Source of the DNA: a virus
Lineage: Duplodnaviria; Caudoviricetes
DNA length: 64,000 bases
Virus record (IMG/VR): IMGVR_UViG_3300027983_002389
Direction: 5' to 3' (one strand)
This document shows positions 1 to 64,000 of this stretch, piece after piece. Under the pieces are notes generated by a model that was given only the letters and a program-made list of their open reading frames with translations, was not told the origin of the DNA and did not search any database. Positions within the stretch are counted from its first letter, which is position 1. Every line of letters starts with the position of its first letter. Both the position numbers and the translations under genes were made by a program.

Positions 1-17
1 TTTTATGGAGTCGATCA

Positions 18-1457
18 ATGAAAACTTTACCTGAAGTCAAGATAGACATAGCCTCTGGCTCAAAGCCATACTATGTCTATCTCCTTTTTAAGCCAGATGG
101 AACACCTTTTTATGTTGGAAAAGGTAAGAGCAATCGAATCTCGGCACATGAGGCAGAGACACGTTACTTTTTGAATGGAAGAATTTGGAAGGGTTTGAAT
201 ACATTCAAGGTTAATACAATTGCCAAGATTTGGTCGAATGATGGGGCGGTTCAATACCAGATTGATAGTTGGTATGACGAAAGTGTTGAAGCTGGAAAAA
301 GAGAAATTGAATTGGTCGAACAACTCGGCAGGAGGATTTTGGATACTGGTCCATTGACTAATATCCGTGATGGTGGCGATCTTATGACAGAAGAAGATCG
401 TCGAATATTTGGAGAAAAAATACGGCAGTATTACATTGACCATCCAGAAGCCAGAGAGGCAGCGTCAGAGAGATTCAAGCAGTATTACATTGACCATCCA
501 GAAGCCAGAGAGGCAGCGTCAGAGAGATTCAAGCAGTATTACATTGACCATCCAGAAGCCAGAGAGGCAGCGTCAGAGAGATTCAAGCAGTATTACATAG
601 ACCATCCAGAAGCCAGAGAGGCAGCGTCAGAGAGATTCAAGCAGTATTACATAGACCATCCAGAAGCCAGAGAGGCAGCGTCAGAACGGATGCGACAGCA
701 TTACATTGACCATCCAGAAGCCAGGGAGCATCTTTCTGAGGTATTGACAAATTACTGTATAGAGCATCCTGAGTTTGTCCAGAACCTCATTGATTGCAAG
801 AATGAGTGGATTGCGAGCAAGCCTGAAGAGTATGCCGAGGCGGAGCGGAAGCGATTAGAAATTTGTCAAACTCAGGATCATCGTGATAAAATTCGCAATA
901 TAATGCGAGGATATTTTGCAGATCATCCTGATGAGTTGAACCGCTTAAAGAAGCAGGGTGCGGCATATTTTGTGGACAATCCAGAGGCGATAGAGCAGGC
1001 ACGTCAGAATTCGATTAGGAACAACACTGGTCAGAAATTGGTAGATTGGTATGCGAGCGGCGATCCGAAAGTTGTATCTGCCCGTCAAGAAAAATATGAG
1101 GCACATTCTGAATTTTTAACGCAGTGGCACGAGACAGAAGAGGGAAAGAAAAAGACAAAGCAAGCTGCGATAAAGAGAAACGAGAAAATAAGGACGGATG
1201 AACATCGCAGTTTAATATCGAAGAAGACTGCGGATTACATTAAGAACAATCCTGAAGCGGACAAGTTGAGGCGAGAGAAGGCATTGGCTACGAAGATGCC
1301 AAAAATATTGGAGAGACAGAAAAGGTTATTGGCGATTCAAGAAGAGTTGTATTCTTCTGGCAAGGTGAGTCGCAAGTACGAATACATTACTGGAAAAATT
1401 TTGTATTCGTGGAAGAAGAAGGGTCTAGTAGATGCTTTTCGCAACCAAACTGGTTAA
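18..1457 (+). CDS. GIY-YIG family endonuclease with tandem 18-aa repeats (probable homing endonuclease)
   Basis: N-terminal YYVY...FYVGKG..NR..H and GPLTNIRDGG motifs, followed by repeats of YYIDHPEAREAASERFKQ. Confidence 0.75.
   Translation: MKTLPEVKIDIASGSKPYYVYLLFKPDGTPFYVGKGKSNRISAHEAETRYFLNGRIWKGLNTFKVNTIAKIWSNDGAVQYQIDSWYDESVEAGKREIELVEQLGRRILDTGPLTNIRDGGDLMTEEDRRIFGEKIRQYYIDHPEAREAASERFKQYYIDHPEAREAASERFKQYYIDHPEAREAASERFKQYYIDHPEAREAASERFKQYYIDHPEAREAASERMRQHYIDHPEAREHLSEVLTNYCIEHPEFVQNLIDCKNEWIASKPEEYAEAERKRLEICQTQDHRDKIRNIMRGYFADHPDELNRLKKQGAAYFVDNPEAIEQARQNSIRNNTGQKLVDWYASGDPKVVSARQEKYEAHSEFLTQWHETEEGKKKTKQAAIKRNEKIRTDEHRSLISKKTADYIKNNPEADKLRREKALATKMPKILERQKRLLAIQEELYSSGKVSRKYEYITGKILYSWKKKGLVDAFRNQTG
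426..725 (+). repeat. 54-bp coding tandem repeat, about 5.5 copies
   Basis: Unit cagtattacattgaccatccagaagccagagaggcagcgtcagagagattcaag starts at 426, 480, 534, 588, 642 and partially at 696. Confidence 0.95.
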
Positions 1458-1468
1458 TGGAGAGATGA

Positions 1469-1783
1469 ATGGACGAATATGATCAAATGCGAAAGGCTAA
1501 GGAAATCGGCAAGTTAATGAAAGAGTATCGACTTTTGCATGACTTGTCTTTAAGATCGGAGTCAGTGCGAAGAGGGATTAGTTCGTCATTATTAAGTCGC
1601 ATGGAGCAAGGTAAAGTGATTCCTATCTTGCCGGTTGGTATGCGTGTTAGATTAAACGGTATTCATCCTGGCGTAGGTGTCGTCGTCGAAGAACAGTCAT
1701 CTGGAGTGATGATAAAATTTGATGATTTTGATTATCCAAACGCATATTTTTGGTACGAGGTAGACCCAGACTTTGATCGTTGA
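1469..1783 (+). CDS. XRE-like helix-turn-helix protein
   Basis: LSLR...RGISSSLLSRMEQG pattern; GGAGA SD. Confidence 0.55.
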   Translation: MDEYDQMRKAKEIGKLMKEYRLLHDLSLRSESVRRGISSSLLSRMEQGKVIPILPVGMRVRLNGIHPGVGVVVEEQSSGVMIKFDDFDYPNAYFWYEVDPDFDR

Positions 1784-1789
1784 TTTTTA

Positions 1790-2155
1790 GTGTTTTCTGT
1801 AGGATTTACAATGTTGCGACGATTGATTGATATGTTTAGATTGCCGGGTTCTAAGCCAATCGTTAAAAAGCGATCTAGCAAAGATGGGGAATCAATCACT
1901 GAAGATGAAGGTTTGTTCATTGCTTATTGTTACAAGAATAAGTTGCCTTCTTGTCCTGATTGTCAAGAAGGCCATTTAATTGAAGGTCCACAAGGGGCGG
2001 GATCAAATAATTGTTTGTGCAATAATTGTTTAAGCGAGTTTAGTATTTATTGGATTTCTGAAGGCGAATTGATAGGCGAAAGAATCAGTGATCCTAGAGG
2101 TTGTAAAGAAGAAAGATTAAGAACAGTTTATGGAATTGCACAAAAGGTTGATTGA
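1790..2155 (+). CDS. hypothetical Zn-ribbon protein
   Basis: CPDC...CNNC; gene-packed position. Confidence 0.5.
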   Translation: MFSVGFTMLRRLIDMFRLPGSKPIVKKRSSKDGESITEDEGLFIAYCYKNKLPSCPDCQEGHLIEGPQGAGSNNCLCNNCLSEFSIYWISEGELIGERISDPRGCKEERLRTVYGIAQKVD

Positions 2156-2838
2156 TGTTTAATCCAAGTAAAAGGTTGATAGCAGTTGGCGACATTCATG
2201 GGTGTGCCAATCCTCTTCGAGTAATATTGAAGGATATTGACCCACAACCAGAAGACACGATTGTATTTCTTGGTGATTGCATAAATCGTGGTCCTGACAG
2301 CAAGGATGTAATCGAACAGATTATTGCCCTCAAAGATAAATGTCACGTCGAGACGATATTGGGCAATCACGAGGAAATGCTGTTGGGGGCATATCAGGGC
2401 GGTAAATCCGATCATGCGTTCTGGTGCAAGTTTGGTGGCGACACAACTTTGGCTTCCTATGGTGTGGCAACTGCTAAGGATATTCCTGGGGAGCATTTAT
2501 TGTTCATTGCTCACTGCAAAGATTATCTCGAAACAGAAGATTTCATTTTTGTTCATGCTGGTTGCTCGTCGTTCAAGCCATTGAATGAAAACAGTGGCTC
2601 CGTGTTGCGATGGGACAGATTGGACAAAGACAAGCCGCCACACGAGAGCGGCAAAACTATTGTGTGTGGACACACAGTTCAAAAACAGATATTTGACTTG
2701 GGACATATCTGTTGTATTGACACAGGGTGCGGCGTTTGGCCCGGTGGTCGCTTGACTGCGATTGACTTTATCTCCGGCAAGATTTGGCAAGCCGGTGGTC
2801 GCAGCAAGAAGGCAACAATCAAACAGAGGGGACAATAA
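2152..2838 (+). CDS. metallophosphoesterase (Ser/Thr protein phosphatase, PphA-like)
   Basis: GDIHG, GDCINRG, GNHE, HAG, GHT, IDTG motifs. Confidence 0.9.
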   Translation: MMFNPSKRLIAVGDIHGCANPLRVILKDIDPQPEDTIVFLGDCINRGPDSKDVIEQIIALKDKCHVETILGNHEEMLLGAYQGGKSDHAFWCKFGGDTTLASYGVATAKDIPGEHLLFIAHCKDYLETEDFIFVHAGCSSFKPLNENSGSVLRWDRLDKDKPPHESGKTIVCGHTVQKQIFDLGHICCIDTGCGVWPGGRLTAIDFISGKIWQAGGRSKKATIKQRGQ

Positions 2839-3269
2839 TGTTCAGACCAGCAGGAAATTTTGCATATTTCACCAAGGAAGGTCACGAAACCATTGCAGCT
2901 ACGGCGAGCATGGCTTTGACTCATTGGTATATGAGAAAGCTGCCCAAGCTGGACGACATTCCTGACCCATTGCCAGTTCTTGAAGTGATACCGATTGCAA
3001 GGCCCTTTCCTGGACCATACGATCAAAATTTTTTGCCGGTCGTAATCGGCTGCATCGAGAGAACTTACGGAACGGCACCAGAAATCGCTCCCGTATTTTT
3101 GAGTCGAGAATGGTACAATAACTTACCAGAACGCCTTAACGACCATAAGATTGTCGTTCAGGCTCGTCGTGATGCCGACCCTAAAGTGGTCGCTTACGAG
3201 GAAGTTTGTCTGAGTATCCTCAAGTGGTTGGCAAAGTATGGAGACGTTATTGACCTGGAGGAACCTTGA
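2838..3269 (+). CDS. hypothetical protein
   Basis: TAATG overlap with upstream stop; SD GAGGGG. Confidence 0.6.
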   Translation: MFRPAGNFAYFTKEGHETIAATASMALTHWYMRKLPKLDDIPDPLPVLEVIPIARPFPGPYDQNFLPVVIGCIERTYGTAPEIAPVFLSREWYNNLPERLNDHKIVVQARRDADPKVVAYEEVCLSILKWLAKYGDVIDLEEP

Positions 3270-3289
3270 GCGTATACTTGGATTGCACA

Positions 3290-3460
3290 CAAAAGAAAAA
3301 TTTGCCGGAAACCTGAAGTTGACTTTACAAGGATGGAAAGTCGTGGTAGAATGAATGACACAACGCTGACGGAACCCGATAACGAATCAAAAGAAAAATT
3401 TGCCGGAAACCTGAAGTTGACTTTACAAGGATGGAAAGTCGTGGTAGAATGAATGACACA
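3290..3460 (+). promoter_or_regulatory. duplicated sigma70-like promoter (73-bp direct repeat)
   Basis: 3290-3362 = 3388-3460; each has TTTACA-17-TAGAAT with TG extended -10 (3324-3352, 3422-3450). Confidence 0.8.
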
Positions 3461-3461
3461 T

Positions 3462-3551
3462 GGCGGGGTAGCTCAGTCCGTTAGAGCATTGTGAATAGGG
3501 ACCGAAAGGTTTACTAACATAAGGTCGGAGGTTAAAATCCTTCCCCTGCCA
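3462..3551 (+). ncRNA. tRNA-like RNA with hairpin insertion in the anticodon loop
   Basis: Acceptor GGCGGGG/CCCTGCC-A, D and T arms present; anticodon stem TTGTG/CATAA encloses 24 nt containing GACC-GAAA-GGTT. Confidence 0.7.
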
Positions 3552-3555
3552 CTTA

Positions 3556-3852
3556 TGTCCTGCGATGAGCAGGAACAGATGGTGATTGTGGCCCCAACTC
3601 TCGCAAGAGAAGGGGGCTGGTTCAACACAGTCTAAGAATATAGTGACCCGACTCCAATAGAGGCATGTGCATAGTCTGAACAACGAAGCATGTGCTGATC
3701 CGGGTAGGTTGCTTCGGCGACCAAACACTGTATTTGATATTGGAGCCATCGAACGCAAACGACGGTTTGAACCCGTCAAGAACTTGTGAGTCAAATGCCG
3801 TCAGGACTACATTTGCAAAACGAACGTCTTGGCAATTATTTGTTGACTTGCA
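3556..3852 (+). ncRNA. putative structured non-coding RNA
   Basis: No credible ORF; hairpins TCTC-GCAA-GAGA and GGTTGC-TTCG-GCGACC; closing GATGGT/GCCATC. Confidence 0.45.
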
Positions 3853-3857
3853 TTTAT

Positions 3858-3978
3858 GGGTTGGTAGCTCAATGGCCTGTTTACAGGGAGGCAGATTATA
3901 TTGATCGTAAGGTCAGTGTAATCACTTCAGAGCGCCGTAGTAATACGGAGGTAGCTGGTTCGATTCCAGCCCGGCCCA
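3858..3978 (+). ncRNA. anticodon-less tRNA-like RNA (GUAA tetraloop, D-loop hairpin insert)
   Basis: GGGTTGG/CCGGCCC-A; D stem GCTC/GAGC with long insert; CCGTA-GTAA-TACGG; GCTGG-TTCGATT-CCAGC. Confidence 0.75.
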
Positions 3979-3982
3979 CTAT

Positions 3983-4184
3983 GGGGAAGTATTAGAATCC
4001 AACACAGAGCCGTTGGAGTGGAAAAGCAGTCTAGGTTCACGGAGCAATCCGCATGTGAATGTTAATGGGGCAACTTACCGCTCATTCTAGCGAGGCCAAC
4101 TCATAAACATGAACCAAGAGGGGCGACTCTCGAATGACTGCCGAGAATACTTCGGTGATGCTGGTTCGAGTCCAGCCTTCCCCA
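3983..4184 (+). ncRNA. about 200-nt RNA with tRNA-like acceptor stem and T arm
   Basis: GGGGAAG/CTTCCCC-A; GCTGG-TTCGAGT-CCAGC; large internal region. Confidence 0.65.
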
Positions 4185-4188
4185 CTAC

Positions 4189-4299
4189 GCAGTGGTAGCT
4201 CAAATAGAACCGTTTTACAGGTAGTGGCAACATTACCTGCATTTGGTAGAGCCTTCCGTAAGGAAGAGGTTGAAGGTGCGAGTCCTTCCCACTGCACCA
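4189..4299 (+). ncRNA. anticodon-less tRNA-like RNA with encoded CCA
   Basis: GCAGTGG/CCACTGC-ACCA; D-loop insert CAGGTAGTG-GCAA-CATTACCTG; CTTCC-GTAA-GGAAG. Confidence 0.75.
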
Positions 4300-4300
4300 T

Positions 4301-4430
4301 GTCGGGGTAGTAGAACGGAATGTACAACTAGGATCACCACATTAAGCCGTAAGGCTTTCATTGGCTCCAATGACTGTACAGAGAATGCCACAGTAATGTG
4401 GAGATGCAGGTTCGATTCCTGCCCCCGGCA
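4301..4430 (+). ncRNA. tRNA-like RNA with multibranch domain replacing the anticodon loop
   Basis: GTCGGGG/CCCCGGC-A; CCACATTA/TAATGTGG; T arm GCAGG-TTCGATT-CCTGC; decayed duplicate of the 3' part at about 4455-4610. Confidence 0.65.
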
Positions 4431-4608
4431 CTTAAATTTAACATTTAACATTTAACATTAAAGCCGCAAGGCTTTCGTTGATTCCAATGACTGTACAGAG
4501 AATGTGTACCCGAGTTCTGGCTAAGACGTTATGGCTGCTTGTCAGCGGGATTATCATCTTCATCAGCAACCCCACAGTAATGTGGAGATGCAGGTTCGAT
4601 CCCCCCGG

Positions 4609-4670
4609 CATTCAACATTCAACATTCAACATTCAACATTCAACATTCAACATTCAACATTCAACATTCA
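4609..4670 (+). repeat. (CATTCAA)n, about 9 copies
   Basis: Direct reading; related (ATTTAAC)n at 4436-4459. Confidence 0.95.
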
Positions 4671-4758
4671 GTGTGTCCTTTGCCCGGTCACGTGACGGGC
4701 GAAGTTAAGGCCCTGTGAGATCGAGTACGTTAACCCGGTTGGCGAGTTGGTCAGGTCA

Positions 4759-4806
4759 ACACTCACACTCACACTCACACTCACACTCACACTCACACTC
4801 ACACTC
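4759..4806 (+). repeat. (ACACTC)x8
   Basis: Direct reading; lies immediately before the SD of 4824. Confidence 0.95.
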
Positions 4807-4823
4807 AACAGGAGACTCAAACG

Positions 4824-5306
4824 ATGGCGTCCGATTTGACAACGATTTCACTTGCGAAGGCTTTGAAGCTGAAGAACCGTCTGGCTGGTCGTCTGAACAA
4901 GGTTCAGAATGACATTGTAACATTCAACTCTGTGTTGACCGAACAGGCCAACCAGGTTGATGTTGCTGCTTTGTTTAAGCTGCGTGACGAGATTGCCGAA
5001 AACATGATCGTCTTGAAGACGAAGATCATCGTCTCGAATTCTGAAATTCAGGGCGACCTGATTCGTCAGGGTGAGTTGAAGTCCAAGTTGACGTGGCTGG
5101 CTACGCTCGACACCCGTGACGGCAAAGAGCGTCATGGATACCAAAACACCGAAGTCACCTGGACGGCCACTCTCAAGAAGAAAGACGTGGACGACGAAAC
5201 CAGGAAGCTGGAAACCGAGATCGACGCCATCCAGGACAAGCTGGACAGCTTCAACCACACCAAAAAAGTGGACGTTGCTGATCGTTCGCTAGAACTCGCC
5301 AGCTAA
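4824..5306 (+). CDS. coiled-coil protein resembling the DIP1984 (DUF6847) family
   Basis: AGGAGA SD; N-terminal LAKALKLKNRL and C-terminal IDAIQDKLDSFNH resemble that family (by eye). Confidence 0.6.
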   Translation: MASDLTTISLAKALKLKNRLAGRLNKVQNDIVTFNSVLTEQANQVDVAALFKLRDEIAENMIVLKTKIIVSNSEIQGDLIRQGELKSKLTWLATLDTRDGKERHGYQNTEVTWTATLKKKDVDDETRKLETEIDAIQDKLDSFNHTKKVDVADRSLELAS

Positions 5307-5315
5307 CACGAGCCA

Positions 5316-5515
5316 CCACGATCCGGGAGAGTAAGAGGTCTGTGAGGAAACTATCGGGGGTTTCGGCCACCGATGGTCGTTTCTGCGAAAGCAGATACAT
5401 TACATAATATTCTCGGTCAAGGTTACGCCTTATAGTTGAAACCTGATTGATTCAAACTGTAAACTTCAAAAGTCAAAACTTTTCCCCTCCTGGCTTTCCC
5501 TTTTCCGGGTCGTGG
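5316..5515 (+). ncRNA. putative closed 200-nt structured RNA downstream of the DIP1984-like gene
   Basis: CCACGATCCGGGAGAG (5316-5331) pairs with CTTTTCCGGGTCGTGG (5500-5515); internal tetraloop hairpins. Confidence 0.6.
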
Positions 5516-5529
5516 TTTTAATGTGAACA

Positions 5530-5694
5530 TGCCTTGGATGGGGACCAGCATCCTCCCAAAGTTGACCATGTGTTGGTGAAAGGTAGCATCTTCGGATGCC
5601 AACCCTCTTTGAGAATGAGCCAAACGTCTAGTGCCGAGTAGCTTATTCTACAATACGCCTTCTACCAAATGGTGGAAGCGGCCCCATCCAGGCA
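5530..5694 (+). ncRNA. putative multibranch structured RNA
   Basis: TGCCTTGGATGGGG pairs with CCCCATCCAGGCA; internal GCATC-TTCG-GATGC and AGAATGAGC/GCTTATTCT. Confidence 0.55.
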
Positions 5695-5701
5695 CCTTAT
5701 T

Positions 5702-6010
5702 ATGACAACAACTGCTGAACTGAAAGACGACTGGCAAAAATATGGCGTTGATATTCAAGGGGTTATTCGTCCCTTGAAAGAATGCTTTGTGATTTGCTGG
5801 GGACCGACGCCGGATATTCCTGATGCCCTCCTGTTCGATACAGGTGGTGAACAGGGCGCTCCGGCATACACACTGAGAATGAGTGAGAATGGGGAAGACT
5901 TAATTTCCGTTAACCCCGTGAATCCTGCCGAAACAAATGTCTTGGGAAAGTTGGTCCTTTTGGAAAATTCTGGAGATAAGGTCGAACCTTTTCCAGAATC
6001 GACTCTCTAG
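5702..6010 (+). CDS. hypothetical protein
   Basis: ORF; start moved to ATG 5702, outside the RNA stem. Confidence 0.55.
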   Translation: MTTTAELKDDWQKYGVDIQGVIRPLKECFVICWGPTPDIPDALLFDTGGEQGAPAYTLRMSENGEDLISVNPVNPAETNVLGKLVLLENSGDKVEPFPESTL

Positions 6011-6134
6011 TATTGTGTGGCCTCCCGGCAGTCACATATGGTTAGCGAAGCCGGGACTTTGCGAAAAAAGATTTTTCTTGAAAAAGTGAACCTTTTTTTG
6101 ATTTGAGTCGTCTATAATACAGAAGAGAAAATGT

Positions 6135-6193
6135 AGCGGGTTGGAGGCAAGGCTCATAACCTTGAGACACTGGTTCGAGTCCAGTACCCGCCA
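6135..6193 (+). pseudogene. tRNA-Met(CAT) lacking the D arm
   Basis: CAAGG-CTCATAA-CCTTG, T arm and acceptor intact; D arm absent compared with the copy at 6221. Confidence 0.7.
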
Positions 6194-6220
6194 CTAGGTC
6201 GAAAGACCTTGAAACAATGA

Positions 6221-6294
6221 CGTAGGGTGGAGCAGTTTGGTAGCTCGCAAGGCTCATAACCTTGAGGCCGCAGGTTCAAATCCTGCCCCTACCA
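6221..6294 (+). tRNA. tRNA-Met(CAT), initiator-like C1:C72 mismatch
   Basis: Full cloverleaf, loop CTCATAA. Confidence 0.85.
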
Positions 6295-6295
6295 C

Positions 6296-6324
6296 TTTAC
6301 AAGTCGAAAGACTTGTGGTATAAT
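6296..6324 (+). promoter_or_regulatory. sigma70-like promoter of the leader and tRNA array
   Basis: TTTACA-17-TATAAT with TGG extension. Confidence 0.8.
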
Positions 6325-6340
6325 ACTGAAGTTCGATTAA

Positions 6341-6410
6341 CAACACAACACAACACAACACAACACAACACAACACAACACAACACAACACAACACAACA
6401 CAACACAACA
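6341..6410 (+). repeat. (CAACA)x14 in the 5' leader
   Basis: Direct reading. Confidence 0.95.
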
Positions 6411-6435
6411 CGGCTCGTTGCCGTAATCAGGAGAC

Positions 6436-6570
6436 ATGACAATGTTCGTTCAAATCACCAATATCGGTCGCTGGCATAATGGGCAACAAGTCCAGCCGCA
6501 GACAAAGTGCGCCCCCGCAGTGCGCACTTTCGTCGCCAATAAAGGTAATGAAGATACATTGCCTTCCTGA
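6436..6570 (+). CDS. putative 44-aa leader peptide
   Basis: AGGAGA SD, ATG to TGA; MTMFVQITNIGRWHNGQQVQPQTKCAPAVRTFVANKGNEDTLPS; followed by alternative hairpins and a terminator. Confidence 0.6.
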   Translation: MTMFVQITNIGRWHNGQQVQPQTKCAPAVRTFVANKGNEDTLPS

Positions 6571-6630
6571 CCGAACCATACAAGTTCGGCTCAGGATACC
6601 TGAGTCGGACTGAAACAATAAAGTTTCAGC

Positions 6631-6667
6631 AAAAACCCACTCAGGTAAAAACCTGAGTGGGTTTTTT
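6631..6667 (+). terminator. intrinsic terminator / attenuator
   Basis: AAAAACCCACTCAGG-TAAAAA-CCTGAGTGGGTTTTTT. Confidence 0.85.
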
Positions 6668-6680
6668 GTTGGATTTTTAT

Positions 6681-6755
6681 TGCCGGGGGTTCTGTGCTGG
6701 TACGGAAACTTGACTCTGAATCAAGATGACGTAGGTTCGATTCCTACCCCGGCAG
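6681..6755 (+). tRNA. tRNA-Gln(CTG)
   Basis: Cloverleaf, loop CTCTGAA. Confidence 0.8.
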
Positions 6756-6851
6756 CTTGGTTGAAACGACTTTTTGGAGAATGATGATGCTGACACACCG
6801 ATATAAACAGATTCGCTGAGAGGGACGTGTTGCCCTACGGGGCCACAGCAA

Positions 6852-6934
6852 GCGCTCGATGCTGAATTGGTTGCAGCTCCAGACTTTTAATCTGGTTCCG
6901 AAAGGACGTGTGGGTTCGAGTCCCACCGGGCGCA
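6852..6934 (+). tRNA. tRNA-Lys(TTT) with long variable arm
   Basis: Loop CTTTTAA; variable arm TTCC-GAAA-GGA. Confidence 0.75.
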
Positions 6935-6984
6935 TTATATTGGCTTTTATCAAAAGTTTTTGTTAAAAGCTGCATAGATAGTGT

Positions 6985-7479
6985 ATGAAAAAATGCACTA
7001 TTTGTAAGTTGGAAAAGAAGGAAGCTGAGTATAGTAAAAACAGATGTCGAAATGATGGTCTTCAAAACGTATGCAAAAATTGTAATGCACTGCGTTCAAG
7101 ACAGTATTATCTTGAAAAAACCGACGAGCATAGAGAGACAACAAAACTCCGTCGTAATAAGAAACGCCTAGAGCTAAAAAAGAAAATTGATGAATTAAGG
7201 GCGTTGTGTGGGTGTGCGAAATGTGGAGAACAGGATTATGTGTGTATTGATTTTCATCATACTAATCCCGAAGAAAAAGATTTCAATGTATCAATGTCTA
7301 CATCTTATGAGTGGCCTTGGTCCAAAGTTTTAGAGGAAGTATTGAAGTGCGTTTGTCTTTGTGCAAGTTGTCATCGAAAACTGCACGCCGGAAGGTTTGT
7401 GATTGAACCTAGTATGCTTTGTCAGATTGCATTAGAGACAAAAGGTTATGAAACTGCAAGATGTGACGGGAATGAGTGA
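6985..7479 (+). CDS. HNH endonuclease
   Basis: CxxC zinc motifs, IDFHH...KC..LCASCHR.LH. Confidence 0.85.
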   Translation: MKKCTICKLEKKEAEYSKNRCRNDGLQNVCKNCNALRSRQYYLEKTDEHRETTKLRRNKKRLELKKKIDELRALCGCAKCGEQDYVCIDFHHTNPEEKDFNVSMSTSYEWPWSKVLEEVLKCVCLCASCHRKLHAGRFVIEPSMLCQIALETKGYETARCDGNE

Positions 7480-7867
7480 CGCTGATCCGATTCATCGTTA
7501 CTTAGGGATGGTGGATAAATTCCTTGGGGATCACGATTGGTCTGACACCTATCGTAAACTCCTACAGGGCGAATTGATTGAGGCGATGTGGTTATGCCTC
7601 GGTCATCCAGTCCAATATCCAATAGTTGAAGATTATTGCCTCGATAACTTCGAGGAATATCTGAAACAAAAAGGCGAACCTGTAATCGCCGAAATTGTCT
7701 ACAAGTTGAGGCGACGAAAAGGGGAAGAAGGAATTGATAACCACGGTGTTCGAGTTGTTGTCATGTGGCTTGTTGCCAATATGGATGACCTGAAGGCAAG
7801 ATATTTGGAGGAAAGAAATCACCATCGGAAAATAACAGCCGATTGGGGTCCAAGTATGGTGATGTGA
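7448..7867 (+). CDS. hypothetical protein
   Basis: ORF with SD AAAGG. Confidence 0.6.
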   Translation: MKLQDVTGMSDADPIHRYLGMVDKFLGDHDWSDTYRKLLQGELIEAMWLCLGHPVQYPIVEDYCLDNFEEYLKQKGEPVIAEIVYKLRRRKGEEGIDNHGVRVVVMWLVANMDDLKARYLEERNHHRKITADWGPSMVM

Positions 7868-7872
7868 AATAT

Positions 7873-7962
7873 TTTCCGGTACGCTAATTGGTAAGCGGCG
7901 AAGCTGTTAACTTCGTGCAATCCGTCTCGCACGGTATGAAGGTTCGAGTCCTTCCTGGGGAG
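7873..7962 (+). tRNA. tRNA-Asn(GTT) with long variable arm
   Basis: CGAAG-CTGTTAA-CTTCG; T arm GAAGG-TTCGAGT-CCTTC. Confidence 0.7.
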
Positions 7963-7987
7963 CTTGTTCCCGATAGGGAATAAAAAA

Positions 7988-8049
7988 TCCCGTTCGGGAA
8001 TAAATGGTGTTCATCAGCAATGATTTACATGATTTATTCCCGAACGGGA
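7988..8049. repeat. 18-bp perfect inverted repeat
   Basis: TCCCGTTCGGGAATAAAT (7988-8005) / ATTTATTCCCGAACGGGA (8032-8049). Confidence 0.85.
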
Positions 8050-8053
8050 ATGA

Positions 8054-8127
8054 CGGGGTGTGGGCTAAAGGTGAGCCGCCTGATTTGGGATCAGGACATC
8101 GAGTGAGTTCGATTCTCACCACCCCGA
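8054..8127 (+). tRNA. tRNA-Pro(TGG)
   Basis: Cloverleaf, loop TTTGGGA. Confidence 0.85.
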
Positions 8128-8163
8128 CTGATTTTGTTCTTTGACAATTTGGTTGCCAATTAT

Positions 8164-8235
8164 GGCCTGTTAGACTTCGGGTGAGGTCGTCTGCTTCTCA
8201 GGCAGAATAGGTGGGTTTGACTCCCACACAGGTCA
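8164..8235 (+). tRNA. tRNA-Glu(CTC)
   Basis: Loop TTCTCAG. Confidence 0.75.
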
Positions 8236-8242
8236 TTTATAT

Positions 8243-8313
8243 GGGGCGCTGGTATAACGGGATTACGTCTGCTTTGCAAGCAGATTATCGGGGTTCGATT
8301 CCCCGGCGCTCCA
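8243..8313 (+). tRNA. tRNA-Ala(TGC)
   Basis: G3:U70, loop TTTGCAA. Confidence 0.9.
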
Positions 8314-8321
8314 CTGAATTT

Positions 8322-8395
8322 CGGCATATGTTGTAGTGGTTTCTGCAAGCCGTCCTGATAAGACGGAAGTTCTGGTTCAATTCCAGGTATGCCGA
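8322..8395 (+). tRNA. tRNA-Ile(GAT)
   Basis: Loop CTGATAA. Confidence 0.85.
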
Positions 8396-8473
8396 CTGAA
8401 TTATGGAATTTATGGTGTAAAAAATAAAGACTTGCCGCACAGCAAAGAGTCTTGGATGGTACAAAATGATTAT

Positions 8474-8545
8474 AGGGACGTGGTGCAAAGGCTAACATGG
8501 CAGTCTCCAAAACTGTTGATCTCGGTTCGAGTCCGAGCGTCCCTG
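8474..8545 (+). tRNA. tRNA-Trp(CCA)
   Basis: Loop CTCCAAA, discriminator G. Confidence 0.85.
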
Positions 8546-8567
8546 CTGATTGGTTCTCGACAGTCAT

Positions 8568-8640
8568 TCCCTTGTAGCTCAATTGGTAGAGCGGCACGCT
8601 GTTAACGTGAAGGTTCTAGGTTCGAGTCCTAGCGAGGGAG
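8568..8640 (+). tRNA. tRNA-Asn(GTT)
   Basis: Canonical cloverleaf. Confidence 0.9.
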
Positions 8641-8660
8641 CTAGTTTGAAGTTTTTATAT

Positions 8661-8736
8661 TGCCGGGTATTCGGTGTTGGTATCCGTTCTCTGTCTTTGA
8701 AGCAGAAGGTCGCTGGTTCGATTCCAGCCCCGGCAG
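8661..8736 (+). tRNA. tRNA-Gln(TTG)
   Basis: Loop CTTTGAA. Confidence 0.75.
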
Positions 8737-8765
8737 CTTGAGTGGTGACTCTATAGTGTTGTTGA

Positions 8766-8836
8766 TACTCTATAGTGTAATGGTAGCACACAACACTTTG
8801 ACTGTTGTAGTCATGGTTCGAGTCCATGTAGAGTAA
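8766..8836 (+). tRNA. tRNA-Gln(TTG)
   Basis: Loop CTTTGAC. Confidence 0.85.
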
Positions 8837-8839
8837 TTT

Positions 8840-9091
8840 GAGGGTAGTAGTGTGAATAGCCGACTGAGGCATCTTCACAAAAGTTGAAGGAAGTGCAAAG
8901 CTAAAACTGCAAGCAACAATTGCAAAAGCTATAAAAACCGTGAGTTAGGGGCAGGGCCTAAACAGGCTTGTAGACAATAACTTTGCACAGAGATCAATGA
9001 GTAGTGTTTTGAAGTAGGTTGGTAGGCAGCACAGAGGCATAAGCATTTGCAATTGGAGCCTTTGGTTTAGGTTCGAGTCCTAACGCCCTCG
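8840..9091 (+). ncRNA. about 250-nt RNA with tRNA-like ends
   Basis: GAGGGT/GCCCTC-G; TTAGG-TTCGAGT-CCTAA; internal GTGCAAAG/CTTTGCAC. Confidence 0.6.
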
Positions 9092-9119
9092 CTTGTTTGT
9101 TTGATGATTGTTGATTTAC

Positions 9120-9192
9120 GGTTCCGTGGTGTAGTGGCACTGCATACCTCCCTGTCACGGAGAAGGTGCGAGTTCGATTCTCGTCGGGACCG
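9120..9192 (+). tRNA. tRNA-Asp(GTC)
   Basis: Loop CTGTCAC. Confidence 0.85.
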
Positions 9193-9194
9193 CT

Positions 9195-9266
9195 GTGATT
9201 GAAGCCAAACGGTGCGGCGTCTCTTTGTGAAAGAGATAATAGTGGGTTCGACTCCCATCAATCACC
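9195..9266 (+). tRNA. tRNA-His(GTG), no encoded G-1
   Basis: Loop TTGTGAA, C73. Confidence 0.8.
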
Positions 9267-9277
9267 TGTTAGTTTTT

Positions 9278-9350
9278 GGGCGTGGAGTTCGGTCGGTAGA
9301 ACATCCCCCTGTCACGGGGAAGGTTGCGGGTTCAACTCCCGTCACGCTCG
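9278..9350 (+). tRNA. tRNA-Asp(GTC)
   Basis: Loop CTGTCAC. Confidence 0.85.
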
Positions 9351-9359
9351 CTGTTGAAT

Positions 9360-9431
9360 GCCTTCGTGGTATAGTGGTATTGCGCTTGCTTGGTAAGCAA
9401 GAAATTCTGGGTTCGATTCCCAGCGATGGCT
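9360..9431 (+). tRNA. tRNA-Thr(GGT)
   Basis: Loop TTGGTAA. Confidence 0.8.
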
Positions 9432-9434
9432 CTT

Positions 9435-9507
9435 GATCTTGAAGCTCAAATGGATGAGCGACCACTTGTCTAGTGGAAGGTTGTAGGTTCGACTCCTACT
9501 GAGATTG
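9435..9507 (+). tRNA. tRNA-Asp(GTC)
   Basis: Loop TTGTCTA. Confidence 0.7.
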
Positions 9508-9571
9508 CTATGTTCATTAGGTCTGCTAACTTGATGAACAGAAATGTTGCAGCGAATGGCAGTTCGTATGA

Positions 9572-9648
9572 GGGTGTGATCGTCTAGGTTGGTCTAGGAC
9601 ACCCGCCGTTTGAGGCGGGAGACATGGGTTCAAATCCCATCACATCTT
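9572..9648 (+). tRNA. tRNA of undetermined type (Glu-like body, 8-nt loop CGTTTGAG)
   Basis: Good acceptor, D and T arms; abnormal anticodon loop. Confidence 0.6.
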
Positions 9649-9659
9649 CGCAACTTTGT

Positions 9660-9732
9660 GTGTATGTGGCCGAGCGGCAAAGGCGCTAGTTTTCCAAACT
9701 GGTTTAGGTGGGTTCAACTCCCTCCATACACT
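9660..9732 (+). tRNA. tRNA-Gly(TCC)
   Basis: Loop TTTCCAA, U73. Confidence 0.8.
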
Positions 9733-9740
9733 CAATTTTT

Positions 9741-9819
9741 GACCGTGGAAACGAAAGCTCCGTGGTGGAGCATCAGACTGCAAATCTGATGTTAAGAGGT
9801 TCGACTCCTCCTGCGGCCT
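9741..9819 (+). tRNA. atypical tRNA-Cys(GCA), apparent 8/4 fold
   Basis: TCAGA-CTGCAAA-TCTGA; 4-bp T stem; 8-nt connector AAACGAAA; U73. Confidence 0.6.
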
Positions 9820-9821
9820 CT

Positions 9822-9891
9822 GGCCATGTTGATGTAACGGTAGCAGGAAACCTTAAATGGTAATTTGAGTGGTTCGACTCCACAGTGGTCA
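9822..9891 (+). pseudogene. degenerate tRNA
   Basis: T loop TTCGACT and partial acceptor; anticodon arm broken. Confidence 0.5.
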
Positions 9892-9901
9892 TTTATTTTA
9901 T

Positions 9902-9972
9902 AGCTCGTCCTGTGGATTCAGGCGTTGGGTCTACGAAACCCGATTGGATAGGTTCGATTCCTTCACGAGCTA
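9902..9972 (+). tRNA. atypical tRNA-Arg(ACG)
   Basis: Loop CTACGAA; no nt 8-9 linker; 6-bp anticodon stem. Confidence 0.75.
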
Positions 9973-9980
9973 CTTGATTT

Positions 9981-10051
9981 GCCCGGTTGATGAAATGGTA
10001 TCGTGTCTGCATTACAAGCAGAATTCGGGGGTTCGATTCCCTCACCGGGTA
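9981..10051 (+). tRNA. tRNA-Val(TAC)
   Basis: Loop ATTACAA. Confidence 0.8.
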
Positions 10052-10063
10052 CTGAGTATTTTT

Positions 10064-10135
10064 GGCCCATTCGTCTACTGGCTAGGACCGCTGTTTTTCA
10101 GGCAGCAGAAGACGGATCGAAACCGTCATGGGTCA
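10064..10135 (+). tRNA. tRNA-Glu(TTC)
   Basis: Loop TTTTCAG. Confidence 0.75.
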
Positions 10136-10138
10136 CTT

Positions 10139-10289
10139 AGTTATTGGATCAATTAGTGTAACGGCAGCACGCCTCCGTGGAGGGGGAAGAGTGGTTCGAT
10201 TCCAATACCAACAACTAAATGAGACAAATTAGTGTAACGGTAGCACGCCTCTCACCAAGGGGAAGATTGGTTCGATTCCAATACTCATT
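10139..10289 (+). ncRNA. tandem pair of tRNA-like RNAs with 5-nt anticodon loops
   Basis: Near-identical D and T arms; loops GTGGA (10177-10181) and CACCA (10253-10257); bulged acceptor stems. Confidence 0.55.
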
Positions 10290-10292
10290 TAT

Positions 10293-10374
10293 GCCGGGTT
10301 CGCATAGCGGCGATTGCACAGGTTTTGTAAACCTGCGGAGTTATCCCTCGTGGGTTCGAGTCCCACACCCGGCT
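10293..10374 (+). tRNA. tRNA-Thr(TGT) with long variable region
   Basis: Loop TTTGTAA. Confidence 0.75.
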
Positions 10375-10403
10375 CTGAACATTTAACCTTTTGGGGAAAT
10401 ACT

Positions 10404-11127
10404 ATGGTGCGTCTTTGGCTCGAAACTGTGCGGATTTAGACCAACGGGTCGGTTACACTTAGGTCATTATTTCTCGGTGATTCAACCGGGACAGGCTGGG
10501 TGTACTGTACTGGTGGCAAACTATCATGCACCGGAGGTAAATAATCTGGAAGTTTCCGTGAACGCCTTACGGCAATACGGTGTCCAGACCATAGTGATTC
10601 AGAAGGATGTGTTTAACGCTGAATTGTTTTTTCGATTATTGACGCTCGCAAAAATGGGTGATCTTGGTCGAATGACACAATTCAAGTCAACGGAAGAGGA
10701 CGATAGAACTGGTCAATTGCTGACTTATCCTGTTCTTATGGCGCATGATGTTGCGGGTTACTCCGAGGTCATTGTGGGTCTGGATCAGAAGCAGCATTTG
10801 GAATATGCCAGAAAGCTGTTGAAAAAATACAACAGTGTATATGGCACGACATATCCAATCCCGATAGCCAATATCGTGGTGGGACGTGTCAAAGATTTGC
10901 GTGATCCGACGAAGAAAATGTCGAAGTCATCGCCGCAGGGATGTTTATTCCTTGATGATACGGTGGATGATATTCAACAAAAGATTCGGAAGGCGACCGC
11001 AGATGAAGAGGGCCTGAATAACTTGAAGTTTTTGTATGGGGAGTTTGTAAGAGAAACGCCTCCAACAAGCAATCAAGAACTGAAAGAGAAACTGGCTAAT
11101 TCGATTGTTATGCGTCTAAGGTGTTAG
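10404..11127 (+). CDS. trpS: compact tryptophanyl-tRNA synthetase, expressed via putative +1 frameshift at 10413-10419
   Basis: GFRPTGRLHLGHY (HIGH), YPVLMAHD, VGLDQKQHLE, KMSKS; the HIGH segment lies upstream of the listed GTG start. Confidence 0.85.
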
Positions 11128-11184
11128 TGGCAGCATACTTGGCTCTTAACCAAGATGGTTCCGGTTCAAGTCCGGGTGGACGCA
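11112..11184 (+). tRNA. tRNA-Lys(CTT), overlaps the trpS stop
   Basis: Loop CTCTTAA. Confidence 0.85.
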
Positions 11185-11189
11185 CTTGA

Positions 11190-11320
11190 TGAATGGGATG
11201 TGAGTACCTACTAGGGGAACCGAATTGATCTCATAAGGGTCAAAGTCAGGACTTGGTAAAAGTCACAAGTTGCCCTGACCGGGGCTTGTGACATAGCGGG
11301 TTCGAGTCCCGTTCATTCCA
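11190..11320 (+). ncRNA. tRNA-like RNA (CAT-like arm) with pseudoknotted variable region
   Basis: T arm GCGGG-TTCGAGT-CCCGT; crossing helices GTCAGG/CCTGAC and GTCACAAGT/GCTTGTGAC. Confidence 0.55.
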
Positions 11321-11329
11321 CTTATTTAT

Positions 11330-11401
11330 GGCGTGTTCGACTTCTGGTGAGGTCATCTGCCTTTCAAGCAGATTAGATGAGATCGAAACTCATACACGTC
11401 A
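11330..11401 (+). tRNA. tRNA-Glu(TTC)
   Basis: Loop CTTTCAA. Confidence 0.8.
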
Positions 11402-11736
11402 CTTGTTGGTGAAAGAGTTCATATACAGTTGCCCAAAATAAGGGCTACCAGGGTCATTTGAAGGCCACTGGAGAACTGGAATATTGGCCACCTGAAACCA
11501 ACAAAACGATTGAGAAAACCGAAAGAGATCGACAGCAGGCTTTCCGTCAAGCAACGCACGACGACGGCATTCAAAGTGTGAATAGAAATAAAGAGTATTA
11601 TGCTGTCGGCCACCTTTTGGTGATTTCTTTCACAACGGTTAGAGGGTTTGTACTCGACGCCGTGGATTGCCAATCTTGGGTGGGCGGCATTCCGAAAGTG
11701 CGATCTTTGACAATTCGGTAGAAATAAAGCCAAGAT

Positions 11737-11871
11737 GTGTCTGTGGTGTAAGCTGGTTTGGAGCAACGTGGAAACACGAAACACTACATTGCACGTGAAA
11801 TCATAATTCCGGCAAGACCGGGCTATATGATTAGCGTCTAATGCAATAGAGGTCGATTCCTTTCAGGCACA
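11737..11871 (+). ncRNA. tRNA-like RNA with inserts in D and anticodon loops
   Basis: GTGTCTG/CAGGCAC-A; ATTGCA/TGCAAT encloses a long hairpin; 3' 16-mer TTCCTTTCAGGCACAC present three times in tandem. Confidence 0.6.
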
Positions 11872-11933
11872 CTTCCTTTCAGGCACACTTCCTTTCAGGC
11901 ACACTTCCCGATCCAGAAATGGATCGGATTTTT

Positions 11934-12086
11934 GACTTGTCGTTCGTCTAAATATACGCTTCGGTGTATCTCAGGACGCCCGCACCGCTAACGCCCGCAC
12001 CGCTAATGCCGCTCAGCGGTTTGATGTGATAGGTTAGGTTGGAACTTCTCAAGCCGGGAGACGCAAGACGAACTTGCACGACAGTC
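11934..12086 (+). ncRNA. degenerate tRNA-Glu-like RNA with D-loop and anticodon inserts
   Basis: TTGTCGT/ACGACAG; TCGTCTA...AGGAC D arm holding ATACGC-TTCG-GTGTAT. Confidence 0.5.
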
Positions 12087-12093
12087 TTTATAT

Positions 12094-12166
12094 GGTGATC
12101 GTAGTGTAGTGGTCTGCACGACTGATTGTGGATCAGTAAGTGGGAGTTCGATCCTCCTCGATGACC
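12094..12166 (+). tRNA. tRNA-His(GTG) with G-1
   Basis: Loop TTGTGGA. Confidence 0.85.
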
Positions 12167-12268
12167 CTTGATATTTTTTCAAAATGGTTCACTCTTTTAA
12201 GTCGGTATTGATCGACTTCGAGATTCGGATATACTGATCTCGTCTCAACCTTAGAAAGAGAGAAAAAT

Positions 12269-13075
12269 ATGGACCCAAAATATACTGTCGGGCAAAAGGT
12301 TCTTTTTGCCAATCAAGAAGCCATTATTCGCAAGTTTGAAGAAAATGACGGAGTAGTCAAGTATTACTGCGAAGTTGGTGGTGTTCCGCTGACCATGTGG
12401 ATTCCTGAAGATTCTTTGGATGTCGGAAACCCTTCTGGACCGCCATCTGTATTCTTCAATCGCAGAATGCCACATTTGATGGTCGTAGATAATTTCTACA
12501 AAGACCCCGATGATGTGCGAGCTTTTGCCTTGGAGCAAGACTTCAAGCCGAACTTGAACAACTATAAGGGAAAGAGAACCGAGGAACGATTCCTGTGGCC
12601 TTTCCTCAAAGAAGAGTTTGAACGACTATTGGGTCGTCCGATTGTTGACTGGTTGAACCAGCCTTGCAATGGCTGCTTCCAGATTACTGGTTTCGATGAT
12701 CCGTTAGTTTGGCACTCGGACTTGCAGAGTTACGCCGCTGCGATATATTTGACGCCAGATGCCCCGGTAACTGCTGGGACGAGCTTCTGGAAAGATAAGA
12801 CACACGGAAGTCGCCGTCCGCCAAATCACCCGCTTGAGTTCGACCGATTCGATTCAGATGAAGCACGAGCTTTAGCGGCCAGTGAGATTTACAGCGGATA
12901 CAATATCCTTCACCCGGATAATTGGGAATTGGTCGATAAATTTGGAGCCGTATACAATCGGCTTGCAATTTGGGATGCTCAAATGATCCACTCGGCAAGT
13001 TCCTATGAAGGCATGGTAAGTGGCGATCCTGATAAGGCTCGACTTGTCCAATTGTTTTTCTTTACCGTAAGGTAA
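12269..13075 (+). CDS. 2OG-Fe(II) oxygenase-like protein (DUF6445-like)
   Basis: VVDNFY.DPD.VR, H.D, IYLTP, GTSF, YNR..I....HS, RL.Q.FF. Confidence 0.75.
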   Translation: MDPKYTVGQKVLFANQEAIIRKFEENDGVVKYYCEVGGVPLTMWIPEDSLDVGNPSGPPSVFFNRRMPHLMVVDNFYKDPDDVRAFALEQDFKPNLNNYKGKRTEERFLWPFLKEEFERLLGRPIVDWLNQPCNGCFQITGFDDPLVWHSDLQSYAAAIYLTPDAPVTAGTSFWKDKTHGSRRPPNHPLEFDRFDSDEARALAASEIYSGYNILHPDNWELVDKFGAVYNRLAIWDAQMIHSASSYEGMVSGDPDKARLVQLFFFTVR

Positions 13076-13078
13076 TCA

Positions 13079-13357
13079 ATGTCTTTCCGGCTGAGTAAAA
13101 AAGTTTCTCTCGAAAAAGGCGACAGGATACGAGTATCCGGTGGTCCTTATTTTCTCACTCAAGCCGGAACAAAAATCAACATGGGCGAGCGAGGAGTCGG
13201 GACATTTGTGGGATCGGAAGAAAACGGCGAGGCGATATACGTCAAATTTGACCGCACGTCTGCCCCAAGATTTGTATACATTGGGCCTGAGCGTTTATCG
13301 GAATCAACCGGGACAACGCTCAGGCCACATAAAATCGTCAAACTACGAAAGAAGTAA
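13079..13357 (+). CDS. hypothetical SH3/KOW-like basic protein
   Basis: LEKGDRIRVSGGPY. Confidence 0.55.
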   Translation: MSFRLSKKVSLEKGDRIRVSGGPYFLTQAGTKINMGERGVGTFVGSEENGEAIYVKFDRTSAPRFVYIGPERLSESTGTTLRPHKIVKLRKK

Positions 13358-13601
13358 GACCTTTGCTACACCGAACATTGTTGGCGACTTGCGGGTTTGA
13401 TTTCCCTGGTCTCAGTGTTTTTTCGAGGACGCCGTGCTTCGTGAGAATACGAACGACCTGCATTAGATCAGCCGATAGACTGCCTGGATGCCGGTATCCG
13501 GTTTCGAGGATGAATCGCACAAGTTGAACGTGGTTCACACCTTCGGGATGAACGTACACGGCATTGATGACGAGTTGCCGAAGGGTTTCTCGGTTTTTCA
13601 T
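13338..13601 (-). CDS. hypothetical winged-helix-like protein
   Basis: ORF with AAGGA SD on the minus strand. Confidence 0.5.
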   Translation of the reverse strand: MKNRETLRQLVINAVYVHPEGVNHVQLVRFILETGYRHPGSLSADLMQVVRILTKHGVLEKTLRPGKSNPQVANNVRCSKGLTSFVV

Positions 13602-13718
13602 GGCACTGATCCTTGAATTGTTTATAATTTACTTTGCCGATAATGGAACCGGCTACAAGTGTTTTTCTTAACACCCAAAGATTAGTCAAGCAAAGTTTGT
13701 GCCAACGGGAGAAAAGAG

Positions 13719-14051
13719 ATGTGGTATGTTCTGGATGACCAAAATGAACCAATTCCTGCGGACACGTTGGTTGCTGATCGGTTCCTGGAAGACCAGGGTG
13801 TGCGACGAACTGTCGCATACGACGCCATGCTTGACGGCAGTTTGTTGTCCACGGTGTTCATGTGTTTAGATCACTGCATGGGTCGTTCGGACGGGCCGGT
13901 TTTGTTCGAGTCGATGTGGTTTGGTGGTCCTCATGACGGGCATCAGCGACGGTACAAAACTTGGACTGAAGCTGAAGAAGGTCATGCCGATATGTTGGCG
14001 GCATATGGGGAATATCTGACCTATATGGCAGATAAATTAGCGAAGATGTGA
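13719..14051 (+). CDS. conserved-looking phage hypothetical protein
   Basis: STVF..LDH...P.LFESM.FGG...Q.RY.TW.EA..GH. Confidence 0.7.
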   Translation: MWYVLDDQNEPIPADTLVADRFLEDQGVRRTVAYDAMLDGSLLSTVFMCLDHCMGRSDGPVLFESMWFGGPHDGHQRRYKTWTEAEEGHADMLAAYGEYLTYMADKLAKM

Positions 14052-14055
14052 TTAT

Positions 14056-14126
14056 GCGGCCATGATGTAGTGGTAGCCTGTTTGCTTGCCGAGCAAGAAG
14101 TGCGAGTTCGATTCTCGCTGGCCGCT
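14056..14126 (+). tRNA. tRNA-Gly(GCC)
   Basis: Loop TTGCCGA. Confidence 0.8.
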
Positions 14127-14168
14127 TTAATTTCCATATAACCTCCACTATATAACAGTGGAGGTTAT

Positions 14169-14576
14169 ATGGAAACAACAAATTCAAAAGGTGACTTAGC
14201 TGTGGCTAAGGTTCATTTGCTTTCTATTGAAAAAGGTTTTATTGTAAGTAAACCATTATCGGATTCTGCTCGATACGATTTAATTGTTGATGATGGGGCC
14301 TTGAAAAGAACGCAGATTAAATATGCCGATGGAAAAGGATCGCACGGATCACAGGGCGTTGTTCGAGTTGCTTTAGAAAAGAAGTACAAAGACAAAATTC
14401 TTTTTTATTCGGAAAAGGATATTGATTTGCTTTTGGTTTATATTCCTAAAATAGATCGAATTTGTGCATTCAAATCAGATATATTTGCAGGAAGAAAAAA
14501 TTTGTATATTAGATACGAACCTGCTAAGAACGGGCAAAAAAAAGGTTGTCTTAGTGCGTCTGATTATTTTTGGTAG
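14169..14576 (+). CDS. PD-(D/E)XK endonuclease (group I intron-associated type)
   Basis: KGD.A..., VSKP..D..RYDLIVD....KR.QIK, Y...DID. Confidence 0.8.
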   Translation: METTNSKGDLAVAKVHLLSIEKGFIVSKPLSDSARYDLIVDDGALKRTQIKYADGKGSHGSQGVVRVALEKKYKDKILFYSEKDIDLLLVYIPKIDRICAFKSDIFAGRKNLYIRYEPAKNGQKKGCLSASDYFW

Positions 14577-14579
14577 TAT

Positions 14580-14651
14580 GCGACTATGGTGTAGAGGTTG
14601 TCACGCTTGCTTGCCAAGCAAGAGGATAGGGTTCGAGTCCCTGTAGTTGCT
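14580..14651 (+). tRNA. tRNA-Gly(GCC)
   Basis: Loop TTGCCAA. Confidence 0.8.
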
Positions 14652-14710
14652 CTGAGGTTCTCTTGGTGTGAGGCCAGGGGCTAAGTAGAATGCGAGTTCA
14701 GCCTTTTCAT

Positions 14711-14781
14711 GGCCCATTCGTCTAATGGCAGGACGTAACCCTCTCACGGTTAAAACAGGAGTTCGATTCTCCTATGGGTCA
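14711..14781 (+). tRNA. tRNA-Glu(CTC)
   Basis: Loop CTCTCAC. Confidence 0.85.
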
Positions 14782-14790
14782 CTGGTATTT

Positions 14791-14914
14791 GCCGGGTTAG
14801 CTCAATGGTAGAGCGCCAAAAATACTCTCAGCAATATTTGGGCTTCGGCCATGCTCGTTGGGATTACATTCCATTCTAAGGAGGAGGTTGTTGGTCCGAA
14901 TCCAACACCCGGCA
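14791..14914 (+). ncRNA. Y-RNA-like tRNA mimic, copy 1
   Basis: tRNA acceptor, D and T arms; anticodon replaced by a stem containing ATATTTGGGCTTCGGCCATGC, shared with 38250-38372. Confidence 0.7.
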
Positions 14915-14916
14915 CT

Positions 14917-15753
14917 ATGATTTGCGTATACCTAGTAAACGAAGAACCGGCGTATATTGGGATGTTGTCCCTTAGCCTTAAAATGCTGCGGCAGCACAAT
15001 CCAAGTGTGCCAGTTGTCGTTTACTATGTCCAAGATGGCAAACGAGACTCTCGAAGAATTCCACTGACAGAGATAACCAGAGCTTTGAATAAGTTGCCGA
15101 ACGATTATTTATCGTTCAGTAACTTGTGCGAAGAACTCAATGTCGAAGTTCGAGTTCGTAAGTCAAAGCAAGAAGAGGCATATTACTCTTTGCATCGCCT
15201 ATTGCTGCAAGAGATTGAAGAAGAGACAGTGCTTCTGTTAGATGGCGACACGTTCATATTTGGCAATATTGAGGGGTTCCCTCAGATGTATGCTGGATAC
15301 GATTTTGTGGCAACGCCGAATTCTTGGGGTATGGTCCATCCGGTTCCTGGTTTAGACCCCAACTTCAGATCGTTTAATTCTGGCGTCGTGCTGTGCCAGA
15401 ATGGTGTTTTCAAGCGATGGATGGATTCAATTGGCGATTATTGTCAAAGGTTATATGATGGTTGCCATCCACAGTCAGAGTGGTTGTGGAGCGTAAGTGC
15501 AGAATGTGCTGGAAGAGAAGAGTTGGCAGCGAGTTTGTTTGTTTTGGACAATGGCTTGAAGTATAGATACTTCGAGAATGAGCATGTGCAAATGGGGAGT
15601 TACGATAGTAACGCCCGCATATTGCACACACTAAGTCCAAATTGGCATTCATTATACAATGAATGCTTTAAGCCACAGCGTAAAAGGCTTTTCAAGCCAC
15701 GCTTAAAAAATGATGCAGATGCCGGTGGTCAAACAGATAATGATCTTGATTAG
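14917..15753 (+). CDS. glycosyltransferase (GT8-like)
   Basis: LLLDGDT DxD motif, FNSGVVL; start at ATG 14917 after the RNA. Confidence 0.7.
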   Translation: MICVYLVNEEPAYIGMLSLSLKMLRQHNPSVPVVVYYVQDGKRDSRRIPLTEITRALNKLPNDYLSFSNLCEELNVEVRVRKSKQEEAYYSLHRLLLQEIEEETVLLLDGDTFIFGNIEGFPQMYAGYDFVATPNSWGMVHPVPGLDPNFRSFNSGVVLCQNGVFKRWMDSIGDYCQRLYDGCHPQSEWLWSVSAECAGREELAASLFVLDNGLKYRYFENEHVQMGSYDSNARILHTLSPNWHSLYNECFKPQRKRLFKPRLKNDADAGGQTDNDLD

Positions 15754-16129
15754 CCACCAAAGGCCGATGGCAATACCGCCAATTCCTAATCCGAACAACC
15801 AAGTTTTGAATGATTTAAGTTTAGAAATGAACTTATCCTTGTCCATATGTACCTCCTTGAATACGATATACGATATAAGGTATATATGCAGGTGACTACT
15901 ATGAAAAACAAGAAGACCGCAAAGCAGTTGAAAAAGCAAGAAAAGCGTGAACATCGTGTAACAATAGCTAGCTGTCCATGCTAAGTGCGATTGTGGCTGT
16001 TGCACGGCGACGATGCGATTCAAAAACAAAGTCAAAAGCAGGGCTTGCTAATTCGGCAACAATAGTTGATGATGAAGGCGTCGTTCAAGAAATTTGCCTA
16101 CCATTGGCACACCTCAGAAAGTACACAGC

Positions 16130-16354
16130 ATGGATTTTCCAGCCCTCGTCAAAGCCGAATTAGAAAAAGCTCGTCGCAAGCATCCTGGCGAACAACGCAA
16201 CCTTCATGAAGGTTATGCGGTGATTCTTGAAGAAGTTGATGAGTTTTGGGATGTGGTGAAAAGCCAAAAACCCGATACGGCTCATGCGTTAGAGGAACTG
16301 GTACAGGTTGCTGCTATGTGTCAGCGAACTGCGGAAGACGTGTTGGGTCAATAA
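16130..16354 (+). CDS. MazG-like all-alpha NTP pyrophosphatase
   Basis: EGYAVILEEVDE...EELVQVAAM. Confidence 0.65.
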   Translation: MDFPALVKAELEKARRKHPGEQRNLHEGYAVILEEVDEFWDVVKSQKPDTAHALEELVQVAAMCQRTAEDVLGQ

Positions 16355-16355
16355 T

Positions 16356-16430
16356 CAGGCTGTAGCTCAGTTTGGCTAGAGCGCTTGGCTGGGGGCCAAG
16401 AAGTCGCAGGTTCAAATCCTGTCAGCCTGA
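16356..16430 (+). tRNA. tRNA-Pro(GGG)
   Basis: Canonical cloverleaf. Confidence 0.9.
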
Positions 16431-16444
16431 CTGATACATAGAAT

Positions 16445-16515
16445 GCCTCATTGGTCTAATGGTATGATACTTCTTTCGTAAAGAAGTTGCAGGGGTTCGA
16501 TTCCCTTATGAGGCT
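16445..16515 (+). tRNA. tRNA-Thr(CGT)
   Basis: Loop TTCGTAA. Confidence 0.85.
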
Positions 16516-16521
16516 CTTTAT

Positions 16522-16591
16522 CGCTATGGTGCTGGGTACACAGTTGTCTCTCATAAGGACGACGTGGTGAGTTCGATTCTCACCTTAGCGA
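16522..16591 (+). tRNA. atypical tRNA with CAT anticodon (Met or Ile2)
   Basis: Loop CTCATAA; no 8-9 linker; 6-bp anticodon stem. Confidence 0.65.
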
Positions 16592-16645
16592 CTCTATTTG
16601 TGTGAGGAAATGTGTCTTTCATTGACACCGACACTACATAGTTTC

Positions 16646-17569
16646 ATGTTAAAACATGCGACATATGAAAAAGTCAAACATCTAATTGGCACTCGACCCG
16701 GCATCATTGTAACCAACGCCTGCAATTTATCATGCGGTGGTTGTTATGCCCAATGTGGAAAATTCTCAAAGGAACAAATGTGGTTTATTTCGATGGATCA
16801 ATTCATCGAAAATCTTGAGTATATCATTGAATACATGTACCGTGGCAAAGTGATTTTGTTTAACGGTGAATCAGTCGATGTTAATTCTCAATCCAATGGC
16901 ATTGATTTGATTGGAGGAGAGCCAACTATTCATCCTGAATGGGGTAAAATTTGGGAACTCATAACGACAAAATATCAAAAAATAAAATTCTTGGTTTCGA
17001 CAAACGGCAGGATAAGTTTCCCACCAGCCAGCAATGTGGATTTTCATCTAGCATATAAAACCAAAACTGTGGGACTTGATTTCGTCTCAACCTTGGTGGC
17101 TCCAATAGATATTATTGGTAATCCAGATCGAAATTATTATTGGCAAACTGCTCAAACAGATTGTGGCATTTGGAAGTCGTTGGGGTGTGTTAATCCCATT
17201 TACAAAAATTCGATTTCTATTTGTTCAGTTGCTTCTTCCTGGAGCGATCTGTTGGATTTGGATTTATGCTGGCCGCTCACACCAGGAAAAAACCCATTTT
17301 CTGAATTAACAGACAAAGACATTAGAGCTATGGCCGAGCAGGTTTGCTATCGTTGTGGTTGGTCAAAAAAAATGGACTTACCTGAGAATCAGCAGTCACA
17401 GTTATATGATTTGGTGAGCGAAACCAATCTTGAAGTTTTGATTAAAAATCCTAGAAACAAACCGTACAAAGTGATTTCCCGAGAAGGAGATCAGTTGAAA
17501 CTTAGTGAGTTGAAAAATTCAAAAAACGACTTAGTGTCTTTGACGTACAAGGGAAGTGCGTTGTTGTGA
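16646..17569 (+). CDS. radical SAM protein
   Basis: CNLSCGGC, GGEPTIHP, STNG. Confidence 0.85.
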   Translation: MLKHATYEKVKHLIGTRPGIIVTNACNLSCGGCYAQCGKFSKEQMWFISMDQFIENLEYIIEYMYRGKVILFNGESVDVNSQSNGIDLIGGEPTIHPEWGKIWELITTKYQKIKFLVSTNGRISFPPASNVDFHLAYKTKTVGLDFVSTLVAPIDIIGNPDRNYYWQTAQTDCGIWKSLGCVNPIYKNSISICSVASSWSDLLDLDLCWPLTPGKNPFSELTDKDIRAMAEQVCYRCGWSKKMDLPENQQSQLYDLVSETNLEVLIKNPRNKPYKVISREGDQLKLSELKNSKNDLVSLTYKGSALL

Positions 17570-17602
17570 AATTTTGCTGGAGTCAATTTTCTACATAATT
17601 GC

Positions 17603-18187
17603 ATGTTAAAGTGTCAACCCATAGATTTATTTTGGCAGGACTTGGTTGATTGGCTCGTTTTTTTTGGGCATGATCGCAATCAGGTTGTATGCGGCTCAAT
17701 GCCAAAAGAGACGATTCTGCGTCTTTCTCAAATATTGACTGGTAATGGATTGCAGATTGGTGGTTTCGTTGGTGTGGCTCATTGTTGCTTGGCAAGGATG
17801 TTGTCCTACAAAGGCACAATTTGCACAGTGGACCCTAACTTAACTCATCGGGATATTAAAAATCCACTCCTTGTGCTTTTCCAACTTGTCCAACATTTTA
17901 ATCTGTCAAGCAATTCAATGTTGGTCTGTGGACATGCTAATGAGCAGATGAGAATATTCGCTGCGATGGGTATGAAATTTGATTTCATCATATTGGATGG
18001 AAATCATGATTACTCTTTTGTCGCAAATGAAATCAAGCTGGCCGATCCGATTCTCAAATCGGGCGGCTATTTGGTTTTAGATGACATTGACTATTGGGAT
18101 GGTCCTAAAAAGGCTATTGACGAAACCTTGCCGGGTTATGTCCGTATCGAACTGGACTCCAGAGCAGGACTTTTGCAGAAGAAATGA
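17603..18187 (+). CDS. class I SAM-dependent methyltransferase (Methyltransf_24-like)
   Basis: FDFIILDGNHDY...LKSGGYLVLDD. Confidence 0.8.
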   Translation: MLKCQPIDLFWQDLVDWLVFFGHDRNQVVCGSMPKETILRLSQILTGNGLQIGGFVGVAHCCLARMLSYKGTICTVDPNLTHRDIKNPLLVLFQLVQHFNLSSNSMLVCGHANEQMRIFAAMGMKFDFIILDGNHDYSFVANEIKLADPILKSGGYLVLDDIDYWDGPKKAIDETLPGYVRIELDSRAGLLQKK

Positions 18188-18222
18188 TACGCTCGTAAAA
18201 ACCACAAGTTATTTCTTGTGAC

Positions 18223-18251
18223 TTTACAACAGAAATAACCTGTGGTAGAAT
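18223..18251 (+). promoter_or_regulatory. sigma70-like promoter
   Basis: TTTACA-17-TAGAAT with TGG. Confidence 0.7.
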
Positions 18252-18365
18252 GGTTGGTCGGTAAAAATCACGTCTTTCTTGAAAAGTTCAATTTCCTTAA
18301 CTGAAATGTGATTGTGAATCCTAAATATCTTGGACTGCTTCGGTGGTCCAAGTGTTTAGGAATAT

Positions 18366-18440
18366 CGGGGTGTAGCTCAGTTTGGCTAGAGCGCTTGCTT
18401 TGGGAGCAAGAAGTCGCAGGTTCGAGTCCTGTCACCCCGA
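18366..18440 (+). tRNA. tRNA-Pro(TGG)
   Basis: Canonical cloverleaf. Confidence 0.92.
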
Positions 18441-18545
18441 CTTCGCCTAAGACAACCAGTGCTGGTCTTGGATGACGTAAAATGCTTAAATTCTGCGGTG
18501 TGACTGACAAGGAAAACCAACGATTCTGGTCGAGGCGATCTCATT

Positions 18546-18812
18546 ATGAAATTCAAACGTCGCAAGACTGACAAGGGATTTCTCTACATATTCTGGTGTC
18601 CAGGTTGTCGAGCAAACCATACATTTGATGTTCGGGACGGCGAATGGGAGTTTGATGGTGATTGGGAAAATCCAACTTTCTCGCCATCATTGAATCTCTT
18701 GCCACAAGGCGGTAGATGTCACCTATTTGTTAGGGAGGGCATTATTGAATTCTTGGGCGATTGCAATCATCATCTTAGAAGTCAGCAAGTCCCGATGGTT
18801 GAAATAGAATAA
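18546..18812 (+). CDS. DUF6527-like Zn-binding protein
   Basis: CPGC...H, W.FDGD...PTFSPS, CH.F...G.I.F..DC.H. Confidence 0.7.
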   Translation: MKFKRRKTDKGFLYIFWCPGCRANHTFDVRDGEWEFDGDWENPTFSPSLNLLPQGGRCHLFVREGIIEFLGDCNHHLRSQQVPMVEIE

Positions 18813-18950
18813 CCCGTCGTTCCTCTCCCGGAAACGGTGACGAACATAAGGGGCGGGTATATAAAGGGAATAAAGTCATTTACTTTGAGTTTGGAAATTC
18901 CGTAGCTCATATTTTTCTCATTTTCTTGAGATAAGTGAGCTACATATGGT

Positions 18951-19445
18951 ATGGAAAAACATGCTATTGAAGAACTTATTCAAATCAACCTTTCGCAAAG
19001 GGAGATCGCAGTCAAATTGGAATGTTCCCAATCAACTGTTAAATACTGGCTCAAACAGTTTGGGTTAAAAACAAGACAAGCCCAATACAACGAAAAATCG
19101 CAATTTGAGTGTGAGTGTGGCGAGAAAAATCCACATAAGTTTACAAACAGAGGCAAAGGGCGTGTTTGTAAAACTGTTTGTAAAAGTTGTCACTATAAAC
19201 AAAGAATTGAAAGATACCGTAGCAAGAAGCTAAAGGCTATCGAATATAAGGGTGGAAAATGCAAAAAATGTGGATACGATAAGTGTCCTGGTTCTTTGCA
19301 GTTCCATCACAGAAATCCATCTGAAAAAGACCCTAATTGGAAGCATGTTCGTAGTTGGAGTTTTTCTAAGACCAAAAAAGAACTTGATAAATGCGATTTG
19401 TTATGCGCTAATTGTCATGGTGAAGTTCATTGGGACGTGGTGTAA
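18951..19445 (+). CDS. HTH-HNH endonuclease
   Basis: LSQREIA HTH; YKGGKC..CGY, LQFHH, ELDKC.LLCANCH.E.H. Confidence 0.85.
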   Translation: MEKHAIEELIQINLSQREIAVKLECSQSTVKYWLKQFGLKTRQAQYNEKSQFECECGEKNPHKFTNRGKGRVCKTVCKSCHYKQRIERYRSKKLKAIEYKGGKCKKCGYDKCPGSLQFHHRNPSEKDPNWKHVRSWSFSKTKKELDKCDLLCANCHGEVHWDVV

Positions 19446-19503
19446 TTGGGAACACACAACAATGGCATTCAAGAGGTCAGGGGTTCAACTCCCCTCGGCT
19501 CCA
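19431..19503 (+). pseudogene. chimeric or broken tRNA-Ala(GGC)
   Basis: Loop ATGGCAT; anticodon stem halves CAACA/TCAAG do not pair; overlaps the HNH stop. Confidence 0.6.
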
Positions 19504-19529
19504 CTACCTCTGGTTGTTTACGACCGGAA

Positions 19530-19690
19530 GGCTGAATCAACAGTGTATCGGTCGTATTACGACTGATGGGGACTTCGGATCAGACCGGCTTTGGAATAAG
19601 CTAACTCGCAGGGCGTAGCTTCGTGCAACATTCGTCCCGGTAAAACCGTTCTTCGGATGCCCATATCGGAGGCTGTATTGGTTGTCAGTC
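19530..19690 (+). ncRNA. putative structured RNA
   Basis: GGCTGA..CAACAGTGTA pairs with TGTATTGGTTGTCAGTC; internal hairpin ATCGGTCGT-ATT-ACGACTGAT. Confidence 0.45.
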
Positions 19691-19728
19691 ACCCACTCTG
19701 GAGAATCAACAAATTGGTCCGACTTTAT

Positions 19729-19799
19729 ACCCGATTGGTGAAACGGTATCACACCACTATGACACGGTGATGTCAGAGGTTCGACTCCTCTATCGGGTA
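19729..19799 (+). tRNA. tRNA-Val(GAC)
   Basis: Loop ATGACAC. Confidence 0.8.
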
Positions 19800-19804
19800 C
19801 TATC

Positions 19805-20143
19805 TTGAACACGACATGGCTACTCACAATTCCAGCATTCCTAGTATTCTGTGCCGGTGCTTATTGCACTTACAATAAAGGCATCAGAGAGTCCTGGATA
19901 TATTTTCCCGTCTACGTTGGCTTGTCGCTCATCTCTTCATTTATTTGGGTTTTCGTCGCTCGCCGACTTGATACCACAAATAATCTTCTCTTGTTCTCTT
20001 TGGTTTGGGACGTATTGATGGTGCTGGCGTATTACGCTGGTCCTCTCGTCTTCAAAGGTGAGAACCTAAGTTGGCAGGCATATGCAGCCGCCGCTCTCAC
20101 TGTAACCGGCATATGTTGGTTCAAAATCGCCATTGGCGATTAG
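19805..20143 (+). CDS. small 4-TM membrane protein (SMR/DMT-like)
   Basis: Four hydrophobic segments. Confidence 0.6.
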   Translation: MNTTWLLTIPAFLVFCAGAYCTYNKGIRESWIYFPVYVGLSLISSFIWVFVARRLDTTNNLLLFSLVWDVLMVLAYYAGPLVFKGENLSWQAYAAAALTVTGICWFKIAIGD

Positions 20144-20425
20144 TTTGTGTTTTCACCGTTCCAGAAAACCTACGGAAATCTGGTTCAAGCAACTAACCAC
20201 CTTCACCCTGGTAAGGAAGTCTATGTCCGGAATTTGCAGTAGACATATTGAAAAAGTAATTGGTTGCCCGTTGTGTGATAGCACACCTTCCGACGTACTG
20301 ACTAATTTTGGTTGGCTCGTCCATCCACGATGACACCTATACCGGCTACAAGTGTTGGGAAGGTTATTTTGAAAACTTTGAACTTTGTGAAGTTCAAAAA
20401 ATGACAGTGCAAGGATAGGTTAAAA

Positions 20426-21169
20426 ATGGCAGTCAATTGTGGACCAGTGGGCAGCTTCATAATTCGCATTTGCCCTCCATTGAAGGGTAAAAAGTTTTGC
20501 TTGCAAATTCGCAATCATCGAGTGGGCAGCAATACTTTTCAATGCCACAAAGAGGTCGTTGACAATAAGTGGCAAGGCGAATGTGTCATCTGCGATCAAT
20601 GCAACAAGTTCTACAAAGAACATTTTGACAATGACGGTTTAGGCTTTCTTGCTGCTCCGCATGATAAGCCTCGGTTCTTTTCAGGCAGTGTCGAAGATTT
20701 TAAGCGTGAACTCAATTCGATCAAGCCTAGCGAACGCTATTACTTCAACAGCATTGTGCGAGGCGAAGAAGAACGTGGTGTTCTAAATTGGTCCTGTGGT
20801 AAAACCATATACGCCAAAATCCTGGAAGGCATTGTCGGAAACGAAAGTAATCCAAATGTGGTTGCTCTAGGCGATATAACCGACCCTAAGAAGGGATTTG
20901 ATCTGCATGTCAGAAGGACTATCAAAAATACCGATAATGGACCATGGCCAGATTATTCGAGTTCGCAGTTCCTTCCATCAACACCAATGGGTAAACCCAA
21001 GCAGGTTAAATTGTGGCTGGCTCAATTGCGTGACTTGACCGCTCTGCGTATTCTTTCTTCTAAAGAAGATATGATAGACGCTATGGAAGATGTTTTTGGG
21101 CATCTTGGTCCTGTGAACTCAAAGCAAAAATATCGTTCCATTTCTGATCCATTTGTTCCTTCTTGGTAA
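20426..21169 (+). CDS. T4 gp32-like single-stranded DNA-binding protein
   Basis: C..C, RYYFN.IVR, GKTIY.KI, DITDP..GFD, WPDY..S.F. Confidence 0.7.
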   Translation: MAVNCGPVGSFIIRICPPLKGKKFCLQIRNHRVGSNTFQCHKEVVDNKWQGECVICDQCNKFYKEHFDNDGLGFLAAPHDKPRFFSGSVEDFKRELNSIKPSERYYFNSIVRGEEERGVLNWSCGKTIYAKILEGIVGNESNPNVVALGDITDPKKGFDLHVRRTIKNTDNGPWPDYSSSQFLPSTPMGKPKQVKLWLAQLRDLTALRILSSKEDMIDAMEDVFGHLGPVNSKQKYRSISDPFVPSW

Positions 21170-21179
21170 TATATAAGAT

Positions 21180-21590
21180 ATGCTCCCTAGCAAGCTGAAA
21201 CTGTATTTTGACGGATCATGCGAGCCAAAGAACCCCGGTGGAATAGCCGGGTATGGATGGCGTCTAGTTGACATGGATGGCAACGAGGTCGATACAGACC
21301 GTGGTGAGGTCTGCCGGGGTCCGGGAGCAACAAATAACATTGCTGAATGGGCGGCGGTAACGAATGGACTGCGTTACCTTAAAGAAAAAGAATGGCAAGG
21401 CACACTGGAAATATTCGGTGATTCCCAACTTGTCATTCGTCAATTGCTTGGGGAATATAAGGTCCGCAAGGACACCTTAATCCCATATCACAAAGAATGT
21501 GTGTCTCTTTTGGAAAACCTTCAGTGGAAGGCAATTTGGATTCCCAGAGAACAAAATGAGGAATGTGATCGACTTTCTAAGCACGGCTGA
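21180..21590 (+). CDS. rnhA: ribonuclease HI
   Basis: YFDGS..NPG, TNNIAE, GDSQLV, WIPREQN..CD.LS. Confidence 0.9.
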   Translation: MLPSKLKLYFDGSCEPKNPGGIAGYGWRLVDMDGNEVDTDRGEVCRGPGATNNIAEWAAVTNGLRYLKEKEWQGTLEIFGDSQLVIRQLLGEYKVRKDTLIPYHKECVSLLENLQWKAIWIPREQNEECDRLSKHG

Positions 21591-21651
21591 TTGATCGAGG
21601 TTTAATTCTCCCATATAATTGGATATTCCAGTTTCAAATAGGGAGATCAAC

Positions 21652-22899
21652 ATGCAGGTCAATTATCGTGTTTCGGCTTCGGGCTATCCTGTTTACCACG
21701 TTCAAATGAAAGATGCCTCCGTTTGTGAGGCACATATCGTTTCTAATTGCGGGTCTTCCCATGAAGACCCTGATTCTTGGGGCGTGGCACACTTCCTGGA
21801 GCATATGTGCTTCCAAGGAACTCCTACCAAGAATAAACACCAAGTAAGTCGTGAACAGTCGTTAGTTGGTTCGTACAACGCATATACGAATCAATTCAAT
21901 ACTGTCTATCACTTTGACTCACTCAACGAAGACTTCGAGAAGGGCTTTGGACTTCTTAAAGAGGCCGTCTTTGATTCTTGTTATCCTGAAAAGGAATTTG
22001 AGAAAGAAAAGAGCGTAATCATCGAGGAGTGGAGGATGTATGACAATTATCCCTCGGAACACTTCTCTGACTACATTCTTGAAAAATGCTACGGTGCTGC
22101 TGAAGGACACCCGATCATTGGCACGGAAGAGTCCATCCAGTGCATGAACCCTGAAAAGTTGCATCGGTTCAGGAACAAGTGGTATGGCAAAAACAATATC
22201 TTTGTTGTTATTGTCGGGAATCTGGACTTCGAGAAGGTGATGGAAGTTGTCGATAAGACGCTCCCGCCAGCACCAGATGTTGAAACCAGTCCTATTTGTT
22301 TGAATGATTTCTTTGCAGACCAGCCGAAGTATAAATTCGAGACTGATCGCTTTGAACAAGCTGCGTTTGGTCTAGTCAGCAAGTGGCCATCGCCAAAAGA
22401 GGTTTATAAGAATCGCTATATTGCGAGCTTCTTTTCCTCTGCTTTGTCCAAGTATATGTATGAGTATATTCGAGATGACCTGGGTTTGTGTTATGGAGTA
22501 TGGAACAGTCGTTTCCGTCACTTCGATAATTCTTACTTGATGATCTCGATGCTCACCAATAATGGATATTTGGAAAAGGCTGAAACCGAGTTGGAGAATT
22601 TGTTCTCCAAAATCAAATCGGAAGGCTTCCCAAATGAAGTCTTTGAGATCGCCAAGAAGAAACTGACCTACAATCAAGTCAAGACGCTGGACAACGTAAG
22701 TGGCATTGCCGGATCGGTTGTGAATAGCGTGCTTGGTTCCGCTGACAAAGACTGGTTTCTGTCAGAAGGACAAAAGGGCATGGACCCTGCTTGGTTGAAG
22801 TCGGTTGCTGCTCAACTGAGCCAGGACGACCTCAAGGAATTTGCCAACAATTGGCTTGGTGGTTTCACCAAGTTTGCGATGGTTTCCACCAAGAAGTAA
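21652..22899 (+). CDS. M16 family zinc peptidase
   Basis: GVAHFLEHM.F.GT, NAYT, EK.VIIEE. Confidence 0.9.
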   Translation: MQVNYRVSASGYPVYHVQMKDASVCEAHIVSNCGSSHEDPDSWGVAHFLEHMCFQGTPTKNKHQVSREQSLVGSYNAYTNQFNTVYHFDSLNEDFEKGFGLLKEAVFDSCYPEKEFEKEKSVIIEEWRMYDNYPSEHFSDYILEKCYGAAEGHPIIGTEESIQCMNPEKLHRFRNKWYGKNNIFVVIVGNLDFEKVMEVVDKTLPPAPDVETSPICLNDFFADQPKYKFETDRFEQAAFGLVSKWPSPKEVYKNRYIASFFSSALSKYMYEYIRDDLGLCYGVWNSRFRHFDNSYLMISMLTNNGYLEKAETELENLFSKIKSEGFPNEVFEIAKKKLTYNQVKTLDNVSGIAGSVVNSVLGSADKDWFLSEGQKGMDPAWLKSVAAQLSQDDLKEFANNWLGGFTKFAMVSTKK

Positions 22900-22948
22900 T
22901 TTACAGTCTTCGCATCCTGTGATATCATTGGAGGTAAGGAACCCAACC

Positions 22949-23455
22949 ATGAAATACGTTGAAGCATTCTCAATGGAACACGCCGCCCAATATCGTGGCG
23001 GGCCTCTTGGCAATATCGAGCCTGGAGAGAACAGCTTATTCCTTGGTGGTGGCATCACAGGTTGCATTGATTGGCAAGCTGAGATGTGTCGCTTGTTGAA
23101 GGACACCGATCTCGTGCTTATCAATCCTCGGCGAAAGCATTGGCCGATGAATGATCCAAACGTATCTGACAAACAGATCAGGTGGGAACACGAGCATCTT
23201 CAGACGGCGAACATGATTATGTTCTGGTTCGCCCCTGAAACGCTTTGCCCGATCACCTTGTTTGAGTATGGCAAGTGGTTGGTTCGCAATAAGCCTTTGT
23301 TTGTAGGGTGCGACCCGGAATACGTGCGGCTGTTGGATGTTCAAGTGCAGACGGCGCTGGAGCGACCTTTTTTGAAGGTCATGACCAGTCTCGAAGAGGT
23401 TGCAGATAGCATTCTTCTGCACATTGACAGGTATACGCCAACCGAGTTTTGCTAA
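22949..23455 (+). CDS. nucleoside 2-deoxyribosyltransferase-like protein
   Basis: LFLGGGI...DWQ, NPRR, QI.WE, PITL.E.G; promoter TTTACA-17-TATCAT at 22900-22928. Confidence 0.8.
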   Translation: MKYVEAFSMEHAAQYRGGPLGNIEPGENSLFLGGGITGCIDWQAEMCRLLKDTDLVLINPRRKHWPMNDPNVSDKQIRWEHEHLQTANMIMFWFAPETLCPITLFEYGKWLVRNKPLFVGCDPEYVRLLDVQVQTALERPFLKVMTSLEEVADSILLHIDRYTPTEFC

Positions 23456-23544
23456 TGCCAGTCACAACGATTGAAGAACTCTGGCACGAAATCCTTCATG
23501 GTTTCGTGCCAGAATCAAAGGCTTATTACAGAACTGAATATTAA

Positions 23545-23784
23545 ATGGGGCAAGCAGTTGCTACATATGCTGATAATGAGACTTTCATGATGTCGCCAGA
23601 ACTGAAGATGTATATTCCAAAGATTCTTCAGGCTTGCCGAGATTGGGGTCTGGACTTCTATCTAACTGTGCCAGTGTTTCCAAAAGATAAGTGCCACATG
23701 GATGAACTCAACACACCTGTCGAACACAATGAACGACTTGCAACTGTGCCAGTCTTCAATGAACCTTTTACGCTTCTTGAATAA
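23545..23784 (+). pseudogene. probable SpoVR-family N-terminal fragment
   Basis: PEL...IPKI...CRDWGLDFY resembles SpoVR N-termini, then the similarity ends. Confidence 0.4.
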
Positions 23785-23788
23785 ATAT

Positions 23789-23858
23789 GTCTCGGCCTGC
23801 GGATCAGGCGTTGGGCCTCCGAAGCCCGAATGAAAAAGTTCGACTCTTTTCCGAGATA
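23789..23858 (+). tRNA. atypical tRNA-Arg(CCG)
   Basis: Loop CTCCGAA; same fold as 9902. Confidence 0.75.
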
Positions 23859-23863
23859 CTTAT

Positions 23864-23931
23864 GCCCCAGCCGTCGAACGGAGCCAGCGGTTCTAACGCA
23901 GGCGTAGTAGGTTTAACTCCTACCTGGGGTA
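23864..23931 (+). tRNA. atypical tRNA-Arg(TCT)
   Basis: Loop GTTCTAA; very small D loop. Confidence 0.6.
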
Positions 23932-24142
23932 CTTTGAGTCAAATGCCATGATGGGAGTACATTCTTTTCAAATGACCCCTCTCATCAAATAATTTGTTGA
24001 CTCATTTTTCTTTATCAAGGGGATGGGCGTGTAATATGGCAGTCAAGAGGAGATTTGTGGAATGTGAATGCGGTGAGGTATTCACGGAAGGCAAAAATAA
24101 TCAACTTGAAGGCACAAACTGGGTTTAGCGAAAAATGATTAT

Positions 24143-24213
24143 GGCTCGTAAGTGTACCGGAAACACACTGGTCTTCGGAACCAGAAAAGCAGGTTCGATT
24201 CCTGCACGGGCTA
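24143..24213 (+). tRNA. tRNA-Arg(TCG)
   Basis: Loop CTTCGGA. Confidence 0.85.
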
Positions 24214-24264
24214 CTCATGAAATATGAAATATGAAAAGATGGAAAATTTGCGGTAGAATAAAGC

Positions 24265-24774
24265 ATGAACACTCAGTATTTTTTCATCCACATTGTTCTT
24301 CTTGTGATTTTGACGGTTGCCGCCCTTGTTGGTTCGGTGATTTTCGGAATCTCTTATTTTGGCGACACTGATCGAGCAAAACAGAAGAAACCAAAATGGG
24401 CGATCATATCGCTAGTTTGTGGTCTTTTGTTTTTTGGTGGGTTGGCATGGTTTATTGCATCGAGTAATGAGCCGTGGCGTCACGAATACACATCCTTGCA
24501 TGACGTGAAAGACGTAACATTCCCCGATGGATCAAAAGTTCAGATGTTTACTTGTGATAACACACACCACAATGTAACATCTATGTTCGGCAAAGTGGTT
24601 GACGAGAAGGAATGGCAAATGCGCCGAGTACGATGGAGTCCTTTGTATCTCGGAATAAGTTGGTCAACCTGTCAGCGTTGCACTCAAGGAGATTGCTTTT
24701 TTCTTGAACATAAAAAAGGCGAACAGCCCTCTATTGAGTTGACGCCAGAAAAAGAGGCTGAAAATCCTAAATAG
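24265..24774 (+). CDS. hypothetical membrane protein
   Basis: Two N-terminal TM segments. Confidence 0.65.
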   Translation: MNTQYFFIHIVLLVILTVAALVGSVIFGISYFGDTDRAKQKKPKWAIISLVCGLLFFGGLAWFIASSNEPWRHEYTSLHDVKDVTFPDGSKVQMFTCDNTHHNVTSMFGKVVDEKEWQMRRVRWSPLYLGISWSTCQRCTQGDCFFLEHKKGEQPSIELTPEKEAENPK

Positions 24775-24781
24775 TTTGTAA

Positions 24782-24854
24782 GCGGAATGCGCATAATGGC
24801 TGTTGCCCCTGATTTCCAATCAGGTCTGAATGGGTTCGATTCCCATATTCCGCA
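24782..24854 (+). tRNA. tRNA-Gly(TCC)
   Basis: Loop TTTCCAA. Confidence 0.8.
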
Positions 24855-24864
24855 TTGAACCCTT

Positions 24865-24936
24865 GCGGGTGTAACTCAGTGGTAGAGTTCCTGCCTTCCA
24901 AGCAGGTAGTCGTGGGTTCGAGTCCCATCGCCCGCT
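24865..24936 (+). tRNA. tRNA-Gly(TCC)
   Basis: Canonical cloverleaf. Confidence 0.92.
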
Positions 24937-24953
24937 CTCTCGAAAGTATATCC

Positions 24954-25322
24954 ATGAAAACTGAAGACCAAATCGTAGCAGAATTCCCCGACTATTTTCC
25001 TGATTTCCGTGGCGACCCAGGCAAGACGTGTCTTGCCTGGGGTATCGCCATTGGCGAAGGTTGGATGGAGTTATTCCATCAATTGTGTCGTGACATAAAA
25101 GCGGCGTTTCCAGAGAAATTTCAGTTCGAGCAAATCAAAGAAAAGTTTGGCGGCTTGCGGGTCTATTATGTGGGTGGCAATGAAGCCATTCATAATCTCG
25201 TATCGAAGGCTGAGAGGGATTCCTATGGTGTCTGTGAGGGCTGCGGCTCGAAAGAAGATGTCACATCAGATGGTGCTTGGATAACGACTCGTTGTGCAAA
25301 GTGCCGATCACCAAAGGTTTAA
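24954..25322 (+). CDS. conserved phage protein (QIKEKFGGLR family)
   Basis: GEGW, QIKEKFGGLRVY, CE.CG, W..T.C..C. Confidence 0.75.
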   Translation: MKTEDQIVAEFPDYFPDFRGDPGKTCLAWGIAIGEGWMELFHQLCRDIKAAFPEKFQFEQIKEKFGGLRVYYVGGNEAIHNLVSKAERDSYGVCEGCGSKEDVTSDGAWITTRCAKCRSPKV

Positions 25323-25329
25323 GGCTATC

Positions 25330-25728
25330 ATGCTGACTATCGATTCAATTCGTCAAAGGCTGACGGCCTTTTCTCTTTATAGTCCAGAACAAGTCGTGTA
25401 TTGCAAAGAGGGTGATGGTAACATCTATCTCAATTGGCAGACCGGCTCAATGTCGCCAAGAAATCGTGGGACATACTTTGATACGCAGGTGACGAACGGG
25501 ATGTTCTACTTGCTCCATATTGAGATCAATCAAGAATATCGTGGTCAAGGATTGGGGTTTCAACTGTATAACATCATTGAGGAAATTGCCAAAGACTCAG
25601 GAAGTCATACAATTGAGATGACTCCTTCCGGCTGGACAACGACTAGGGAATCTAGGATGGCTTATGTTTGTCGTAAGCTGCACTATCGTCCCCAAGGTAT
25701 TGTCGCCGTTAAGAAATTGCGAGACTAA
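25330..25728 (+). CDS. GNAT-like acetyltransferase
   Basis: I...YRGQGLG..LY acetyl-CoA-binding motif. Confidence 0.65.
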   Translation: MLTIDSIRQRLTAFSLYSPEQVVYCKEGDGNIYLNWQTGSMSPRNRGTYFDTQVTNGMFYLLHIEINQEYRGQGLGFQLYNIIEEIAKDSGSHTIEMTPSGWTTTRESRMAYVCRKLHYRPQGIVAVKKLRD

Positions 25729-25747
25729 ACCCTCCATGCCTCGTAAT

Positions 25748-25808
25748 GCCGACCATACATAAGCCGACCATACATAAGCCGACCATACATAAGCCGACCA
25801 TACATAAG
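25748..25808 (+). repeat. 15-bp tandem repeat x4 (GCCGACCATACATAA)
   Basis: Direct reading; upstream of the clpS SD. Confidence 0.9.
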
Positions 25809-25820
25809 GAGCGATTCAAC

Positions 25821-26147
25821 ATGAGTGAAACCATTGCACCCCCGGAGCCGAAAGTCGATAAAGATAAAAAGACGAAGCGTCAGCCGCCATATAACGTCAT
25901 TTTGATGAATGACGAATTTCACACAGTTGAATATGTCGTGGCACTATGCCAGAAGATATTTGGTTTTCCTGCGGAGAAAGGTCTACAGAAAGCCAAAGAA
26001 GTCCACAAACAGGGTCGTTCCATTTTGTGGACTGGTGCTTTTGAGTTGGCCGAGTTGAAGCAAGAACAAATACATTCTGTCGGAAAAGACCCGCAAGTAA
26101 AGAACTGCAAAGGCAGTATGACTGCGGTATTGGAACCGGCAGCGTAA
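25821..26147 (+). CDS. clpS: ATP-dependent Clp protease adaptor ClpS
   Basis: PPYNVILMNDEFHTVEYVV, EVH..G, E.AE.K. Confidence 0.9.
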   Translation: MSETIAPPEPKVDKDKKTKRQPPYNVILMNDEFHTVEYVVALCQKIFGFPAEKGLQKAKEVHKQGRSILWTGAFELAELKQEQIHSVGKDPQVKNCKGSMTAVLEPAA

Positions 26148-26158
26148 GGAGAACAACA

Positions 26159-26614
26159 ATGCGAGGAATTTTGGTTTCGTTGGTTGTCGTGGCTGGTTTT
26201 ATAATCGTGATCGCTTTGGTGCATCAGAAGCCTAGCGAGCCACAGCAAATTGCCATTATTTCAACAGAGTCCCCTGTTCCCGTCACGGTTGAGCCAAAAG
26301 AGTTAGAAGCTCCTTCGGCAACCATGAAAGCGCCGGAGCCAATCTTGATTACATCTTATAAAGATGTTAATCGAATTCCAGATGCCGGTCTTCGCACTTT
26401 TGTCCGTAGTAAAGCAGATTTCCGACGTGATAATGTTCTCTTCTTTGAGTGGAAGGGAGTTCCTGGCGATAAGATGACAGGCGAGATAAAAGACAAAAAA
26501 TATACAATCACATTGCATCCATCTCGAACTGCGTCGTTTGGACAAGAAGTTGTTCATCGTCAAATATTTGTCATTCCTGCTGCATATGCTTATGTTTGCG
26601 AAGTCGCCAAGTGA
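26159..26614 (+). CDS. hypothetical membrane-anchored protein
   Basis: N-terminal TM; AAGGAG SD. Confidence 0.65.
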   Translation: MRGILVSLVVVAGFIIVIALVHQKPSEPQQIAIISTESPVPVTVEPKELEAPSATMKAPEPILITSYKDVNRIPDAGLRTFVRSKADFRRDNVLFFEWKGVPGDKMTGEIKDKKYTITLHPSRTASFGQEVVHRQIFVIPAAYAYVCEVAK

Positions 26615-26890
26615 TATACTGTAATCATGAATCTTTGGCTCAAACTTGCCGTTGCACGAAGGATTGCAGCGGAACTGCAAATCAAGTATTGTGGTGCGTC
26701 GTACGGTGACGACTCTGATCCTATCGAAGATGAAATGATTGAACATCTTTGGACACATCCAGACTTCGATGACGATATGTGGCTCAACGTCCATTGGGAT
26801 GATTTTGAATGCGTCTGTTGGGTTCAAATTGGAGTCGGTCTTGAACTCGTTCCGAGGTAATGATGCCAAGAATCAGTAAGATCATCTGGA

Positions 26891-27142
26891 TTGAAGATGA
26901 TGACGGTACAATGTCATTGGATAGAATTCCTGGGGTTACACAACAGGATATATTTCAGGCTTCCAATTGTCATCACAGATAAGGGACGCATTTTGAAGAA
27001 TCGCTCCGGCCCGGATTCAAAAGTCATTCCATCTTTCGATCTTGTGAAGCAAGACATGCCTGTGAAAAATAAACTAAAGTCCACGTCTAAATCCAAATAT
27101 AGGTCGATATTTGACCCAATGGACGTGCAGGCCGAACTATGA
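26891..27142 (+). CDS. hypothetical protein with C-terminal KYRSIFDP motif
   Basis: ORF; motif shared with other window proteins. Confidence 0.5.
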   Translation: MKMMTVQCHWIEFLGLHNRIYFRLPIVITDKGRILKNRSGPDSKVIPSFDLVKQDMPVKNKLKSTSKSKYRSIFDPMDVQAEL

Positions 27143-27380
27143 GCGAATCAATTTGGTTAGAGGCGGCGGTCAAATTTCTAAAAATATCCTGGGAAGACGT
27201 GCAAGACGGAGACGTGGTGTATTACCGAATTATCCGTCGCCACCATGATAATAATGCCCACGGTCCATTTATCGTGGTCGATAAAACCCGTGGCAGATTA
27301 CGAAATGGCAGTGGGTTTGAACTGAATTTCAATTCTGCTAATTTAGAGTTATTGAAGTTCGATCTCGTGTCCATATTGAT

Positions 27381-27454
27381 GGGCGATTAGCTCAGTTGGT
27401 TAGAGCATCTGCTTTACACGCAGAGGGTCGGGGGTTCGAGTCCCTCATCGCCTA
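27381..27454 (+). tRNA. tRNA-Val(TAC)
   Basis: Canonical cloverleaf. Confidence 0.92.
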
Positions 27455-27498
27455 CTCGAATTTACAAGCCGTCGCTTTTATGGTATAGTTCCACCACT

Positions 27499-27960
27499 AT
27501 GGCACAGAAACTTTTTATTCCGAATCTCGGAACGCTGATGATTTTGGCTGAGGATTGGACGTTCAAGCTCTTTTTTGAGAGCAGAAACGACACTATGATT
27601 CAGGCTTTTGGCGGCAAAAAGGGCAAATGGTGGTGGGAAGACGATCTCAACCCCGATGATTTCGTGGACGGTATAGTTCCACCCATCGAATATGAGAAGG
27701 CCATGTCCGAGGAACAGTTGGATAATTCCTATAAATCCTTCCGGGCAACCAACGCCAAAGACAAGCCATATATTCGAGTCACTCTGCCCAAAGGCACCCA
27801 ACTCAAGATCGACCGAATCTACGTTCGCCGAGGCAGTGAATCGTTCAGTTCTGTGACATTTCGTACAACCAAAATTTGCCCTGAAAAGAAATTCGCAAGT
27901 AAGCGTTTTTGGGCAAAACTTCGGGAAGCCAATGAAATTGTTGCCGACGTTATTGGGTAG
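27499..27960 (+). CDS. conserved-looking jumbo-phage hypothetical protein
   Basis: DWTF.L..E.RN, LP.GT.L.IDRIYVR, RFW.KL; promoter TTTACA-17-TATAGT at 27461-27489. Confidence 0.7.
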   Translation: MAQKLFIPNLGTLMILAEDWTFKLFFESRNDTMIQAFGGKKGKWWWEDDLNPDDFVDGIVPPIEYEKAMSEEQLDNSYKSFRATNAKDKPYIRVTLPKGTQLKIDRIYVRRGSESFSSVTFRTTKICPEKKFASKRFWAKLREANEIVADVIG

Positions 27961-28331
27961 TTCGCCCTGTAACATGCAACACACTCAAGTTTGGAGATCA
28001 CCGCAAAAAATCGACTGTAAAAACTAACTTTTTCGTGGTAAGATAGGTGAAGATATGTCAAAAGATAGGTGAAGATATGTCAAAACAGCTCAAAGGTCCG
28101 AACCTCGAAGGTTTCTCTGTGGGATCGTGGTGTCCGACGCCGGACGGCACAGGAAAACCAACCGCAGTTGCCATCACTTTGCAGGTTCAAGGCTTAGGGG
28201 ATTTGGTGATGAAACTAAAATCTCCAGAACGTGTTGATGAAATTGTGCGATTACTCCTACAATATAAGCAGGAGGTTTGGCCGAAACCGACTACAGATGG
28301 TCAGCATCGGCACGCAAACCTCAACTGATAT

Positions 28332-28402
28332 TGCCCGATGGTGTAATGGTAGCACGACTGACTCTGACTCAGTTGGTCCAAGTTCGAGTCTTGGTTGGGC
28401 AA
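28332..28402 (+). tRNA. tRNA-Gln(CTG)
   Basis: Loop CTCTGAC. Confidence 0.88.
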
Positions 28403-28868
28403 CTAAATATGGCAAGATCATCATGCAAAGACCAAAGCATCACTCAAAAGAATGATGCAAGCAGCATTGGAAACAAGCATTGGAAACAAGCGTCGGAAGG
28501 CTCGTAAGGCCAAGACAAATTCCAATAAACGTGACCGACAATTTCTTCAGAAAGACTTAAAGGAACAGATCATGGAATTGTGTTAACTTAAATGAAGCCC
28601 GGTCCTCGATGGACAAGGCTGTTGACTTTTTCCGTGACCAGCTAAGAGGCATTATGTACGGAGAAATTTCTCTATGAGCAGCGTTTGCCCTCAAGCAGAT
28701 CTTATTGACTTCAAGGTGTCTTGTTTATGACTCATCCGAATATGATCCCGGTCAGTTGCTCCAATGTAGCCGAAATGCGTATGTTGGCGAAACAGATGCG
28801 GGTTTTATGTCTTTCGGACCCTGATAAGGTTGAGGGATATGAGGCATCGTCTACCAAAGTAGAAGCTG

Positions 28869-29249
28869 ATGGTGTTGCCGACGAGGCGAATGTCTTTGGT
28901 TTCACCTGACAAGCGATCTGCTGCGTTGCGGGAAGATATTGTAGCGAGTGGACATTTTGACAAGCGATCTGCTGCGTTGCGGGAAGATATTGTAGCGAGT
29001 GGACATTTGCGATTCATTCACTATTCACCAGACGGTCGTATCGTGAATGTTGTGTATACTTTGCTGGAGCCACCAGAGAGTGCAAAGGAATGGAACCTAT
29101 CCATGAGCCATGCCACTCTCGCCGGGCCGAGGCGTGTTGAAGATGATCTTGCCAAAATGATTTGCGAAGCGTTTTTGGATGACCTCTATCAAGAGGTTGA
29201 CCCTAAAGCGTATTGGAAAAACGTGAGACATTTTGTCAAAGCTGTGTGA
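28869..29249 (+). CDS. hypothetical protein with 51-bp internal tandem duplication
   Basis: DKRSAALREDIVASGH occurs twice. Confidence 0.5.
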   Translation: MVLPTRRMSLVSPDKRSAALREDIVASGHFDKRSAALREDIVASGHLRFIHYSPDGRIVNVVYTLLEPPESAKEWNLSMSHATLAGPRRVEDDLAKMICEAFLDDLYQEVDPKAYWKNVRHFVKAV

Positions 29250-29260
29250 ACATGATGGTT

Positions 29261-29540
29261 GGTTTTGGTTTGCGTCAATATTATTACGTTGACTGCTAAA
29301 CCAGGGGAGATAACCGGAGATTGACTCTATCGTACAAGTAGTACGCCTAGCGATGGCATCAAAGGGAGATCCTTGGTAAATCCGTCAGGCCACCAGTTCA
29401 CTGAGTTCTGCGGGCTAGTCCGAGGTGAGAAGGTTGAAGGGGAAAATATCCTGTACGCAAATCAACAACGCCTACGAGTTAAGACCGGAACCGATAGTCT
29501 AGCAGTCCTTTGGTAGTGGGTTTAATTCCCACGGGGACCA
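29261..29540 (+). ncRNA. about 280-nt RNA with tRNA-like ends
   Basis: GATGGTTGGTTTT/GGGACCAACCATC; ACCAGGGGA/TCCTTTGGT; T-like arm GTGGG-TTTAATT-CCCAC. Confidence 0.55.
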
Positions 29541-29874
29541 ACCATCGTGCTTTTAGAAAGTTGTGGCAAAACAGAAGGCTAAATGACCAATATCTACAAA
29601 CCTATCCGAGACGGTCCAACAGGCAGTCAAATCCTTGATTGGAACTACTTAGAGAACCTAATGCCACTAAAGCGAATTATTCGCAGATGTTGGATGCCCT
29701 CTGGCCACCGGCTTGCCGAGATCAGAGACATGGTTTGAGTGGGTCTTGGCACTGGCAGGCTGTCATAAGTGGGGATTTTGTCATAGAATAGCCGAACTAA
29801 GGTTTGCTCAAAGGGAGTGGACACGAATAAGGCAAATAAAGACAGAATGGGACCACAGATTATCTGCTACATTT

Positions 29875-29944
29875 ACCCCGTCCGTTGGATTGCGGCGTCG
29901 AGTTTCCTAAACTTGATAAATTGGTTCGATTCCAATACGGGGTA
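29875..29944 (+). tRNA. atypical tRNA-Arg(CCT)
   Basis: Loop TTCCTAA; same fold as 9902 and 23789. Confidence 0.75.
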
Positions 29945-30186
29945 CTAAGGAAGCCCATGAAATATTGCACCTACATTCGACTCCAAGGAATCTTGGGCTG
30001 GTTTATCGGCTGGTTTTTGGTTGGCATATCTGATGAAGAACGAACTTCTGGATATGTGACTGATTTCGCCCAATTTGGCATCAAAATATTGCTCCTTGAA
30101 ATGGAGCCGCCACTAACTCAGAAATTTCACTTCATCCCCAAGGGGGCGAAGGTTGTAGGCTCAGGAACAATGGCGATATACAAAAC

Positions 30187-30600
30187 ATGAGGCTTTGGTC
30201 TATACATCCGTCGCTTTTAGATCAAAAAGGCTTAGTTGCTCTTTGGCGGGAGTCTTTGCTGGCTCAGAAAGTTTTGTCGGGGCAAACCAAAGGTTATAGG
30301 CAGCATCCACAACTGAACAGATTCAAGGCTTTTGAATTTCCTTTGGCGGCGATCTCAACATATTTGTGGGATGTTCAAGAAGAAGCGACTGAGCGAGGCT
30401 ATTCGTTCGATTCAACTAAAATTGTTGAACAAAGAAGTCCAGTTTCTTTGTTCGTGACTCAAGGTCAGATTGACTTTGAAGTTGAACACTTAAAGAAAAA
30501 GTTGATTCATCGTGATCCAAAATGGAAAATAACTGAAATCAAACCACATCCTATTTTTTGCATTATTGATGGGTTTATGGAATCCTGGGAAAAAACATGA
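30187..30600 (+). CDS. pyrimidine-dimer DNA glycosylase / endonuclease V family
   Basis: MRLWSIHP..LD.KGLVALWRE.LLAQ.VL, GY..HPQL. Confidence 0.9.
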   Translation: MRLWSIHPSLLDQKGLVALWRESLLAQKVLSGQTKGYRQHPQLNRFKAFEFPLAAISTYLWDVQEEATERGYSFDSTKIVEQRSPVSLFVTQGQIDFEVEHLKKKLIHRDPKWKITEIKPHPIFCIIDGFMESWEKT

Positions 30601-30784
30601 ATAAATTGTCTTTTTTTGTCTTGTTGATTTTGGTTGGGTGTGTACACAAACCAACTAAGGTGACGAATCCGACGCCGGGCGGCACAATTGTTGTTGATGA
30701 AGAAGGAAACGAATCAGAGTTCCCTCCTCCTCTGACCGAAGCAGAGTTCAAAAAATTCCAAGACGACCTCAGAAAGAAACAACC

Positions 30785-30997
30785 GTGAAACAATATGTGA
30801 TTTACGAAAAACCCAAGGACTATCCAACCAAGTTCTTGGTGCGGGAATGGATCATTGGTCCTGGAACGGTACAAGCAGGACCAATGATCTGTGCCGCTGA
30901 TACAATTGAGGAAGCACGAGCCAGCCTACCCGAAGGCGTCGATCAGTTTCCTGTGTTTGAAAACGACGATCCGGTGATCGCCGAAGTTTGGATGTAG
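30785..30997 (+). CDS. hypothetical protein
   Basis: IY..P.DYP..F.VR.W...DDPVI.E.W pattern. Confidence 0.65.
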   Translation: MKQYVIYEKPKDYPTKFLVREWIIGPGTVQAGPMICAADTIEEARASLPEGVDQFPVFENDDPVIAEVWM

Positions 30998-30999
30998 AT

Positions 31000-31071
31000 G
31001 GGCTGTTAGTTTAACGGAAAAAACAGTGGCCTTCTAAGCCACCAATGGGGGTTCGATTCCCTCACGGCCTA
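31000..31071 (+). tRNA. tRNA-Arg(TCT)
   Basis: Loop CTTCTAA. Confidence 0.88.
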
Positions 31072-31742
31072 CTAAGTAGTTTTGGATGAAAATGCGATCT
31101 TCATCTGACATAAGATTATGGTCAAATTCCCAATGATGGTTTTTGCACATGGCAATCAAATTGTTGATGTGATTGATTTCACAAATCAAGGGATCTTTTG
31201 AAAACGAAGAGATGTCTTTAAGGGAAAAGAAAGAAAGTCAATCATGCCGCACGAAGGAAAGCCTACATGGAATGGAGAATACGTCAATTTTGGAGACATA
31301 GTGGGCAAGTTGTTTCCGGTATTGGGAGCCGAGCCATTTGTTATTGCCATAGAAGGCAGTGAAGATATGTTCTTCATGCTTTTCTCTGACGAGGAGAAGC
31401 TGCGAGACACCAGCACGAAATTTCTCAAGAAGTTGGGCGCACCAGAGAACCTTTTGAGCGTGGGACGTGTCACAAGTGAAGAGTTCGTTCAGTCCATGAT
31501 TGGCATGGGCATTCGACTCATGTGTGATCCGGTCGTAATTGACAACCACCACACCAAATGGGCAGAAATTGTTCGACAAGGCGACATTTACAAATACGTC
31601 GATGCCCAAAACAACTGAAGTGGATGAACAATTGCAAATTTCCAAAGCGTATTTGGAAAGTATTGAATCTGGCAGAAGGATTCAAAGCCGAGGGGTGGAC
31701 AATTATTTGCGGTTGTTCTTTGCTAAGGAAATTCAATTTTTT

Positions 31743-31844
31743 GATCGGATAACTCAGCGGCAGAGTCCACAGTGCGTTCGGGTGGTTTTATAGTTGCCAT
31801 TGCGAATAGCTGTGAGGTCACAGGTTCGAGTCCTGTTCCGATCA
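31743..31844 (+). ncRNA. tRNA-like RNA with extended stem replacing the anticodon loop
   Basis: GATCGGA/TCCGATC-A; canonical D and T arms; CACAG/CTGTG encloses about 37 nt. Confidence 0.7.
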
Positions 31845-31865
31845 TTTGGTTCCATACATACCAAT

Positions 31866-32495
31866 ATGGACGAGTTCAAGGATTTAGTTTATGTCAATGA
31901 AGAAGAAATCGACGGACAAGCCGGATGGTTGTGGCCCAAGGCCGATCTTTATGGTTGGCGGGGTATCTTTGCTAATTGGCGGGCAGAGCATAGGTGGGCT
32001 TATCTTGAACACATCAGGAATTTTGGAGTAGTTGTTCAAGCTGGAGGTCATTGTGGCTTGTTTCCCAGGTTGTTTGCAGGACTCTTTCAAAGGGTCTATA
32101 CCTTCGAGCCAGATGCTTTGAATTTCCATTGTCTAGTGCATAATTGCCAGCGAGACAATGTATTCAAAATGAATGCCGCTCTTGGAGCCGAGTGCAAGAT
32201 GATTGCACTACAAAAGTTCAAAGAGCCGGGCAACACTGGTACTCATGTCATAAACGGTCAGGGATTCATTCCCATGCTCACCGTTGACTGCATGAACTTC
32301 GACGCTTGTGATTTTTTGCAAGTCGATGTTGAAGGCTACGAGATCAATGTCCTAAAAGGCGCAAAGAAAACAATCCAGAAGTTTAAGCCCGTGTTGTCCG
32401 TTGAAAGAACAAATAAGGAAATCGAAGATTTCCTGAATCAATTTGGATATAATAGAGGTAGAACTGTCGAACTCGACACGATCTACTATGTTTAG
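31866..32495 (+). CDS. FkbM family methyltransferase
   Basis: VVQAGGHCG, VYTFEP, QVDVEGYE..VL.GA..TI. Confidence 0.85.
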   Translation: MDEFKDLVYVNEEEIDGQAGWLWPKADLYGWRGIFANWRAEHRWAYLEHIRNFGVVVQAGGHCGLFPRLFAGLFQRVYTFEPDALNFHCLVHNCQRDNVFKMNAALGAECKMIALQKFKEPGNTGTHVINGQGFIPMLTVDCMNFDACDFLQVDVEGYEINVLKGAKKTIQKFKPVLSVERTNKEIEDFLNQFGYNRGRTVELDTIYYV

Positions 32496-32847
32496 GAACG
32501 AACCCAAACGGTGCGTGATGGAAATAGGCGGCTATGATTTGATGTTCGATACGACAGACCCGAAAGGTTTATCGCAGCGAATAATGGACTTTGTGAATTG
32601 GCCAAAAGCCGTAATTGAAATGGTCGAACCTTTCGGATCAGATGAAGTCGATGATTTCTTTTGGTACAAGGATTTAGATTCTAAGCGTGGCTGGGACATG
32701 GAAGGAGCCGTGCCATCACTTGAAAACACAATGGTTTATTTTCTCATCCGAGAAGGACAATTGACTGTAGTTGTTGATAAAGAAATGGCTGATGCCATAA
32801 ATAACTTCATAGGAACGAACCCAAACGGTGCGGGAACTGCCTTATAA
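32488..32847 (+). CDS. hypothetical protein flanked by a 23-bp direct repeat of a tRNA 5' end
   Basis: TAGGAACGAACCCAAACGGTGCG at 32493 and 32810. Confidence 0.5.
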   Translation: MFRNEPKRCVMEIGGYDLMFDTTDPKGLSQRIMDFVNWPKAVIEMVEPFGSDEVDDFFWYKDLDSKRGWDMEGAVPSLENTMVYFLIREGQLTVVVDKEMADAINNFIGTNPNGAGTAL

Positions 32848-32901
32848 GCAGCTTACGATCTGATAAATCGAATATAGAGGGTTCAACTCCCTCCGTTCCT
32901 A
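32811..32901 (+). tRNA. tRNA-Ile with two anticodon arms (TAT and GAT)
   Basis: AGGAACG/CGTTCCT-A; CTGC-CTTATAA-GCAG then CGAT-CTGATAA-ATCG; T arm GAGGG-TTCAACT-CCCTC. Confidence 0.75.
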
Positions 32902-33200
32902 CTATGACATTATGACATGAGCAACAATAACAAGAACAAATACTACAAGTTTCCACCCCGCAAGCAGGTTCCTGTCGGCGGGGTTTGTCTTTTGTGTCAA
33001 TGCAATAGGCAAGTGCGAAAAGCAGCCCAGCCTTTTGTGCGAGGCATGGGTTTTCCTGCCTTGGCATGGGCTAGAATGCCGTTGATTTCTCCAGGTATGG
33101 TCTTCACTGGTGTCAATAACTTGACAGGTGAAGAAGAATCGTTCAAAGTACATCGTGCGTTTATCAGTATGCCGGATCGCAGTTCAGTAGAAAGAATAAA

Positions 33201-34097
33201 ATGAACATCACTCGCATTGCACCATCGCCAACTGGTGATATGCACATTGGCACAGCCAGGACTGCATATTTCAACTGGCTCGCAGCACGGGCCAATGGCG
33301 GCAAGTTTATTCTTCGTGTTGATGACACCGATCAGAAGCGGAACGATCCAGCTTACACAGAAGTCATTCTGTCCACTATGAAGTGGTTAGGTTTGGACCA
33401 CGATGAAATCGTTTATCAGAGTTCACGATTTGACGTGTACAAGGATGCTGCTGGACTTCTCGTGAAAGACGGTTGGGCAATTCCAAAGGATGGAGCCACG
33501 GTTTTCAAGCTGAAGCCCGATCATGTTTTTCCTTCTCATTGGAAGGATGAAATAAAGGGCGACATCAAAATCACCAAGGATGACATTTCTCATTTGGATG
33601 GAATGGTTCTGATAAAATCAGATGGAAGCCCTTCTTACAACTTCTGTTCGATTGTTGATGATTCGCACATGGGCGTTAACTTCATCATTCGAGGAGTGGA
33701 TCATATTACGAATACAGCAAGGCAGGTAATGCTTTGGGATGTTCTAAACAGTGGGCGTCCCCTTCCGAGGTTTGCTCATTTGGGACTTATATGTGTTGAT
33801 GGAAAGCCAATATCCAAGCGAGACGGAGCATCGAGCATGTTGAATTACATGAACGCTGGATATGATTCTGATGCTATGTTGAATTTTCTTGCTCGACTTG
33901 GTTGGGGTCCGACAAAGGACGACAAGTCCACGACGTTACTTCCGAGAGATAAGATGCTTGAATTGTTTCTGGTTTCTGGTAAGATGAGAAGCCAGCCAGC
34001 CAGCTTTGATGTTCGCAAACTGGAATCTTTTGATCGCAAGTACAAAGCACGCAAGGGCGCTTGGCGAACAGGAGAAAAGCTGATTCTTAACTCTTAA
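33201..34097 (+). CDS. gltX: glutamyl-tRNA synthetase, catalytic domain only
   Basis: RIAPSPTG.MHIG, LRVDDTD, IRGVDH, ISKR, NFLARLGW. Confidence 0.85.
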   Translation: MNITRIAPSPTGDMHIGTARTAYFNWLAARANGGKFILRVDDTDQKRNDPAYTEVILSTMKWLGLDHDEIVYQSSRFDVYKDAAGLLVKDGWAIPKDGATVFKLKPDHVFPSHWKDEIKGDIKITKDDISHLDGMVLIKSDGSPSYNFCSIVDDSHMGVNFIIRGVDHITNTARQVMLWDVLNSGRPLPRFAHLGLICVDGKPISKRDGASSMLNYMNAGYDSDAMLNFLARLGWGPTKDDKSTTLLPRDKMLELFLVSGKMRSQPASFDVRKLESFDRKYKARKGAWRTGEKLILNS

Positions 34098-34998
34098 TGG
34101 GATCACGATAATGAATGATGGAGCTACAGACATCGAAGTCGAACCAAAGTGGTTGATCGAATGTGCAAAAGATAAGGCGTGCGAGCAATTCGTGCGTCGT
34201 TGTCGATATGCCATTCGCATTGAGAAGATTGACAACGCTGGTTTACATGCTGGTGCGCCCATGTACTTTTACTGCAAAGAATGCGGCATTCCAACGGAAG
34301 TCTTGCCAGAAGACTATTTGTTCCCGCCGATGCGTCAATGCAGTCAGTGTCAGGGATTGCACCAACATGGTTGGTTGGAATACGCCAAGTCTATGGCAAA
34401 GGATGACGACCTATAGGATTGAATGAATATCCCAGGGATATATGTTATACCCCGGACATACTTTCGGTGCTTGACCGATGGTTAGTCCGGGGTATAATTA
34501 TTTACTATGAACGATAATGAGCAAACTGTAGAGAAAAAGCCTGTATCCTTGAGGGATATTTCTCTTGGTATATTGGGCGTATCCATCATACTTGCAATAT
34601 TCGCTTTCCCGATGTTGTACCTCTTGAATTTTTTGTTGCCGGTCGTTGGAATAGAACGTCAGGTCGAATATCAACATACATTGGCGTTTGCTGTTCTTTT
34701 GTTTTGCATGGGTCGATGTGTCGCTCCAGCCAAGTAATTTACAACCGGCGAAATTTGTGGTAGAATGGCAGTGTCATGAAAAAGACAGATGCAGTTAAAT
34801 TTCTGAATTTGTTGATTGAGAAGTATCCGAACGATGCCGTTCCGATGTTGATTGACATCATCGTGGACTACCTGTTGTTTCCGAGAGGGGATGGAACGAA
34901 TCCTTCTCCGACAACGTGCCTGATTGTGTTCCAAAGCGACAAATCAATGAAGTTGCAATCTCGGTATGTTGAATCGGTATAACTTAGGGTGACTTTGA

Positions 34999-35562
34999 AT
35001 GGCGGGTTCTTTAGAAAGATTTGACTTTCAAGGTCAAAGTATTGTGCGAGACGTATTTATTGAAACTGGCACCTACCTGGGGCAGACTTCTGAAAATGCG
35101 GCCCGTGCAGGATTTAACCACGTTCACACCATTGAGGTTTCTGACAGGATATTTGAGTTGGCTCAACAGCGATTTGCTGGAAGGTCAGACATAACCCCAC
35201 ATCACGGTTCCAGTCCAACTGTGCTTCCGAGTTTATGTGATCCGAATTTGTCAACTGTTTTTTATCTGGATGGTCACTACCAAGGTGGTCCTTCAGACGA
35301 GAATGATCCATTAGTTGGTGAATGTCCTTTGATATTGGAGTTGAACATTATTCGAGAGGTAGCATGGAAAGTGTTACCAATTATCATTATTGATGACTCG
35401 AAGATATTCACAATTGCGGAAGAAAGTCGTGATGACTATTTGAGAAATTGTCAACTTGATCCGGTTTTTTGGCCGACCTATCAACAAGTGACAGATGCGT
35501 TGGGACCGGCCTATACAGTTTACGAAGAAGATGATAGGCTATACTGCATACCTGGAGAATGA
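34999..35562 (+). CDS. SAM-dependent methyltransferase-like protein
   Basis: FIETGTYLG, HTIE, FYLDGHY, IIIDD. Confidence 0.75.
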   Translation: MAGSLERFDFQGQSIVRDVFIETGTYLGQTSENAARAGFNHVHTIEVSDRIFELAQQRFAGRSDITPHHGSSPTVLPSLCDPNLSTVFYLDGHYQGGPSDENDPLVGECPLILELNIIREVAWKVLPIIIIDDSKIFTIAEESRDDYLRNCQLDPVFWPTYQQVTDALGPAYTVYEEDDRLYCIPGE

Positions 35563-35950
35563 CGTGGACCAGAACTGGAAGAAATTTCTCAAGTGGCAGT
35601 GGGCAGAAACCAAAAAGTATTTCGATTTGTTGACTGATCCAACTCGGCGTAACCCGCCGATGCTGGTGTTGGCAGTCGGAGGTTTTGCATTGCTGGCTTT
35701 GTTTCTCTGGATTGTTTTATGAGTGAAATTCCAAAGGCAATTTGGATTCATCCTGTTGCTGATATTCGTCGCTACCATGCGGCAGCACGGATGATTGAGG
35801 ATGATTTGGAAGGTGCATATTTGACCTGTCGGGAAAAATATGGGGCTGATGTAGCTGGAGTATTGATTGTCGCAATACTACGGCAGAAGTTAAACGACAA
35901 AAAAGACCAATGGCCTCCACCGGAAGACCTTATTCAAAAGGTAAACAACT

Positions 35951-36458
35951 TTCTCGTGGAACACGGCCTGATGATTGATAATTTTGTTGACCGGGCGTAG
36001 GGTGCCAAGTCTACCCCCGACACACTTTCGGTGCTTGACGACAACGAGCAAACTGTCAATTAGTCTTTTTTTAGGTAGAAGAAAATGAAACGTCGTAATT
36101 TTTTACGAACAATTGCTTTTGGACTGGCATCCAGTGCTTCAATCATTGGATTTTCTGATGGAGAGCGAGACGATGTTGTCAAACGCTCGGTATGGTGTCA
36201 CCAATGTGTGGATCTGCAAAACGTACCGGCTTGGCAAATACAGGACGCAATTGCCGCTGTTGCCGCAATTGCAGATGATGTTTCAAATACAAATACAAGT
36301 ACACTTAGCATAATTGCGATTGGACAGAGTTTTGTGATTTGTCGTAATCTTGAAAGTAATGAATATTTTTTAATCGAAACTTAAAAATCGACTGATGAAA
36401 TGTTCAATACCTTCTCGTGGAACACGGCCTGATGATTGATAATTTTGTTGACCGGGCG
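35951..36458 (+). repeat. 47-bp direct repeats flanking a cassette containing ORF 36085-36384
   Basis: 35951-35997 = 36412-36458. Confidence 0.85.
36085..36384 (+). CDS. hypothetical protein with twin-arginine-like signal
   Basis: MKRRNFL. Confidence 0.5.
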   Translation: MKRRNFLRTIAFGLASSASIIGFSDGERDDVVKRSVWCHQCVDLQNVPAWQIQDAIAAVAAIADDVSNTNTSTLSIIAIGQSFVICRNLESNEYFLIET

Positions 36459-36487
36459 GGTGCGTCTGGTCAAATACAACGAAAGGG

Positions 36488-38203
36488 ATGGTGATGGCTA
36501 ACAAGAATCTTTTCAAGTCCGAGCGTGGCTCGATTGTTCCGGCAACTGACGTTCTCAACGAAGCTGGTGGTACTGCATACAATTTGACTGCAAAGCAGGC
36601 TCTTGCGCAGTACGTTTGCACTAGCTGTTTGAACGGCACCTACTACACGTCTGCCAAGACGCAACTGGACACTGTTCGTCAGTTGTTTACTGAGGTCGAG
36701 CCTGAGTTCCTTGGGCAGTTGGCTGTGTACTCGCACGAAAAGTCCTTCATGAAGGACTTGCCTGCTCTATTGGTCGCATTCCTGGCATCTGACAAGGGTG
36801 CTGGTGGTGGTCCTACTACGGCAACACAGGAGCGGAAGCTGAAGACGCTTCGTAAGGTTTTCCATCGTGTCATCGACAACGGCAACATGCTGCGCAACTT
36901 TGTGCAGATGATTCGTTCGGCGTCATTTGGTCGGAAGTCCTTTGGTGAAGTGCCTCGCAAGTTGATTCGGGACTGGTTCGACAATAAGTCTCCGGCTGGT
37001 ATTTTCTTCCAAAGCATCGGGAATAGCCCGTCACTGGCAGATATTATCAAGCTGACCAAGCCAAAGCCAAATACGCCTGAAAAGGCTGCTGTGTTGGCTT
37101 ATTTGCTGGGTGCAGAAACCGTTGAAGGCGAAGATGGCAAGTTGCTGGTTCGTCGTTATCTCGACCGTGTTGATAAGCAGGTTAAGGTTGCATACTCGCA
37201 GCCTTATTCCAATCTGCCGGAAATCATTCGTGAATACGAAGCGTGGAAAAAGGACAAGAGCCTCCCGGTTCCTGCCATCAACTTCCGTTTCTTGGACAAC
37301 GAGAAGCTGTCAACTGCTCAATGGGCAGATATTGCTTCTAAGGCAAATTGGCTTACGACCCTGAAGAACCTCAACGCATATGCCGACCACGGTGTATTCG
37401 GCGTTGAAGGCATGACTGACATGATCGCCGCACGTCTCAGCAATGCTGACGAAGTGCGTAAGGTACGGGTATTCCCATATCAGATCATGGTGGCTTACCT
37501 CGCAACCGACACGGTACTTTCGCTTCCGCCCAAGGTCCGTAATGCCATTCAAGATGCTATGGAAGTGGCATGTGAGAACGTGCCAGCATTGGGGAAGGTT
37601 AAGTTCTTCCCGGACGTTTCTGGCTCAATGAGAAGTGCAATTACGGGCGACCGTGGTTCGGCAACTTCTAAGGTTCGGTGTGTTGACGTGGCAGCACTGT
37701 TCGCAGTGGCAATGCTTCGTCGCAACCCGGAAGCGGAAGTAATTCCGTTTGAGCAGACGGTTCGTGAGCTTACTCTGAACCCTCGTGACAGCATCATGAC
37801 CAACGCCACGAAGCTCGCTTCGATTGGTGGTGGTGGAACCAATTGTTCGGCACCGCTTGCTTTGCTCAATGCAAAGAAGGATTGGTCGGCTGACGTGTTG
37901 GTTTATATTTCGGACTATGAGTCTTGGGTGGATAGCACGGGCACGGGCTACCAAGCTGGCAATGGCACAGCACTGCTCAATGAGTGGGTGAAGTACAAGA
38001 GCCACAACAAGAATGCCAAGCTGATTTGTATCGACCTGACCCCTCGTACAAATCATCAGGTCAAGGTCAAGGAACACGATGATATTCTCCAGGTCGGTGG
38101 ATTCTCTGACAACGTATTCAACGTGATCGCAAGATTCGTTGAAGGTGGTTGGTCAAAGGATTTTTGGGTCAAGGAGATTGAAAGCGTTCCACTGGATACT
38201 TAA
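36488..38203 (+). CDS. rsr: Ro60/TROVE-vWA RNA-binding protein (Rsr-like)
   Basis: NEAGG.AY, GTYY, VFPYQ...AY, vWA DVSGSM, GGGT, SD.ESW, GFSD.VF. Confidence 0.9.
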   Translation: MVMANKNLFKSERGSIVPATDVLNEAGGTAYNLTAKQALAQYVCTSCLNGTYYTSAKTQLDTVRQLFTEVEPEFLGQLAVYSHEKSFMKDLPALLVAFLASDKGAGGGPTTATQERKLKTLRKVFHRVIDNGNMLRNFVQMIRSASFGRKSFGEVPRKLIRDWFDNKSPAGIFFQSIGNSPSLADIIKLTKPKPNTPEKAAVLAYLLGAETVEGEDGKLLVRRYLDRVDKQVKVAYSQPYSNLPEIIREYEAWKKDKSLPVPAINFRFLDNEKLSTAQWADIASKANWLTTLKNLNAYADHGVFGVEGMTDMIAARLSNADEVRKVRVFPYQIMVAYLATDTVLSLPPKVRNAIQDAMEVACENVPALGKVKFFPDVSGSMRSAITGDRGSATSKVRCVDVAALFAVAMLRRNPEAEVIPFEQTVRELTLNPRDSIMTNATKLASIGGGGTNCSAPLALLNAKKDWSADVLVYISDYESWVDSTGTGYQAGNGTALLNEWVKYKSHNKNAKLICIDLTPRTNHQVKVKEHDDILQVGGFSDNVFNVIARFVEGGWSKDFWVKEIESVPLDT

Positions 38204-38216
38204 TCCAGCTAGGTTT

Positions 38217-38250
38217 TGTTGAGGACCGGGTTGCCGGTCCTCAACTTTTT
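38217..38250 (+). terminator. terminator-like hairpin
   Basis: GTTGAGGACCGG-GTTG-CCGGTCCTCAAC-TTTTT. Confidence 0.75.
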
Positions 38251-38372
38251 GGCGGGTAGCTCAATGGTAGAGCAAAAGTAAAAACAAATCTAAGCGATAT
38301 TTGGGCTTCGGCCATGCAGTTTGGATTACATTAACCAACTTTAGGTTGTGTGTTCGATTCACACCCCGCCAG
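38250..38372 (+). ncRNA. Y-RNA-like tRNA mimic, copy 2 (adjacent to Ro60)
   Basis: TGGCGGG/CCCGCCA-G; AAAGT/ACTTT encloses the stem shared with 14791. Confidence 0.72.
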
Positions 38373-38405
38373 CTTCCAGCAGACAAATAACAAATAAGGT
38401 GATAT

Positions 38406-38522
38406 ATGGCCAAAGGCAACAACGCACAGAAGAACGATAAGAAAGACAAAAAGCAATCCAAGAACTCCAAGAAGTCGGCTGTAACTCAGCCTACTGTCAT
38501 TGGTAAGTCTAAGGGGAAGTAA
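38406..38522 (+). CDS. 38-aa lysine-rich small protein
   Basis: AAGGTGA SD; MAKGNNAQKNDKKDKK...; TAATG coupling to the next gene. Confidence 0.6.
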   Translation: MAKGNNAQKNDKKDKKQSKNSKKSAVTQPTVIGKSKGK

Positions 38523-38750
38523 TGCCGAAAAGGACAAAACATCCTGACGGCTCATTGTGTCTTGACGGAATTCGCAGCACTCGTCGCAATAAACAAGTTT
38601 GTTGCGACGATTTTTACTTCCGAACTGCAACTTGTGTTTACGACATTAGGTATCAGTGGTATAATCGTCACAAGACGTGGGGCATTCCTGTATGTGATGG
38701 CGGGAGTAGCTTCATTACCATAACCTTCTGTCCACACTGCGGAGCTAAAT

Positions 38751-39641
38751 GTGATCCCCGTCAAAGACGACAAACTCCGTCCAGTCCTGGCTGCAATGAC
38801 CGGGACCAGAGCCGAAGGCTTGCTTAGGTTTCACGACGATCATATCGGCGAAATCTTATCGGCAAAAGGATCATCGGGCGGTAATCACCAATCATGGAGT
38901 GGTGGTTTGCACGATCATCTTGTGCATTGTTTTGTTTTAGCACAAGACCTCTACAAGCTATTTCATCAGCGAATCGGCCCTGGTCCTCATGCCGGGCAAA
39001 TGCTCAATGGCGTATACGATAAACGCCCCATCCCGTTTTCGCTCGAAAGCGCCCTCGTGGTGCTATATTTTCACGATATAGAGAAAATATTCAAATACGG
39101 GAACAAACCAAATCGTTATCCTGAGCGACTCATTGAGTCTAAGGACGCTTGGTATCTTGGTATTTTGCCAACAAAATACAATATATCATTTGATGAGCAA
39201 GAATATAACGCCTTGAAGTACGCTCACGGAGAAGGTGACGATCATCGAAAAGATCAGCGAGTTGCCAGTCCATTAGCTGGTTTTATTCATGCCATTGATT
39301 ATCTCTCTGCACGAGTGCTTTGGCAGATCAAAGATTTTGACTATGGCTTGGTCCCAAGAAAAGAACTGCCCACAACAGTTCAGAATCTCCGACGATTACT
39401 GGCAAGGCCGTGCATGGATTGGGCGGCGTATGCCACTTGCTGCAAGGCTGTTGGCAAACGAGTCAAGTACACCGGAACTAATGGTGATGAATTTGACAAG
39501 ACCAATCATGGTCTATTCGTTGAAGGAGAAGGACTTTGCATAGAACAACATGACAGTCATGGCTTGTGCATTATTGTTCAACACGATGATCGCACCACCA
39601 TTTGCGTAGACCCGATTTCTGTTGTAATTCTTGGTGAATAA
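38751..39641 (+). CDS. HD-domain protein
   Basis: HQ.W.GGL.DH, YFHDIEK, YAHGE, IH.ID. Confidence 0.7.
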   Translation: MIPVKDDKLRPVLAAMTGTRAEGLLRFHDDHIGEILSAKGSSGGNHQSWSGGLHDHLVHCFVLAQDLYKLFHQRIGPGPHAGQMLNGVYDKRPIPFSLESALVVLYFHDIEKIFKYGNKPNRYPERLIESKDAWYLGILPTKYNISFDEQEYNALKYAHGEGDDHRKDQRVASPLAGFIHAIDYLSARVLWQIKDFDYGLVPRKELPTTVQNLRRLLARPCMDWAAYATCCKAVGKRVKYTGTNGDEFDKTNHGLFVEGEGLCIEQHDSHGLCIIVQHDDRTTICVDPISVVILGE

Positions 39642-40096
39642 TAATGTTCAAGATGAAACATGATTCTTTCGTGTATGTTGATGGTGCGAAACGCATCGGC
39701 GAGTGTCGCTATGATACCATTGCTACTGTTGATTCACGTTGGATTGTTGCATTCACTGAATTGCTCAAGAATCCCGGACCTAGTGTCACAAATGCCATAG
39801 AGTATATTGTTCCTCAATTTTGTAGGTTTAGTAGCCTTACGCTTGATGAGGTAACTTTTATTGAAAGATACCAATCACATCCAGATGATTTGGATGTGAT
39901 TCACTACAGACCCGATGGCTCGACGAGTTGGAGTAGGCTTCCTAAAGATCAGGCTCGGCCAATTTTGGAGCTTCTGTGAGAGGCAAAATTTGTGAATATA
40001 AGACATGATGCCAGATGATTTGTAAATTTACGGAGGGAGAGATTTGATTTACAGTCATCATAAATCGTGGTAGAATCCCTTTGAAGGGAACATAAA

Positions 40097-40621
40097 ATGA
40101 AACACAGCGATCCAGAAGGTTGTATGTGCGCCAGGTGTGCGGCTATTGCCGCAGGCATGACGCCGGAAGAAGCGACTGCTGCTCAGACCGATTGGGAAAT
40201 CAAGGCGTTGGGCGAACGTGGTTTTTACGTTCACTACGTTAATGGCGATGATTCGTCTCCGACGAACTTCAATGCCCATACGCACGGGATGCAGGAATTT
40301 GACAACCATCTGGATTTCCAGCTTGTCGTCCCTTTGCCCCCTGATTCGGTTCACAACATCATTTGCACACTTGCCGAACGAGTGAAGTCTGGCGAACGAT
40401 TTGTGTCTGGCCAAAAGCTGGACGAAATTATTCGAGGCTTTGAAGTCAAGTTAATCGAGGCTCCAGAAGACAACCGTAAGGTTCTTCGGATCATTCTGCC
40501 TGACCCGGACGGTAAATTGGAACCTGAAGACATTAACGAACAATACGCCGTCCAATATAAAGATGTTGAGGGAGTCACGCTTCCAAAACGTCCTTGGGTG
40601 GCTTACAAGCCAAAGCGGTAG
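40097..40621 (+). CDS. hypothetical protein (DUF4262-like)
   Basis: NAHTHGM, LRIILPD.DG; promoter TTTACA-17-TAGAAT at 40048-40076. Confidence 0.6.
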   Translation: MKHSDPEGCMCARCAAIAAGMTPEEATAAQTDWEIKALGERGFYVHYVNGDDSSPTNFNAHTHGMQEFDNHLDFQLVVPLPPDSVHNIICTLAERVKSGERFVSGQKLDEIIRGFEVKLIEAPEDNRKVLRIILPDPDGKLEPEDINEQYAVQYKDVEGVTLPKRPWVAYKPKR

Positions 40622-40927
40622 AACAATGCAAGAAGACCCTCGCAATGTTGGATGGGTGTGTCCTGACCATACTCCCAAGCCTGACTCACAGTATCTTGAT
40701 AAACCACTGGATTGGTTTATTGGGAAAAACTGCAAGCTGGGTTTTCCAACGGGTCGCACCGAAGCTCCGTTTACTGAGTTCATGTGGGTTTATGTCACAG
40801 GTCAGAAAAAAGATTTGCTTGTCGGTAAGTTGAACAACGATCCTTTATTCGTCGAAGACTACAAAGATGGCGATGGCGTAGCTTTTGAGCGAAATGAGAT
40901 TTGTGCCGTTGATGGGGAAGTTGCTCA

Positions 40928-41518
40928 ATGAGTGCAATAGTTGACTTTTATCGAGACGAAGCCGCTTGGGATAAAACCAAGCCCGTCAACCCAAGTGGTT
41001 ATACCCACTTTGATATTGTTCGCAATTGGACTGATAATGAGTGGGAGGGCGTACATGACTTCATTCAGTGGATTTTTCCATTGAATGAAGCGTCTTCATT
41101 CAATGCTGATGCCCCTTTGTTGACTGACGATGACATTGCTCTTTTTCGAGCCGACGATGAATTGAAACAGGCGTTATTTCTTTCATTTCATCGGTTTCTT
41201 CGTTTTTTGGGTTTGCGTTGTCGTTACGACCAGACGACAAACAAATGGTTGACAACCTCCGTGACTGCTAACGAGAATGGCATAGGAGATGAATTTTTCA
41301 CCAAAAAAGAAGTCGAAGAAAAACAAAAAGTGTGGGCATATCCAAACCATAATTGGTTAAGGATTACACGTTGCCTCCACAGTTTGCGACTCTTGGGTTT
41401 AGAGTACGCTGCTGAATCTTTTTTTGACGAACTGTGTAATTTGTACAACTCGAATCGAGGCATCACGCCCAATACTTTTCAGTATTGGCAAGAGGCCGCA
41501 CAAGGAGGGCTAGAATGA
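40928..41518 (+). CDS. opioid growth factor receptor (OGFr_N)-like protein
   Basis: E..HDFIQW.FPL.E.S.FN..AP, NHN.LRITR.L.SL.LLG. Confidence 0.8.
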   Translation: MSAIVDFYRDEAAWDKTKPVNPSGYTHFDIVRNWTDNEWEGVHDFIQWIFPLNEASSFNADAPLLTDDDIALFRADDELKQALFLSFHRFLRFLGLRCRYDQTTNKWLTTSVTANENGIGDEFFTKKEVEEKQKVWAYPNHNWLRITRCLHSLRLLGLEYAAESFFDELCNLYNSNRGITPNTFQYWQEAAQGGLE

Positions 41519-43308
41519 ACATACTGCGTGATGTTGTGACTGAATGCGATGAAATTCCTATTCAGGAAATAGGGAATGAATTGAAGCCGGGTATGACCAA
41601 AGTGTTTTTCCCCGCTGAAACAAAGCGTTACGTTCATGTCAGTCGTAGTGCCATTATTCACAATACGAAGAATGGTCGTAATCATCCGACCATCCTAGTT
41701 GTGGACCAGAATGGCAACAAACTGGCATTTCATGCTGTTGTCCTGCGAGGACCAGCCGCTCTCAAGTTCTCATTGAATGAACCTGGGATTGATGCAAATG
41801 CTTTCCTTGTCACCAAGGCGGGCATTGAAGCCTACACTGATCCATCTGGTGATGCGCCGGTGAAAGAAGTTCCTTTGTTTGGCGAACTGCCTACTGATAA
41901 AGAACCTTTCTCTTTAGGTAGAAATCTTGTGCGAGCCGCTCGATCATCCAAGTTGGGTGTTTGGCGATTCTTTGCACGGTTTTCTTTGCCATCTTGTTAG
42001 TGGGAGTAACATGCGAAAGTTAAACGATAGTCTGAAGTTCAATGAGGGTGAAGAACCCGAAAATGATAGACCGAATATTCATTTTGCTACTGACGGCAAA
42101 GGTTGTTGGTGGAAGACTGAATACAAACGACAATGCCCTGAAGGGGTATTCTTGCGTGGTCGCTGTCAGGGAGTCGAAGGACACAAGGGGGTTCACTGGA
42201 GCTTCAATGCTCAAGGACATTTTTGTTACGACGACAATGATGCCGATCCCAGCGAAGGCGGTTGTTCTGGCAGCATCCCGCCAGATCACAAAAGTTATCA
42301 CACGCCATTGGAAATGGCAGACCACTATTACATGAGTCACAATACTCATGGAGAGATCACCGACCCGGCAGAGATTGCTCGGCTAGAAGCCGATGATGTT
42401 CGGCATGGCGACTCCATTAGTCGTCCTTGTGATTTGTCGAAAATGTCTCCTGAGTACGCAGCAGAGTTGAAGAGGCGTTCGGACGAATACAAAGAAAACA
42501 AACCGAAGCGACAAAAGCCTTGGTGGGCTTTTTGGCGTGCAGAAAAACCAAAGATCGACTAACTTCCTTTTCAGAGAAAGATCACAATGTTTGATTTCCT
42601 CAAGAATACATTCTTGAACCGTGGTCGATACAAGACGCATTCTGAGGCAGTCATTGTGTCATGTTTCTACAATCCTCAGAATAGTCCTTATCGACTTCTG
42701 GCTTTCCAGAAGTGGTATCACAGCATCAAACATCTGAACTATCGGATTATTGAATGTCTGATTGGACCTGATGCTAAGTCGCAACTCCCGGATGAGTGGA
42801 CAAAGATCGGCAAGGTCAGGGATATTGGACGGACTTTCTTGATAAGGCCCACGAGATGAATCCGTGGGAGGCAACTTACGTCGAGAATACGTTGAATCCC
42901 ATCCTTGCCACATCCCTCATCCGACATGGATGGATGCCGGTTCCGGGTGCATATCCAGAATCCTTCTTCATGCCGAAAGATTCGGCGAAGTATTTCGATC
43001 AGCAGTTTTTACAACAGAAGTTTTCCAAAAGAAATGTCTATTGAAACACCAACTTGCATGGGTTGTTTTGTGAATAATCCATTTTCGCCATTTTCGCTTC
43101 CTTATGGTTCGGTTGAAAAGCCCGGTTTAACTACCGAAGAAAAGTTGTGCCTCCAACATTTGGCTGATGCTTGGCAGTTGTTTTTCAACCTTGTCAGAAA
43201 GCATCCAGATGACGACAAAGAATTTCAAACAGCAATACACGACGCACAAAAGTTGATTGCTTTGCGTGTGGCTCGCCGAGTGAACCTAGACGTTTGGATA
43301 CAGCCTGA

Positions 43309-43800
43309 ATGAGAGTAATATCTGGCGGTCAAAACGGTGCAGACCAAGCTGGATTGCGTGCTGCCAAGGAATGTGGACTTCAAACTGGAGGATGGTTGCC
43401 TAAAGGCTGCAAAACACTTGATGGTCCACAACCAGACCTATTGACAGAATATGGGATGAAAGAGCATACTAGCTCTCTCTACCCGCCCAGGACTGAGGCC
43501 AACGTCAAGGATAGTTGTGGAACCATACGATTCGCCAGGACGTTTTCATCTGCCGGAGAGAAGTGTACTCTTCGAGCGATAAAGTGGTTTAATCGTCCAT
43601 ATTTGAACGTGGATATAAATAAGCCAATAGATAAACAGGAAGTATTGTCTTGGCTTAAAGAACATGATATTAAGACACTTAACATTGCTGGGAATTCTGA
43701 GGAGACAGCCCCTGGTATTGGTGAGTTCGTCTACAAGTATCTCGTGGCTGTTTTTTCCGTCGTAAAAAATGGGCTTGACACCACGAGCGACAAGGAGTAA
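43309..43800 (+). CDS. SLOG family (putative molybdenum-carrier-like) protein
   Basis: ISGGQNGAD.A.L.AA, TGGW.PKG, RT..NV.DS.GT, LNIAG. Confidence 0.85.
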   Translation: MRVISGGQNGADQAGLRAAKECGLQTGGWLPKGCKTLDGPQPDLLTEYGMKEHTSSLYPPRTEANVKDSCGTIRFARTFSSAGEKCTLRAIKWFNRPYLNVDINKPIDKQEVLSWLKEHDIKTLNIAGNSEETAPGIGEFVYKYLVAVFSVVKNGLDTTSDKE

Positions 43801-43849
43801 AAAGATGTTGGAAAAGTCTGTTTTCGACCCCACCCCAAAGGAAGACCCA

Positions 43850-44107
43850 ATGAGTGTTGCTACTGCAAAGACCTCGACCCAAACTCAACAGCAAAAGACC
43901 TGTCCGGTTCAAGGCTCAGTTGAGCAACTGAGTGCCACATCTGAAACGTGCGAAAGCACCGAATGTTGTGAGAATACACTTTGCCAGGAATCCGTCCGAG
44001 AACGGGCGTATTTGCTTTGGGAAAAGTCTGGCTACCCAATCGGCGATGGCGTGGATTTCTGGATCACCGCCGAGCAAGAACTGTTGGCCGAAGCCACCGC
44101 CGAGTAA
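43850..44107 (+). CDS. DUF2934 domain protein
   Basis: VRERAY.LWE..G.P.G....FW..AE.EL. Confidence 0.8.
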   Translation: MSVATAKTSTQTQQQKTCPVQGSVEQLSATSETCESTECCENTLCQESVRERAYLLWEKSGYPIGDGVDFWITAEQELLAEATAE

Positions 44108-44125
44108 TGGCCTGCCTTGATCGTT

Positions 44126-44163
44126 AAGGCAGGGTTTAGCAATGGCTAAACCCTGCCTTTTTT
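44126..44163 (+). terminator. intrinsic terminator
   Basis: AAGGCAGGGTTTAGC-AATG-GCTAAACCCTGCCTTTTTT. Confidence 0.85.
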
Positions 44164-44487
44164 CGTTTTACAAATTAACAGGCTGCGTGGTATAATCGTT
44201 CTGGTATTCCTCTGGTTGGTTTCTCGAAACATCAAGTCGGAAACCTCAGATGATTGGCGGAAAAAAGGCGATCCTCCTCGTATTGAGATCAACATGGAAC
44301 CTTGGCAATGGTTGTTTTTCTTTAATTTCCCCTGTCTTTTCTTGAATTTGATCGGCATCTATATATCGATATTTCAATAAACGACAAGAAAATAGCGAAT
44401 AGATGCTACTGGTTCAACACGGCGTCTCTGGCCTTAACGATTGGGAACATACTGTCGAATTCTTTTTCTTTGGTTGCTACATAGGGG

Positions 44488-44835
44488 ATGGGCAAGAATG
44501 ATAAATTAGTTGAAGGGCTGCACTACTACATTGACGAAAGAGGCAAGTGGGTATTTACCTCGTATTTTCTTCTGAATCGTGGGTACTGCTGTCGAAACGG
44601 CTGTCTTCATTGTCCATATGGTGTTAATATGAAAATCGAACCGGGCCAATACATCTGGAGGTCAAAAGAGACAGATTTTCCAGTAACAGTTATTGAGTCC
44701 ATCGGCAAAGGCCCGGACGGGCGTTCCTATGTGAAGATCGCTGATAGCACCACTGCTGTACCTGCTGATGAACTCATAAAGGTTCCTAATGTGGCGCAAG
44801 CATCACGACGACCCCAATCGAAGAGACTCTTTTGA
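44488..44835 (+). CDS. DUF5522-like Cys-rich protein
   Basis: YY...G..VFT..FLL.RGYCC.NGC.HCPY. Confidence 0.75.
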   Translation: MGKNDKLVEGLHYYIDERGKWVFTSYFLLNRGYCCRNGCLHCPYGVNMKIEPGQYIWRSKETDFPVTVIESIGKGPDGRSYVKIADSTTAVPADELIKVPNVAQASRRPQSKRLF

Positions 44836-44947
44836 CGATCTTGTGATTGGCAGTCTGCTTATCATTGTTCTTATATTGCTTGGGCTTATGTGATGTTAAC
44901 GATGATGGCAATCACTCGTATTCATCCCGTGTAGGCTATATAACATC

Positions 44948-45364
44948 ATGAAAAGGATATGCACATTCAGTCAATTCATGATCTTGAAAGAAGATGATCG
45001 CCGCACTGGTAGCAAAACGGGACTGTACCCGATGGGCTATGGTGGCATTGGTCTATACCCTGACGCAGATGTGATTACTCATTCTGCTGATGCGGTTTTT
45101 TATCTTTCAGTGGACAAACGATTGTTCAAAAATGGAGATGCAGCACCTTTCTGCATCACTCATTTGCCAGGACATAAACAATATGGCGACGGGGTAAATT
45201 CTGGCGAAACTGGTTTATTTGATATTAGTCATCTCCCTAGTGATGATGTGGTTCCGAAGGACAACCCCTTGCCGGGCAAATCCATGCCTTTCAAAAGTTT
45301 TGTAAAGTTGGTAGAAAAGCCAAAAGAAATTTCTCCACCGGATTCCCCGAACCTTCCCAAGTAG
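44948..45364 (+). CDS. hypothetical, possible virion-packaged protein
   Basis: N-terminal TFSQFM.LKE; GLYP repeats. Confidence 0.6.
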   Translation: MKRICTFSQFMILKEDDRRTGSKTGLYPMGYGGIGLYPDADVITHSADAVFYLSVDKRLFKNGDAAPFCITHLPGHKQYGDGVNSGETGLFDISHLPSDDVVPKDNPLPGKSMPFKSFVKLVEKPKEISPPDSPNLPK

Positions 45365-45746
45365 TCAAGGGTCTAGTCATGCAACGGAAACCAATTGCCA
45401 CTTATTGCAAACAACAAGTGGCGGGCTGGGTGCGTCTTCCAGATTTCATGACTGCTGCTTTCCCAGGACAAGAACAATACTCTTGCAGTTTTCTTCGTCA
45501 AGAAGATGGCGTACAACTTGTTGCCTCAGTAAAGGACTTGAATACACTCAACACAATCCATGTATCTTTAGCCCCAATTCGAGATTGTCGCAAAGATTGG
45601 ACCGACGAAGAACACAGCGGCCACATATTCGATGTTGCTGCTGAAGTAGTCGAATCTTTCTTTCCTGATCGTCGGTTCGCTCGTCAGCCAGATGATCCCC
45701 GCAGACCACAAGTGAAGCATTACTTTGCTGTTTTGGAGGCCCATGA

Positions 45747-47381
45747 ATGATCTACGAAAACACAAACAATACCACCTTCGTCACTACGGCGATTGATTAT
45801 CCCAATGCCTTGCCGCATATCGGCACTGCTTTCGAGAAGATCGGAGCCGATGTCTACGCACGCTTCCGACGATTCCAAGGTCGTGACGTTATTTTCTCGA
45901 TGGGCAATGACGAGAATACCGTCAAGGTTCTCAAAGCAGCTAAAGAGGCAGGGCAAGAGCCAAAGCCTTATGTTGATGACATGGCAAAGGCATTCAAAGA
46001 GGTTTGGGGACAACTCAACATCTCTTATGATGACTTCATTCAAACTAGCGAGGATCGCCATTGGTTGGGCGTACAGCGATTCTTACGAGCAGTCAACGCT
46101 GCTGGATATATCCAGAAGCGTCCATACAAGGCTTTGTATTGCGAGGGCTGTGAAGAGTTCAAGAGTCCAAACAGTCTGGACTACGCAAAGCGTTGCCCTA
46201 ATCACACCGATTCGCCGCTTGTTGAACGAGAGGAAGAGAATTACTTCTTCCTTTTGTCGGCGTTCAAGCAACGTGTTGCCGATTTGATTTATCCGACTCC
46301 GTTTTCGACAATGTTTTTGAGTGTCGAGCCTGAATCTCGATATAACGAAGTCACAAACTTCATCAATACGGACCTGACTGATATTTCAATCAGTCGTCGC
46401 AATGAAGGTTGGGGCATTCCTATTCCTTGGGATGACACTCAAGCCACATACGTTTGGTTCGATGCTCTATTGAACTATTTGACGGTGATTGGATTCGGCG
46501 ATGATTGGGAGAAATTCCATAAGTATTGGCCTGCTGAAGTTCATTTCATCGGCAAGGATATTACTCGATTCCACTGTGCTTTGTTTCCAGCAATGTGTAT
46601 GGCGTACAACGAAGGCTGCGACAAGTTGGGTGAGCCTCAGTATAAGCTGGAAGGTTATCCGCAGCGTGTTTTTGCGCATGGCTTCGTCAATCAGAAGAAA
46701 GGCAATCAGGTTATCAAGGTTTCCAAGAGTGGAGAATCTATTCGTCCAATGGAACTGATCGAACAGTTCGGTTCTGATGCGTATAGATATTATTTCCTGT
46801 CGAAGTTCAACTACGATACGGATGGCGATTACAGTTTGGAACATTTCAAAGACGTGTATAATTCTGATCTCGCCAACTCCTTGGGTAACCTTGTGAGTCG
46901 TACCGTGGGTATGAGCTTGCAGTATTTCGACGGAAAGATTCCAGCTATTGCCGCTGAAGGACAATTGTGGTTCAACGAGCAGGTTGCGACCGAGTACGAA
47001 CAGTTCATTGTTGAATGCTGTTCATTCCGTCATGCCATTGAAATGACATGGAAGATCATCTTTGAAGCCAACAAGCTGATCGCAGACTCAAAGCCTTGGG
47101 AGTTGATTAAGTTGCCGGGTAACACCTGTGGTCAGGTATTGGGGCAGCTTGCTGGTGGCTTGAGGATCATCAGTCTATTGATCCGACCTTTCACTCCAAC
47201 GGTAGCCGAGAAGATTTACACGACATTCCAATGGGCTGAAGGTTGGAATGAAGTTGATTGGGAGTTCGCAAAGAAGTTGGCAGCAAACAATTTCCTGGGA
47301 CTCGAAAATGGTATTGTCTTCAACAGAAATGTTTTGGATGATGCTGGTAAGTTTCCAGTGCTTTTTCCGAGAGTGAATTAA
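45747..47381 (+). CDS. metG: methionyl-tRNA synthetase
   Basis: TTAIDYPN..PHIG, YVWFDALLNY, IGKDI.RFH, KVSKS, DLAN.LGNLVSR. Confidence 0.95.
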   Translation: MIYENTNNTTFVTTAIDYPNALPHIGTAFEKIGADVYARFRRFQGRDVIFSMGNDENTVKVLKAAKEAGQEPKPYVDDMAKAFKEVWGQLNISYDDFIQTSEDRHWLGVQRFLRAVNAAGYIQKRPYKALYCEGCEEFKSPNSLDYAKRCPNHTDSPLVEREEENYFFLLSAFKQRVADLIYPTPFSTMFLSVEPESRYNEVTNFINTDLTDISISRRNEGWGIPIPWDDTQATYVWFDALLNYLTVIGFGDDWEKFHKYWPAEVHFIGKDITRFHCALFPAMCMAYNEGCDKLGEPQYKLEGYPQRVFAHGFVNQKKGNQVIKVSKSGESIRPMELIEQFGSDAYRYYFLSKFNYDTDGDYSLEHFKDVYNSDLANSLGNLVSRTVGMSLQYFDGKIPAIAAEGQLWFNEQVATEYEQFIVECCSFRHAIEMTWKIIFEANKLIADSKPWELIKLPGNTCGQVLGQLAGGLRIISLLIRPFTPTVAEKIYTTFQWAEGWNEVDWEFAKKLAANNFLGLENGIVFNRNVLDDAGKFPVLFPRVN

Positions 47382-47609
47382 AGCGATGAGATGGATGTTT
47401 TTTCTTGGAGCGGCCATTGGGTTTTGGGCGGGCTATGTGTTCGCTCGAACGTCGTGGCATCAACGATGGTATGCTCAATGGTATGAGGGCTTTTTGTATG
47501 GAGCCATCATAGCGATTGTGGTAGCAGCAGGATATTTTTTTATTGTAAAGAAATCAAATTAACTTGTCGGGTTGAGAAATGTGCCTTCCATTGGCACGTA
47601 TAATGCAAC

Positions 47610-48386
47610 ATGAGAATCGCATCTGAATTCCACGATTACTATGATGTTGGCATGGCTGAAGGTCAGGATCAATCCTTGATCTATCAGCGATACCCTATCG
47701 TAGAAGAATGGGAGAATAACTATCCGTTCGTTTCAATGTATTCTGGTTACAGCCTGAATATACGATCTCTTTACGTTCGGTCTTATACCATTGGTTTCTG
47801 CGGCAAAATGTATAAGCTGTTGGAACTCAATACTTTGGAGAATGCTGCTCGTCTCGACAAAGAAGGTCGATTCACTCGTAATTGGGCATATAACTTGCGA
47901 GACGTTGACGCCTATATTCGTCACCATTATCCAAAGCAATTTTCTGATTACTTAGAGAAGAATTGGAGACGAGGCAACGGTTGGTCTGGTGGACAACGGC
48001 AAAGTGCATTCGATTCATTCTTCAATGGTCGTCCTCGCAACCAATGGGATCGTAATCCAACTCAAGATGATAGGAGTGAAGAGTGGCGGCGAAGTTGGTT
48101 TGAGAAGCATCGCAGTCCGGTGTTTGTGGCTGAATATTCTACTGGTAGAATTACTTACAATGCCCAACTGAAGCCATTCGAGTTTTATCGAGTGTTTGAC
48201 CCGTATCAGGCTTATCAGGAAGTCGCTATGTGGCTTTCTAACCAAGCCGTGCCGATCAAACCCATCCCGGAAATGTCGGATGAAATCAAGGCTGAGAGCA
48301 AAGGTTTCAATAAGTTTAGTTTTCGCAAAGACCCAAGCAGTAAAAAGCGAAAACCCAGGGGGCTGCACGGTGAGTCTGATCGGTAA
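47610..48386 (+). CDS. conserved-looking phage hypothetical protein
   Basis: MRI.S.F.DYYD...DPYQAYQE...GF.K.SFRK. Confidence 0.75.
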   Translation: MRIASEFHDYYDVGMAEGQDQSLIYQRYPIVEEWENNYPFVSMYSGYSLNIRSLYVRSYTIGFCGKMYKLLELNTLENAARLDKEGRFTRNWAYNLRDVDAYIRHHYPKQFSDYLEKNWRRGNGWSGGQRQSAFDSFFNGRPRNQWDRNPTQDDRSEEWRRSWFEKHRSPVFVAEYSTGRITYNAQLKPFEFYRVFDPYQAYQEVAMWLSNQAVPIKPIPEMSDEIKAESKGFNKFSFRKDPSSKKRKPRGLHGESDR

Positions 48387-48435
48387 GGCGCAAGTCGCTC
48401 CGATTAAATTGAGGGTTCGATTCCCTCCAACTCCA
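48359..48435 (+). ncRNA. mini tmRNA-TLD-like RNA
   Basis: GGGGCTG/CAACTCC-A with G3:U70; no D stem; TGATCGG/CCGATTA; GAGGG-TTCGATT-CCCTC. Confidence 0.55.
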
Positions 48436-49160
48436 TTATGAATACTGAAAAACCAGCCGAAGGCATCCGTGGATTCTTCCTTTACAGCCCGTCCTTAGAT
48501 CGAAATTTCTTCCGTGTGTATGGAGAAGTCGATCCGGCAACGGGCCGCAAGTCGTTTACCGATTATACAGTATGCGCTGAAGATATAGAAGTTACGTTAG
48601 AGGCAAGCGGTTTGTCCCTATATGAAGGCGATAAAAACCGTTTAGATTGGTCTAGTCGTGTTTTAGGGAAAGATGACAAAGACCATTTGGATGTAACGAT
48701 TTCATGAAAAAATGTTGGAGAATTTGGTGCAAGACAATGGGCAGTCGCATTAGCGACGATGATTTTGAAGCTGATGTGGCGTCAATCATCAGAACATTCT
48801 TTTGGATATTGAATGTCGTCACTTGTGGTTTCATTATCGCCAATTGCATTCGTCACTGGTAATTTGATTTTGTTTACTCTTTTATTGTGTCCCTAAGATA
48901 CAATAAAATGAGGAACAAAATCATGGACAAAGAATACGCACGAGCCGTTTCCAATTTCGAGCAAGCAGGCGCACACCTGGGCAACTTCGCCACACTACTA
49001 TTCACGTACCACAAAGCGTTATGTGATTCCGGCTTCCAGAGAGACGAGGCATTGGAATTAGTACGGGAACTCCAAACTACCTTATTTGCACAGGCTTTCA
49101 ATTTTGGACCACAGAGCCAACAAGATGACGACGACTAATTGGAATGGATTGGAGGACAAA

Positions 49161-49418
49161 ATGAGCGATTGTGATATAGCTCAATTCAAAAGAATAAGCA
49201 TTCCATTGGTGAGGAGAATATATCCTCAGCTTATTGCCAACAACATTGTCAGTGTTCAGCCTCTCGCTGGTCCGTCAATTTTGCCACACTACATTCGTCA
49301 CCAGTATTCTCAGAACAAAGAGTCTCCCATCAACAACGATGAATGGATCATCAAGTCAAAGAAGAAAAAGATTTGGCGAGACATCGACGATGTTTGGGAG
49401 TCTTCCCAGCAAAATTGA
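49161..49418 (+). CDS. small protein containing a T4 gp23-like (Gol-region) capsid segment
   Basis: GGAGG SD; ISIPLVRRIYPQLIANNIVSVQPLAGPS. Confidence 0.7.
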   Translation: MSDCDIAQFKRISIPLVRRIYPQLIANNIVSVQPLAGPSILPHYIRHQYSQNKESPINNDEWIIKSKKKKIWRDIDDVWESSQQN

Positions 49419-49472
49419 GAATAGGTCGAACCTTTTGGGATTTACACTCTCTAGGAATTTAGGAGAAATATC

Positions 49473-49877
49473 ATGGCAGTAAAACAAGTTATCGTCTGGC
49501 GACACGATTTGGGTTGCCGACTCGGAAAGAAAATGGCCCAAGCAGGACACGCTGCTCTGGCCGACCTGTCGAATACCATTCGTGACAATGTTGATGCTGA
49601 AGGTAATGTATCCTTCAAGTTGACACCTGCTCAGTTTGAGTGGTATTTGACGAATTTTCGCAAGATCGTGCTTCGGGTGGATAGTGAGGCCGATTTGTTG
49701 CTTCTGTATCAGCGGGCGCAAGAATTAGGCTTGCCCGTAGAACTCATTATTGACAGCGGTTTGACCGAGTGGGATCAGCCTACCAAGACCTGTCTTGCCA
49801 TCGGTCCAGAGCAAGAATCCAAGATTGATGAACTGACTGGCGAAAATGGTCCTTTAGGGCGATTGAAGTTAATGTGA
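49473..49877 (+). CDS. pth2: peptidyl-tRNA hydrolase, Pth2 type
   Basis: KQVIV.R.DL...GK..AQ.GHA, KIVL.V, I.DSGLTE, TCLAIGP. Confidence 0.92.
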   Translation: MAVKQVIVWRHDLGCRLGKKMAQAGHAALADLSNTIRDNVDAEGNVSFKLTPAQFEWYLTNFRKIVLRVDSEADLLLLYQRAQELGLPVELIIDSGLTEWDQPTKTCLAIGPEQESKIDELTGENGPLGRLKLM

Positions 49878-49886
49878 CTTTACTGA

Positions 49887-50414
49887 ATGGTTGGTTTTGT
49901 GGTATATAATGCAACCATGATTACAATATTAGTCTTTTCTCTGCTCTCCATCGGATTGGCGTATTATTGCTTGCACCTACGGTCTTCAAGGAATGCTTTA
50001 CAGCAAAAACTTTCCGTGGTAGAATTAACCGTGGTCGATCAACAAGACGCTTTGCGTGAGTTTGGAGAGCGTTTGAACAAAGTAGAAGCCGCTCAAGTAG
50101 AAGAACTGTCGCAAGATCAGATCGACTACAGAGATCAGCTTCAAGCTCAATACGCCGTTATATTCAAGCAGATCGAAGACAACATGAAAAGTAATCTGAA
50201 GTCGGCTCGTGCCGAAACTTCAGACTTGGTGAAGAAGAGTCGTGTTGAATTCGACAAGAAATTGAAAGATGAGTTCGACAAAGCCTGTGAACAAATCAAG
50301 TTCAATGAAGTCGAATACAAGAGGACCATCACCAAAAAACGGAAAGAATTCAGTCGCAAAAATGCAAAGAACGCCAAACCTCAGAGGGTGTGGCGATACA
50401 TAGATGAAGAGTAA
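49887..50414 (+). CDS. membrane-anchored coiled-coil protein
   Basis: N-terminal TM, heptad pattern, C-terminal WRYIDEE. Confidence 0.65.
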   Translation: MVGFVVYNATMITILVFSLLSIGLAYYCLHLRSSRNALQQKLSVVELTVVDQQDALREFGERLNKVEAAQVEELSQDQIDYRDQLQAQYAVIFKQIEDNMKSNLKSARAETSDLVKKSRVEFDKKLKDEFDKACEQIKFNEVEYKRTITKKRKEFSRKNAKNAKPQRVWRYIDEE

Positions 50415-50485
50415 CTCTTAACTTGAACGCAGAGGAAAAAATGGGTCTTTAGATACACGAAAGGAACCATCAACCGGAGGTCAGT

Positions 50486-51100
50486 ATGTCATTAGCACAG
50501 AGAAAAGTCTTAGTTTTGAACAAGTCGTGGACTGCCATTGGCGTCGTTACGTTGGAGAAGGCACTCAAAAAAGTCGCTGGAACCTACAAAGACGGCACGC
50601 CGAAGGCACGCATCATCGACGCACTTCACGACTTTGCTATGCTGACCTGGGATGATTGGGCCAAACTCCGTCCAGATGAAAACGAGCCAGCAATGCGTTC
50701 TGTGAACGCATTGTTCCGTATTCCTGAAGTTATCCAATACACTCGGTACGACAAGCTGCCGACGCAGAAGGTCCACTACAACCGTAGAACCATCTATCGT
50801 CGTGACGGCAACCTCTGTCAGTATTGTGGAAAGCAAAAGCCGGGCAGCGAATTGTCGTTGGACCACGTTGTCCCACGATGCCAAGGTGGTTTGACCACTT
50901 GGGAAAATATCGTTGTGGCTTGCACCGACTGCAATGCAAAGAAGGCAGGTCGTACTCCGAAGGAAGCTAACATGAAGTTGCTCTCTGTGCCTAAGAGGCC
51001 AAAGCACAACTTCTTTCCTGGTGATATTCGGGTTAAGTCCTGGGAGTCATTTCTCGGTGAAGCGTACTGGCTCACAGAGCTACAACACGACGGCGACTAG
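50486..51100 (+). CDS. HNH endonuclease (McrA/HNH_5-like)
   Basis: VLVLN, RD...CQYCG, DHVVPR..GG...WEN.V.AC..CN..K. Confidence 0.9.
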   Translation: MSLAQRKVLVLNKSWTAIGVVTLEKALKKVAGTYKDGTPKARIIDALHDFAMLTWDDWAKLRPDENEPAMRSVNALFRIPEVIQYTRYDKLPTQKVHYNRRTIYRRDGNLCQYCGKQKPGSELSLDHVVPRCQGGLTTWENIVVACTDCNAKKAGRTPKEANMKLLSVPKRPKHNFFPGDIRVKSWESFLGEAYWLTELQHDGD

Positions 51101-51117
51101 ATGCCTGTGGATTAAAC

Positions 51118-51160
51118 AAAAGCCTTTGGCGTGTGGCGACATGCGACAAAGGCTTTTTTT
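51118..51160 (+). terminator. intrinsic terminator
   Basis: AAAAGCCTTTG...CAAAGGCTTTTTTT. Confidence 0.8.
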
Positions 51161-51565
51161 GTCGGAGTCACAAATGTTCAATGTTGAGTACATGACGAAC
51201 AATTACCGGACATTAGAAGCACTACGACATGAGTTTGGCATCAAGCATGGTTTTTGTTACAAGCGGGCGCAACATTACAAAGACTGCATTGTCATCCATT
51301 GGAAGCATCGAAAAAAGCGATCCGACAAGAGCTTTATTGACTATGAACGCATCAGCGACTACGTTGCTGTGGCTCATGCGGTGTGTGACAAATACGAACT
51401 GCGGGACGATAGGCATCCCTTGTTAGATCCCGATTTGATGTTGGCTAAGATCGGCATCTATTGTTTTATTTCCTGGCATCGTACTTGGGCAATTCCCAAT
51501 GTCAACAAAGACGTGCAAGATTTCGTCTTGAGTAAACTGCCCGATTGGGCTGAGGTAAGACACAA

Positions 51566-52789
51566 ATGATTCGTCCAATCCCACTCGCTCATGGCGTCGG
51601 GTTTTTCTCAATGGATCGTTTGCCGCAATATGCTGGCAAGTATCGTGAGGAAAATGTGGGTCGCTATTGGAACTACTATGTCACGCCAGAGTGCCAAGAG
51701 TGGCCAGAGGCGGTGACGTACAAAGGTCCGTATGTGATTGACGGGTTTTCCCCCAATCTCAATAAGAGCCTGCACGTCGGGCATCTACGTCAATTGGCTT
51801 TGGCAAAGTCTTTGGAGAGCATTATGAACCATGCTCAACAAAATCCTCACGCCAAGTTTGTATCCCTATTGGGCGCATCTCAGGGAGTTTTTCAATACGC
51901 TACTGAGCAACTGAATGGTTGGTTCGACTTCTTGAACTTCCATCCTGAATTGCACTATGACGTATTGATGCCACGAGATCAGGAGATCGTTCCTCGTTAC
52001 AAAACCAAGGTGCCAGTCTCTATCTCAACTGACTTTAACGGTAAGCCTTTTGAACATGAGGAAGAGTGTGAAGTGTGGGCCGGTCCCAAAGGGCCTGTGA
52101 TCGTCGTTCGTTGGGATGGTCGTCCTTTGTATGCCTTTCAGGACATTGCCTTCTCGAAGGTGGTGGGTCCAACTCACTACATCACTGGCACGGAGCAGCA
52201 GGAGCATTTTGCCAACCTGGGGCTTGGCGATAAACATCTGCCTATGGGTCTTGTATTGGGTGCTGACGGCAAGAAGATGAAGTCTCGTACTGGCGATAGT
52301 GTCACAGCTAAAGAAGTATTGGATCAGATTGTTTCTCAGCTTGATCCAACAGATGAACCGAACAAGCTGGCGTGGAATGTATTGGCGTGGAATTTTCTTC
52401 ACGTCGCTCGTTCCAAGTCGGTGAAGTATACCCCGGAAGAATGGACAAAGTCGGATGCTCCGGGCATGTATATTTCGTATACTTATGCTCGCATTCAATC
52501 GGCTTTGGCTGGAGAGTCTTTTGAAGAAGGCGATCTGACACAATCAGATGCAGATTTGTTGGGCTTGGCTCGTCAGCACGCCTACGCCTTGCAGCGTAGC
52601 ATTGATTCTCTCGATCCGGCAATGTTGGCAAATTACGCTTACGATCTGGCATCCAAGCTGGGTACGGCATATCATGGGGAAAAGATCAAGGGTGGACGCC
52701 CAGGCTTTAAGAACGCCTTGATGCAAGCGGTGTGGCATCTTCGTTTGTGTATGCACCAACTTGGCATGTTTCCTTTGGAGAAGATTTAA
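51566..52789 (+). CDS. argS: reduced arginyl-tRNA synthetase
   Basis: FSPNLNK.LHVGHLR, EQ..HF, KMKSRTG, Y..YTYARI.S, DALR-like C-terminus. Confidence 0.85.
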   Translation: MIRPIPLAHGVGFFSMDRLPQYAGKYREENVGRYWNYYVTPECQEWPEAVTYKGPYVIDGFSPNLNKSLHVGHLRQLALAKSLESIMNHAQQNPHAKFVSLLGASQGVFQYATEQLNGWFDFLNFHPELHYDVLMPRDQEIVPRYKTKVPVSISTDFNGKPFEHEEECEVWAGPKGPVIVVRWDGRPLYAFQDIAFSKVVGPTHYITGTEQQEHFANLGLGDKHLPMGLVLGADGKKMKSRTGDSVTAKEVLDQIVSQLDPTDEPNKLAWNVLAWNFLHVARSKSVKYTPEEWTKSDAPGMYISYTYARIQSALAGESFEEGDLTQSDADLLGLARQHAYALQRSIDSLDPAMLANYAYDLASKLGTAYHGEKIKGGRPGFKNALMQAVWHLRLCMHQLGMFPLEKI

Positions 52790-53648
52790 TGGATGCTGAA
52801 CAACGTGAATCCGATCAGCGAGCTATTGCCACTGAAAGGAAAATGACTGACTCTGATTTTCTTCAGACTATGGCTCGCATGGATTTGTTGATCGACCATG
52901 AACCCGACACTACTTGCGGCATGTGCCATCACCAATTCGTGATGGCACAGGTCGCTCGTGATATGATCGCTGCGGGTGAGACGGACGACGTTATCAAGAA
53001 GTGGTCCGAAGTAGCTGAAAGTCGTTGGCGGTCGTCCAAATTTGTCCAGCTTTGGAATGAAGCTGTTGCCGATAACAAAGACCCTAATACAGTCTTTGAG
53101 GAACGTGGTTGGGAGCCTTAAAATGTCAATCGAAGAAGGTCCGTGGACTCCAAAGCCTCTGATCATGACCATTGAGTCATTGGTTGCCTATGGCTTCAAA
53201 GAATGGCCTGTCAATCAACATGATAAACATGATCGCAATTGGCAGTTTTGCAAAAGAGACGAGCGGGGAAAGAAGCTCTTTGTGACGATTCAATTATGGG
53301 CATTTAGCAAATACAGTAATGCTGATCGAAAGGTTGAAGATTCTTTCGCCGCCGATTCTAGCTTTGACATGAATGGACCCAAAACATTCAATGTCAACAC
53401 AAACGTTAATTACATGACGCCTGCTCAAGTTGTCGAATGGTTTGAGCGTATGCACACCATAATGGGGTGTACATATTATGAACTATATGCTGATGAGCAA
53501 TATAATGAAGATGGCGAAAAAACTTCATTCAATTGTGATGAATGTGGAATATATTTGCCCCCTGAAGATGCAGTTGCTCCATTTCTTTGTCCTAGTTGCA
53601 AGTACCAGAAGGACACTGGCTTTAAGCAAGTGACTCGTCGCTTTCGTC

Positions 53649-54222
53649 CTAAACGTCGATAAATCGTTCGTAGCCTTCTTGTCGATGTATTAGTGTTTGC
53701 TTGTGGACTATTTCGATTTCATCTTTTACAAGATCGCTTTTGATGAAAATCAGATCATGGCCAACATATTCCACCAAAGTATATCCTTTGTGTTTTCCTA
53801 GTTTTCTCATTGCTTCAAACGAAGCACCATATGCTACATCTCCTGTCCATCTGTGTTCAGAGTCGTATTTCAGAGCTACGCATTCTGTGGTGAAATTAGC
53901 GTTGAATTCAATGATTACCATTCTTGGATTGTGATTTAACGCTTTCCATACCGATAGATAAAAGATCAAATTCGGGTGGTATTTTATATTTTGAAAATAT
54001 ATCGTTTATGTTTTCTTGGTTGATCGCTTCTTGATGCACGTCATTTGAAGCGACCAAATCAAATTGGATTAACGACCATCCTAATGACTCAAACATTCGT
54101 ATATTTGAATATTCCCAGCCATCGGCAGCACCAAACTCAACAGCTATTTTGTTTGTAGTGCCGATTTTATCGAACCATTTTTGGGATAATAAATCTAGGT
54201 TTGATCTCGAATAACTTTTCAT
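53649..54222 (-). pseudogene. FkbM-like methyltransferase broken by internal deletion and frameshift
   Basis: VEFGAADG...FDLLSI in one frame, VWKAL..PR...IEFN in another; the usual DIDGNDY segment is missing. Confidence 0.65.
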
Positions 54223-54297
54223 TTTCCGCCCTTTACAAAAACTTTTTTTCATGCTATGATAGATAAGTTCAGCAAACCTTTTTTTGGAGAAACTACT

Positions 54298-55165
54298 GTG
54301 AGTAAGAGCAAGACTAAGCACAAAATGTACGCAACTGGCAGCACTGGCAGCACTGGCAGCACTGGCAGCACTGGCAGCACTGGCAGCACTGGCAGCACTG
54401 GCAACAACTCGGCGTCGGGCTGTCTTTAGCAATCCAACCACTCTCCTCCTCGAACTTCATGGCGGGGAAGGCGGCGAAGATTCTAAGTTATTCGTTGCCG
54501 ATTTACTTGAAACCTATCTCAAATATGCTTCCATCAACGGCCTTAAATACGAAGTATTGACCCAAGAGCATGGCCACGCCATTGCCAAAGTCATGGGCAA
54601 GGGCGTTTGGAAAGCATTTCAAAACGAGCCGGGTAAGCACGTCGTGCAACGTGTACCTCCCACTGAGCGAAGTGGTCGTCGGCAAACATCCATCATTACG
54701 GTTGCTGTGATGCCGTTGCCTCCTGAGAACACTCAGGAGCCGCTTGATGAAAAAGACCTGAATATTATCTGCCAGACGGGCAAGCAAGGCGCAGGTGGAC
54801 AAAACGTCAACAAGGTGGCGTCTGCTGTTCGCATGAAGCATAAGCCAACTGGAATGATGGTCTTCATTAACGGACGAGATCAAAAGCAAAATCTTGATGA
54901 GGCTTTGCGAATTCTGACCTTCAAAGTCAATGAGCAAAAACGACTCAAGGTCGAGGGTGATTACAATCAGTCTCGGAGAACTCAAATGTTGAGTGGTGGA
55001 GACAGAATTGGCGGTAGAGGCGATAAAGTTCGCACCTACAACTTCATTCAGTCTCGTGTGGTCGATCACAGGCTTGGTCGCAAGACCTCGAACGTCAAAG
55101 AATTCATGAAAGGCAATTTTGCCCTTCTGTTTGATGGGGATACCGCAGGTCAGGGCGAAGAGTAA
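54298..55165 (+). CDS. RF1-type class I release factor, expressed via putative +1 frameshift at 54424-54430
   Basis: LE...GEGGEDS.LF, VQRVPPTE..GRR.TS (PxT), GAGGQNVNK, KVRTYNF; GGAGA SD and GTG 54298 are in a different frame. Confidence 0.85.
54334..54403 (+). repeat. (ACTGGCAGC)n, about 7.8 copies, in-frame TGS repeat
   Basis: Direct reading. Confidence 0.95.
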
Positions 55166-55213
55166 TTTGTAAAATTTCGTGGTAGCTTAATTTTAGCTTA
55201 ATTGAGCCGATCT

Positions 55214-55250
55214 AATGAGCCGATCTACGGATAGATCGGCTCATTTTGTT
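55214..55250 (+). terminator. intrinsic terminator
   Basis: AATGAGCCGATCTA-CGGA-TAGATCGGCTCATTTTGTT. Confidence 0.8.
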
Positions 55251-55262
55251 CCTATATAACAC

Positions 55263-56027
55263 ATGCTTAATTTCAAATCCTGGTTGGAAGGTTCTTTAAG
55301 GGACATTATTCAGCCCATTCAGCAATCTCCAAAACATCACGCAGAGGGTGATGTTTTTGTCCATACTCGCATGGTGCGTCAACAGCTTCAATCTGCTATT
55401 GCTTATTTTCAGCAATTGGCTGTGGACAAAGATTCAGTTTTTGGAAACTTAGACAGACAACTATCACCAGCAGATGTAAATCTATTGAGAATTGGAGCAT
55501 GGCTACACGATATTGGCAAAGCATCGGCGACGACAGATGATTCTGGTAAAATCCAAGCAATTGGACATGAACAGCCTGCTCATTTTGAGCCTATGATGAA
55601 AAAACTAGGCTCACCTTGGCAGCAGATGTATGAAAAGGCATCTGCTGAAGACAAAGAAGACTTGTGGTTCATAATCCAGCAACACATGAGCCTTCAGCCG
55701 CATTTTCCACGCAAATTTTTGCGTCAACTCCTGGATGCTACTGGTAAATTCAAAAATGATCGTCGAGTCAAATTATTGTTGATTTTAATCATGATGGACC
55801 AATCTGGCAGAATTAGTCTGGGAGGACTCAATGGCGATGCGGCCCTTCCTGAAATAGCTGGCAGGATGCGACAATCTGCGATGGACTTTCAATCTACAAT
55901 CAAACCACAGAAAGAAAAGTCATCTGATGATCCAACCACATTTGCCAATGATTTGATGACGAAGGGATTGGACCAAGGAACAATACGCAAGGCGTATTTT
56001 GGCAAGTTTGGACAAAACATGCAGTAA
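55263..56027 (+). CDS. HD-domain phosphohydrolase (type found in RNA end-healing / CCA enzymes)
   Basis: Q.P.HH.EGDV..HT.MV, WLHDIGK, GHE, HM, D..GR. Confidence 0.8.
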   Translation: MLNFKSWLEGSLRDIIQPIQQSPKHHAEGDVFVHTRMVRQQLQSAIAYFQQLAVDKDSVFGNLDRQLSPADVNLLRIGAWLHDIGKASATTDDSGKIQAIGHEQPAHFEPMMKKLGSPWQQMYEKASAEDKEDLWFIIQQHMSLQPHFPRKFLRQLLDATGKFKNDRRVKLLLILIMMDQSGRISLGGLNGDAALPEIAGRMRQSAMDFQSTIKPQKEKSSDDPTTFANDLMTKGLDQGTIRKAYFGKFGQNMQ

Positions 56028-56386
56028 CACACTCCTTTGATTTTACCAGCTTCAAAGGAGCATATTATGTGGTTAGAATTAGGCAAAGAACGACCGGGCG
56101 GTGTCCCTCAGAACAATCCACGAATTTGGGTCAACACAGACCATATTGTTCGTGTAGAATTTACCCAAGAAGGTCCAATGTTGACCGCTACGGTTATTTC
56201 AACGAAACCGGGTGGTTCAGATCGCACGATCTTCAAGGGCGACGATGCAGAGCGATTGAGACTGGCATTAAATGTTGAGTGCAATTGGAAGCCATTGCTC
56301 GACTATGAAATTCCAGCAGCCCCAGAATCAGTGCCGGTGGTTGTAGAAAAGAAGCCGAACAAAAAGACCAAGTAAGGGAATCGGAC

Positions 56387-57559
56387 ATGAACTGGTTGAG
56401 TACAATTCTGGCCTTGGGCGGTATTTTTTTCGGGGTTTGGGCCGTCTTCAAATACCTGATCTTGGTCGAGATCAGGTTGGACGCCAACACCTACAAGACT
56501 CTCTACGAGGTCTGCAAAGACGAAAAGAAGTTCCTCCTCCGTGAAGAGTTCGTCAGCGAGTCCAAGCCGCCAATCTTATTCGTAGCGATATGCGTATTCA
56601 AAGGCGTCCCGTTGTTCTACATCAAACACGAGGAGCGACTGCTGACGGCAGGCTGGTCGGGCAAGGATACCGTGACCACCGTGGTCTGCTTCCGGTGGTC
56701 GGCGGGCCGTCTGAAGGGGTACTTGCGGACCAAGCTGAAGGAACTCCAACTCGACAAGTTGGGCATCCCGGTCGAACTCATCACCCCCAACTTCACCGAC
56801 CGAATCGGCGTGTTGAAACGGATCACTCCACAACCCTACCTCGCTTCAGACGTGTGGCAAGACATCGACGTGGAAGTGGCGCAAGTGTTCGAGGGAAAGC
56901 GGGACAAGATGAGCGCCCTGCTTTATGGGCCTCCCGGCAACGGCAAGACTTCGTTTATCAAATATCTGGCGACTAAATATCGTAAGCCGATCAAGGTCAT
57001 TACCTTCGACCCGCAGTTCACAAACCACGACCTGATGTCGATTTTCTCTCAGATCACGCCGAACTGTATCGTTTTGTTCGAGGATTTCGACAACTACTTC
57101 AATGGACGGGAGTGCATCCTGGGTACGGGCAACACGGGGATTCGATTCACCTTCGACATCATCCTCAACGGCCTCGACGGAGTTTATACGACCTACGAAA
57201 ACGTCGTCTTCATCATGACAGTCAACGACATCGAGAAGGTCGATCCGGCCTTGAAAAATCGCCCCAGCCGGTTCAAGTACGTTCGCAAGTTCGACAACCC
57301 CGACGAAGGACTTCGAGGCCAGATTCTCGGCGATTGGGCCGAGGCCACCAACGGGTTGAACTTGGATCAACTATTGCGACTGCGTGAATTCAAGGAGAAT
57401 GACTTTGATCTCCCCGCCGCACTGAAGAAGCTGGAGAAGTCGATCAAGCACGAGGACATCGAAAAGGTGGCGTATCGCCGGTACGAGGAGCGGCTGCTTA
57501 CCGAGACTGAAGGCAGTCACGAGGACGACTGGAACTACGCCAAGAACCGACTTAAATAA
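56387..57559 (+). CDS. membrane-anchored AAA+ ATPase (BCS1-like)
   Basis: N-terminal TM, GPPGNGKT, FEDFD, LNGLDG, RPSRF. Confidence 0.85.
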   Translation: MNWLSTILALGGIFFGVWAVFKYLILVEIRLDANTYKTLYEVCKDEKKFLLREEFVSESKPPILFVAICVFKGVPLFYIKHEERLLTAGWSGKDTVTTVVCFRWSAGRLKGYLRTKLKELQLDKLGIPVELITPNFTDRIGVLKRITPQPYLASDVWQDIDVEVAQVFEGKRDKMSALLYGPPGNGKTSFIKYLATKYRKPIKVITFDPQFTNHDLMSIFSQITPNCIVLFEDFDNYFNGRECILGTGNTGIRFTFDIILNGLDGVYTTYENVVFIMTVNDIEKVDPALKNRPSRFKYVRKFDNPDEGLRGQILGDWAEATNGLNLDQLLRLREFKENDFDLPAALKKLEKSIKHEDIEKVAYRRYEERLLTETEGSHEDDWNYAKNRLK

Positions 57560-57568
57560 GGACGAACT

Positions 57569-58495
57569 ATGAGCAACGTAATCAAAGAGCTATACGACAA
57601 GGGGCTGACCAACCTGGGAGGACACCGTTGGATGCCGGATAATCTCCATTATGTGACCATGATGGGATCAGTCGCCTATGGAGTATCGAGCGACACGTCA
57701 GATGTAGACGTTTACTCGTTTTGTATTCCTAACAAGGAAGACTTATTTCCACATCTTCGTGGTGAGGTCGTAGGTTTTGGCGATGCAAAACATGCCAACA
57801 ACCGATTTACCAATTATCAAGAACACCACATTAAAGACGTTGGTGCCGAGAAAGAATACGATCTCAACATCTACAACATTGTTGACTTCTTTCAATTGGT
57901 AATGGAAAACAATCCCAATATGATTGACTCTCTGTTTACTCCTCAGTGGTGTGTATTGCACAGCACTAGAGTTGGTCAGATGGTCCGTGAAAAGAGGAAG
58001 ATTTTTCTTCATCTAGGAAGCTGGCACACTTTTAAGGGATACGCATATAATCAACTGAAGAAGTGTGGCTCTAAGAATAGAACCGGGAAACGTAAGCAAG
58101 TGGTAGACGAGATGGGCTTCGACCCTAAGTTTGCTTACCATATTGTGAGAAACCTGGGAGAAATCGAACAGATTCTCACTGAGGGCGATCTGGACCTTCA
58201 GCGAAACAGAGAGCAATTGAAAGCTATTCGCCGTGGGGATTGGTCGCTTGAACAAATCGAAGAATATTTTGAGAGGAAAGAAATTGAGTTAGAAACTCTG
58301 TATAATGAAAATAAAGCCGGTCTACCTTGGGGGCCTAAACATGATGGTCTGCAAGAGAAGGTTAAGCAACTTCTCTTTCAGTGCCTCGAAGAACACTACG
58401 GGTCGCTTGACAAATGTATTGTCAATCCAGACGCCGCAGTGATGGCTCTCCGGGAGGTTGGCGATGTTCTCGCAAAGTACAGAAGCCTTCTATGA
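57569..58495 (+). CDS. Pol-beta-superfamily nucleotidyltransferase (RlaP/YcgL-like)
   Basis: GSVAYG.....SDVD, NPNMID.LF, F.GYA..QL, K..YH. Confidence 0.85.
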   Translation: MSNVIKELYDKGLTNLGGHRWMPDNLHYVTMMGSVAYGVSSDTSDVDVYSFCIPNKEDLFPHLRGEVVGFGDAKHANNRFTNYQEHHIKDVGAEKEYDLNIYNIVDFFQLVMENNPNMIDSLFTPQWCVLHSTRVGQMVREKRKIFLHLGSWHTFKGYAYNQLKKCGSKNRTGKRKQVVDEMGFDPKFAYHIVRNLGEIEQILTEGDLDLQRNREQLKAIRRGDWSLEQIEEYFERKEIELETLYNENKAGLPWGPKHDGLQEKVKQLLFQCLEEHYGSLDKCIVNPDAAVMALREVGDVLAKYRSLL

Positions 58496-59109
58496 AATTT
58501 TCTCCTACCGAAGTTGAAGATTGCACGGTCGTCATGATAGATCGTTATCATGACGACCGTGGGTTTTTTCAAGAACTCTACGAACAAGACAAATACACGC
58601 ACGGAATTAGTTTATTGAATTGGCAACAGACCAATTGGTCTGTCAGCAACAAGAATGTACTTCGTGGCATTCATGTTGCTCAATATGCTAAGTTAGTCAC
58701 ATGCGTCTCAGGCAAAATATGGGACTTGGTTGTTGATCTCCGATCAGGGTCGCCGACATTTTTGAAATATGTTGGTGTAGAATTGACCCCTGATGAACCC
58801 AAGCAGGTATATGTACCGCCAGGGTGTGGTCACGGATTTGTTGCTCTCGAAGACAACACTTCGGTTGTTTACATGCAAACTGGTCGATTTGCTAAAGAAG
58901 GCGAATTGACCGTCATGTACAATGAGCCTAATCTCAAAATACAGTGGCCGGGTGAAGGTCACATTATTTCAAACAGAGATAAAGAAGCGCAGCCACTATG
59001 GTCGTTTCAGTTGTGCGTAGATGCTGAAATGAATTATGCTCAGAACGATCATTTGCAAGCCTGCCTCCGGAAGAACAACAAGATTGGTACGAAAAATATC
59101 CTAGACTAG
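58492..59109 (+). CDS. rmlC: dTDP-4-dehydrorhamnose 3,5-epimerase
   Basis: D.RGFF.E, Q.N.S.S..NVLRG.H, D..VDLR..SPTF, VP.G..HGF. Confidence 0.9.
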   Translation: MKFSPTEVEDCTVVMIDRYHDDRGFFQELYEQDKYTHGISLLNWQQTNWSVSNKNVLRGIHVAQYAKLVTCVSGKIWDLVVDLRSGSPTFLKYVGVELTPDEPKQVYVPPGCGHGFVALEDNTSVVYMQTGRFAKEGELTVMYNEPNLKIQWPGEGHIISNRDKEAQPLWSFQLCVDAEMNYAQNDHLQACLRKNNKIGTKNILD

Positions 59110-60012
59110 AATAAAGTCAACAAATTGTATTTCTAACACATCTCTTGGAAACGCTGTACCAGCAGCAAGAGCTTTATTTTCGCTTACCTTCCATTGTTCC
59201 TTAATGCGTCTTAGAACAGCAGGCTCGTGAGTGAAGAAAAGTTCCACAGGATGTTTGACTATTTCTTCTTCTGATATTGTCAGTCCTGCTTCCTCGATTA
59301 GTTTTCTATATTCCTTCATGGGATCGAGAATTTTATTGGCATTGGTTTCTTTTAGTCCCATGCCGAACAGTTCATCTGTGCTAAACACCAGATGGAGGTA
59401 GGCTCTGTTCAATTGCTTGTAAAGGTGTGTTCCGTGGCGACTTGTCCAGGGATGGCACCTTAGATAAATTCGACCATTTGGAGCTTTGACTTCATTTGCT
59501 TTGACGAGAATATTCCCGTCTGCATGGTCGATTGCATCATTTATAAGCACAACGTCATATGGGCCATTTTTTTTGATTTCTTCAAAGTCACTACTAAATT
59601 TTAGATTGACAGTATCTTCAAAGTGACTCCAATTCTGCTCTTTATTGGGGTCGTATCCCATAGCGAGTTTCACGCCGACTAAATTGGCGGCAACATAGGG
59701 AACATGCCCTTCTCCACATCCGAAGTCCAATAGTTTCTTGTCGATCAGATCGGTACGGATGAAATCATTCACAATACCAGCAGCACGAGACAATTTGTGA
59801 TCTTCATCATCGCCACAGATGAGGTCTTCAGGAACCGCCAGAGGCCATTTCTCTGACTTGGCGAGTAATCTGAGGGTTGTGATCTCGGTGAGCCTATCAC
59901 GCTCATTTAGGGGCATTGGGGGCGTCTTGAGTTCTTCTTCCAGGAGCGACCGCATGAAGCCTGTCATGTGTTCAAGCGCCCGAAGGTATTCTTTGATTGT
60001 TTTCTGGTCCAT
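59101..60012 (-). CDS. class I SAM-dependent methyltransferase
   Basis: LLDFGCGEG, YDVVLIND..DH. Confidence 0.8.
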   Translation of the reverse strand: MDQKTIKEYLRALEHMTGFMRSLLEEELKTPPMPLNERDRLTEITTLRLLAKSEKWPLAVPEDLICGDDEDHKLSRAAGIVNDFIRTDLIDKKLLDFGCGEGHVPYVAANLVGVKLAMGYDPNKEQNWSHFEDTVNLKFSSDFEEIKKNGPYDVVLINDAIDHADGNILVKANEVKAPNGRIYLRCHPWTSRHGTHLYKQLNRAYLHLVFSTDELFGMGLKETNANKILDPMKEYRKLIEEAGLTISEEEIVKHPVELFFTHEPAVLRRIKEQWKVSENKALAAGTAFPRDVLEIQFVDFILV

Positions 60013-60071
60013 GTTTTCTTTCTCTTTAAGACTCTATTAGTTGAGTGACCTTTGCAAAAATTGGAGCGTGA

Positions 60072-60605
60072 ATGAAAGATTTTGAGCGTACATTGTTAAT
60101 TGGGGTTGTATTTGATCTATCCACGTTGCATAACAACGGCACCCGTAACTTGGATATTGTAAAGGATATTATTTTGAAGAATATCTTGGATGTAAAACCG
60201 TCATCTAAAATATACGTTTTTCATCCTAAATGGCCAACTATTCCAAGAGATCAGGGAGAAAGTACATATTATGTAATCTCTTATCAAGAGCCTCCTGGCT
60301 TCTACATTGATTCTGCACTCAAAAGTGCCGTGACTTTAATTGGTGAGTGTGCTGAGGATTGCGATAAGTATATCTTTTTGATTACTGATCGTTTTCAATC
60401 TCCACGCAACTATCAATATCGCAAAGGTTTTTTGGTAAACAATATTCGAGGCTATAGTACCAAAATGTGCGTCTTTGGTGTCGGAGATGGTTACGACAAT
60501 ATGAATCTTAAATCATTGGCAGAAGAATACGAGGCACATTTTTCACACTCATCAGACGCCGCCTTGTTGTCTGAAAACTTCACAGAAATGCTGGCAGGAC
60601 ACTAA
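60072..60605 (+). CDS. degenerate vWA-like protein
   Basis: VVFDLS, FLITD, VFGVG. Confidence 0.5.
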   Translation: MKDFERTLLIGVVFDLSTLHNNGTRNLDIVKDIILKNILDVKPSSKIYVFHPKWPTIPRDQGESTYYVISYQEPPGFYIDSALKSAVTLIGECAEDCDKYIFLITDRFQSPRNYQYRKGFLVNNIRGYSTKMCVFGVGDGYDNMNLKSLAEEYEAHFSHSSDAALLSENFTEMLAGH

Positions 60606-61390
60606 TGGAAAACCCAAATATATTTGTAAATCGTAAAATAGAAAACGATCCATTTTATATGGCTCCAGTAGAAATCATTATTCCATTTCATGGCGAACAA
60701 GCTCGTGTTGCCAAATTGATGGAAAGTATATTTGCTACAGTGCATACCAATAGGTATTTGATTTCTTTGGTTGACGATGGTTCTTTGAACAAGACGTTCA
60801 TCAAAGACATTGACAAGAAGAAGATGCCCGGTGTGCGGTGTTTTCGCACGGATGAAAACAAAGGTTTTGGTGCCGCCGTTAATCTGGCTCTGAAGACACC
60901 CTGGAGCCAGAAGATTACATGGATCGCCATTATGCAATCCGATGTTTTTGCTGAAGAAAACAATTGGCTCTCCAATATGGGAGAAACAATGAATCTTCTC
61001 AAGGGGCAAGGCGTGAAGATGGTATCGCCTATGACCAATAATCCAATGGTTGAATCTTCTATTTTGACTGGTCAAAAGAGTGACCGCAGACCTGACGCTG
61101 TGTTAACAGAAGGTTTTTTGCCGATGTATTGTGTATTGGCTCACAGAGAATTGTTCAATAGGGTTGGACCATTGAAGGAATGCCCATATGCTGGAACAGA
61201 GGCCCAGGAGTTTGCCGTTCGGATGCGATTGTTGGGTTACAAACAGGCAGTCTGTGGCTCCAGTTGGGTAAATCACTCTGGCGGCGCTACTCTTGCCAAC
61301 TTCGCCGAGAATACTAAGGTTCAAGGAATATTGCGAAAGGTAAAAGAAGAGTTCGATCCTGGTCCTAAGAAAGAGGTCCAGGTTGGATAG
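60605..61390 (+). CDS. glycosyltransferase family 2
   Basis: IIIP, LVDDGS, N.GFGAAVN, QSD. Confidence 0.8.
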   Translation: MENPNIFVNRKIENDPFYMAPVEIIIPFHGEQARVAKLMESIFATVHTNRYLISLVDDGSLNKTFIKDIDKKKMPGVRCFRTDENKGFGAAVNLALKTPWSQKITWIAIMQSDVFAEENNWLSNMGETMNLLKGQGVKMVSPMTNNPMVESSILTGQKSDRRPDAVLTEGFLPMYCVLAHRELFNRVGPLKECPYAGTEAQEFAVRMRLLGYKQAVCGSSWVNHSGGATLANFAENTKVQGILRKVKEEFDPGPKKEVQVG

Positions 61391-61438
61391 ATAATGGTGA
61401 AGTGATTAACTCTTCAACCTATTATGGAGGATATTTTC

Positions 61439-61594
61439 ATGAGATGCAAAAAGCCAGATGGCACATACACGACAACCCGTTGGTTGTACTTCTACCCTCA
61501 GTGCGGTAGAATTCTACAGGCCCTTGGTGTCTGCTCTGCTAAGGCAGGCGCATATGTTCCAGCTATTACGGTTTGCACCCAGCGTTTGTACTAA
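61439..61594 (+). CDS. 51-aa Cys-containing small protein
   Basis: GGAGG SD, ATG to TAA, followed by a terminator. Confidence 0.55.
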   Translation: MRCKKPDGTYTTTRWLYFYPQCGRILQALGVCSAKAGAYVPAITVCTQRLY

Positions 61595-61623
61595 CGCTTG
61601 ATTGTTGACCAAGTTTATTACAG

Positions 61624-61657
61624 AAGTCGCCCGATTGAAAAGTCGGGCGACTTTTTT
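61624..61657. terminator. terminator between convergent genes
   Basis: AAGTCGCCCGAT-TGAAAA-GTCGGGCGACTTTTTT. Confidence 0.85.
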
Positions 61658-62093
61658 ATTTGCCTTGCCATTCTTTAGTGCGGTCAATCAATTCTTTTGC
61701 AATTGCTTGATAGCAAGGACGATCAATGGTTCCTGCTGAGGGGCTATCGAATTCCATCACGAAGATTTGGTGAATGACTTCAGTGATTTCTTTTAAGGAC
61801 GGTGTGCCACGAATAGCCAGTTCCCGCAGGATCATTCTGGCTTCAATGTCGTATTCATCTTTTGGTACAACACACGGCACCAAATCAATTGGATCGTGTT
61901 CGTATAGAAGCCGAGTGAGCCAGTCTAGTGAGCCACCAAACCGTCTCAGGTCATCTCGATGTTCGAGACCATGGAGATGGACCATCTCCATGCGTTGTTC
62001 TTGCGTGACACCATTGCCTTTGCTGGCTTGAAAAATAAATCGCAGTTCCGCCATGTATTTTTGGGCGGCATCATTCCATTCGGTGTGTTTCAT
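61656..62093 (-). CDS. hypothetical protein
   Basis: DPI.L....P.DEYD.EA motif. Confidence 0.6.
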   Translation of the reverse strand: MKHTEWNDAAQKYMAELRFIFQASKGNGVTQEQRMEMVHLHGLEHRDDLRRFGGSLDWLTRLLYEHDPIDLVPCVVPKDEYDIEARMILRELAIRGTPSLKEITEVIHQIFVMEFDSPSAGTIDRPCYQAIAKELIDRTKEWQGK

Positions 62094-62094
62094 A

Positions 62095-62736
62095 TTACCC
62101 TTGTTTTGTTATGTGAGTGGCGTAGCCGAATATGTTGTCGATGTAAGAGTGATACCCAGGAGGGGATAAGTACGCCATCTTGCCGCCGTGCTTTTCAACC
62201 AACTGAAGTATTCTTCCTGGCGAGCGAAATACAGCGCCCCATGTTTGGGCTTTGAGATCATCTTGCTGGTATAGGTCTATTGCCCAATGACCGTCTGGAT
62301 GAATAGGAATAAGCCTATCATCTAAATGAGAAAATTGGAGTGCATAAATCCCACCAGCCTTCAGGCTCTTGATGATTTTTGCAAGTTGACTTTCAAAGTC
62401 TTCGTGGCTCATATGGATACAAACATTGTTTGAAAACACATAGTCGAACTTATTCTCTGGCAGTTCATCTTCTGGCAGAAATTGGCCGAGCGTATATGGC
62501 TTGACATTTTCGAGAGCGATTGGCGAAATATCAAGGGCGTATACATTGCCGCCTTTTTGTTGGTAGAACTTGGCTGGGTTGCATGTTCCAACGCCGATGG
62601 CAAGTATGGTTTTAGCAACAAGAGAAGCTGGGTCAATTCTCAAAACGCCCAATTCAGTAGGCCCGTCACTATTCGTTAGACTAATGCAATCTTGACGGGT
62701 ATGAACGTCATTCCAGAAGTTTTTTATTTCGCTCAT
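62095..62736 (-). CDS. class I SAM-dependent methyltransferase
   Basis: LAIGVGT, ALDIS, FDYVFS..V..H, LK.GG. Confidence 0.8.
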   Translation of the reverse strand: MSEIKNFWNDVHTRQDCISLTNSDGPTELGVLRIDPASLVAKTILAIGVGTCNPAKFYQQKGGNVYALDISPIALENVKPYTLGQFLPEDELPENKFDYVFSNNVCIHMSHEDFESQLAKIIKSLKAGGIYALQFSHLDDRLIPIHPDGHWAIDLYQQDDLKAQTWGAVFRSPGRILQLVEKHGGKMAYLSPPGYHSYIDNIFGYATHITKQG

Positions 62737-62748
62737 TCTGTATTTACT

Positions 62749-63945
62749 TTATCCCCGCCGAATTTTGCTGCTGGACATATCGACCGGAGGTAAAACATTC
62801 GGTGGAATGATTTGGGACATATTCAGGAAGCGAGGGTCAATCCCGTCTAATCCCTCTTCGTGAGAAGCCTTCCCTTCCATTATACGGTGGAAGACAAAAA
62901 ACTTTGAGTTTTGACGAATAAGTGTTGCCAAAACTTCGTCAATTTTCCCATATTTCGGGTCACTGATCCGTTTGAATGTATCCCATCCAACCACGAAGGT
63001 TGCTCCAGGAAAGTATTCAGCCTTCTGCATAAAGGTTGCCAAAGACGTGAAGTGAACGTCTCCACACCAAGAATTAGCCTTCTGAACATCCAAATGAGCG
63101 ATTCGCTCTCGAAGGTTGGTGTAGTTGAAAGCTGGCTTGTCAACATTATGGACACAAACTTCCAGATCGACTGGCTTACCTGTAATCTCGAAGACTTTGG
63201 CGGCGATATTGGCGTGTGCCGGATGGAGCGGGTGGAACGATCCAGCGAAGATAACTCGATTTGCTGGTTGATCCATGCCTACCGCTATGCCAAGCGTGAG
63301 AGACTTGAGTTGTCCTGTCAGTAACTTGAACATTTCAGGTGTTCCGGGAGTCATGACTTCCGTGACGTAGGAATCCTCGAATATGCTCCATAGACATCTG
63401 ATCCCACGAGAAGAGGACACAGCTTTACCGCCAAAGGGGAGATCATCACGAAGGCCAGAAGCAAAAGCCAGAACTCCAATAAGAACACGAGCGACCAATG
63501 TTTCTTCTTCGACCCGGTTGTGTCCACGTCCTGTCAGGTCGATTTCGTATGTTCTTGTGAAATCGTGTGTCTGGACAGAAATATAAGCATGATGCTCTCG
63601 ACCGGCTCGTTCGTTGTCTTTGGCAAGAGAGCAAGATGCGCCAATTCCGACAAGGGTTTCAGCGTGTTCGAGTCCTGCATATCGAATGGCCTTCTGATAT
63701 GCAGCCATCGCCAGATCACGGGCTGCTCCGGGAGAACAGTATTTGTCGGGAGTTCCCTTTACGAAGTAATCAAACGACTTCTGGTCGTAAGGCACGATGG
63801 CTTCTAACACGGTGTCGGAACCTTGCCCATATCGGAGGAGTTCTCCGATCACTTCTGCGCCGCCCCCGGTAAGGGCAAGCACGGCTTTGTGGGGAGTCCC
63901 ATGAATCATCAGGACCAGATCCCGTTCATACAACGACATTTTCAT
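62749..63945 (-). CDS. CinA-like plus HIGH-type nucleotidyltransferase (NMN/NaMN adenylyltransferase-like) fusion
   Basis: TGGG...L...G.S.TVLE..VPY; FAGSFHPLHPAH; FVVGWDT..RI; SSS.IR. Confidence 0.75.
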   Translation of the reverse strand: MKMSLYERDLVLMIHGTPHKAVLALTGGGAEVIGELLRYGQGSDTVLEAIVPYDQKSFDYFVKGTPDKYCSPGAARDLAMAAYQKAIRYAGLEHAETLVGIGASCSLAKDNERAGREHHAYISVQTHDFTRTYEIDLTGRGHNRVEEETLVARVLIGVLAFASGLRDDLPFGGKAVSSSRGIRCLWSIFEDSYVTEVMTPGTPEMFKLLTGQLKSLTLGIAVGMDQPANRVIFAGSFHPLHPAHANIAAKVFEITGKPVDLEVCVHNVDKPAFNYTNLRERIAHLDVQKANSWCGDVHFTSLATFMQKAEYFPGATFVVGWDTFKRISDPKYGKIDEVLATLIRQNSKFFVFHRIMEGKASHEEGLDGIDPRFLNMSQIIPPNVLPPVDMSSSKIRRG

Positions 63946-64000
63946 TCTCCTGTAGAAACTTGGTTTTCTTGATTCTACCACGCTATTTGTTGGGTGTAAA

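Follow-up and report, generated by a model that had tools for sequence, protein, structure and literature searches.

Five-arm tRNA-Ile(UAU) genes of phages and bacteria: a conserved GAU-bearing extra arm as possible mimic of the tRNA-Ile(GAU) anticodon arm

The gene at 32811–32901 (+ strand) of the window, i.e., the complete 64,000-nucleotide stretch of phage DNA analysed here, is almost certainly a real and conserved five-arm tRNA. From its sequence, it is predicted to be a functional phage tRNA reading the rare isoleucine codon AUA via the UAU anticodon of a first anticodon-like arm (arm 1), and it carries GAU in the loop of an additional arm (arm 2). This GAU loop is under purifying selection and tied to the UAU anticodon. 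We tentatively favour a role of arm 2 as mimic of the tRNA-Ile(GAU) anticodon arm, presented to IleRS by an AUA decoder. The five-arm family is widespread and apparently undescribed, and full-text literature searches did not retrieve any account of a tRNA-Ile bearing a further anticodon-like arm. In the textbook tRNA, one anticodon loop serves the ribosome and, for most synthetases, also the charging enzyme; it is for this reason that bacterial decoding of AUA normally requires the essential enzyme TilS.

The features of the gene and of its surroundings are as follows (coordinates of the window):

32811–32901, + strand: whole five-arm tRNA-Ile(UAU) gene, 91 nt, CCA not encoded (full-length match to Rfam RF00005)
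32811–32817, + strand: acceptor 5' strand AGGAACG, forming 7 Watson-Crick pairs with CGTTCCT at 32894–32900
32820–32834, + strand: D arm, 3-bp stem CCC/GGG and loop AAACGGTGC including GG, preceded by A8 and A9 (from the sequence)
32836–32852, + strand: arm 1 (decoding anticodon arm), A/C mismatch plus 4 bp (Rfam anticodon-arm alignment)
+ strand: pieces of arm 1, CTGC at 32837–32840, loop CTTATAA at 32841–32847 and GCAG at 32848–32851 (from the sequence)
32843–32845, + strand: anticodon UAU of arm 1 in loop CUUAUAA with U33 and A37
32853–32855, + strand: inter-arm linker TTA (from the sequence)
32856–32870, + strand: arm 2 (extra arm), 4-bp stem CGAU/AUCG and 7-nt loop CUGAUAA
+ strand: pieces of arm 2, CGAT at 32856–32859, loop CTGATAA at 32860–32866 and ATCG at 32867–32870 (from the sequence)
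32862–32864, + strand: GAU triplet of arm 2 in loop CUGAUAA
32871–32876, + strand: spacer AAUAUA between arm 2 and T stem, 6 nt, comparable in length to a class-I variable loop
32877–32893, + strand: T arm GAGGG-UUCAACU-CCCUC (DNA: GAGGG-TTCAACT-CCCTC; from the sequence)
32894–32901, + strand: acceptor 3' strand (32894–32900) and discriminator A73 (32901; from the sequence)
32964–32998, + strand: putative terminator-like hairpin with T run, about 60 nt downstream of the tRNA (consensus scan only)
8322–8396, + strand: canonical tRNA-Ile(GAU) of the same phage (ARAGORN, Rfam and sequence)

The 7-bp acceptor, the D arm, the two anticodon-like arms, the T arm and A73, as given in a preliminary description of this DNA, were all recovered from the sequence at the same positions, and both loops have the proposed CU-NNN-AA form (CUUAUAA in arm 1, CUGAUAA in arm 2). 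The loops and coordinates of the earlier arm layout can thus be retained; its linker has to be corrected from TT to TTA, preceded by an A27/C43 mismatch. Besides the 7-bp acceptor, the tRNA possesses a 5-bp T stem, a UUCRANY-type T loop and an arm-1 loop with U33 and a purine at position 37, arm 1 and T stem being 24 nt apart. The core is atypical, with AA at positions 8–9 (position 8 of tRNAs is usually U8) and a D stem of only 3 bp. The RF00005 model scores 43.8 bits (gathering score 29) over model positions 1–71; in this alignment, arm 1 takes the anticodon-arm position, and arm 2 appears as an insertion of 20 nt in the variable region. ARAGORN did not call the gene, intron mode included. 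A short intron, by which one of the arms would be spliced out, was rejected, as ARAGORN provided no intron-mode model and no archaeal-type bulge-helix-bulge is evident. Arm 2 of the window copy is weak (2 GC and 2 AU pairs), and the minimum-energy fold recovers neither arm 2 nor the D stem; support for arm 2 is therefore entirely comparative.

The window (45 % G+C) harbours about 42 tRNA genes on the + strand. It furthermore encodes (i) a MetRS (45747–47381), which is identical to the MetRS on a contig of 462,616 bp, indicating the window phage to be a huge phage, (ii) an ArgRS-like fragment, (iii) a truncated GluRS/GluQRS-like catalytic domain (33201–34097) located 300 nt downstream of the five-arm tRNA, and (iv) an RlaP-family protein as well as a Ro60 homologue followed by a tRNA-framed RNA. 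A candidate of the Y RNA/YrlA type sits at 38250–38372; assignment of the five-arm gene to such tRNA mimics, which have a tRNA-like frame lacking a usable anticodon loop and lie next to Ro60, was rejected, since its arm 1 has a canonical anticodon loop. The long tRNAs for Lys (UUU), Asn (GUU) and Thr (UGU) of the window bear small hairpins without a copy of the cognate anticodon.

Neither the window locus nor its tRNA has a match among GenBank phages (near and distant BLAST), and an exact 34-mer scan of IMG/VR yielded no match. Syntenic relatives were reached via the neighbouring GluRS-like protein: one homologue (L001; 5613–5704, 92 nt) resides on a 340-kb contig, another (L002; 5606–5703, 98 nt) has the arm-2 loop CUGAUUA. 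A further member of the window's own lineage (L551) is located on the minus strand of a metagenome contig at about 1013–1104. Compared to the window, acceptor, arm 1, arm 2 and T stem of L001 have all changed, and these changes are compensatory; arm 1 of both L001 and L551 displays a compensatory U-A to C-G change, and both share the D-arm form of the window. The three arm-2 stems are unrelated (CGAU in the window, CAGU/ACUG in L001, UGGG/CCCA in L551), while the loop stays C-N-GAUAA, reading CAGAUAA in L001 as well as in L551.

Covariation was analysed in a MAFFT alignment of 30 diverse members (<72 % pairwise identity) plus L001. Judged from this alignment, the predicted pairing of the five-arm family is far above chance: 89.4 % of the paired cells are occupied by pairs versus 54.6 % in shuffles, and the covariation score amounts to 0.855 versus 0.20 in shuffles (0 of 500 reach 0.855) and 0.16–0.19 with slid partners. 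Double-sided changes occur in 25 of the 26 proposed pairs, among them all 7 pairs of the acceptor, 5 pairs of arm 1 and 4 pairs of arm 2; a fifth arm-2 pair is not supported by covariation in this set. Across the family, 99.5 % of the acceptor cells and 99.3 % of those in the T arm are paired, the D helix being the weakest (65 %). Of 316 members, 304 have a spacer of 5–6 nt between arm 2 and T stem, and 311 have A as discriminator; as for most family statistics, these counts rest on related, partly motif-selected sequences. The inter-arm linker varies from 0 to 9 nt, and one subfamily has only 1 nt between acceptor and D stem. All four family traits, i.e., the UAU loop, the GAU-centred 7-nt hairpin, the 5–6-nt spacer and A73, are present in the window tRNA.

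The missing ARAGORN call, the thermodynamically weak arm 2 and an ORF (32443–32847) overlapping the first 37 nt of the gene would agree with a non-functional relic, i.e., a pseudogene or a recombination scar in the tRNA array. The compensatory changes in every helix, the constant loop on varying stems and the maintenance across hundreds of genomes render such a relic hardly credible. The preliminary description had considered either a recombinant of two Ile tRNAs or a functional RNA, and had named a singleton or a mis-assembly among the outcomes that would overturn its proposal. A singleton or mis-assembly is at variance with the conserved relatives, the large family and the covariation of both arms, and the same evidence speaks for the functional RNA. 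A recent recombinant finds no backing, as similarity to the tRNA-Ile(GAU) at 8322–8396 does not extend beyond the loop and the design is old and widespread. Recent origin from this tRNA-Ile(GAU) of the phage itself was likewise rejected due to the dissimilar bodies outside the loop.

The proposed search for the same architecture in phage tRNA arrays was successful in phages and in bacterial tRNA arrays. Scanning of IMG/VR with a loose architecture pattern revealed 84 of the 122 matches listed to be complete tRNA-like genes of the five-arm design, and with a stricter pattern 113 of the 120 matches listed from bacterial genomes were tRNA-like. Several hundred phage contigs share the design, as do many bacterial genomes, for the most part in tRNA arrays. 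The bacterial matches listed come mainly from Acidobacteriota, where the arrays comprise as many as 38 tRNAs within 8 kb, and from Rhodobacteraceae, with solitary genes. Five cultured phages possess the five-arm tRNA: it is annotated as tRNA-Ile in Sinorhizobium phage Phosso and Levilactobacillus phage ENFP1, and unannotated in Synechococcus phages S-SRM01 and S-SKS1 and in Lactobacillus phage LpeD.

The arm-2 loop is very probably subject to functional constraint. Since the first pattern had imposed the GAU motif, resampling was performed without this constraint. Scans of two clades anchored only on the D arm and the UAU loop retrieved 90 and 106 non-identical genes among the matches listed; in each of the 196 listed genes, a stem of 3 bp or more closes a 7-nt loop with GAU at its centre. 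These genes have 24 distinct arm-2 stems and a variable region of 21–34 nt, and 5–6 nt separate arm 2 from the T stem. When the anticodon was not specified (hairpin loop plus T arm), 94 of the 102 non-identical matches listed were UAU tRNAs, a few of them with G37 or C33 in arm 1, and none of the 102 was a tRNA with a non-UAU anticodon bearing the GAU hairpin. The broadest scan, which required a CUUAUAA loop and a long spacing of any kind before the T arm, listed 119 matches; 52 of these were loci from earlier scans, those listed all stemming from the GAU-pattern scan. Of its 47 new tRNA-like genes listed, 21 carry GAU in the centre of a loop whose flanks differ (UAGAUCG, UAGAUUG and others). 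The 47 also contain 4 cloverleaf UAU tRNAs with an extra arm lacking GAU and about 18 UAU tRNA-like genes of altogether different, odd layouts. One of the 4 GAU-less cases (L543) has a body resembling that of the window tRNA, yet its arm 2 reads ACGG-AAAGA-CCGU and is devoid of GAU. Among the matches listed, roughly 95 % of the cloverleaf UAU tRNAs with an extra arm display GAU, and only N-A-G-A-U is truly constant in the arm-2 loop, positions 6–7 being variable in the broadest scan. Phage loci also harbour 6 ordinary class-I UAU tRNAs (71–72 nt).

The arm-2 loop of the window, CUGAUAA, recurs unchanged as the anticodon loop of the tRNA-Ile(GAU) that the phage encodes at 8322–8396. With U33 and A37 it represents a perfect anticodon loop, and the order of arm 2, 5–6 nt and T stem corresponds to the canonical spacing between anticodon arm and variable loop. 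Accordingly, one could envisage two working anticodon arms connected by a stacking switch, arm 1 reading AUA and arm 2 reading AUC/AUU. This is very improbable, because A occupies position '33' of arm 2 in the sister copies and in about 90 % of the family, with mostly U at '37', both incompatible with normal decoding, because the phage already possesses a tRNA-Ile(GAU), and because the arm-2 stems comprise only 3–5 bp. The earlier suggestion of both anticodons together covering AUA/AUC/AUU is therefore not valid for the family: CAGAUUA, the arm-2 loop of most members, with A for U33 and U for the purine at 37, is no normal decoding loop, and CUGAUAA of the window is the exception. In arm 1 of the counted members, U33 is always and A37 almost always present. 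Pairing of AUA/AUU in arm 2 with UAU in arm 1 was rejected as well, since linkers of 0–3 nt bar a kissing interaction and the invariant G would be left unexplained.

A long extra arm together with A73 might also point to a class-II-like tRNA charged by LeuRS, SerRS or TyrRS through this arm, AUA being read as another amino acid, for which the nematode nev-tRNA-Ile(UAU) provides a precedent (PMC3333845, PMC4300185). For comparison, 501 long-arm tRNAs (192 Leu, 236 Ser, 73 Tyr) from the same DNA were inspected. Their variable arms mostly have loops of 3–5 nt and mostly 1–3 unpaired nucleotides before the T stem, and in none of the 501 is a GAU-centred 7-nt loop present. The window tRNA departs from class II by its 7-nt loop, its 6-nt spacer and its UAU anticodon, and the arm geometry is unlike that of all 501 genuine class-II tRNAs examined; moreover, the software of the GenBank annotators designated homologues as tRNA-Ile.

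The meaning of AUA was addressed by codon exchange between the window and a sister genome (31 orthologous ORFs, 7621 aligned codons). ATA accounts for 16 % of the Ile codons of the window (87 occurrences among 9974 codons); the cell-like genes for MetRS, Ro60, the ArgRS-like fragment and an M16 peptidase do not use it. As the MetRS gene has no ATA codon, comparison of the phage MetRS with 94 distant homologues was uninformative on the meaning of this codon. Within the 7621 codons, ATA is aligned with ATT in 24 cases, with ATC in 9, with Val codons in 13, with ATG in 4 and with TTA in a single case, and CTA is never found opposite it; TTA, in contrast, exchanges with TTG, CTA and CTG. Thus, ATA in the window phage evolves as isoleucine, which argues against a nev-tRNA-like reading as Leu or Ser, provided that the tRNA serves translation. 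Given that ATA swaps with ATT/ATC (33 times, versus once with TTA/CTA; these figures reflect codon exchange and not charging) and Val codons rather than with Leu or Ser codons, and given the deviating arm geometry, charging as a class-II-like tRNA is highly improbable.

Several properties of arm 2 relate it to the isoleucine system. The Ile identity set of E. coli comprises G34, A35, U36, t6A37, A38, A73, C29-G41, C4-G69 and U12-A23, with C29-G41, A73 and the anticodon acting as determinants (PMC9976931). The arm-2 pair equivalent to 29-41, i.e., the third from the loop, is C-G in 292 of 316 members (92 %), the neighbouring pairs varying freely; the corresponding figures for C-G at this position are 66 % for the anticodon arms of genuine Ile(GAU) tRNAs in these loci, 26 % for arm 1 and 2–33 % for six other isoacceptors. 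If read on arm 2, the window copy presents G, A, U, A and A plus A73, and departs from the E. coli set by G-C at '29-41', A-U at 4-69 and C-G at 12-23. Within loci, the correlation of arm-2 stems with the anticodon stems of co-resident tRNA-Ile(GAU) went beyond permutation only at pair 28-42 (p = 0.002) and pair 30-40 (p = 0.04), in data that are not independent.

On the synthetase side, a tRNA with UAU is poorly charged by E. coli IleRS (PMC3575796). A Trp stacking on base 34 (W890 in Staphylococcus aureus, W905 in E. coli) has to be replaced by Arg or Lys for good recognition of UAU: IleRS of Mycoplasma mobile has Arg at this position, and the exchanges W905R or W905K enable the E. coli enzyme to accept UAU (PMC3575796). 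A sister phage (G006) encodes a full IleRS (853 aa; TIGR00392 741 bits versus a cut-off of 621), the gene being located 6.6 kb downstream of that phage's five-arm tRNA; at the syntenic place, the window contains no IleRS owing to an indel between 39641 and 40097. The sister-phage enzyme retains the zinc-knuckle motif K-C-x-R-C-W including the Trp and is by this single-residue rule predicted to be of the GAU/LAU type and not UAU-adapted. None of the five complete genomes of cultured phages bearing the five-arm tRNA encodes an IleRS, implying that the host enzyme must charge the tRNA. TilS was detected above the cut-off in all five bacterial genomes carrying the five-arm tRNA, such that the latter represents an extra rather than the sole AUA decoder there. 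An argument for Ile identity based on a sole AUA decoder was accordingly dropped.

In the proposed mechanism, arm 1 would decode AUA on the ribosome, and selection would maintain arm 2 as a replica of the anticodon arm of tRNA-Ile(GAU). Arm 2 would offer IleRS the GAU that this enzyme normally reads (and in many members also the C-G pair), with A73 completing the identity set. A UAU tRNA, poorly accepted by most bacterial IleRS, could thereby be charged with Ile without TilS and lysidine. The layout of the family (D arm, 1 nt, arm 1, 0–9 nt, arm 2, 5–6 nt, T arm) places arm 1 canonically relative to the D arm and arm 2 canonically relative to the T arm. Either arm could therefore stack under the D stem, with the other projecting from the hinge, which suggests two stackings, one geometry for charging and another for decoding. 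Binding of arm 2 by IleRS and the stacking switch are both what we infer from the comparisons above. It is possible, if still slightly more tentative than the mimicry as such, that the two jobs of the anticodon are split in this way, the ribosome reading UAU of arm 1 and IleRS reading GAU of arm 2, probably by a swap of stacking. Of the roles initially suggested for the second arm (decoy, IleRS identity element or alternative conformer), the IleRS identity element would fit the data best.

Several observations nevertheless speak against recognition by IleRS. Most members have U at '37' of arm 2 and hence no t6A37, a strong determinant for bacterial-type IleRS (PMC9976931). Arm 2 appears dispensable, as class-I UAU tRNAs and extra arms without GAU exist, and the position of the variable arm is far from the anticodon site of IleRS, such that a rearrangement would be required. 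The presence of TilS in bacterial carriers, the variable last two loop positions and the weak arm 2 of the window copy are to be added.

Alternatively, arm 2 may be a selected handle for a partner other than IleRS, or a structural element, with charging achieved via other elements or by a UAU-tolerant IleRS. Candidates would be a tRNA-modifying enzyme of phage or host, shielding from an anticodon nuclease or a decoy function towards it, or a fifth arm stabilising the core; we know of no candidate partner other than IleRS for arm 2. Such a handle would be compatible with a constant core limited to A-G-A-U instead of a full Ile loop, with the conservation of A at '33' as such and with a U at '37' that precludes t6A, as well as with the occurrence of class-I UAU tRNAs and of GAU-less extra arms, the TilS retained by bacterial carriers and the odd tRNA core (A8, 3-bp D stem, 1 nt between acceptor and D stem in one subfamily). 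A purely structural arm 2 would not need an invariant GAU, however, and the strict link to UAU, A73 and the C-G pair common to genuine Ile(GAU) arms point to the isoleucine system; overall, we regard a role apart from IleRS as rather unlikely.

If recognition of arm 2 by IleRS holds true, the five-arm design would provide phages and mobile tRNA arrays with portable, TilS-independent AUA decoding in any host. The use of one triplet for the ribosome and of another for the synthetase would constitute a new solution to the AUA problem and a new kind of identity element, and could serve as ready-made natural scaffold for orthogonal tRNAs with decoding uncoupled from charging. The design is present in cultured phage-host pairs (S-SKS1, S-SRM01, Phosso, ENFP1, LpeD) and is thus directly testable. 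Since ARAGORN misses the window gene and homologues in three of the five cultured phages are unannotated, phage tRNA inventories and analyses of codon adaptation systematically overlook an AUA decoder.

TilS-independent class-I tRNA-Ile(UAU) has been described for M. mobile (Taniguchi 2013, PMC3575796) and for lactic acid bacteria (Tomikawa 2018 and Uesugi 2022, as cited in PMC9976931). Like these tRNAs, the five-arm tRNA carries A73, and it would likewise read AUA with UAU and not need lysidine. In contrast, the M. mobile-type tRNAs are ordinary four-arm molecules with the adaptation residing in the enzyme (Trp to Arg/Lys), whereas here an extra GAU arm is situated on the tRNA. Also other traits of the M. 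mobile type differ: instead of a short variable loop (4–5 nt), the window tRNA has 24 nt; the IleRS of sister phage G006, the only one examined, keeps R-C-W rather than bearing Arg/Lys; and the five bacterial carriers of the five-arm tRNA all possess TilS, while M. mobile-type carrier genomes lack tilS.

Class II tRNAs and the nematode nev-tRNA-Ile(UAU) likewise have a fifth arm between anticodon and T arms, the nev-tRNA also sharing the UAU anticodon. Their extra arms have loops of 3–5 nt and spacers of 1–3 nt, as opposed to the 7-nt GAU loop and the spacer of 5–6 nt of the five-arm family. Moreover, nev-tRNA-Ile(UAU) is charged with Leu in vitro (PMC3333845, PMC4300185), whereas ATA evolves as Ile in the window phage.

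The operator of the E. coli thrS mRNA mimics an anticodon arm and is bound by ThrRS (PMC9976931). Mimics of this type resemble the role proposed here for arm 2 in that a hairpin copy of the cognate anticodon loop is read by the anticodon-binding site of the synthetase; however, they reside in mRNAs and regulate translation, whereas the putative mimic of the five-arm family is part of a tRNA and would promote charging. The allo-tRNAs (PMC5389517) are similar with respect to their odd architecture, long extra arm, unexpected anticodons and occurrence in metagenomes and phages. They are distinguished by acceptor/T branches of 8/4 or 9/3 and serine-type arms, whereas the window gene has the canonical 7/5 branch.

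In the sister phage genome G006, which is syntenic with the window, the five-arm tRNA-Ile(UAU) is directly preceded by the counterpart of the second of two tRNA frames that carry an insert in the anticodon loop:

3462-3552, tRNA frame with a 17-nt anticodon-loop insert
31742-31845, tRNA frame with an anticodon-loop insert of ~37 nt
32443-32847, ORF encoding 134 aa

In the window, the frame and the five-arm tRNA are separated by an insertion of ~970 bp (31849-32816), containing an FkbM-type methyltransferase ORF as well as the 134-aa ORF, for which Pfam and PHROG yielded no matches. The latter ORF overlaps the five-arm tRNA gene with its 3' end by 37 nt, its TAA stop being located inside the loop of the UAU anticodon arm.

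Further long tRNAs (83-91 nt) are encoded in the window:

6852-6934, tRNA-Lys(UUU)
7873-7963, tRNA-Asn(GUU)
10293-10375, tRNA-Thr(UGU)

They carry small hairpins (with GAAA-type and other loops) in the variable region, which is unusual among class-I isoacceptors; a copy of the cognate anticodon was present in none of these hairpins.

Unusual tRNAs were also encountered in other phage and bacterial loci. Among the matches listed, two more odd UAU tRNA-like layouts occur in phage contigs: (i) one of 75-77 nt with the anticodon hairpin occupying the D-arm position, and (ii) one with a long segment, unpaired or G-rich, ahead of the T arm (loci L501, L502, L505, L513, L515, L517, L519, L520, L526, L530-L532 and L538; also L484, L497, L521 and L550). 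In the tRNA-rich phage and bacterial loci examined (e.g., L334, L339, L344), 175 of the 367 tRNAs assigned to Leu by ARAGORN measure only ~74-78 nt with a short variable region; these are class-I-like leucine tRNAs, most evident in acidobacterial tRNA arrays. The acidobacterial arrays (e.g., L331, L333, L340) also hold genuine tRNA-Ile(GAU) genes with C33 in place of U33 (29 of 125), their loops reading TCGATAA or CCGATAA.

A full bacterial-type IleRS of 853 aa, retaining the R-C-W motif that contacts base 34, is encoded by G006 (L479:7873-10434). The syntenic position of the window (39641-40097) lacks this gene and one ORF neighbouring it. Synthetase-related genes of the window are:

33201-34097, GluRS/GluQRS-type catalytic domain only, 298 aa (PF00749, 213 bits)
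45747-47381, phage MetRS (TIGR00398, 391 bits)
51566-52789, ArgRS-like fragment of 407 aa with DALR domain, near the MetRS gene

The first of these lies downstream of the five-arm tRNA, at a distance of 300 nt; its product scores below the NCBIfam cut-offs for GluRS and GluQRS alike and shares 91 % identity with its counterparts in two relatives. The MetRS gene is free of ATA codons, and the top named cellular homologues of its product are Planctomycetota enzymes (46-50 % identity), possibly hinting at the host or donor.

A further tRNA-like layout adjoins a Ro60 gene:

36488-38203, Ro60/TROVE gene
38250-38372, tRNA-framed RNA directly behind it (Rfam tRNA, 51.5 bits)

In this RNA, a 58-nt insert replaces the anticodon loop, and a 122-nt twin occupies the same place in G006 (106134-106255). 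The RNA of the window looks like a YrlA-type Y RNA.

Follow-up and report, generated by a model that had tools for sequence, protein, structure and literature searches.

A phage Ro60 gene and its probable YrlA-type Y RNAs encoded in native tRNA order

Background

In organisms ranging from bacteria to humans, Ro60 has Y RNAs as obligatory partners. In bacteria, Y RNAs of the YrlA type (Rfam RF02553; Chen et al. 2014, PMC4201824; structure, Wang et al. 2018, 10.1101/312249) are encoded beside the Ro60 gene on the same strand, are bound by Ro60/Rsr in vivo, and are modified by TruB and DusA. They combine a Ro60-binding handle (..GA-AUGC-stem-(C)UAC.. / stem-aAaAcUuG-UC..) with a D arm, a T arm, a variable loop and an equivalent of the anticodon stem, the handle standing at the anticodon position. 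Each such RNA begins and ends within its Ro helix, and a loop closes its acceptor stem; that it has no free CCA end is given as a major difference from a tRNA (10.1101/312249). In M. smegmatis, RNase P cleaves a YrlA with a 7-bp acceptor and CCA is added (PMC4201824), the canonical RNA ending up as two base-paired pieces. D. radiodurans Yrn1 is a Ro60-bound Y RNA with tRNA-like features and a D-like element before its T arm, in which the Ro helix replaces the acceptor stem; it also has an anticodon-like arm (PMC4201824). The Ro60 of Thermus phage phiLo binds phage Yrl RNAs and host PNPase, with PNPase recruitment observed in vitro (PMC12135203); these RNAs, Yrl1 and Yrl2, adjoin the Ro60 gene and are canonical stem-bulge-stem molecules that end in the stem and have no tRNA body. 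Red algae and some archaea have circularly permuted tRNA genes, which likewise present two circular orders of one tRNA-shaped RNA and whose precursors are re-ligated to normal tRNAs.

Here we describe two genes, A and B, from a window of 64,000 nt of DNA of a large tailed phage. They share with YrlA the handle at the anticodon position, the D and T arms, the variable loop, the anticodon-stem equivalent and, for A, the place beside Ro60 on the same strand. They differ in that a tetraloop caps the Ro helix, the 7-bp acceptor is open and followed by a tRNA-type 3' trailer, CGAA is reduced to CC-A, and RF02553 does not detect them. With the M. smegmatis RNA, a Ro-bound tRNA mimic, they would have the open 7-bp acceptor in common, although A and B are each encoded as one continuous RNA. 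Compared with Yrn1, they are likewise predicted to be bound by Ro60, but their Ro helix replaces the anticodon loop. The arrangement of a phage Ro60 with phage Y RNAs adjoining its gene recalls phiLo, whose Ro60 is only distantly related to the one in the window (E 5e-9). In contrast to permuted tRNA genes, both Y RNA orders appear to be end products, with no splicing implied. In the literature we found no published description of Y RNAs in tRNA order.

Results

The open reading frame at 36488..38203 (+) encodes a Ro60 (Rsr/TROVE) homologue of 571 aa, for which the ATG at 36494 is the likely true start because homologues open with MANK. The protein has the Ro60 architecture of a HEAT-repeat TROVE ring and a C-terminal vWA domain. 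In Pfam it matched vWA_Ro60 at 1.8e-17 and, weakly, TROVE (20.9 bits, just below the cut-off of 23); in PDB it matched Rsr (2nvo, 5.5e-16) over nearly its full length (residues 20-553), with similarly long matches to RO60 (9nen) and Xenopus Ro60 (1yvp) and a further match to the phage phiLo Ro60 (9kop/9l5y). Homologues with 38-94% identity were found across 80 viral and 80 bacterial loci, and a near-identity search of positions 36000-39000 against 50,697 phage records gave zero matches. The window is rich in tRNA-related genes, including four synthetase-like genes and an RlaP nucleotidyltransferase. Downstream of Ro60, the sequence and a consensus scan revealed a strong terminator-like hairpin (38218..38250, +) of 12 bp, 8 of them G-C, with a T run that touches the first base of gene A. 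It presumably serves as a terminator or as a 3' stabiliser of the mRNA, and the consensus scan predicted no promoter between it and gene A.

Gene A (38250..38372, +, from U1 to the discriminator G73; Rfam tRNA 51.5 bits) shares the strand of Ro60 and starts 47 nt past the stop codon of that gene, in agreement with the sequence-only reading, which had placed a tRNA-shaped gene just 3' of the TROVE gene. The acceptor 5' strand UGGCGGG (38250..38256) pairs 7/7 with CCCGCCA (38365-38371), and the trailer past G73 is CUU. The D arm GCUC-AAUGGUA-GAGC (38259..38273; A14, G18G19) is followed by an anticodon-stem equivalent, AAAGU (38275..38279) paired with ACUUU (38338-38342), which is the counterpart of ggcg/cgcc in YrlA; the T arm GUGUG-UUCGAUU-CACAC (38348..38364) is preceded by the variable loop AGGUU, and an A15:U48 pair is possible. 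Where the 7-nt anticodon loop belongs stand 58 nt, on which models R1 and R2 scored 69.8 and 58.6 bits. This loop had been described as replaced by an A-rich linker, a stem, an internal loop, GGC-TTCG-GCC and GGATTACATT, all of which are present. From 5' to 3', RNA A reads acceptor 5' strand, D arm, the handle module (38287..38332), T arm and acceptor 3' strand, the module itself being made up of the stem AAUCUAAGC (38287-95), GAUAUUUG (38296-303), the cap GGC-UUCG-GCC (38304-13), AUGCA (38314-18), the stem GUUUGGAUU (38319-27) and ACAUU (38328-32), all on the + strand.

Gene B (14791..14914, +; Rfam tRNA 47.2 bits; insert of 65 nt) lies within a tRNA cluster, 8 nt 3' of tRNA-Glu and 21.6 kb upstream of Ro60 on the same strand. 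Its acceptor is GCCGGGU/ACCCGGC with discriminator A and trailer CUA, and its T loop, UCCGAAU, has C at position 55. The handle module ACUCUCAGC-AAUAUUUG-GGC UUCG GCC-AUGCUC-GUUGGGAUU-ACAUU (14824..14870, +) carries a compensatory A-U to C-G change relative to A, and the conserved element CCAUUCUAAGGAGG (14871-14884, +) stands directly 3' of it. That a second gene here would combine another acceptor stem with an identical core proved correct: the acceptor stems and T arms of the two genes differ, and the 20-mer TATTTGGGCTTCGGCCATGC has exactly two copies in the window, one in each gene, with 0.00 expected (100 shuffles).

Both genes have the tRNA (RF00005) cloverleaf of acceptor, D arm and T arm. 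Neither has the 5-bp anticodon stem and 7-nt loop with U33 and an anticodon, and ARAGORN, run on the window, called neither as a tRNA. No canonical anticodon loop is left when the handle module is taken out of gene A, and no close donor tRNA for the two bodies was found in the window, their identity to many tRNAs being ~70%. Of the 40 true tRNAs in the window, 32 have a 'CU' trailer 3' of the discriminator, as do A and B, which would be consistent with tRNA-type processing of these two genes.

The tRNA-order design is present in at least nine phage lineages; one member, type C, comes from an independent lineage and lies ~250 nt downstream of Ro60. Diverse handle modules were aligned by covariance model, and over 40 phage copies both helices of the module covary, with 85.5% of cells paired vs 59.4% in shuffles and 134 double-sided changes vs 43.6 in shuffles, every slid control being far lower. 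The acceptor stems covary too, each of ten tRNA-order members having its own, fully paired one, and U8, A14, G18G19 and the T-loop nucleotides U54, C56 and A58 are kept in most members. Because their caps are tetraloop-size hairpins, these members are not junctions of two RNAs.

The Rfam YrlA consensus has the 5' half cggCga-AUGCu-uggGgaa-CUAc, followed by the T arm, a closed acceptor loop and the D arm, and the 3' end uucCcca-aAaAcUuG-ucGccg. Segment by segment, the inserts of A and B correspond to the Ro60-binding helix of this consensus in circularly permuted form, and the tRNA-like D and T arms with their tertiary nucleotides are likewise present. In place of RNA ends in the Ro helix and a loop-closed acceptor, A and B have a Ro helix sealed by GGC-UUCG-GCC and a 7-bp acceptor open at the gene ends. 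The literal GNCGAAN0-1G motif, which belongs to the strand running into the T arm, is degenerate in both (CGGCC-AUGC, without GAA), with agreement in position and in the AUG(C) part; relatives have GGGA-AUGC, GGA-AUGC or UCGA-AUGC. Rotation in silico to the YrlA order gave z values of 4.8-8.3 against the consensus in 7 of 8 members, vs -1.2 to 2.5 for the native order (gene A, 7.1 permuted and 2.0 native; gene B, 6.5 and 2.5). The segment match and the rotated scores support the sequence-only reading of A and B as the reverse permutation of YrlA, with a UUCG-capped Ro stem and an open acceptor. In pairwise alignment to a single canonical phage YrlA (L113), the permuted form was favoured for type C alone, A and B being ambiguous; the comparison with the consensus gave the clearer result. 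RF02553 (gathering score 69 bits) gave no match on A and only 16.5 bits near B, a hit of the dimeric-tRNA false-positive type; since covariance models do not allow for permutation, the missing score is expected and carries little weight. As to position, a YrlA gene is expected on the strand of Ro60 and no more than ~4 kb away from it, as A is; B shares the strand at its greater distance upstream.

Linkage to Ro60 was seen from both sides. Phage Ro60 loci totalling 849 kb contained 44 matches to model R2, with 43 on the same strand as Ro60; control viral loci totalling 775 kb contained 1. When records were found by RNA pattern alone, 12 of the 13 with convincing members encode Ro60; the sole exception is a fragment estimated to be 24% complete, and the records at least 90% complete all encode it (7/7). 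None of the chance-match control records does (0/5), and in the background 151 of 50,697 phage records match the Ro60 of the window. Ro60 of this clade is absent from one complete record of 229 kb, whose tRNA-order member is doubtful. Co-occurrence with TROVE genes, put forward earlier as a check, thus holds in both directions.

The phage also encodes two small Y RNAs in canonical order. One, at 3787..3850 (+), is YrlB-like, has no tRNA domain, and is laid out as UGAGUCAA-AUGCC-GUCAGGAC-UACAUU-loop-GUCUUGGC-AAUUAUUUG-UUGACUUG; the other, at 23935..24009 (+), has an 8-bp terminal stem, UGAGUCAA/UUGACUCA, followed by U5. Both use the same handle as A and B and both are kept in a related 340-kb phage, where changes in the first are confined to its loops.

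Several look-alikes were set aside. Terminal-strand pairing and locus maps identified the long-'cap' R1/R2 matches in L153, L113, L110, L121 and L145 as junctions of tandem canonical Y RNAs, and likewise most of the 128 R1/R2 matches in bacterial loci; the count of tRNA-order members leaves out the long-'cap' matches and all 128 bacterial ones. Script matches to the tRNA order in bacteria came from L241, L265, L235 and L192; mapping identified those in L241 and L265 as tandem-canonical, and the pairing in L235 fits the same reading. In L005, a 'tRNA' after Ro60 with an odd anticodon arm is actually a normal tRNA-Thr(CGU).

Discussion

Judged from their sequences, A and B are quite probably YrlA-type Y RNAs, the RNA partners of Ro60, in native tRNA order. 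Their binding to Ro60, processing and CCA addition are predictions; tRNA-like maturation with CCA is supported by the perfect 7-bp acceptors, the conserved U8, A14, G18G19 and T-loop positions, and the 'CU' trailer. What tempers our confidence is the hairpin right before gene A with no predicted promoter, the distance of B from Ro60, the degenerate GNCGAA motif, the doubtful member in the 229-kb record, and the ambiguous alignment of A and B to the L113 YrlA.

It can be envisioned that RNA A is transcribed with the Ro60 gene and RNA B with the tRNA operon, and that both would be excised by RNase P and the 3' tRNA-processing enzymes, such that their ends would fall in the acceptor stem and CCA would probably be completed by a CCA-adding enzyme. 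The capped helix could then bind the outside of the phage Ro60 ring, like other Y RNA helices, and the tRNA-shaped half, its acceptor end free, would be offered to a tRNA- or RNA-handling partner, for which host PNPase (as in RYPER-type complexes) or RNA-repair enzymes are candidates. Under such a scheme the tRNA order would spare the phage a dedicated promoter and terminator for defining the RNA ends, and Y RNA genes could be placed anywhere in a tRNA operon.

An alternative, which we hold to be unlikely, is that these are tRNA-shaped RNAs with a Y-RNA-like hairpin that act apart from Ro60, for example as decoys or sponges for host anticodon nucleases or other tRNA-binding defence proteins, or as regulators of the phage's own aminoacyl-tRNA synthetases, their proximity to Ro60 being a by-product of residence in a tRNA cluster. 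The place of B in a tRNA array far from Ro60 would suit such roles, as would the synthetase-like and RlaP genes of the window, the clear selection on the tRNA body, and the doubtful member in one complete Ro60-free record. However, the part of the insert that is conserved is exactly the Ro handle of YrlA, the same handle recurs in the tRNA-free small Y RNAs of this phage, and the RNAs co-occur with Ro60 (12 of 13 records, none of 5 controls).

Far less probable is that A and B are ordinary tRNA genes from which a small intron is spliced out to give a functional tRNA. The insert does occupy the anticodon-loop position, which is the site of bacterial and phage tRNA introns, and in B and type C the module is followed by a short hairpin whose loop has 7 nt (AUUCUAA and CUGGUAU, respectively); but that loop of B differs in its closest relative (ACUCGGA), and A without its insert has no U33-NNN-R37 loop. 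To our knowledge, the bacterial and phage tRNA introns described belong to group I and exceed 200 nt. The inserts here, at just 58-65 nt, have neither that length nor a P1-P9 core; no Rfam intron or ribozyme matched A or B at E up to 10, and the conservation and covariation of the insert are those of a YrlA helix. We give even less credence to the tRNA order being an artefact, either of tandem canonical Y RNAs, the 3' half of one read with the 5' half of the next, or of decayed pseudo-tRNAs. Tandem arrays do account for most R2 matches in bacterial Ro60 loci and for several in phages, with L153, L121, L241 and L265 as examples. In A and B, however, a 3-bp stem capped by the 4-nt loop UUCG connects the two halves of the handle, with no T arm upstream and no D arm downstream: upstream stand the Ro60 coding sequence and the hairpin (A) or an intact tRNA-Glu (B), and downstream are open reading frames. 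The conservation of the genes with compensatory changes in at least nine lineages also speaks against an artefact.

Taking A and B as Y RNAs of Ro60 in tRNA order, it is tempting to go further, although we regard the following more as a speculation than as an expectation. The RNAs might carry a real CCA and be recognised as tRNAs, whether charged, bound by EF-Tu, or taken by tRNA-repair or tRNA-cleaving defence enzymes, which would couple Ro60 physically to the tRNA machinery in the infected cell, for example as a tethered decoy or sensor for anticodon-nuclease defences. They might also represent a living intermediate in the origin of YrlA from a tRNA whose anticodon arm gained a Ro handle, with the canonical order arising through a shifted transcription unit in tandem arrays.

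A Ro handle joined to an open, tRNA-type acceptor offers a direct way to approach the role of the tRNA-like half of YrlA. The tRNA order also implies that some Y RNAs escape RF02553 searches, and that phages can put Y RNA genes into tRNA operons without dedicated promoters. The coexistence of the two circular orders in a single Ro60 clade is also relevant to the idea that Y RNAs originated from tRNAs. The canonical order was seen instead in the 80 sampled bacterial Ro60 loci and in some phages; the Ro locus of Myrna gave no YrlA match at E up to 1, and Rizal gave a local YrlA match of 36 bits.

The Ro60 locus and two tRNA-shaped genes

The window comes from a large phage and is rich in tRNA genes (40 by ARAGORN, 42 by Rfam), with IMG/VR contigs of 340 kb and 78 kb as its nearest relatives, and it carries a Ro60 homologue in the ORF at 36488-38203 (+). 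This ORF matches Pfam vWA_Ro60 (1.8e-17) and TROVE (20.9 bits), and its product shows similarity to D. radiodurans Rsr (2nvo; residues 20-553, 5.5e-16), with further structure matches to RO60 (9nen), phage phiLo Ro60 (9kop/9l5y) and Xenopus Ro60 (1yvp). A terminator-like hairpin of 12 bp with a T run (38218-38250) directly adjoins gene A (38250-38372, +), in which 58 nt replace the 7-nt anticodon loop of a tRNA body scoring 51.5 bits with the Rfam tRNA model. Gene B (14791-14914, +; 47.2 bits), located 8 nt 3' of a tRNA-Glu gene, has a 65-nt insert. ARAGORN made no tRNA call on either gene. One 20-mer is identical in the two genes and absent from the rest of the window (chance expectation 0); their acceptor and T stems are different. 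Everything described in the sequence-only reading, namely the Ro60 ORF, two tRNA-shaped genes with inserts, a shared core and different acceptor stems, is present, and the tRNA-order Y RNA feature, with a loop-capped Ro helix and an open acceptor, is real.

The tRNA bodies of these RNAs are likewise real and open-ended. Among ten members from seven lineages, no two acceptor stems are the same, pairing being 7/7 in nine and 6/7 in one. Covariation is seen in the D and T stems, and the members conserve U8, A14, G18G19 and the T-loop positions. The T loop of B (14895-14901), UCCGAAU, has a C in place of the nearly universal U55, as does that of its L003 relative; those of members G and L147 are UGCAAAU and UGCGAAC. 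The 5' acceptor strand of type A reads GGCGGG in the window and the 78-kb relative and GGCGG in the 340-kb relative (IMGVR_UViG_3300020172_001601), which would break the acceptor register there, through either an assembly error in the G run or decay of that copy. A third over-long tRNA-shaped gene of 101 nt (31743-31843, +; also L107:655-756) has the acceptor GAUCGGA/UCCGAUC, a D arm and a T arm, and its stem CACAG/CUGUG closes a 37-nt insert without the Ro handle; it received no ARAGORN call and no Rfam call at the gathering score.

The insert as a rotated YrlA handle

The insert consists of a 9-bp stem (AAUCUAAGC/GUUUGGAUU), an asymmetric internal loop (GAUAUUUG/AUGCA), the cap GGC-UUCG-GCC and a 3' part, ACAUU. 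Searching IMG/VR with a degenerate pattern brought up a third type in another phage group, with the cap UCCC-GNGA-GGGA and compensatory changes in the outer stem. Covariance models R1 and then R2 were made from the three types and run on 80 loci fetched via Ro60 homology, where they found many further copies. The YrlA consensus, as shown by an Rfam scan of one Ro60 locus, runs 5' cggCga-AUGCu-uggGgaa-CUAc-gcc-uGUu-(T arm)-(closed acceptor)-(D arm)-ggcg-uAuG-uucCcca-aAaAcUuG-ucGccg 3', and the phage insert contains the segments of its Ro60-binding handle in rotated order. The 5' strand of the insert stem corresponds to uucCcca, RAUAUUUG to aAaAcUuG, the 5' cap strand to ucGccg, the 3' cap strand to cggCga, AUGCa to AUGCu, the 3' stem strand (..GGAUU) to uggGgaa and ACAUU to CUAc; the loop has no YrlA counterpart and is where the YrlA ends fall. 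The closing stem AAAGU/ACUUU in A is the counterpart of the YrlA anticodon-stem equivalent. Chen et al. 2014 (PMC4201824) described the motif GNCGAAN0-1G, which corresponds to the ..CGA-AUG.. portion of the handle and is cut down to GCC-AUGC in the window copies.

When eight members were rotated in silico at the cap and aligned to the 114-nt YrlA consensus, seven of them gave z scores of 4.8-8.3, versus -1.2 to 2.5 in native order. Together with the rotated segments, this supports the earlier proposal that these genes are a reverse permutation of YrlA. Both helices covary across 40 phage copies, with 85.5% of cells paired (59.4% in shuffles) and 134 double-sided changes (43.6 in shuffles), and every slid register scores far lower. 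The phage RNAs are homologous to YrlA and putatively work like it, but they lack its defining topology and RF02553 is blind to them. YrlA has been likened to circularly permuted tRNAs, with speculation that some are processed into a likeness of canonical tRNAs (Wang et al. 2018, 10.1101/312249); our literature search, which did not reach the two main reviews, found no published description of genes encoding the tRNA order. In one subfamily (B, D1 and one copy in a 532-kb phage) the element CCAUUC(N2-3)GGAGG is conserved 3' of ACAUU (window 14871-14884; L003; L123:6770-6785; L290); possible readings of it are a vestigial anticodon hairpin (UCC-loop-GGA) and a single strand of Shine-Dalgarno type.

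Canonical Y RNAs and tandem junctions

A long cap in an R1 or R2 match often marks the junction of two canonical Y RNAs in tandem, where the 3' strand of one runs into the 5' strand of its downstream neighbour. On 80 bacterial Ro60 loci (Acidobacteriota, Planctomycetota, Verrucomicrobiota and others), R2 gave 128 matches, all on the Ro60 strand, whose terminal strands pair with the preceding unit (6-12 bp) and not across the cap. Two bacterial candidates for the tRNA order, L241 and L265, were rejected, as their maps show a T arm, a closed acceptor loop and a D arm, i.e. canonical YrlA, and in phage L121 a canonical YrlA with its acceptor closed by CUUCGG lies directly 3' of Ro60. On the pairing and the locus maps, the canonical order was the one found in the bacterial sample and in some phages of the same Ro60 clade. 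A and B cannot be such two-RNA junctions, since their flanks hold no upstream T arm and no downstream D arm and their cap is a tetraloop. The tRNA order is a distinct variant, seen here, with 80 bacterial loci sampled, only in phages.

The window also encodes two small YrlB-like RNAs of canonical order (3787-3850 and 23935-24009, both +), which start with UGAGUCAAAUGCC, have the same Ro handle and lack a tRNA domain; the second has an 8-bp terminal stem and then U5 at its end. Both are kept in the 340-kb phage with differences in loops alone, and with A and B they give the phage four putative Ro60 partners in two topologies. Two phage loci of the same Ro60 clade have arrays of at least five Y RNAs 3' of Ro60, with a full-length canonical YrlA (L113:6850-6988, 45.3 bits) and a YrlB-like match (L110:6342-6414, 29 bits), both below the Rfam gathering score; L113 also has a permuted-tmRNA match (40.4 bits).

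Linkage to Ro60

With E up to 1, R2 matched 44 times across 849 kb of phage loci with Ro60, in 43 cases on the strand of that gene and mostly a short way 3' of it, versus a single match in 775 kb of unrelated viral loci. In the reverse direction, two pattern scans by RNA alone yielded 13 viral records with convincing tRNA-order members, and 12 of these encode a Ro60 of this clade, the lone exception being a fragment estimated at 24% complete; among records at least 90% complete the count is 7/7. Such a Ro60 was found in none of the five records with chance pattern matches; as background, 151 of 50,697 phage records match the window's Ro60. The co-occurrence that had been proposed as a check is thus borne out in both directions. 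Grouping the contigs places the design in nine or more phage lineages, one being the 532-kb phage, with four copies.

Possible processing and function

Directly after the discriminator, 32 of the 40 window tRNA genes have CU and not CCA (CUU 11, CUG 11, CUA 7, CUC 3; for example at tRNA ends 8127, 8313, 14781 and 27454), as do A (G/CUU), B (A/CUA), the copies in the 532-kb phage and most other tRNA-order members examined. CU looks like a phage-specific 3' trailer signature, and the genes may encode C74 and leave the remainder to be added. The trailer, the 7-bp acceptor and the location within tRNA operons or next to them are what one would expect if RNase P and 3' tRNA processing released the RNAs and CCA was then added, a route that we infer for A and B from their sequence. 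A precedent is the YrlA of M. smegmatis, the sole YrlA with a 7-bp acceptor, which is cleaved by RNase P and receives CCA (PMC4201824).

It can be envisioned that tRNA-processing enzymes free these RNAs, that the outer surface of Ro60 takes the capped helix, and that the half shaped like a tRNA, its (CCA) end free, would meet a partner, for example host PNPase or proteins of RNA repair or tRNA handling; Ro60 binding, like the mature ends, is putative. The Ro60-Yrl of phage phiLo engages host PNPase in vitro (PMC12135203).

Four aminoacyl-tRNA-synthetase-like ORFs, all +, are found at 33201-34097, 45747-47381, 51566-52789 and 10477-11127, and they comprise a GluRS/GlnRS catalytic domain alone (298 aa, 5.7e-63), a MetRS (8.9e-84), an ArgRS-like protein with a DALR domain and a short TrpRS/TyrRS-like protein (216 aa). 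An RNA-repair-pathway pol-beta nucleotidyltransferase, RlaP (57569-58495, +; 3.3e-14), adjoins an AAA ATPase (56387-57559) and may heal or tail RNA ends. Together, the four synthetase-like proteins and RlaP would be consistent with a part in controlling tRNA or RNA damage as infection proceeds. At 25755-25810 (+), the 15-nt unit ATACATAAGCCGACC is repeated head-to-tail in at least three copies, as listed by a regular expression.

Follow-up and report, generated by a model that had tools for sequence, protein, structure and literature searches.

A gene of a huge, tailed freshwater phage probably forms a single-gene unit encoding an RF1-type release factor without domain 1 (here called mini-RF1), which would be made through a +1 slip at CUU-UAG-C, with its synthesis inversely coupled to the speed of UAG decoding; we give this reading a probability of roughly 0.7. 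The gene lies in a stretch of 64,000 nucleotides, referred to below as the window, from the IMG/VR record IMGVR_UViG_3300027983_002389 (Caudoviricetes). Comparison at the sequence level demonstrated the requirement for the shift, the conservation of the heptamer, the likeness of the predicted protein to RF1, and the co-occurrence of a CUA tRNA.

In the proposed mechanism, ribosomes would start on a 43-codon leader and arrive at CUU-UAG-C, where one of three outcomes may follow. First, UAG would be read for release, by host RF1 and probably by mini-RF1 too, yielding a 43-aa peptide. Alternatively, the CUA suppressor tRNA of the phage would read UAG, after which frame 0 would stop 18 codons on, a dead end. 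Finally, the peptidyl-tRNA-Leu in the P site would slip from CUU to UUU, so that AGC (54428) would become the next codon and the 288-aa factor would be produced. It is from these three fates that the inverse coupling of factor synthesis to the speed of UAG decoding in the infected cell would arise. The logic of prfB would thereby be moved onto an RF1-type gene.

Layout of the gene in the window

The features of the locus, all on the plus strand, are as follows.

54232..54260, plus strand: promoter-like site TTTACA-17 nt-TATGAT with an extended TG, 10/12 matches
54286..54290, plus strand: Shine-Dalgarno sequence GGAGA of the leader ORF, aligned with GGAG-N9-ATG in the closest relative (L004) and with GGAGG-N7-ATG in the Obscuribacter copy
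54298..54429, plus strand: frame-0 leader ORF of 43 codons, ending in Gly-Cys-Leu and then UAG
54334..54403, plus strand: 9-bp tandem repeat ACTGGCAGC x7.8, perfect, read as Thr-Gly-Ser in frame 0
54424..54430, plus strand: shift heptamer CTT TAG C, with CTT-stop in 35/35 relatives and +4 C in 30/35
54428..55165, plus strand: +1-frame body of a predicted short RF1-type factor, 245 codons, domains 2, 3, and 4 (Pfam, NCBIfam, and PDB RF1 chains)
54430..54486, plus strand: frame-0 continuation past UAG, 18 codons to TAA 54484-54486
54656..54664, plus strand: PPT tripeptide (P-x-T codon-reading motif) within QRVPPTERSGRRQTS
54794..54802, plus strand: GGQ catalytic motif
55214..55255, plus strand: intrinsic-terminator-like hairpin (hairpin 55214-55245) of 14 pairs with a T-rich tail

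The GGAG core of the Shine-Dalgarno sequence (54286-54289) lies 7 nt (7-8 nt) upstream of GTG 54298. This GTG is taken as the leader start, because its counterpart in the alignment is the ATG of close relatives, and their leaders likewise begin with M-S-K, as is seen in the window, L004, and the Obscuribacter copy. ATG 54325 is a second candidate start in frame 0. ATG 54256 was rejected, since it falls inside the -10 box and the promoter-like site places the transcript start downstream of it; a -10-like box, TAGAAT, is found at the equivalent place in L004 and in another close relative, L005. The promoter-like site and the terminator-like hairpin bracket the gene, which is therefore suggested to be a single-gene unit. 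On the minus strand, two ORFs that overlap (53649-53969 and 53908 to approximately 54222) are divergent from the RF gene and may be parts of a single gene interrupted by a change of frame; of the ORF calls there, the longest extends spuriously into the RF leader.

In frame 0, the leader ends in GGC TGT CTT (54424) TAG (54427) C, and the continuation beyond this stop is a predicted dead end that would be translated only upon UAG suppression. In the +1 frame, TGA 54299-54301 is followed by an open stretch from 54302 to TAA 55163-55165. Its translation reads ...AVF SNPTTLLLELHGGEGGEDSKLF... PPT ... GGQ, and its first ATG, GTG, or TTG is TTG 54557, within the conserved body, so that the full product is predicted to have 43 + 245 = 288 aa. 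The positions of GGAG, GTG 54298, ATG 54325, CTT 54424, TAG 54427, and TTG 54557 agreed with a preliminary description of this DNA, and the frame structure confirmed that a +1 shift would be required to read the whole gene.

No indel artefact, a possibility raised in that description, was detected. A 299-kb contig (L101) of an independently made ENA assembly is identical at the site and differs by 36 bp only, corresponding to four fewer repeat units with the frame kept. Logan contigs from four runs of four studies (two freshwater, one estuary, and one soil) contain the same sequence, with no inserted or deleted letter. They match positions 54374-55250 (54407-54645 in the soil run), with depth up to 343x, and break at the leader repeat only. 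No RNA run was among the sequencing runs listed with this sequence. Because the site is identical across independent assemblies and the contigs of four studies, it is not an artefact. The repeat itself varies in copy number, with 7.8 units in the window versus 3.8 in the sister assembly, and hence leaders of 43 versus 31 codons, while the frame is unchanged.

Conservation and identity of the gate stop

Relatives were gathered from a phage-database match, IMG/VR, further assemblies, and genome-collection contigs, which gave 35 loci needing a frame change; a rescan of IMG/VR by DNA pattern returned the same 14 contigs again. In all 35 loci, CTT directly precedes the first frame-0 stop, which is beyond chance, and the base after the stop is C in 30 of them. 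The gate stops are TAG (20 loci), TGA (14), and TAA (1), plus the first site of L001, described below. These relatives are 43-87% identical, and their leaders are unrelated, except that they often begin with MSK and have Cys-Leu at the end, whereas the body is conserved and stop-free across the family. In L004 and L005, for example, the bodies are almost the same, yet the leaders and the stops (TAA and TAG, respectively) differ, with TGT CTT T in both. Conservation of CTT-stop-C among relatives with unrelated leaders therefore argues for a real prfB-style +1 programmed frameshift in a family of RF1-like paralogues. The prfB-like CUU-stop-C shift put forward in the preliminary description is thus required by the frame structure and conserved in 35/35 loci; of the full CTT-TAG-C, CTT-stop and mostly the C are kept in homologues, but the stop varies between TAG, TGA, and TAA.

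Protein data point in the same direction. The 120 nearest protein clusters are all 150-293 aa long with ragged N-termini, the output to be expected from gene callers where a real start appears to be absent. Forty-three of the calls reach upstream, and 40 of these 43 read x-Phe-[Asp/Glu/Ser], which is the +1-frame footprint of NNC TTT GAN or AGN. Among the metagenomic protein calls with this footprint, 36/40 are of the TGA type and 4/40 of the TAG type.

Several members show other arrangements. The best phage-database match, LR756511 (L001, 52% identity), has tandem gates (L001 1370-1452; LR756511.1): ATG...GTG TGT CTT TAA C is followed 15 codons on, in the +1 frame, by CGT CTT TGA C, where a further +1 step leads into the RF body. 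Its sister locus, L012, has the second gate only, the first site reading CTT TTC in frame. Two members (L109 and L110) are ungated, with plain in-frame ATG starts, and the TGA-recoded phages LR756501 and LR756502 also have plain starts. In L011 (1465-1500) and L018 (1480-1500), a 4-10-codon leader is followed by an in-frame TGA without any frameshift; no UCA tRNA was found in these phages, and their code looks standard. Both are candidate UGA-readthrough gates, a device stated to be unknown for bacterial-type release factor genes (PMC5009743).

In a phylogenetic tree, all mini-RFs form one clade with support of 100/100, separate from cellular RF1, and the family is monophyletic. Copies from Obscuribacterales form one clade within it and those from Pirellulaceae two, with phage copies interspersed. 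A metagenome scan with the family alignment yielded only cellular full-length RF1 genes of 35-44% identity, which served as the outgroup. Gated mini-RF genes occur in MAG contigs of Obscuribacterales/Melainabacteria (all CTT TAG C; L185 6187-6924, on a Ca. Obscuribacter phosphatis scaffold, and L121, L135, L136, L146, L163, L169, and L182), of Pirellulaceae (TAG or TGA; L131-L153), and of others. The Obscuribacter copy has GGAGG, ATG, a 19-codon leader beginning with MSKN, and CAC CTT TAG C; its neighbors are sigma/anti-sigma, MsrAB, and peptidase genes. In two Obscuribacterales genomes, the mini-RF is located on the same 0.76-1.1 Mb contig as full-length prfA, and prfB is present too. Given these chromosomal gated copies in bacteria, the family is not restricted to phages.

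The site resembles the prfB +1 frameshift (SD-N3-CUU UGA C) in having a leader of about 20-40 codons, CUU in the P site, a stop in the A site, C at +4, and the body in the +1 frame, and in that the gated gene itself encodes a class-I release factor. It differs in that the window gene is RF1-type and its stop is UAG. In a 2025 survey of 12,753 genomes, 8,164 prfB motifs were reported, with TGA in 98.6%, TAA in 1.4%, and no TAG, and no programmed shift was found for prfA (PMC12421855). Other differences are that the mini-RF1 site precedes domain 2, domain 1 being missing, that stop identity varies across the family, and that the hyper-conserved SD-like AGGGGG located 3 nt upstream of CUU in prfB is missing in the window and most relatives. 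The internal SD of the window had already been described as weak, and its anti-SD duplex energy of -3.5 kcal/mol indeed equals background (median -3.3). SD-like stimulators were not enriched across the family sites (Mann-Whitney p=0.30), a strong element being present in only about a quarter of them (AGGGGG in L019; AGGAG in L015 and L017). RNA folding around and after the site gave z-scores of +1.0 and -1.2, with no stimulatory structure evident, and Rfam contained no relevant family for the site; one weak Rfam miRNA match, on the leader repeat, was rejected as spurious. In view of the lack of an SD-like stimulator and of significant flanking RNA structure, the shift at CTT TAG C may be inefficient.

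An alternative is a pure attenuator, in which a constitutive +1 shift of low efficiency holds a possibly toxic factor low and the identity of the stop is incidental, with no meaningful sensing. We consider this unlikely, although several observations agree with it: the stop differs even between the near-identical bodies of L004 and L005, most sites have no SD-like stimulator, and some members (L109 and L110) have no gate at all. Nor did the gate stop covary with the PxT motif, as PPT occurs with TAG, TAA, and TGA, and the tripeptide variants PHL, PDN, PKN, and PHT are scattered in the family. Within clades, however, the stop is stable, being TAG in 7/7 members of the Obscuribacterales chromosomal clade and TGA in all of L010, L014, and L108. 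Moreover, any CUU-stop site is mechanistically sensitive to its cognate release factor, as established for prfB (PMC12421855), and retention of the +4 C, the weakest termination context, is what would be expected if release-factor competition matters. The joint conservation of CUU, stop, and +4 C thus argues that competition with release factors does matter.

Whether the gate senses the activity of its own product must be considered separately. The preliminary description had noted that UAG matches the specificity of this factor itself, but as a family rule this failed: gates are TAG in 20 loci, TGA in 14, and TAA in the remainder, and PPT is unchanged whatever the gate. UGA is not expected to be read by an RF1-type factor, and since many relatives with PPT are gated by UGA, self-feedback cannot be what the gate is for in general. 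In the 20-kb samples examined, the gate stop also showed no clear link with GC content, stop-codon usage, or the rarest stop. In contrast to the family at large, the window subclade (the window, L004, L005, and L102) has TAG or TAA gates only, that is, RF1-cognate stops, and both this subclade and Obscuribacterales fit the idea that a CTT-stop shift with feedback uses a stop matching the specificity of the factor. Negative feedback on UAG termination, as proposed earlier, is hence plausible for this gene and its closest relatives, but is not a family rule because of the many UGA gates. Such a loop would depend on the efficiency of the shift and on mini-RF1 releasing peptides at UAG and UAA, both of which we infer.

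The predicted protein and its neighborhood

The product is predicted from domain matches to be an RF1-type class-I release factor that consists of domains 2-4 without domain 1. Pfam matches were PCRF with 84 bits (positions 101-194 of 194, the C-terminal half) and RF-1 with 72.6 bits. With NCBIfam models, prfA scored 210 bits (positions 105-336 of 347), prfB 129, and prfH 51 (51.3), all of these matches being under the cut-offs (400 and 423 for prfA; 166.65 for prfH, TIGR03072). Comparison with PDB chains gave 127-143 bits for RF1, 69-86 for RF2, and 49 for PrfH, and the matches to solved RF1 structures settle the fold. Together with the presence of PPT and GGQ, these scores upheld the RF1-type assignment made at the outset, as well as the loss of domain 1 (about 105 residues), since the prfA match covers 105-336 only. 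When QRVPPTERSGRRQTS of the window is aligned with VQRVPATESQGRIHTS of RF1, the P-x-T motif, not SPF, and the Gln and Thr third-base readers are present; Gln-Arg-Val-Pro-x-Thr-Glu (Q-R-V-P-P-T-E here), Thr-Ser, GGQ, and the switch loop are all kept. One loop of domain 2 is 6 residues shorter than in RF1, and the His of the RF1 HTS is replaced by Gln. This His, H197 in E. coli RF1, was reportedly found to be essential by Field and colleagues in 2010. Because this residue is Gln here, the peptide release by mini-RF1 at UAG and UAA is no more than putative.

Canonical RF1 (prfA) is accordingly the best HMM and PDB match and has the P-x-T motif, the Gln/Thr-Ser third-base readers, GGQ, and the switch loop in common with mini-RF1. 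Apart from the missing domain, the score of 210 bits versus a cut-off of 400-423, the Gln for His, and the shorter loop, mini-RF1 differs from it in forming a separate long-branch clade, in occurring in bacteria as an additional paralogue next to full prfA and prfB, and in its gate, prfA having no known programmed frameshift (PMC12421855, PMC5009743).

The window also holds an HD-domain gene, an AAA ATPase, and the following two genes.

51566-52789: short arginyl-tRNA-synthetase-like gene, 407 aa, with a partial catalytic domain and DALR; 80-86% identity in L004 and L005
57569-58495: RlaP, RNA-ligase-associated Pol-beta nucleotidyltransferase (PF10127)

Five separate lineages have RlaP 1-3 kb downstream from the mini-RF: the window, L004/L005 (about 3180-4117), L008 (L115 12707-13840), L014 (3305-3661), and L187 (4374-5288). 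This proximity hints at a tie to RNA repair or ribosome rescue. Contigs L225-L227 (window-equivalent about 73-102 kb) contain two RNA ligases (PF09414 and Rnl1-like PF09511), PARP, ADP-ribosylglycohydrolase, and NUDIX genes, as well as two CsrA genes, a ClpX-like ATPase, and a sigma factor; this region is rich in RNA-repair and conflict genes.

Mini-RF1 might accordingly be a ribosome-rescue component of an RNA-repair module, comparable to PrfH with RtcB, and not a factor for general termination; the gate would switch it on when ribosomes stall at stops under ribotoxin attack. The known domain-1-less RF homologues are all rescue factors (PrfH and ArfB; PMC6514570, PMC9304027), and, besides the recurrent RlaP, RNA ligases (PF09414, Rnl1-like) and NUDIX lie within about 40 kb. 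PrfH in particular shares with mini-RF1 the lack of domain 1 and the status of an accessory paralogue, and RlaP near mini-RF1 is itself an RNA-repair gene. PrfH, however, has neither PxT nor SPF and recognizes damaged decoding centers, whereas mini-RF1 keeps the full stop-codon-reading apparatus (PPT, Gln, Thr-Ser, and the switch loop) and scores only 51 bits against the prfH cut-off of 166.65. Furthermore, no adjacent RtcB was found among the ORFs scanned within about 3 kb on either side, and the Obscuribacter chromosomal copy lies amid unrelated housekeeping genes. We therefore regard the rescue function as improbable; the likeness to RFH-like factors pointed out in the preliminary description, which concerned the missing domain 1, does not extend to codon reading.

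Translation without any frameshift, with the body read from a non-canonical or internal start (a CTG of the repeat or TTG 54557), or else a decaying pseudogene or an assembly error, is highly improbable: CTG codons are present in the +1 frame of the repeat and internal starts are chosen by gene callers, but a start at TTG 54557 would remove the conserved GGEGGEDSK helix, relatives do not have the leader repeat, the site does not differ between independent assemblies, the family-wide CTT-stop conservation would be left unexplained, and in L001, L009, and L012 the body frame opens just 2-4 codons upstream of the site, which leaves no room for an upstream start and makes initiation there in the body frame impossible.

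Suppressor tRNAs and the meaning of UAG

Between 6221 and 31072, the window carries 40 tRNA genes, all on the plus strand; the tRNA at 9572-9649 has an odd, two-base anticodon call, and no tRNA-Leu was detected in the window. The same phage has a CUA tRNA (L227:17592-17662) about 45 kb downstream from the mini-RF1 gene, at a position equivalent to about 99.3 kb in window numbering. L227 belongs to the assembly of a sister sample and was reached by a contig walk from the window via identical proteins. On the contig of the closest relative, two CUA tRNAs (L202:1011-1084 and 1708-1778) are found about 52 kb downstream of its mini-RF. Four further mini-RF phages have at least one CUA tRNA each and none has a UCA tRNA; one relative, G005, also has a UUA tRNA. 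Besides L227 and L202, the contigs with CUA tRNAs are L208, L113, L216, L217, and L221. CUA tRNAs were thus present in 5/5 relatives tested, all of them mini-RF-bearing.

The possibility of an alternative code was rejected in the window as well as in five relatives, among them TGA-gated ones and those with in-frame TGA. The window genome uses the standard code, in which TAG is the rarest stop but still ends genes, and no excess of in-frame TAG junctions was observed in the window; suppression would therefore be selective. With a CUA tRNA in the same phage, the UAG of the gate is probably contested by release, suppression, and slippage. The UAA gate of L004, the closest relative, is unreadable by a CUA tRNA.

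Recoded phages also carry RF1 or RF2, with no frameshift gate described (Borges et al., bioRxiv 10.1101/2021.08.26.457843). Like the present phage, they combine a class-I factor with suppressor tRNAs and genes for aminoacyl-tRNA synthetases. There, factor and recoded stop are complementary, with RF1 found where TGA is recoded and RF2 where TAG is, whereas here the RF1-type factor and the CUA suppressor would be antagonists in a standard-code genome. A further parallel is a giant-virus (Megavirus/Mimivirus) gene for an eRF1-type factor that needs readthrough and frameshifting (PMC5009743). That factor is likewise virus-encoded and dependent for its synthesis on recoding at stops, as may be compared with the UGA of L011 and L018 and the tandem sites of L001, but its family, the eRF1 of eukaryotes and archaea, has no relation to bacterial RF1, and its signals are different.

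A broader proposal, which we put forward tentatively and consider doubtful as yet, is that mini-RF1 and tRNA(CUA), both encoded by the phage, act as antagonists and together decide between stop and sense at UAG during infection. The gate would then be a three-way sensor of release, suppression, and slip, with factor synthesis being self-limiting and switched off once the suppressor dominates, and stop-gated mini-RF1 would represent an undescribed third lineage of class-I release factors common to huge phages and some bacteria. No paper describing a frameshift-gated RF1-type factor was found in the literature, and the mini-RF1 family goes unmentioned in reviews on the evolution of release factors and on jumbo phages. 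The link of mini-RF1 with amber suppressors and RNA-repair genes, tallied in mini-RF carriers only, is also new.

The +1 shift at CUU-stop is the textbook case of RF2 autoregulation. An RF1/UAG counterpart was stated to be unknown in a 2016 recoding review (PMC5009743), and its absence has been used to argue that the device is RF2-only (PMC12421855; PMC5009743). The present family uses the device in an RF1-type lineage, with all three stops, in huge phages and on bacterial chromosomes. It offers a natural set of variants on which to test how frameshifting is tuned by SD elements, by the identity of the stop, and by its +4 context, and points to an unstudied release factor without domain 1. Together, mini-RF1 and amber-suppressor tRNAs suggest that phages manage the meaning of UAG without full recoding.
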